Made by a program: the position numbers and the translations under genes
The notes under the pieces: generated by a model
The model's input: only the letters and a program-made list of their open reading frames with translations
Database searches by the model: none
Told to the model about the DNA's origin: nothing
Shown: positions 1 to 64,000 of the stretch, piece by piece
Layout of the letters: each line of letters begins with the position of its first letter
Position numbering within the stretch: the stretch's first letter is position 1
Origin: Eledone cirrhosa
Taxonomy: Eukaryota
Reading direction: 5' to 3'
Length of the DNA stretch: 64,000 nt
Assembly (NCBI GenBank): GCA_964016885.1
Contig: OZ024753.1
Span: forward strand, 36,642,001-36,706,000

Positions 1-17220: not shown

Positions 17221-17795
17221 ATATATATACTCACATTTTCACACCGTAACTTGTACATAGATTCCTGATTCTAATATTCATTTTACATAACATAAAATCG
17301 CCATAAATCATGTAAGATAGCTGTAATATAAACATAACCCAAATGTTTCCACCACCTCAGCCCCTCACCCCTCACCACCTCAGTCACTAACCACCTCACC
17401 ACCACCATCACCTTACCACCACCATCATCTCACCCCCCCACACCACCACCACCTTACCACCTCACCACCTCACCACCTCAGCCCCCTCACCATCCCCACC
17501 ACCTCACCACATACCCACCTCACCACCTCACCGCCTTACCCCCACCCCACCCCACCTCATCACTTCATCCCTTCATCCCTTCATCAATCCATCATTCCAC
17601 AATAACCAAGAAACGACATTTTACTTCTAGAAACTCATCGTATTAGTTAACAATGTAAGTTTTAAGTTTTAATGATTTCCCTCCATTAATCTTTATCTAT
17701 TAAACTCTCTTTCTCTCTTTCCTCCATTCCTCCATTTCTCTCTTTCTTACTTTACTTACGCTCCGTTTCGTTTTCTTATATATATATATATATAG

Positions 17796-17834
<39 letters not shown>

Positions 17835-18317
17835 CTTACTTTTTTCTTATTATTATTTTTAAGCATAACTTATCTAGCAGCTACACAGCCAATTCTCTTC
17901 TTCATATATTATATATATATATGTTTGTGTGTGTGTGTGGGGGGGGGGGGGGGGTGTTAGTGCGTGTGTGTGTATTTATTTACCTATTTATTTATTTATA
18001 TAATTTTCTCTGTATTCCATTTCCGAACACATTAAATAGCTTACAACGCAAACGTGTATTCATTTAGTAATTTAACTCTTACCAGAACCAACTTTTACTT
18101 TCTCTCTGTCTCTCTGTCTCTCTCCCTCTCTCTCCTACCATCCTCACTTTATTTCTCTCTTCCCTCTCTCTCCTCTTCTCTTCCTCTCTCTCTCCCTCTC
18201 GTTCCCCACTCTCGTTACCCCCCTCTCCAACGGAACCCTGTGCTTAAGCACAATTGTAAATCTGGCACTACTCTTACCATATCTTTCTCCCTTTGAATCC
18301 TTCGTATTCTTAGTGAA

Positions 18318-18540
18318 GGCGCGTGGCTGAGTGGTTAGAGAATTGGATTCGCAATCGTGAAGTTGTGAGTTCGATTTCCGGACCGGATGATACGCCATGT
18401 CCTTGAGCAAGACACTTTATTTCACATTACTCCTTCTACCTGGAGTTGCGGCCGATAGATAGTATTAGCAATTGGAAAGACCAATGGAAGCATTGTTTCA
18501 TCAGTCCGATTTGACGAAAGTCGATCGACTGTCGATTCTT
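18318..18540 (+). mobile_element. SINE family B (tRNA head + CORE-like GTCCTTGAGCAAGACAC) followed by one partial satellite monomer
   Basis: TGGCTGAGTGG A box and AGTTCGATTTCC B box; 18434-18530 is the reverse complement of the 15195-16222 unit. Confidence 0.8.
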
Positions 18541-19148
18541 TCCGTTTAGATTATATCTTCCATGTTCAAACCAGGAATTGGATGGGTTCTGCCAGGTTGA
18601 AATACCCAAAACATACACTATGATACCCCTGCGACTCTATGAATAGTTTGGTAACCATTTATATTAAAGAAGTTCAAACAAAGTGTTCCCATCAAAACAC
18701 ATCCCTTCCACTCTCATATCATATAAATGAACGCATTCACACATTCATATAAATATGCACACATCCACTCACGTATATATAATATATACACCCACTATAC
18801 ACCCACAGACATAGAAACAAACGACAATGAAATGAAAAATAGTAATAATACTAATAATGATAAAAAAAAAGGGCTTTGTTTTTAACAGTCAATACTGTGT
18901 TAGGGTGTGTCCGATGTGTCAACGAAAAGTTGAGGGTTTCTATTTAATGTATATACAAATATGTGTGTTTGTGTGTTGTATATATATATATATATACATG
19001 TTCTATTTATAATATATATATATGTATAAAGATAAAGTATATTTATATACACACACAAATACATACGGATTATATGTAATGCTGTTTTGGTTGTTGTTTA
19101 TTTACTTTCGCTTAAGTATTTAACATCAACAACAACAACAGCAACAGC

Positions 19149-19179
<31 letters not shown>

Positions 19180-19315
19180 GCAACAACAACAACAACAACA
19201 ATCTCTATAATAATGCACTGTTCTTTCACTTTTTTCTCATTTTGTTTGCTTCTTTTATTTTTTTGTTTATCCTTCTCGCTGTTTTGGGGTTTTATTGTTT
19301 TACTATGCTTTCATT

Positions 19316-19379
<64 letters not shown>

Positions 19380-19437
19380 TTAAAAAATAATGAATAAAAC
19401 AATGAAACAGTTCCTTATATTAAACAAAAAAAGATCA

Positions 19438-19582
19438 TTATTTAACGATCGTTTCTAGGACATATATGTGTTAGAATTGGCATGCATATTCAACAGATCT
19501 ATGTACAAAATTATACAAAATTATACAAACTATCAAATATAATATACATACCAACACATACATATGCCGTCTTCAGAAATAA
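19438..19582 (-). ncRNA. Type I hammerhead candidate with long stem II
   Basis: TTATTT-CTGAAGA-C[GGCATATGTATGTGTT ... AACACATATATGTCC]TA-GAAA-CGATCG-TT-AAATAA; related 3' fragment at 50293-50370. Confidence 0.6.
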
Positions 19583-19594
19583 ATATATATATAT

Positions 19595-19862
19595 AAATAG
19601 ATATGACATACCTTTCAATCGACTTGCATTTGGGAAGTTGATTTATTTATAAGACTATTTATATTGTATTTAGTCTGATGAAGGCATAACATATTGTTAA
19701 TATGATATCCCTGAAATATATATAATGAAATAAATATGGTTTTATAAATATAGTTTCCATTTATTTAATATCATAAATATACTCCAAATACTTGTTGAGT
19801 GCTTTTATATCAGTTATAAATATTTACTCGTTGTTAACCCAACAATTTAAATATAACTTTCC
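19595..19862 (+). mobile_element. Penelope-like insert, family P5, with hammerhead candidate at 19667-19732
   Basis: Near-identical to 4512-4645 plus tail; first 46 bp inverted relative to the 4470-4515 copy; further fragment at 30058-30143. Confidence 0.7.
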
Positions 19863-19909
<47 letters not shown>

Positions 19910-20128
19910 GGCGGACTGGCCAGGTTGCCCAATGGCAAGGGGACCCCAGAGGCCATGAACGACAACTACAACACTTTCTTTTGAAAATTTTGAAAGTAGG
20001 TTTATAAGTATGAATTTTCGTAAGATTTTCGTAGTTGTCTCTGTGGCCTAGCGATAGGAACTAGAGACGGTGAAATCCTGGCATTGGGTTCAATCCTGGT
20101 CAAGAGATGTTACGCAACATCGATGTTA

Positions 20129-20509
20129 CGCAACATCGTATACAAATGTACTATCGAATCGGATAGACAGAAGTGGTACTATGTGGGATCTACAGCCACC
20201 TCCTTGAAATCACGCCTTTATAGACATCGTTATTCGATAAAACATGAAAACCAGCGTTATGTAACAACACTCGCAGACAAGGCTTGGCAGCTGCGTGAAA
20301 ATAACCAACAATTTCACCTAAAATGGGATATAATAGCGGCTGCCCCCCCATATTCCAATGGACAGGAATTTTGTAAATTATGTAATGTAGAATTATTTTG
20401 TATTATGAAATCCAAAAACATTTTATTAAATAACAGAATAGAGCGATCGTTATACTGTAACCATCGCTTAAAATCTACATTTTCATATTATAAATACTAC
20501 CAGGATTGA
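20129..20509 (+). CDS. GIY-YIG endonuclease, C-terminal part of a 5'-truncated Penelope-like retroelement ORF
   Basis: NIVYKC...YYVGST...LKSRLYRH...W.I...Y..G...CKLCNVE..I.....LLNNR.E....C.H; GIY-YIG motifs with conserved Arg, Glu and Asn; uninterrupted to the stop codon, followed by a UTR-like stretch to ~21160. Confidence 0.85.
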   Translation, partial: RNIVYKCTIESDRQKWYYVGSTATSLKSRLYRHRYSIKHENQRYVTTLADKAWQLRENNQQFHLKWDIIAAAPPYSNGQEFCKLCNVELFCIMKSKNILLNNRIERSLYCNHRLKSTFSYYKYYQD

Positions 20510-21157
20510 ACGCCTGTCTCTATCCCCGTTTGATTGTCAAAATAGATATGAACATTCTTTATTAGTCTTAATTCTATCAACTCTTCTATTACTTAATACT
20601 AACTGCTATAGATAATACTAACTGCTATAGATAAAATGAGATTTCTGATTTTTTGATTCAATTCCCTAGTGCAAATACTAGCTGACTACTAGCATTGATG
20701 TTATTTAGTAGCAATCGAAATCTCCCCCTTCCCCAATTGCCACTTTATGATTAATACTACTGCACCAAATGACCAGCCCTGTCCACTGTCCAGTTGGTCA
20801 AGTAGAGATTAAAATCGGCACTCCCAAAATTCTTATTTAGATTTACTCATGGTATTCTCATTAAAAACCCATTATATACTTGTTTAGCAGTAAATTATTT
20901 TACCATCTGTCATATTCTATCCCCTCTGTTCCTTCCTCTTTTACTAATATAAATACTTCAATTTTTCTGATTTTATCCAGTTTATCCAAAATCTCTGAAG
21001 AAGTGACAACTGATTATACATTTGCTATCGAATACTTGCTAACATTATATGATTACGCAAGCAGCGATACATAGGTATTCGGTCTGTTACAGAAACATAT
21101 GTCAATACCTAATAAATTCCTTTTTTAACAAAAGCACTTTCATTTTATATTCATCCT

Positions 21158-21194
<37 letters not shown>

Positions 21195-21208
21195 CATATA
21201 TGTATATA

Positions 21209-21248
<40 letters not shown>

Positions 21249-21426
21249 ATTTCATATATATATATAATAATATATATATATATAATTTATTTATTAATGT
21301 TCGTACACGGTACAAAATCGGTACCCAAGGTTTCAGGCCCAATATTGACCCTATCGCCAGAATTTACAAGGAGGATCAAAATTGTGACCCATCTTCAGGC
21401 GCTTATGAGTATATATATATGCATAT

Positions 21427-21472
<46 letters not shown>

Positions 21473-21473
<1 letters not shown>

Positions 21474-21850
21474 GTTTTAATATAGATGAGATTCTACAGG
21501 ACTAGAACTGTTTCATTCATTAGAAATCATCAGGAATAACAGACCGAATACCTATGTATCGCTGCTTGCGTAATCATATAATGTTAGCAAGTATTCGATA
21601 GCAAATGTATAATCAGTTGTCACTTCTTCAGAGATTTTGGATAAACTGGATAAAATCAGAAAAATTGAAGTATTTATATTAGTAAAAGAGGAAGGAACAG
21701 AGGGGATAGAATATGACAGATTCCTGATGATTTCTAATGAATGAAACAGTTCTAGTCCTGTAGAATCTCATCTATATTAAAACTATTATACTCTGCTATG
21801 TATTGAGTACCTTACTTACTGTGGTTACCTCCGATTCAACCCGGAATAAC

Positions 21851-21852
<2 letters not shown>
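21473..21852 (+). mobile_element. P1 fold-back insert with a captured 185-bp spacer; hammerhead at 21718-21768
   Basis: Standard P1 arms and tail; 21537-21721 is the reverse complement of 20905-21089. Confidence 0.9.
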
Positions 21853-21884
<32 letters not shown>

Positions 21885-21885
21885 C

Positions 21886-21938
<53 letters not shown>

Positions 21939-21939
21939 C

Positions 21940-21986
<47 letters not shown>

Positions 21987-22130
21987 TACATATGTAAAAA
22001 TATACACATATATATATATATACATATGTATGTGTGTATATATGTATGTATATATATACGTGGCTGTCCAGAAGGTTCTTTCTCCCAAATTCCCCCTCAG
22101 AGGTCGTTCATTGCACAACAAAAGGTTATA

Positions 22131-22230
22131 TATAGTAGAAGCCACTTGCTTAAGGGGACTGCGCAGTTGGACTGAACCCAGAACAGTGTGGTTGTGATGT
22201 GAACTCCTTAAAAACACACCCATGCTTGCG
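22131..22230 (-). mobile_element. Diverged tRNA-derived SINE family C head
   Basis: Reverse complement contains GGTTCAGTCC B box and a CORE-like CTTAAGCAAGTG; weaker relative at ~54075-54160. Confidence 0.55.
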
Positions 22231-22412
22231 ACTATTTATCACTGTTGTTGTGGTTGTTGTGGTAAACATATGTAAATATCTAAACAGGGATATTGTTTTT
22301 TAGGTGAACAATTCAAGGGAAATATAAACTATATATAAATATAAAAAAAGCTTATCGCGGAAAAGGCTAATCAAAGAAATGCAAACTATCTCCCCTTAAC
22401 AAATGTTACTCC

Positions 22413-22504
<92 letters not shown>

Positions 22505-22505
22505 A

Positions 22506-22537
<32 letters not shown>

Positions 22538-22600
22538 AACTGACTTCCCTTTTTTATTTTCATTCTTTCTTTAGCATTATCTTTCGTTGTATATACATAT

Positions 22601-22676
<76 letters not shown>

Positions 22677-22757
22677 GTCTTTCTCTCTTTCTCTCTTTCT
22701 CTCTCTCTTTCTCTCTATATATATACATACATACATATATATATATACCCATATATC

Positions 22758-22794
<37 letters not shown>

Positions 22795-22954
22795 ACATAT
22801 ATATGTATGTATATGATTTACCAGTTCATTTCATCATTAACTATTTACTTAGATAGGAAGGAAATGAGTCTACTCAACAGAGAAACATGAGAACACACTT
22901 ACACATATACACGTAGAATCACATACACATGCACACAAAGATATATATATACAT

Positions 22955-23051
<97 letters not shown>

Positions 23052-23052
23052 C

Positions 23053-23120
<68 letters not shown>

Positions 23121-23121
23121 G

Positions 23122-23230
<109 letters not shown>

Positions 23231-23231
23231 G

Positions 23232-23375
<144 letters not shown>

Positions 23376-23376
23376 C

Positions 23377-23425
<49 letters not shown>

Positions 23426-23448
23426 TATATATATACACATAAACATAT

Positions 23449-23485
<37 letters not shown>

Positions 23486-23510
23486 CATATATATATATAA
23501 ATATACATAC

Positions 23511-23593
<83 letters not shown>

Positions 23594-23621
23594 TATATAT
23601 ATACACATAACATAAACATAG

Positions 23622-23666
<45 letters not shown>

Positions 23667-23691
23667 CATACATATATACATATATACATAC

Positions 23692-23810
<119 letters not shown>

Positions 23811-24646
23811 AGATTGTGCATTTTTGTATATTTATCGCAGCTTCCATTTTCTCTTTTTTCCTATTTTTGTTCTTATTTAAACATTTAGGGTGGGGATATT
23901 TTGTGGTGATATCGTATCGCTGATGTGCAAACATATGTGTTAACACAATACTTAACCCTAAAATATATATAACAACAACAACAGCCACAACAACAACGAC
24001 AACAGCAACAACAAGAACTGCAACAATAACAACAATAAGAACAACATCTGCAATGATAACAGCATTAACATCAACAATAGCTGTAACACGTGCAACAACA
24101 ACAACAACAACAACAACCATGACAGCCAAAACAACTCCCCCACAATACTAACATCAACAACAACAATAACATGAATAACTGCAGACACTAAAGTAACATC
24201 AGCAGCAATAACAAAAATAACAAAAACAACAACAATACTAACAGTAACAACAGCCACAACAGTAACAACAACAATACTAACAGTAACAACAGCCACAACA
24301 GTAACAACAACCACAAACAGTAACAACATCCACAACAGTAACAACAACCACAAACAGTAACAACATCCACAACAGTAACAACAGTCATAAAAGTAACAAC
24401 AGCCACAACAGTAACAACAACAACCTCACCAGTAAAAAACACAACAGCAACAACAACTACAACAATAACAACAACCACAACAGTAACAACAACAACCACA
24501 CCAGCAACAACAACCACAACAGTAACAAACACAACAGCAACAACAACTACAACAATAACAACAACCACAACAGTAACATGGCGAAGTCCATCACATCTCT
24601 GTGCCTGAACACAGTCGATTTCCACCAGAGAAAGGGAGAAATTGAT

Positions 24647-25185
24647 ATACGAAGCTTTCCTCTTTGCTTGCTCTCAGAAACTCGTCTGGGGTTCTTCTCT
24701 ATGAAGAGATATATCTTCGCGAGATCCCCATCTCACGAAGATATATCTTGGTGATTCCCTACATCCGGTCACAACACCATCTTCTGATGTTCATGGCGTG
24801 GAGGCAAAGACGAATTTCTCAGTGACTAATGTCACCAGAGCAACTAAAGCGCTCCAAGCGTGGCAAGGCCTCCGGGGAGGAAGAAATTCAGCCCGAGATG
24901 TCCTGAGCCTTAAATTAGAGAAAGTATTCTGTGGCTGTCTCGAATATACATGCGTATGTTTGTTTGTTTGTGCATGAGTGTGTGTGTGGTAAGTGTATGT
25001 GTGTATGTGTGTATTCATATGCGTGTGCGTGTGTGTGTGTGTGTGAGTGTGTGTGTGTGCGTGTGTGTGTGTGTGTGTGTGCGTGTGTGTGTGTGCGTGT
25101 GTGTGTGCGTGTGTGTGTGCGTGCGTGTGTGTGTGTGTGTGAGTGTGTGTGTGTGTGCGTGTGTGTGTGTGTGTGCGTGCGTGTG

Positions 25186-25216
<31 letters not shown>

Positions 25217-25487
25217 ATGTTTGTGTGTGGGTGGGGGGTGCGTGTGTGTGCGCGTGTGTGTATGTGTGTGTGTGTGTGTATGTGTGTGTGTGTATGCGTG
25301 TGCGTGTATGTGTGTGTGTGTGTGTGTGTGTATGTGTGTGTGTGTGTGTTCGTGTGTGTGTGTGTATGTCTCTGTGTGATTAGTTTGCGATCGAGCATGC
25401 ATTCATGCTTGCGACCATTTCGTTGTATTTAATACTGTACCGAACTGAAAGCCCCCATATGACATTACACGGAGAAATGACGGGATA
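24647..25487 (+). repeat. Left arm of a long inverted duplication with internal (TG)n
   Basis: Both unique flanks of the (TG)n align, in reverse complement, to 27277-27857. Confidence 0.85.
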
Positions 25488-25559
25488 AAGGGCATAATCA
25501 ATCCCCAGTCATCATCATCATCCAGTTTTTGATTATGCCGGACACAATCCCTAAATAAG

Positions 25560-25790
25560 GGTGGGTCCTGCCTGACAACACTCCTTAGCGTCCCGCTTCA
25601 TGTGTTTCAGTCTGCTGAGCTGGCCAGCCGCAAGTGTAAGCCTCGCGAGCTGGAATGGCTTTTCCAGCGCGTCTCCCTTGGCGTCCGACGGGGAAACGCC
25701 TTGTCCATTCTGTCCGCCGGGGCTGAGGGGAGGCCACCAATATGATTGACTGACTTGTCATTTTATCAGTCAGATGTTCTGATTCTATAT
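25560..25790 (+). pseudogene. 3' fragment of a CRE-like (restriction-like endonuclease) non-LTR element
   Basis: 25620-25745 translates LASRKCKPRELEWLFQRVSLGVRRGNALSILSAG...*, matching the QRxSxxxxRGNAxSIL terminus I associate with CRE-clade ORFs. Confidence 0.55.
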
Positions 25791-25872
25791 ATATATACTG
25801 TACCGATTGTTGTTATTTCTGTTTACCTTTTACACACACACACACATACACACTCACACACACATATATATA

Positions 25873-26059
25873 TAATTGTTTCTACTTTAGGCACAAGGCC
25901 AGCAATTACCCAGTGCATTACTGGTACTTTATTTTATCGACCCCGTAAGGATGAAAGGCAAAGTCAACCTCGGCGGGATTTGAACTCAGACGTAAAGAGA
26001 CGTAACTATGCTGGAAAGCATGGCGTCCGACCCTCTACCGATACTGCCAATCCACCGCC
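25873..26059 (-). mobile_element. SINE family A, full length
   Basis: Complete match to consensus; degraded relative at ~26155-26225. Confidence 0.9.
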
Positions 26060-26943
26060 CTTATATATATATATATATAATGGGACATTATACAGCAAGA
26101 TATGGTCCTCTAATGATGAATGTTGGTCACTTGGACCAGGTTAGTGCCCAACTGAAATTTTTTTATCGACCTCAAAAGGAGGAAAATAAAAGTTAACCTC
26201 AGCGGGTTTAGAAACCAGAGGGAAAAGAGTCGGAAATAATACCGCAATGAATTCAATCCGTTCTAAAACCATTACGAATTCACTACATTTTTTCATTTGG
26301 AACATTAGAAGTCAAAATCCAACTTTCCATTCTCAATATATCTGAATCATGAGATAGCTGACACAAATCTTAACATCCTTAACATATTAACTAGATCAAT
26401 GGTAACTAGTGATGGAACGTGGAACGTGTGCTGTTATGATGTTTAGAGGCTGCTTAACGTGGTAAAAGATATATGGTATATATATGAATATGAAAGCTTC
26501 TCTAAGTATGTCTGTAAGCGAGGATGGGGCTCGGAGAAACTAACGAGAGTATGTATATATCGTATATACATATAATACATACATACAAGTATATAATGTA
26601 ATGAAATGTTCATGTATGTATGTATTTATATATTTATAAATACATACACCATATATATGTATATGTACGTCATATATATGTATATATATACATATATATA
26701 TATATATACACACATACACACACACACGTGTGTATATAAATATATGTATATATATATATATAAAAAATATATATATATAAATATAAATATATAAATATAT
26801 ATATATAAGGTATATATATATATATACTGGTGTAGTGAGGAGAGTCTTATTACCATCAAAGTTAATTAACAGAGGCAGTTTTCAGTTCAGTTCTCTTTTG
26901 TCTTCTGTGAAGAAATTTTATACAGTAAAGGATGCGAACGATG

Positions 26944-27029
<86 letters not shown>

Positions 27030-27276
27030 CACACATATATATATATATATAAATATACATATATATGTGTAGATGGTGTATGTATGTATATAAATATAAA
27101 CATACATCCATGTATATTTTATTATATTTTATATATATATGTATATATATATGCTACATACATATTCTCGTTATCAAATTCTCTGAGCTCCATCCTTGCT
27201 TACAGACATATCTACAGAAACATCCACTTCTCTAATACAGAGACAGTGTTGCAGGATACCCACGAGAAGTCTTATC

Positions 27277-27441
27277 TATCTCGTCATTTCTCCGTGTAAT
27301 GTCATATGGGGGGCTTTTAGTTCGGTACAGTATTAAATACCACGAAATGGTCGCAAGCATGAATGCATGCTCGATCACAAACTAATCACACAGACACACA
27401 CGAATACACACACATACACATGCATGCACATACACACACAT

Positions 27442-27520
<79 letters not shown>

Positions 27521-27866
27521 CCTACCACACACACTCACGCACAAACAAATATACGCATGTATATTCGAGATAGCCAGAGAGTACTTTCTCTAATTTAAGC
27601 CTCAGGGCATCTCGGGCTGAATTTTTTCCTCCCAGGAAGCATTGCTACGCTTGGAGCGCTTTAGTTGCTCTGGTGACATCAGTCAGCGAGAAATTCGTCT
27701 TTGCCCCTAGCTCCACGCCATGAACATCAGAAGATGGTGTTGTGATCGGATGTAGGAAATCACCAATGTATTCTCCCCATCTCACGAAGATACACCTCTT
27801 CATAGAGAAGATCCCCAGACGAATTCTTGATAGCAAGCAAAGAGGAAGACTTCGTATTACGAAGTC
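27277..27866 (-). repeat. Right arm of the long inverted duplication
   Basis: Reverse complement of 24647-25487 with a shorter (CA)n; ends in hairpin GACTTCGTA-T-TACGAAGTC. Confidence 0.85.
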
Positions 27867-28041
27867 AGCGGATGGTCTGAAGCAGAAACTGTCGATCTGA
27901 GCAGTGTACGCTTTATTTCAACGTGCACAGTGTTTAGAGAGTTTATTGAATTTGGAATCAATAGTATCCACATACTTGGATCTGATCCTGTAATCAACCA
28001 ACGCTTCCCACTTTATGCTGCTGGTCAAATTCGACCATCTT

Positions 28042-28338
<297 letters not shown>

Positions 28339-28482
28339 AGAGAGAGAGAGAGAGATCGCTAGGTAGGGAGGTGGGTAGGTAGTTATGTGGGTAGCTGTGT
28401 AGTTATCTAGATGGATATGTGGGTAGATAGATAAATGAATAGATTTATAGAGAGATAGAAAGTCAGGCAAACAGACAGACAA

Positions 28483-28622
<140 letters not shown>

Positions 28623-28810
28623 GGTGCGGTTGGGTTATTTCCTTCATTCTTTCTATCATTCTCAATATCTCTATGTATAGGTCTTCTCAGAGTCTACACC
28701 ACAGACATTCTTCTCTGAAAGGTCTTCGGTTTTCTAATTACATTTTGCTACATCGACACTGTACATCTAAGCCCATTATAAGTTTAGATAGCATATATAT
28801 ACATTGAAGG

Positions 28811-28930
<120 letters not shown>

Positions 28931-28931
28931 A

Positions 28932-29005
<74 letters not shown>

Positions 29006-29027
29006 ATAATAATAAATATATAGTAAT

Positions 29028-29097
<70 letters not shown>

Positions 29098-29685
29098 ATA
29101 TATTTGTACATATATATATATATATATATATTTGTACATATATATACTTATATATATATTATATATATATAGAGAGAGTGATAGATATGTATACATATAT
29201 AGATATATATCTACAAATATTTATTTACCTCTCTCTATCTATCTGTCTCTTTATATGTGTATATGTGTGTGTGACGTATATGATATATATGTATGTCTGT
29301 ATATATATATGTATATGTGTGTGTGTGTGTATGTGTGTATTCGTGAGTGTGTCTGTGTAAATACATATATCTATTTATCGACCAATATTAAGCAAACATA
29401 TAAATACTCACGCACACACACACACATACACGCTTACACACAAACACACACGCGTATATGTCTTTATTTATATCTCTTTCTCACTCTCCCTCCCACCCTC
29501 TCTCTCCCTCTCCCCTCCCCCCACCCTCTCTCACTCTCTCTCTCTCTCTCACTCTTACAGAAATATTGACATACACAAATATTATATTATTACAATATTA
29601 CAAGATACTCCTATCCGCCATTAATAGTTACTGAACATCAGCAGAGTTTGTACATTATAAATGATATGTTATGATACGGTTGTTG

Positions 29686-29850
29686 TTGTTGGACCTCCGT
29701 CGGTATCGAGGACGAGTGTTCCAGTTGTTCGAACAATGGAACGGCTTTCTCGTGAAATTAACGTTCAGATGGTTGAGTATTTCACAGACGAGTTAACATA
29801 ATTCTAAACTTAATTCTCAGGGAGATTCAACGTGTCTCAGTGTGTAACAA
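29686..29850 (+). mobile_element. Interspersed repeat family D (LINE/SINE 3' tail)
   Basis: CTCCGTCGGT...CCAGTTG...GGAAC...GGGAGATTCA shared with ~32228-32600, ~41330-41440 and ~54818-54885. Confidence 0.55.
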
Positions 29851-29964
29851 AAGTACTTTTCGCCATCTGAGTAAACTGGAGTAATATACACTAAACAGGT
29901 ACTCGATGAGATTCCAAACACTTTCCGTCTACCCATATATATATTATATATATATATGTATATA

Positions 29965-30058
<94 letters not shown>

Positions 30059-30339
30059 AAAGTTCTATTTAAAGTTGTTGGGATACAACAAGTAAATATT
30101 TTTATAACTGATATAAATATAGCTTCCATTTATTAATATCGTATATATTTATATATATATATATATATATTAAAATTTTCCTTCTGATGAACGATTCCAG
30201 ACGTCTCTGTTGAGATTGCTTGTCTTCGTGGAACCTTTGGTAAATGGAACAATTGTATTGTGCTGTTTGTTACATATTTAAATAGCTCTGTAGTATACAT
30301 AGAGCATTCTCCTTTCCTTTACCCTTTCTTCAGAAATAC

Positions 30340-30390
<51 letters not shown>

Positions 30391-30394
<4 letters not shown>

Positions 30395-30731
30395 ATAATA
30401 ATAAATTTGAAGACTAAAATCCAAAGAGGGCTCGATAAGGATAAATATATATCAAATATATAAGAACCGTAGAGCAAATATTTATTAAAATAACAGATTA
30501 AAGTTTAAGCAAAGAATCGCTGCTTTCACCCTTAACGGGATCTTCTGATACGTTATTCCGGGTTGAATCGGAGGTAACCACAGTAAGTAAGGTACTCAAT
30601 ACAGAGAAAAGTATAAACGTTTTAATATAGATGAGATTCTACAGGACTAGAACTGTTTCTTTCTTTAGAAATCATGATTTCTAAAGAATGAAACAGTTCT
30701 AGTCCTGTAGAATCTCATCTATATTAAAACT
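30391..30731 (-). mobile_element. Chimeric P2+P1 Penelope-like insert
   Basis: P2 (30391-30548) abuts the P1 tail (from 30549) with no (TA)n spacer; P1 palindrome 30619-30730. Confidence 0.8.
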
Positions 30732-30791
<60 letters not shown>

Positions 30792-30793
<2 letters not shown>

Positions 30794-30871
30794 TGGTTAC
30801 ACAACAGTTAGTTCACCATACCGAGAGCAATTGTTTCACCTTAGCGGATCCTCAGCTCGTAGTGGACATGG

Positions 30872-30875
<4 letters not shown>
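30792..30875 (-). mobile_element. Family P9 fragment with a mutated hammerhead (30822-30859)
   Basis: CGAG-CTGAGGA-TCC(GCTAA)GGT-GAAA-CAATTG-CT-CTCG; homologous to 61488. Confidence 0.6.
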
Positions 30876-30916
<41 letters not shown>

Positions 30917-31278
30917 AAATTTAAACAGAAATAACAAGCCAAACGACGAAGTACAACGAAAAAATATATTAGTTTAATGCTTGATAAAGTAGGAAAAGTG
31001 TCTTAATGTTTCGGACACTAGTCCTTCATCAAATAAAATATGAAATAGAAAGATATAAAGTGGGAAGAGGAAGGAACGTGTGTATTCTGTCAGTCATTTT
31101 AAAACAAAATAAAGCCCACACAAGTTGATACACGTGTTCATGGACACACGTTCATACATGTGCACGCAGGGTAATACTGATCCACATACACAACGCACAT
31201 ACACTCATATCTACATATATATTTACATATTTATGTGAATACACATCTTCGCACACATCTAACTCCGCCACACCCAGA

Positions 31279-31995
<717 letters not shown>

Positions 31996-32345
31996 TCCAT
32001 ACTGTGTGATTATTTAATTTAATCTTAGCATTTTTTCCACGGTGTGAATGTAAAGTAACCTTTATATGAAATATGAAAAAAAGATGAGAGACACAAAAGA
32101 AAATAAAGCTCAATTTTTATTAAATTGAAAAACTTTCAATGCGATTTGATGTTTACAATAATTGAATTACGACCATTATTACGCTGAGGTGTTTAAGGTA
32201 ATTGAATTCCATAATATTGTATTACTGGAACGGACCTCCGTTGGTTTCGACGCAGATTGTTCCAAATGTCTGATCAATAGGATAGCTTAATTATGAGGAT
32301 AATGTGTAACTGAGTGGACATTCTATAGACGCGCATACACCTTAG

Positions 32346-32552
32346 CCCTTTAGCATTCACATTACTCTATATATACTATTGTATTTTTATAGTAAACACT
32401 TTATCTTACATAATTATCTCACATAATATCGAATCTATGAGATTTTTATATTATTTATTTTGAGAACAATACCTTAACATCAGTATAAGTGGCTTGAACA
32501 GAAAGAGGTGAGACATCTCTGGCCGGATACGGCCGGTTTAAATGCTAAAGGG
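32346..32552. mobile_element. piggyBac-type MITE
   Basis: 12-bp TIRs CCCTTTAGCATT / AATGCTAAAGGG, flanked by TTAG and TTAA; interrupts a family D repeat. Confidence 0.8.
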
Positions 32553-32661
32553 TTAAGGTAATTCTTAAGAAGATTCAGTGTGGTACAGTGTGTGTAACAA
32601 GTCCAATCTAGAGCAGGGGGCTTCCAAAGTGTTTTCATCTACTCTACATTCATTCACATCT

Positions 32662-33130
32662 CATGAGTCGATCTGAAGTCATGGTAAATGAACCCTTGCC
32701 CAAGATCCCACAATGTTGAATCGAACCTAATGTTTGCGAAACGAACGCTTTAACTATTTCATCATGTTGCCTTAGCAATTTGATGTAATTTATCGAATAA
32801 TACAGAAATTGTTTCGCATGAGTGGACCTGAAGTCATGGTAAATTAACCTTGTCTTAGATATCTGGAAGTTAGATCGAACCTTCGATCTAATGATTACGA
32901 AGAGAACACTTTAACCATTTCGCCACTCTACCTCAGTTTGTTATAACTTATTGAATAATACAAAAATTGTTTCGCATGAGTGGACCTTAAGTCATGGTAA
33001 ATGAACACTATCTAAGATATCTCGAAGTTAGATCGAACCTTCGATCTAATGATTACGAAGATAACACTTTAACCATTTAGCCACGCTACCTCAGCAATTT
33101 GTTATAACTTATTGAATAATACAAAAATTG
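32662..33130 (-). repeat. Three tandem ~155-158-bp units derived from a tRNA-SINE head
   Basis: CATGAGT at 32662, 32817 and 32975; minus strand has TGGCTAAATGG and GGTTCGATCT boxes. Confidence 0.75.
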
Positions 33131-33832
33131 TTGTTTCTTTTTATAAATATACATTATTGCTTTGCCAAAATTATAAGAAAATAATGCAAAAGGAGAAGAT
33201 TTGAATATATTTTTGTTTTTCGAGTTTGTGGTGTGTTTGTGTGTGTATGTGTGTTTTTATATGTGTGTATGTGTGTATGTGTGTAAGTGTATTTGTGACT
33301 TTGTGTTTGTGAATGTGGTTGTGTGTGTATGTGTGTTTGTGAGTCTGTGTATGTGTTTGTTTGTATATTGTGTGTATGTCTGTGTCTGTGTGTATTTGTG
33401 TCTTTGTGTTTGTGAGTGAGTTTGTGTGTGTATGTGTGTTTGTGCGTATATGTACGTGTGTGTGTTTGTGTTTGTGAGTATTTGTGTGTGTGCGTGTGTA
33501 TTTGTGTGTTGTGAGTATTTGTGCGTGTTATGAGTATTTGTGTGTGTGTGTATGTGTGTAAGTGTTTGTGTGTATGCCTGTTTGTGTGAATGTATGTATG
33601 TGTGTGTGTTTAATTTTTTTTAGATCGTGTCTTTATTTGAAATATTTCATTTTTCCTTCGTAATTTTATTGAATTTATTAGTAAAAACATTTTGTGTTCT
33701 TTTTTTTTTTTGTTTTATTGTGGAAATAATGAAAGTTTTTGGCTGTTCATCAAAACGTCTTCATCGGTTTATAATCTTATTCATTTTTTTCGTACAAAAT
33801 CAGATTTAAAGATACACAAGCGCACACAGACA

Positions 33833-33900
<68 letters not shown>

Positions 33901-34395
33901 TATGCATATATATATGATTATGCATATATATGTTTATATGTATAAATATATGTATGCATATATATGTATGTATATGTATATATGTATGTGTATATATATA
34001 TATTCAACAATTCAACAGCATTCTAATAAATATTGCTTGTACAGATAATCAAAGTTATACAATTTCTTGGGTTCTGTAAGGTTCAGCAATGCGACTACGT
34101 GAAGACTAAGTCTTAGACGACTGCCTAGTTAAACTTAATGGTAGCATCGGCCCTATTTACGATCCATCTATTGGTAGGTACCTCTACAAGGAATTGATTA
34201 TATCTGACTGTCTGCCCTTTATCATTTATACGGACACTCACACACTCTTCATCTCTTTTACACACACACACACACACACATATGTACATACTTTACGGAC
34301 AACAGTTTTAAGAATGAAAATGTGTATGTGTGTTTCTGAGTATGTGAGATAAACAGGGCGTGGAATCAATTACGTGAGCATATGTATACATACAC

Positions 34396-34444
<49 letters not shown>

Positions 34445-34836
34445 ATATACAAACATACATACTTAAACTGTACTTACACACATGCCAACGTTTAAGTGCG
34501 CACAGCTTTGATTATTTTTGTGGTGTGCACGTCAGCAAATTGACTTCACACGTCGACTTACTATGTATGGATATATATACATATATATGTATGCATGTGT
34601 GTACACGTATATATATATATGTGTGTGTGTGTATGTATATATATATACGTATGTATGTATATATATATATATATATATGTATGTATATACGTACGTACGT
34701 ATGTAAGAATATAAGTATGTATGACTACACATACGTCAATATTTTTAAGTCTTTGAGTGTGTGTGCATGTCTAAATCACGAAGGTCAACGTATGCTTGCT
34801 TGTTTTGTCTTCAATCTTTTACTCGAGCTGTGTGAA

Positions 34837-34975
34837 GGCGCGTGGCTTAGTGGTTTGAGTTTTCGGCAGTCGTAAAATCTTGGCGATCTCTTGTGTCCTT
34901 GAGCCAGACATTTTACTTCATGTTGCTTCAGTCCACTCATCTTGTAAAAAATGGATAGTACCTGTAATTCAAATG
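34837..34975 (+). mobile_element. SINE family B, internally deleted
   Basis: GGCGCGTGGCTTAGTGG and GTGTCCTTGAGCCAGACA; a further degenerate head at ~63418-63482. Confidence 0.65.
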
Positions 34976-35165
34976 GCTAGAATCGTAAGAATTATGTCAA
35001 ATGTACATGTTCGAAATACAGGAACTCTTATCCTTGCAGCCAACGTATGTTCACCACACAGGCATGCGCGTTTAAAATGTCCAAATTTAAAGCCCGGTGC
35101 CCAGAGTATTTGTCAACATACGGCTTTCTGTGGACAATCACGATCATTTTATCATTATTATCTTT

Positions 35166-35351
35166 GGTGGATTGGCAGTATCGTTAGAGAGTCGGACGCC
35201 ATGCTTTCCAGCATAGTTACGTCCCTTTACGGTCTGAGTTCAAATCCCGCCGAGGTTAACTTTGCCTTTCATCCATACGGGGTCGATAAAATAAAGTACC
35301 AGTAATGCACTGGGTAATTGCTGGCCTTGTGCCAAAAGTAGAAACAATTAT
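35166..35351 (+). mobile_element. SINE family A, full length
   Basis: Complete match to consensus. Confidence 0.9.
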
Positions 35352-35943
35352 TTCTAGAGGGGATGGCATTTGATTAAACACCTGTGTTTAAACCTTTAAA
35401 TATTTAAACCAAATGACATTAATATACATATATACACGTGCATCAGAAGACACGATCTAAAATATAGAAGGAGACACGTACATGTACACACACATCCACA
35501 TACAAATATATACATACATATGCATACATACATACATACGTACACATACATACATATATACATATATAAATATATACATATATAAATATATACATACCCA
35601 CGCATACATACATATATATATACATACATACATATATATATATATACATACATATATACATATATATACATACATACGCACGCATACATATATACAGCCA
35701 TACATACACATACACACATACATACATACATACATACATACGTACGTACAGACACACATTCACACACACACACACATACATACATACATACATACATACA
35801 TACATACATACATACATACATACATACATACAGACAGACAGACATGCACGCACATACATTCGTACATACATACACACACATTCTCTTTCTCTCTCTCACA
35901 CACACTCACACACACTAACACACACTCTCTCTCACACACACAC

Positions 35944-36011
<68 letters not shown>

Positions 36012-36203
36012 AAACGCTCGCAATACACCGGTTGCTTGTTCTCAGCTAATTTCAAAGAAAACAAACATAGCTAACCAGTACTATGTAAAGAATCTTCTGT
36101 TAGGTAGCTTGGCCTTTTGTATTTCACATTTATTTCTTCACACTTTATCCTCCATATCTCCTCTTCCCCCTCCTCATCATCATCATCATCATCGTCGTCA
36201 TTG

Positions 36204-36241
<38 letters not shown>

Positions 36242-36245
36242 GTCG

Positions 36246-36281
<36 letters not shown>

Positions 36282-36348
36282 GCAATGACATCATTTGGTG
36301 TTGTTGTTGTTGTTGTTGTCGAGACATACAAACGTATATGTGCGTGTT

Positions 36349-36407
<59 letters not shown>

Positions 36408-37350
36408 TTGTGTGTGTATACGCATGTATATATATGTGTATATATGTATGTATATATAAATATATATATATATATAAGTATATATATATATAAGTATATA
36501 TATATATTTGTATATATATATGTGTATATGTGTGTATGTGTGTGTGTGTGTGTGCGTGTGTGTGTGTCTGTCTGTCTGTCTGGGTATGTGTGTATGTATG
36601 TGTGTGTATGTGTGTCTGTGTCTCTGTGTGTGTGTCTGTGTGTGTGTGTGTGTGTGTGTGTCTCTGTGTGTGTACGTGTTGAGTGAGAGATATGATGAAA
36701 CAAATAAACGTGTCATATAAACAGACCAAGTAAAAGATGGAGAGAAGAATGTTTAGATATTGCTTTCATATGACTATTCTCTTATTCTTCCATTCTTATA
36801 AACCTTCATTCTTTTAATCTTTCCTATTATGGAGATGCGTCCATACTGGGGCAGCGCCTTCTGGTCTGTTTAATCGATTATATCACATGGTTATGTTTTT
36901 CTACTTCCAATTTCTCTTTAATTTTATCGATCGTCATTTAAAGAAATAAAATGACAGGAATCGAACGTCAGATCGGACCGATGTAACGATGCTTCCCTTG
37001 ACCTATCCTTTAATGTCACTATCTGTCTGTCCCAATTCCTGGCATTAAATAACAATATATTATTGTTATTTTTGTGATATAACGATGATTTTTCACTGAC
37101 AATTCTTCTTTAAATATTTCATAAATTCTCTGGTGACAAGAATGAACACAATTGAAATCGAATTCTCTGAGTCAATGCTCTGCTTATAATATATAGATAT
37201 ATATAATATATAATATATATCTGCCTAGGGATGATGGAGCTTGTGGAAGGAGTGTTCACCATTTTCTCCATAGTTTTCTGTTCGTTTTTGTGTAGAAACA
37301 CGTGTTAGAAAAAAATGGCTTAATTTTTTCGTCCTAATTTTTCCAGTAAT

Positions 37351-37422
<72 letters not shown>

Positions 37423-38162
37423 ATGCGTGTATGTGTATGTGCACGTGTGTATGTGTGAATTTGTGTGCGCCTGTATGTATATATACATATATACTTGCAT
37501 GCATACATACATATACATACATACGTACATTTACACGTGCATGCACACATACACACACATATACACGTACACCTACACACAAACACACACACGCACACAC
37601 ACATGTATGCGGTAGCTCACTTCATCTGTCAAAGTGAAAGTAAACCCCTTCACCTCAATATGGCGGAGCAACAATTAAAATCTTGTCAGTCGGTAGCTTC
37701 TCTAATTGAAAACCTTCTCTTTAACGTCAGTTATGACAGTACACACATTGAATTACCTCCCCATTGGATTACCTCTCCAGTTTTCCGTTGCCGTTTCATT
37801 AGTATTGATAGACAGGTAATATTAATTTTCACTTTAAGCTCATCATTCGCTCGTGGCTTTTTCTGTCTGCCATTCAAATTATGAGAAATTAATATAAAAT
37901 ACCTGTGACCAAAAGCTGAACCGGAAAGAGACTCAGTGAGAGCTATCGCATTGAAATTGAAATAAATAACAAGCATAATATTGAGAATAAAGATGTATGT
38001 GGAGCTATATAGAATATGTTTAGGTTTAATAAACATACATAATATAACTGTATTTTAAGCTGTGATCATTTACGTATATATATACATATATAAATATATA
38101 AATATATAAATATATATATATATATATGTGTGTATACATATATATATATGTATATATATATA

Positions 38163-38243
<81 letters not shown>

Positions 38244-38798
38244 ACTAGAAATTGATTAACATATAAATAAACATGAATAATCACAGGAGATAATTTTTAC
38301 AAGTGTGTAACCACAAGTAGCTAGGTAGGTAACTAAATAAAGTTGACCAGAACTTCAAAAATAGGTACCTTATAATATGATTAATCTTCCCTGTATATAT
38401 TCCATTAAAGAAATATATTTCACCAATTAATCGGATGGTAAACCACGGAAGTTGAAACTTGGATTTTCAACAAGGAAGAAGTTCCAGCGATCAGTGTTTA
38501 CACTTCAAGTTCAAATCAGCGACTGGCCAGCACCACGTGTTGTATCTACTAGAAATACACACATCATACTAGCTTCGCCCCAGTGGCGTGAATAGGGTTA
38601 TCGACAACTAGAAACAGCAGTCGAGTCCTTTCAACAGAGTTAGCTCTACAATTAAGGAGCCGTATTTATATATCTATATCCAAAATTAAGATAAATCAAA
38701 TGAATTTAATCTAAATCAAAATTATGGGTGTCATGCCAGAAAGACATGCGCCATATCACCCGCATTTATCTTAATTTTGGATATATATATATATATAT

Positions 38799-38940
38799 AA
38801 CAAAAAGGGTGTGGTAAGATACTAGGTTGACCATAACGCACTAGAATACTCGATACTTGTGGTAGTAGAGTGGCTAATATAAAAATATTCAGGATCCCGA
38901 TGGCTGAGCGCCAGTCGTTTCGATCTTTGGTTAGATCGTA
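38799..38940 (-). mobile_element. Diverged P3 insert
   Basis: GTGGTAAG...ACCATAACGCAC...TACTC.ATACTT.GGTAGTAGAGTGG P3 tail motif. Confidence 0.6.
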
Positions 38941-39337
38941 GAGTAGATATTAAATCAACTACGAAACTACGACAAACAAAGCCGCGTGAAAATTTCATTA
39001 AGTAATGAAAATTAAGAAAATCTCCATTATGTAACCATCATGCAAAATTTTATATAGTCTAAAGTCTGTTTTATACCAGTACATTTTGAGTGAGTGTCAC
39101 TGTTGAAAGATTAATACATCTTGAAACAGCGTTATATGATATTCTCAGATCAAACCGGCAACTAAAGAAAATAGAGAAAACTATATTTTTGTTTCGTTTC
39201 GTAACGAAAAAATATTTTTCTTCGGCAACAAGGGAACCTATATATTTATTTATAGTATATAAACGTATTATATATGTTCTATATATGATTTCATATACAC
39301 CAATATATATCTAGCTATCTATTTCTCTATTTCTCTA

Positions 39338-39410
<73 letters not shown>

Positions 39411-39471
39411 TTTCACTCGTGTAGGACACCTCGGTTATTTTTCATTTTGTAAAAAAAACCTCACTTTCTAA

Positions 39472-39513
<42 letters not shown>

Positions 39514-39938
39514 CATATACATACATATACATATACATATATATGCACAACCCAGGGGCGATAACCTATAACAGGATACGAACCCTGCGACCTCACGACG
39601 ATTTGGTCGTCACCGACATTCTTCTTAACACAGCCGTCTTAACAAGCTCTTCTTTCTCAAACAAGGAACCAAGAAAACGGTTATTTTGCAGTGACACGTA
39701 TACAACATGCCAAGCAACCAACATCCTGTAAAGGATTCTAGGAAACGGCAAGGAGTCTTTGTCAGTTGTAGGGATTCATACATCTTCCTTCCTTCCTTGG
39801 ACGGGTCTAATCTGTGTTCAGTGAAGCGTAGCATTAATGATCTGTAGCAGAGTTGTGTTTGCAAAAAGATATCAATTTCTACAGCTCCATTCAGTCGAAT
39901 AATGAAATACTAAATATGCGGACTTTTTATGTGTGTGC

Positions 39939-39975
<37 letters not shown>

Positions 39976-39982
39976 GAGAACG

Positions 39983-40100
<118 letters not shown>

Positions 40101-40116
40101 GTACATATATATATAC

Positions 40117-40201
<85 letters not shown>

Positions 40202-40261
40202 TATATAATATACATGTGTGTGTGTATATAAGAGAGAAAAAGAGAGTGCATATGTGTCCGA

Positions 40262-40315
<54 letters not shown>

Positions 40316-41002
40316 GAATATATATAGATATATAGATATATAAATATATATATATAATATGTGTGTGTGTGCGTGTTTGTACGTTTGTGTATGTATGTGT
40401 GTATGTATGTATGTGAGTATGTATGTATGTGTGTGTGTGTATATATAAATACTTCATAGATATAACTAATCATTTCTATGGCTTTTGTAATTTTCTTTCT
40501 TTGAATACCTCAATGTTAATTCTGATATAGCAATAACAATACAACAACAGCAACAACAGCAACAACAACAGCAACAACAGCAACAACAACAACCACAACA
40601 ACAGCAACAACAACAGCAACAACAACAACAGCAACAACAGCAACAACAACAGCAACAACAACAACAGCAACAACAACATCCACAACAAAAACAGCAACAA
40701 CAACAGCCACAACAACAGCAACAACAACAGCCACAACAACAGCAACAACAACAGCAACAACAACAGCAACAACAACAGCAACAACAACAGCAACAACAAA
40801 AACAGCAGCAACAACAGCAGCAACAGAGACAATGCTAATACTAACAGCACCTCCACCACCTCCACCACAAACAACACCACCAACAACACCAACACCAACA
40901 ACAACTCTAGCAACTCTTGATAAAAACAACAGAAGCAACAACAGTAACAACAACAACAACATCAACAGCAGCAATAGCAACAACAACAATAACAACAACA
41001 GC

Positions 41003-41033
<31 letters not shown>

Positions 41034-41125
41034 GCAACAACGACATGGTTTCAAACAACAACACTCGATAGTAAAAACTACAATAACAATAAAGACTTTG
41101 GATTCTACTTGTTTGTCATTGTTGT

Positions 41126-41184
<59 letters not shown>

Positions 41185-41194
41185 GCAGTGATGG

Positions 41195-41232
<38 letters not shown>

Positions 41233-41439
41233 GGGTGGAGGAGGAGGTTGTTGCTTTAGATCGCGATGTCATTAAACCCCATATACAACAACAACAGTAT
41301 TAGCATCAATGGGAAAGAATGGATAGACCTCCATTCGATCAACGTGAAATGAATATGTATGTGGCTGAGCATTCTACAGAGACACGCGTGTGTGTTTGAC
41401 GTAATTCTCAGGGAGATTCAGTACAACAATATGTGTGAC

Positions 41440-42190
41440 TAGCTCCCGTAACCTGCTGGTGTTCTTCCAGTATTGTGCCAACTACCTCTATATCTGATAT
41501 ATTCAACACTATGACAGTTACACCATTTGCCTAGGCAGATATAGCTCTCCAGTGATCAGGTTCAAGCAGACATCCGCTTAAGAATTCCATTCTCCACAGT
41601 AGAGGCTCGAAAGTCAACACATAATGCGTTCGCCATGGAAGCTGGCCGTTTATTTTGGCCCTCTAGAAGTGGCCGTTTATTTTGACCAGCGAACAGATGC
41701 CGCTGTAGAATGTAACGAACCAGTTTCTAAAAAGGCGATTTCCCAGCTGTTCTTGGAGCAGACTCCAATTAGCGATGGTTTAATCTATCGAAAGCTTTGG
41801 ACTGATCTAGAATGACCGGCACCCCTCCAAAGACAGGTTTACTTCCGCCACGCTCTATGATATATCTCACGAAATAAAGGTTGTCATGGTTAGATCTGCC
41901 AGGAATCGCACATCTCCGTCAAGGATATTTAGTGAGTACACAGGCTGAAACTTTCAGCTCTGTATTTTATAATTACAGGTCTGAAGTTTCCTATCAGGAT
42001 CCTCTTGTCCAGGTCTTTTATTAGCAGTGTCACGATTGCCCAGCTCACCTGACTCGAAATGTTCTCAAGTTGCTATCAACTTCAGCAAACTGAAGCCACA
42101 CAGTAACGAACAAGTTGTGGCGTAGAACTTACAGTCTAGTCCATGAAAACCTGGGGATTTAGTTCTCACAAAGTAGCTCACACATTCGCC
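41440..42190 (-). pseudogene. Decayed Tx1/L1-clade reverse transcriptase
   Basis: Manual translation across frameshifts gives KSPGFHGL, VTLLIKD...IGNFRPV, NTELK, CAIPGRSNHDNL, LDQSKAFDR (~41784-41810), VKINGH, YVLTFEPLL, SA*ANGVTV (decayed YADD) and VTGA in canonical RT order. Confidence 0.85.
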
Positions 42191-42217
42191 ATTGCATTAG
42201 CAACAACAACAGCATTA

Positions 42218-42407
42218 ATAATTGTTTCTATTTTAGGCACAAGGCCAGCAATTACCCAGTACATTACTGGTACTTTATTTTATCGACCCCGTAAGGATGA
42301 AAGGCAAGGTTAACCTCGGCGGGATTTGAACTCAGATCATAAAGGGACGTAACTCTATGCTTCAAAGCATGGTGTCCGACTCTCTACCGATAGTGCCAAT
42401 CCACAGC
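42218..42407 (-). mobile_element. SINE family A, full length
   Basis: Complete match to consensus. Confidence 0.9.
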
Positions 42408-42561
42408 TGAACAGAAACGGCACCAACACATACTAATAAGATACATACATAAACAGGCATACAGATAATCACAATTATAAATACATGCAGATAGATGCAT
42501 ACATAGCTATATACATACATACACATACATACATTGAAACATGCACACATAAACACACGTG

Positions 42562-42626
<65 letters not shown>

Positions 42627-43092
42627 CGGCGATGAATTAATTTTGCGAGATTTCTTATATGAAATTGTGTGTCGAAACAAATATTGTTATACTTGGAGAG
42701 GGTCATATTTGTGTAATATTCCCAGAATTAATAACAGAACACACTCACTGTTTGGTTGGTTTTCGCTTTTCGCTTCTGTGTCTTTTATATCGGTAATCTA
42801 ACTTACTCGGTCCTCAATGTTGCCATTGACTGACCGACGGTCAAAAATAATACAGATACAATATAGACACAAACACATATATATAGTTTATCAAAGTTCT
42901 TTCGTTGCACATCTGCAACATCGTCAGTGGTGCTATTGTTTCCTCCCGTTGCATTGTATTTTCTACGCCATCTTTATTTTTATTTATTTTTATTTATTTG
43001 ATAAACTATATATATGTGTTTGTGAAACAATTATGTATTATGTGTTTATATATGTATATATATATATATATACATATATAAAAATATAATAC

Positions 43093-43395
43093 ATAATTGT
43101 TTCTACTTTAGGCACAAGGCCAGCAATTACCCAGTACATTACTGCTACTTTATTTTATCGACCGCGTAAGGATGAAAGGCAAAGTTAACCTCGGCGGGAT
43201 TTGAACTCAGACTGTAAAGGGACATAACTGTGCTGGAAAGCATGGCGTCCAACCCTCTACCGATACTACCAATTCCCCGCCCTTAACATAATTGTATCTA
43301 CTTTAGGCACAAGGCCAGCAATTACCCAGTGCATTACTGGTACTTTATTTTATCGACCCCGTAAGGATGAAAGGCAAAGTCAACCTCGGCGGGAT
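43093..43395 (-). mobile_element. Two tandem SINE family A copies (43093-43281 full, 43288-43395 truncated)
   Basis: Repeated tail and body. Confidence 0.9.
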
Positions 43396-44083
43396 AATAC
43401 ATAATAATAGCACAAACATGCATACACATATTCCATATTCACATACATAAATACATAATACATACAAACATACATTCATACAAAGATACATAAATACACA
43501 CATACATACATATGTAAAAACATGATAATACATAATGATAACACATACATAAACAGAAAAGACTCGTTGTTGTTTGTTGTCGCTATAATAATAAATATTA
43601 TTTTTATATTAGATTTTTTTCCAAGTGTTGCTTTCGTTGTGTCGTCTTTCTTAATACACTAACACGGCCTGTTATATACTTTGATGTGTGGCTCGTTGCA
43701 ACAACAGCTGGCAGCTATAGCGTAGAGCTTGTCTCGTTAGCACTTGCAAAAAAATCTGTACATACATAGAAATGAATACATTCTTATATATATATATGTA
43801 TATGCGTGTGTAGACGTGTGTGTATAGAGAGCTGAGAGACAGAGGGGAAGGGGGTGAAAGAAAGAGACTACTACGACTAAAGCAGTTGCTTCAGTTTTTC
43901 ATCAAACAAGAGCTCTCAGTCTGAAGAACATGTTTCGATGTCAATCTGTCTTCATCAGTAAAACATACCAGATAATAGATTCATTCATGTGACACACAGA
44001 CGCCTGGCGGGTCAATATACTATTGATCTTTCAGGATTGTTGATTTGTTATTCCTGCTTAAACTCATGCTTGCCTTTCCCTCT

Positions 44084-44126
<43 letters not shown>

Positions 44127-45284
44127 CTCCAGGTGGAGAAAAACTGGGCGGAGGTTACGAACAGGGTGTTTGCACTGACCCAGAAGTGGGCCAGTTGCAA
44201 ACTATCCCTGAAAGGTCGGGCGGAGGTGGCGAACACCTACATAGCGTCCGTCATCTACTACCGCCTGACCGTAGTGCCCTGCCCAAGGGAAACCCTCACC
44301 AAGATGGAGCGCGCGCTCTTCCAATTCCTTTGGAAGAGGCGGGCTCCTATGGTGAGGAGATCCATCTGCTGTCAACACCCTTCGAAAGGAGGGCTGGGGA
44401 TGCCGTGGCTAATGATGCGTAAACACGCATTAAGGCTACGGCACCTCTACGTATTCCTCACCGGACAACCGGTGTGGGCCTCGTTTGTGAGACGAACCTT
44501 TCCCAGACTCGTCTCACTCACCGAGCTGCAATCCTGGGTCAAGCAAAGACCGAGAAAACTGGGCGCCTGGCACACTGAGTGTGCCCAGGCGCTCACCGCC
44601 CTCTGGCAGGCGGATCCGGTTATCAGTGGAGACTCCACCGCAACATTCTATAGAGGGCTGGTACGCAGCAGGTGCGACGACGCCCTCGGAGAAGCCCTAG
44701 ACATGGAGGAGGACGAACTGGCCAGCCTGTTCGGTAGGACATTCAGCCCGGGACCTATGGACAACTTCCAGAAGTCCCTGGCCTGGCAGTGCTACCGAGG
44801 GGCTTTACCCGTTCGAGAAAGGCTCTACAGACACGGGCGCCCGGGTAGGGACCCCGCCAAAAAGATCTGTCCCAGATGCGTGTGCGACGAGGAAACCGTT
44901 GCACACGCATTAGTACACTGCTCGGGCGTAGCCGATCTGTGGGGCTATGTCGAACAACTGCTGTCAAGGGTGGGACCGCTCCGGTTGACCACCGAGTCTA
45001 TTGTAATGATCAAGCCGCCTCCCCCCTTCAAAGATGAAGCAGAGGCGGTGTTTCTGTGCGTAATAGCCATGGCGAAAGAGGTTGTATGGTGGACGCGTCT
45101 GAAAGGACTGAGGTCGGGCACCTTTCTCTCTGGCCAACAACTGGTCCGTTTCTTCCGATATCATTTCGGAAGAAGGATCAGGATGGAGAGAGAGGTGCTG
45201 CACCCCAGCCGTTTCTATGAAAGATGGGTGAAAGTGGCGAGAATGGCCCGTGTGAATGGGCCTTCACTCTACATCAGACTATAG
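44127..45284 (+). CDS. Tx1/L1-clade ORF2 C-terminal region (post-RT + CCHC zinc finger), 5'-truncated
   Basis: Open frame of ~385 codons with W..CKLSLKGRAEVAN, FLW, KGGLGMP and CPRCVCDEETVAHALVHC; the upstream part of the track ORF is microsatellite read-through. Confidence 0.9.
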   Translation, partial: LQVEKNWAEVTNRVFALTQKWASCKLSLKGRAEVANTYIASVIYYRLTVVPCPRETLTKMERALFQFLWKRRAPMVRRSICCQHPSKGGLGMPWLMMRKHALRLRHLYVFLTGQPVWASFVRRTFPRLVSLTELQSWVKQRPRKLGAWHTECAQALTALWQADPVISGDSTATFYRGLVRSRCDDALGEALDMEEDELASLFGRTFSPGPMDNFQKSLAWQCYRGALPVRERLYRHGRPGRDPAKKICPRCVCDEETVAHALVHCSGVADLWGYVEQLLSRVGPLRLTTESIVMIKPPPPFKDEAEAVFLCVIAMAKEVVWWTRLKGLRSGTFLSGQQLVRFFRYHFGRRIRMEREVLHPSRFYERWVKVARMARVNGPSLYIRL

Positions 45285-45546
45285 GTGAGGAAGATGAAAG
45301 ACCAAGGGAGCACCCCTTCTCTGTGCTCCTGAGGAGAAGGGTTGCACACTTTTTTCGGGGGTGTGTGCGACCCCCCAAGGCGCCTCCTCTCTATTGAGGA
45401 TTTTGTTAAAAATTTTATTTTTTGTTATATCTTATTTTATTTTTATATTTTGTTATTGCCTCCTCCTTATTGAGGACGCCTTTTTGTGTAAACTCCCCCC
45501 TTTGTACTTGTCCCACTTTTGATGCCCTAGTGGCAAATAAAAGAAA
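44127..45546 (+). mobile_element. Young Tx1-clade LINE in (CTAT)n
   Basis: (CTAT)n on both sides; 3' UTR ends AATAAAAGAAA with no poly(A). Confidence 0.9.
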
Positions 45547-45548
45547 TA

Positions 45549-45581
<33 letters not shown>

Positions 45582-45583
<2 letters not shown>

Positions 45584-45972
45584 ATCATTTCGGAAGAAGG
45601 ATCAGGATGGAGAGAGAGGTACTGCACCCCAGCCGTTTTTTATGAAAGATGGGTGAAAGTGGCGAGAATGGCCCGTGTGAATGGGCCTTCACTCTACATC
45701 AGACTATAGGTGAGGAAGATGAAAGACCAAGGGAGCACCCCTTCTCTGTGCTCCTGAGGAGAAGGGTTGCACACTTTTTTCGGGGGTGTGTGCGACCCCC
45801 CAAGGCGCCTCCTCTCTATTGAGGATTTTGTTATAAATTTTATTTTTTGTTATATCTTATTTTATTTTTATATTTTGTTATTGCCTCCTCCTTATTGAGG
45901 ACGCCTTTTTGTGTAAACTCCCCCCTTTGTACTTGTCCCACTTTTGATGCCCTAGTGGCAAATAAAAGAAAC
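45582..45972 (+). mobile_element. Second, shorter copy of the same Tx1 LINE
   Basis: Nearly identical to ~45158-45546; (CTAT)n on both sides. Confidence 0.9.
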
Positions 45973-46330
45973 ATATCTATCTATCTATCTATCTATCTAC
46001 CAATCTATCTATCCATCTATTTAACTATTTTGCCCATCTATTACTCATATACACATCCATATATATGCATGTGTTTATGTGTGAGTTGTGTGAATGTGTC
46101 TATCTGTGTATGTGTCTGTCTGTGTATGTTTATGTATGTGTTTGTGTATGTGTTTATGTATGTGTTTATGTGCCAAATGTTCACTTATTCTATTTCTTAT
46201 ATTCATTAAACACATTTGAAAGGTCGACGGAACATAAAACAAGAGACAGAGAGAAGCGGAAGAGTAGAGAAGGGGAGAGAAATAGAAATTACTAGAGAGA
46301 GGGTTAGAGAGACAAAGAGAGAGAGAACGC

Positions 46331-46365
<35 letters not shown>

Positions 46366-46599
46366 TGATAGATACAGAGAGAGAGAGAATGAGATTCATA
46401 GAACGGGAAAATTGAGAAAAAAGAAATTAGCGGAAAAAAATGAATTCACACATGCATATACTAACACTCCCTCATACTGACTTAGTGAGAGAGAGAGAGA
46501 GAGAGAGAGAGTCAGACAAAGGCACAGAGAGAGAGGGGGAGAGAGAGAGAGTCAGACAAAGGCACAGAGAGAGAGGGGGAGAGAGAGAGAGTCAGACAA

Positions 46600-46648
<49 letters not shown>

Positions 46649-46752
46649 TAGAGAGCGAGAGAGAGTAGATAGACAATGAGAGGGAGAGAGAGAGAGAGAG
46701 AGGGAGGATAGAAACAAAAGAGAGAAAAGAGAAATATATATAGATAGAGAAA

Positions 46753-61950: not shown

Positions 61951-62569
61951 AACTAAAAAACTCAATCTGTGAACGCAGAAGTGAATATTTCATCAAAAAA
62001 CCTTGCAACCGGAGGAAGACAGGAAGACGATACTTTGGTTCGTGGAAACGTTCCCTGGCAAAGAACGGGAAAAAACGAAGATAATACGTCATTATTTGGA
62101 GCTGCATGCAGCTTTCGACTAGAGATCGCAACGATTTCGGCCCCCTTCCGACAGCACCGTTCTCTCGTGTGGTGCGGAACTGTATTGATTCTAGTAAGGA
62201 TAAAAACACGACGCCGGGAATCAAATCCATTACCTTACGATGGTAATGGTTATGGAGATGGTGATGGTAATAGTGATGGTGATGGTGATGCTGGTGGCGA
62301 TAGTGGTGATGGTGGTGGCAGTCACAGTGATGATGGTAATGGTGTTGGTGGTGGTGGTGGTGATGGTCGTGTTGATGGTCGTGTTGATAGTGGTGATAGC
62401 GACGTTGCTTAAAAATAAATGGAAACAACACCGGCTGACGTACAACCAATTATTGCATCTCATTTCTCCCTCACACATTCATTCTCACTATTCTCACTAC
62501 CATTATACACACACACACACACATACACACACATACATACATACATACATACATACATACATACATACA

Positions 62570-62600
<31 letters not shown>

Positions 62601-62959
62601 TACACCGGCTTATTGATGCGTCGTTGACTGTTGACAATGAACGAAAGGGTGCCTGACGGATGTTAAGCTAAAAAACGATGCGTAATTATCCACTTGAGTT
62701 CCGGTTTGGCAGGTCAACTGTTCGATAGAGGTTATCTCCCAGCACTTGTCGCCACTTGTCATCACTTGTCATCATTTGTCCTCAGTTGTCATCGCTTGGC
62801 TTTACACGCTGACGACCATTTTACATTCTAAAGTTATTTACCCACCGCTTCAGGTATTCAGTTTTCATTCAGCTGAAGGCTGAACACTGAACACTGACTG
62901 TTTACAGATTACTGCAGAGAGCATACGATGTCAGTTACAAAGTTCATACGTTGACTACG

Positions 62960-63362
62960 AAGGAGTGATGCTATGGCTGTGAAATCTTGCATGCATTAAT
63001 TTTAACACTACTTATTAATAACTGCCCTGTTTCATTCCAGGGACTATGTTGAAAAATAAACTTCATTTGGTCATTCCATGAATATCTAGGTTAGTCTATG
63101 AAAGAGTGAAGCTAGATCTGTGAAGTCTTGTATGCATTAATGTTAGTTCTTCTTATTAATAACTGCCTTCTTTCTTTCTAGAGACTACATGGAAAATTAA
63201 ACCTCATTTGGTCATTCCATGAGTATTTTGGTCAGCCTATGAAGGCGGGATGTTTGAGCTGTGTAATCATGCATACACTAATGTCAGTTCTTTTTATAAA
63301 TAATTGCCTTGTTTCTTTTCATGAACTATGTGGACAAATAAACCTCATTTGGTCATTCCAAT
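62960..63362. repeat. Diverged 141-bp tandem repeat, three units
   Basis: CATTTGGTCATTCCA at 63064, 63205 and 63346. Confidence 0.85.
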
Positions 63363-63792
63363 GGTATAAACTTTTCATTCGCCCCTAGTCGTCGATATTG
63401 TGTACTGTATATAATAAGACACGTGGCTTAATGATTAGGCTTGCGATCATGAAGTCGTGAGTTCGATGCCCATACTGGGTGTGTGTGTATGTAATGATCT
63501 TTGTTAAAAAATATATAGGACCAATATGTAGAAAGCAATATACAGAACACAAGATAGTTTAATTTGTCTATTTGAAACTTACTTGCTTGACAGACTTTAT
63601 GCATGTCAGAGTTTTAATATTCTTTTCAAATCATTTGCATTTGAATTATGTCAGGGCCCAGGTCGCAAAGGGTGTGACGAATTTTGTTCACACCAAGTAA
63701 TATGAAGTGAACCTAATAACGTTAGTATTTTCAAATGGCCAAAATGTCTTTTCCAAGATCTCATGTTGAATATACGAAACTTTCTGTTAGTT

Positions 63793-63903
<111 letters not shown>

Positions 63904-64000
63904 ATGTATGTAAGTAGATAAATAGATAAATTTATATATATATATATATATATGAGTGTATGTTGAGTATGTATATATATGAGCGTGTGTGTGCGTGTGT

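Follow-up and report, generated by a model that had tools for sequence, protein, structure and literature searches.

The stretch of DNA analysed here (the window; 64,000 nucleotides of Eledone cirrhosa, contig OZ024753.1, positions 36,642,001 to 36,706,000) contains a head-to-head pair of copies of a short repeat, P1, inserted in a (TA)n tract and separated by a 185-bp insert. Upstream lies a truncated copy of a Penelope-like element (PLE) of the family that we call G. The features are as follows, with the strand given where one is assigned.

4211..4406: sister P1 hairpin, a long and a short arm joined directly
10547..11228: sister P1 hairpin in which the arms are long and the centre holds nothing foreign
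20106..20137: short filler, repeated and inverted, at the G copy's 5' junction; a similar scar on a smaller scale
20128..21165, forward strand: 5'-truncated G copy, with the end of the GIY-YIG ORF and the 3' UTR, and the short family 3' end in (TA)n
20905..21089, forward strand: donor segment, lying within the 3' UTR of G (G positions 937-1121) and separated from the P1 insertion by 385 bp
21448..21473: left (TA)n target, read from the sequence
21474..21537, reverse strand: short P1 arm of 64 nt with hammerhead motif and no tail, probably a cDNA primed from the left flank
21537..21721, reverse strand: templated insert, an exact inverted copy of 20905-21089 whose junctions are unique in the genome
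21717..21721: 5-nt microhomology CAGAT, common to the insert and the right arm
21717..21851, forward strand: long P1 arm of 135 nt with hammerhead motif and a 68-nt tail, probably a cDNA primed from the right flank
21718..21768, forward strand: predicted type I hammerhead motif, from a motif parse
21852..21980: right (TA)n target, read from the sequence

The insert at 21537-21721 is identical to the reverse complement of 20905-21089 at 185/185 positions, and the match is not extendable at either end. This bears out what a sequence-only reading of the window had described, namely an exact inverted copy held between two P1 arms with CAGAT microhomology at the right junction. Its further statement that CAGAT rebuilds stem I of the hammerhead needs changing: this is no special feature, as P1 arms normally end at these bases. 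The left arm is a reverse P1 copy that matches those at 4279 and 10547 at 64/64 positions, and the right arm matches 11094-11228 at 134/135; its long-arm variant accounts for 14 among 105 long arms, three of those 14 being this locus. Both arms are shortened by at most 2 nt. Microhomology of the kind seen at polymerase-theta joins is present at both junctions, with five shared bases (CAGAT) on the right and one on the left. The 29-mer across the left junction and the 25-mer across the right junction each occur once in the 2.996-Gb genome. No repeated-round or patchwork filler is seen at this locus; such filler is found at the sister loci L114, L120, L134, L145 and L148, among others. If transcribed, the region 20895-21860 would pair donor and insert in a perfect stem of ~185 bp (minimum free energy -438.7 kcal/mol, z -40 versus 20 shuffles). 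A whole-window repeat finder and an unmasked self-BLAST were dominated by microsatellites.

The P1 arms are shown to span the opening 67 or 134 nt in the transcript unit of another PLE, one that codes for protein; P1 is the 5' leader of that element and carries a predicted hammerhead. In tandem copies P1 runs on into the PLE ORF, with a unit of about 4.55 kb; a classification of P1 as a non-LTR retrozyme, that is, as non-coding tandem hammerhead units, was rejected on this ground. The parent has frames of 556-657 aa with YRDD and YIG, the 5' end being frame-broken in the one tandem copy translated, and carries DKT, CxCX5C, CxxC and CxH, and has RWR instead of RWK. Immediately to the left of the window (L038:3-3793) lies the 3' part of a P1 parent with a GIY-YIG frame, followed by a microsatellite-rich 3' UTR of ~2.5 kb and then a P1 end. 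Related structures also occur elsewhere. L130 (G000:C1:86759235-86769234) is a head-to-head, retrozyme-like array of 310-bp tandem units with the P1 hammerhead core, and window positions 49723-50270 hold a hairpin related to this 310-bp family, with arms at 97.6% and an element-derived centre. A long inverted pair of degenerate trinucleotide repeats, with arms of ~630 nt at 80%, is found at 47490-48916.

The type I hammerhead of P1 is a predicted motif, for which the parse is complete: a perfect 6-bp stem I (AGATTC/GAATCT), CUGAUGA, a weak stem II, GAAA, a 4-bp stem III (ACAG/CTGT) and a GUA triplet. No hammerhead appears among the best 150 of 382 Rfam matches, which contain only microsatellite-driven miRNA, and in single-strand folding of the monomer the hammerhead is not the minimum-energy fold. 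Of the 59 arms terminating at the first stem I base, 52 show an additional G at a position where the template reads C, as expected of a copied 5' cap, which would place the transcript start at stem I. Extra-G arms are seen genome-wide, for example at the centres of L103, L105 and L110. P1 and its sister subfamilies form 3,749 hairpins whose centre measures 1-30 nt and 1,454 whose centre measures 31-400 nt; one long and one short arm make up the pair in 60/81 short hairpins and 10/11 long inverted pairs.

The donor is the 3' UTR of a young, high-copy PLE family (G, ~1,600 copies) and not single-copy DNA. Intact G has a 3,115-bp unit with a frame of 781-782 aa that contains RT and C-terminal GIY-YIG motifs (YRDD and YVG), and RWK, DKT, CxCX5C, CxxC and CxH are all present. 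The copy at 20128..21165 is 97.5% identical to such an intact copy; its Pfam GIY-YIG match (E=2.6e-4) falls slightly short of the curated cut-off, and across the two PLEs, the P1 parent and G, Pfam gave GIY-YIG matches of E=2.6e-4 and 5.9e-3, both below cut-off, and no RT match. This copy also has a 12-bp tandem duplication and several substitutions at 20592-20619 that are absent from 26/26 young copies compared. G copies end at position about 1197 or 1303 and then pass into (TA)n, and the G tail is 106 nt. A simple CUGANGA..GAAA search over 1,500 nt of G gave no hammerhead match. The head-to-head centres of G itself show overlaps of 1-7 nt in 10/18 cases and short fillers in most of the others.

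Both PLEs carry Hydra-clade motifs and a (TA)n target, by which they would be assigned to that clade. Partial tandems, an inverted 5'-truncated copy and a one-sided tail are all found in the P1 parent and in G, and the layout of an inverted 5'-truncated copy with one-sided tail in a (TA)n target is in print for EN+ PLEs, in the part of PMC8557442 drawn on here. The shared features extend, in the sections of PMC8557442 and PMC11167929 used, to RT with C-terminal GIY-YIG, copies in partial tandem and head to head, two 3' ends, a hammerhead motif (predicted in P1), the (TA)n target, DKT and CxCX5C; tails differ, at 68 nt (P1) and 106 nt (G) versus 30-40 bp in the EN+ PLEs. Those sections give no account of how the arms are joined or of filler at the centre. 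A literature search of main texts, with few subscription journals covered, yielded no account of filler in the centre of a PLE hairpin, nor is it described in the portions seen of 10.64898/2026.07.22.740005, PMC13282606 and PMC13586686.

Since the donor is a repeat of ~1,600 copies, local copying is not proven by the exact match on its own. The genome contains 1,621 exact copies of a 32-mer taken from the donor, 40/40 of the G matches scored are identical over all 185 nt, and this identical variant makes up about 14/73 G copies in the first 118 Mb of C1; in G copies from 20 loci outside that list, 19 full-length matches had 90-99% identity to the 185 nt. The spacer thus has the sequence of the local G copy and also of an estimated 300 others. 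The local copy has no distinguishing site inside the 185-nt spacer when compared with distant G copies, so that at this locus local origin is not proven by a diagnostic base. The finding that the donor is the non-coding 3' UTR of another PLE also disposes of the sequence-only reading's view of the event as a gene-fragment duplication.

The origin of the insert was instead approached through other P1 hairpins. Two patterns, which describe P1 hairpins with both arms stopping at stem I and a centre of 23-408 nt, gave 32 + 60 sites, and 81 hairpins were analysed among the 82 sites listed (50 of the 60 in the second set), with one of two C1306 sites set aside. Their centres comprise 56 that are mostly copies of an arm or of upstream element sequence, often in short repeated rounds, four simple repeats and 21 others; element-derived centres are thus 56/81, and flank-derived ones about a tenth. 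Fifteen non-element centres, chosen by eye from the pattern listings and, for part of them, before the flanks were seen, were compared by longest exact match with their own ±5 kb and with 73-74 other 10-kb loci (swapped flanks). Kept out of this sample were centres made up largely of element sequence or simple repeat, cases in which ordinary DNA lies between two distinct hairpins (L088, L094, L127, L128) and members of older subfamilies, which have upstream arms of their own. The own flank beats every swapped flank in 8/15 centres (7/14 without this locus), four inverted and four direct, with donors 94-2,484 bp away.

This locus: exact match of 182 nt, inverted, donor 385 bp away
L112: 66 nt, inverted, 96 bp
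L113: 40 nt, inverted, 2,484 bp
L120: 35 nt, inverted, 770 bp
L114: 16 nt, direct, 162 bp
L115: 26 nt, direct, 1,087 bp
L116: 27 nt, direct, 2,054 bp
L118: 84 nt, direct, 94 bp, a tandem duplication of flank plus arm

Two of these eight are low-complexity and one is the flank-plus-arm tandem duplication, and the tract length at four sister loci is 35-84 nt. The 66-nt sequence of L112 occurs exactly twice in the genome, as spacer and as donor, 300 bp apart. The L113 donor belongs to a family with 154 exact copies, one of them local (2.5 kb away); this third family is probably another PLE, and its copies (G000:C1 and C2) often form inverted pairs 0.5-5 kb apart. In L114 and L120 the local piece is repeated twice in the centre. 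The remaining 7/15 did not beat all swapped-flank controls: L117 is marginal (14 nt, 2 of 73 controls), four are short and scrambled, L121 holds sister-subfamily sequence, and the centre of L119 is another repeat with no donor in its own flank. A bias of donors toward the long- or short-arm side, examined by hand, was not seen (five short, four long).

The older GGAAGC subfamily gave 59 matches, of which the 50 listed are dominated by the element's own upstream arms; 14 were fetched at 10 kb, and L194 and L198 were left unparsed. Among the 14, L200 has the sole clear local copy, 71 nt at 93% from ~2 kb away, and L191, with a centre of ~130 nt, has no local match. The centres of L187, L189 and L190 proved to be element-derived. 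An older hairpin at L188:4976-5023 (G000:C17:27616883-27616949) has two tandem TTAGGG units at its centre and no local array; these units, which we take to be the animal telomere repeat, possibly come from telomerase addition at an open end. Other SINE-like repeats lie at the centres of older hairpins at L192, L193, L195 and L225, which suggests that hairpin tips attract later insertions.

Local copying is supported by these comparisons, because 7/14 of the sister centres tested match their own flanks better than every swapped flank. It is supported at this locus because none of the other 80 P1 centres (0/80) holds G sequence, and the chance of a G copy within 0.5 kb of a random site, by arithmetic from copy number, is only ~0.05%. 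This, with the unique junctions, also answers the concern that the spacer might recur in other P1 copies as part of the element. The 185-bp insert is in all likelihood a copy of the DNA 385-570 bp to its left, made as repair filler when the insertion was closed.

Such a filler can be placed in a scheme for PLE insertion. The PLE protein would nick both strands of the (TA)n tract and prime one cDNA per strand, from two internal start sites; nicking of both strands at AT-rich DNA, extension and two internal start sites have been described in vitro for another PLE, in the part of PMC11167929 available here. Synthesis of both cDNAs would continue to the capped 5' terminus of the RNA and off it, so that two non-complementary 3' ends with no designed overlap come to face each other. 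The flanks may then be resected or invaded, and one 3' end could prime on neighbouring DNA through 1-5 matching bases and be extended; when joining stalls, the template would usually be an arm and sometimes flank DNA up to 2.5 kb away. The extended end would be released and anneal to the other cDNA end by microhomology. For this locus two routes may be considered: the left end could fold back on its own strand (1-nt priming) and then join through the 5-nt CAGAT, or the right end could prime with 5 nt on the opposite strand and join by 1 nt. An inverted copy would fit foldback of the donor-side end, and a direct copy would agree with priming from the other end. Two cDNAs joined at their ends are the best reading of the hairpin, and either of them may be the priming end. 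The sequence-only reading, that a nascent strand switched onto the flank and back during integration, is thus supported as regards local templating at integration, to which the sister loci point, but not as regards a single strand that leaves and returns.

It is most likely that the copying polymerase is a host alternative end-joining enzyme of the polymerase-theta type, and the PLE reverse transcriptase or Pol delta could also have served. Polymerase-theta templated insertions are usually <25 bp, in the part of PMC12426944 consulted, and a tract of 185 nt does not fit this length. A bolder proposal is that PLEs leave a two-ended, two-cDNA break whose gap is filled by copying of long tracts from as far as 2.5 kb away in the flanks, carried out by their own telomerase-like RT and not by polymerase theta, that thousands of centres in this genome record this step, and that captures like the present one make perfect 185-bp hairpins from the 3' UTR of another element, which could feed RNA editing or small-RNA silencing of that other family; we consider this doubtful.

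Other histories of the insert have to be set against copying of local DNA. The RT extending the left arm may have jumped from P1 RNA to G RNA, of the neighbouring or of any copy, copied 180 nt and annealed via CAGAT. Read from the left arm, the spacer does run in the direction that a cDNA made from G sense RNA would have and belongs to the youngest G variant, the one likeliest to be transcribed, 'extra template' junctions exist for R2 (in the section of PMC11371274 used), and L119 and L191 are without a local donor. However, if the G RNA were non-local, the neighbouring G copy would be a roughly 1 in 2,000 coincidence, and the lack of G in all 80 other centres speaks against it as well. The other foreign centres are local, in both orientations, and one derives from single-copy DNA; moreover, the start of the spacer is internal to G, with 76 nt between it and the closest natural end. 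As a template, RNA transcribed from the adjacent copy would be indistinguishable here from the DNA of that copy. Overall, we regard a jump to G RNA as improbable.

The remaining accounts place the insert after P1 integration or outside biology. That breaks may plausibly occur at perfect palindromes in (TA)n lends some credit to a finished P1 palindrome having broken at its tip by cruciform cleavage and been repaired with local copying, and the resulting scar would look similar; yet end joining should erode the arms, which here lose at most 2 nt and at filled centres usually keep full 5' ends, often with the extra G, so that filling after insertion is very improbable. Still less probable is that a truncated G inserted later, with machinery of its own, at the centre of a P1 palindrome already in place, even though other repeats occupy the centres of older hairpins (L192, L193, L195, L225). 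Because the spacer spans 937-1121 and G ends at about 1197 or 1303, it is not an ordinary truncated G insertion; apart from the spacer no aligned copy ends at 1121, the spacer has neither tail nor (TA)n, and no spacer-free P1 hairpin is known at this site. The end positions already largely refute such nesting. An assembly or library artefact, a fold-back chimera, is hardly credible in view of clean junctions at the usual 5' end of the family, with microhomology, and of the same anatomy at independent loci on several contigs. No public record spans the whole insert in four contig sets, nor the left junction in three contig sets and one RAD run, which a chimera would explain, although these may come from other individuals, and the missing records are neither support nor refutation.

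As repair filler, the insert resembles several known scars, each of which we describe from part of the source cited. Polymerase-theta end joining (PMC12426944) likewise takes inserts from break-flanking DNA, with minimal-pairing priming, repeated rounds, patchwork and both orientations, but here the insert is 185 nt and the joined ends are two retroelement cDNAs. At the snap-back 5' junctions of R2 (PMC11371274) the cDNA 3' end primes on the cDNA or, more rarely, on nearby target DNA, comparable to the 56/81 element-derived and about a tenth flank-derived centres here; the R2 case is the joining of a single cDNA with target DNA, seen in engineered human cells, whereas here two cDNAs are joined together in heritable genomic PLE copies. 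In L1 inversion and inverted duplication (10.1101/2024.12.14.628481), a resected end pairs with itself over a few bases, primes synthesis and leaves nearby DNA duplicated in inverted orientation at the insertion, although L1 is poly(A)-primed, involves one cDNA and a reciprocal genomic end, and was observed in cancer genomes and cell clones. Foldback inverted insertions in yeast (PMC11724301) share microhomology-primed foldback at one end and end joining at the other; they differ in being mostly 5-34 bp, Pol delta-dependent and formed at an endonuclease break without a retroelement.

The locus is real and ordinary in kind, a long and clear example of locally templated repair filler. How PLEs form head-to-head insertions is called undefined in the part of PMC8557442 seen here, and the in vitro work, in the corresponding part of PMC11167929, leaves open the steps after first-strand synthesis. 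Hairpin centres provide a readable signature of these steps, in which the arms reach the RNA 5' end and join with microhomology and locally copied filler. Duplication by this route is modest in extent: among P1 hairpins, estimated to number 2,000, there are roughly nine copies of flank DNA, 14-185 nt long and lying within microsatellites. With >3,700 short-centre hairpins in one genome, tract length, reach and orientation are measurable and can be compared with repair mutants. Such scars are known at polymerase-theta, R2, L1 and yeast junctions; new here are that the joined ends are two PLE cDNAs, that the tracts are long and that the class is countable across a genome. With two PLE cDNAs as the joined ends and a class that can be counted, the last step of PLE insertion becomes testable.
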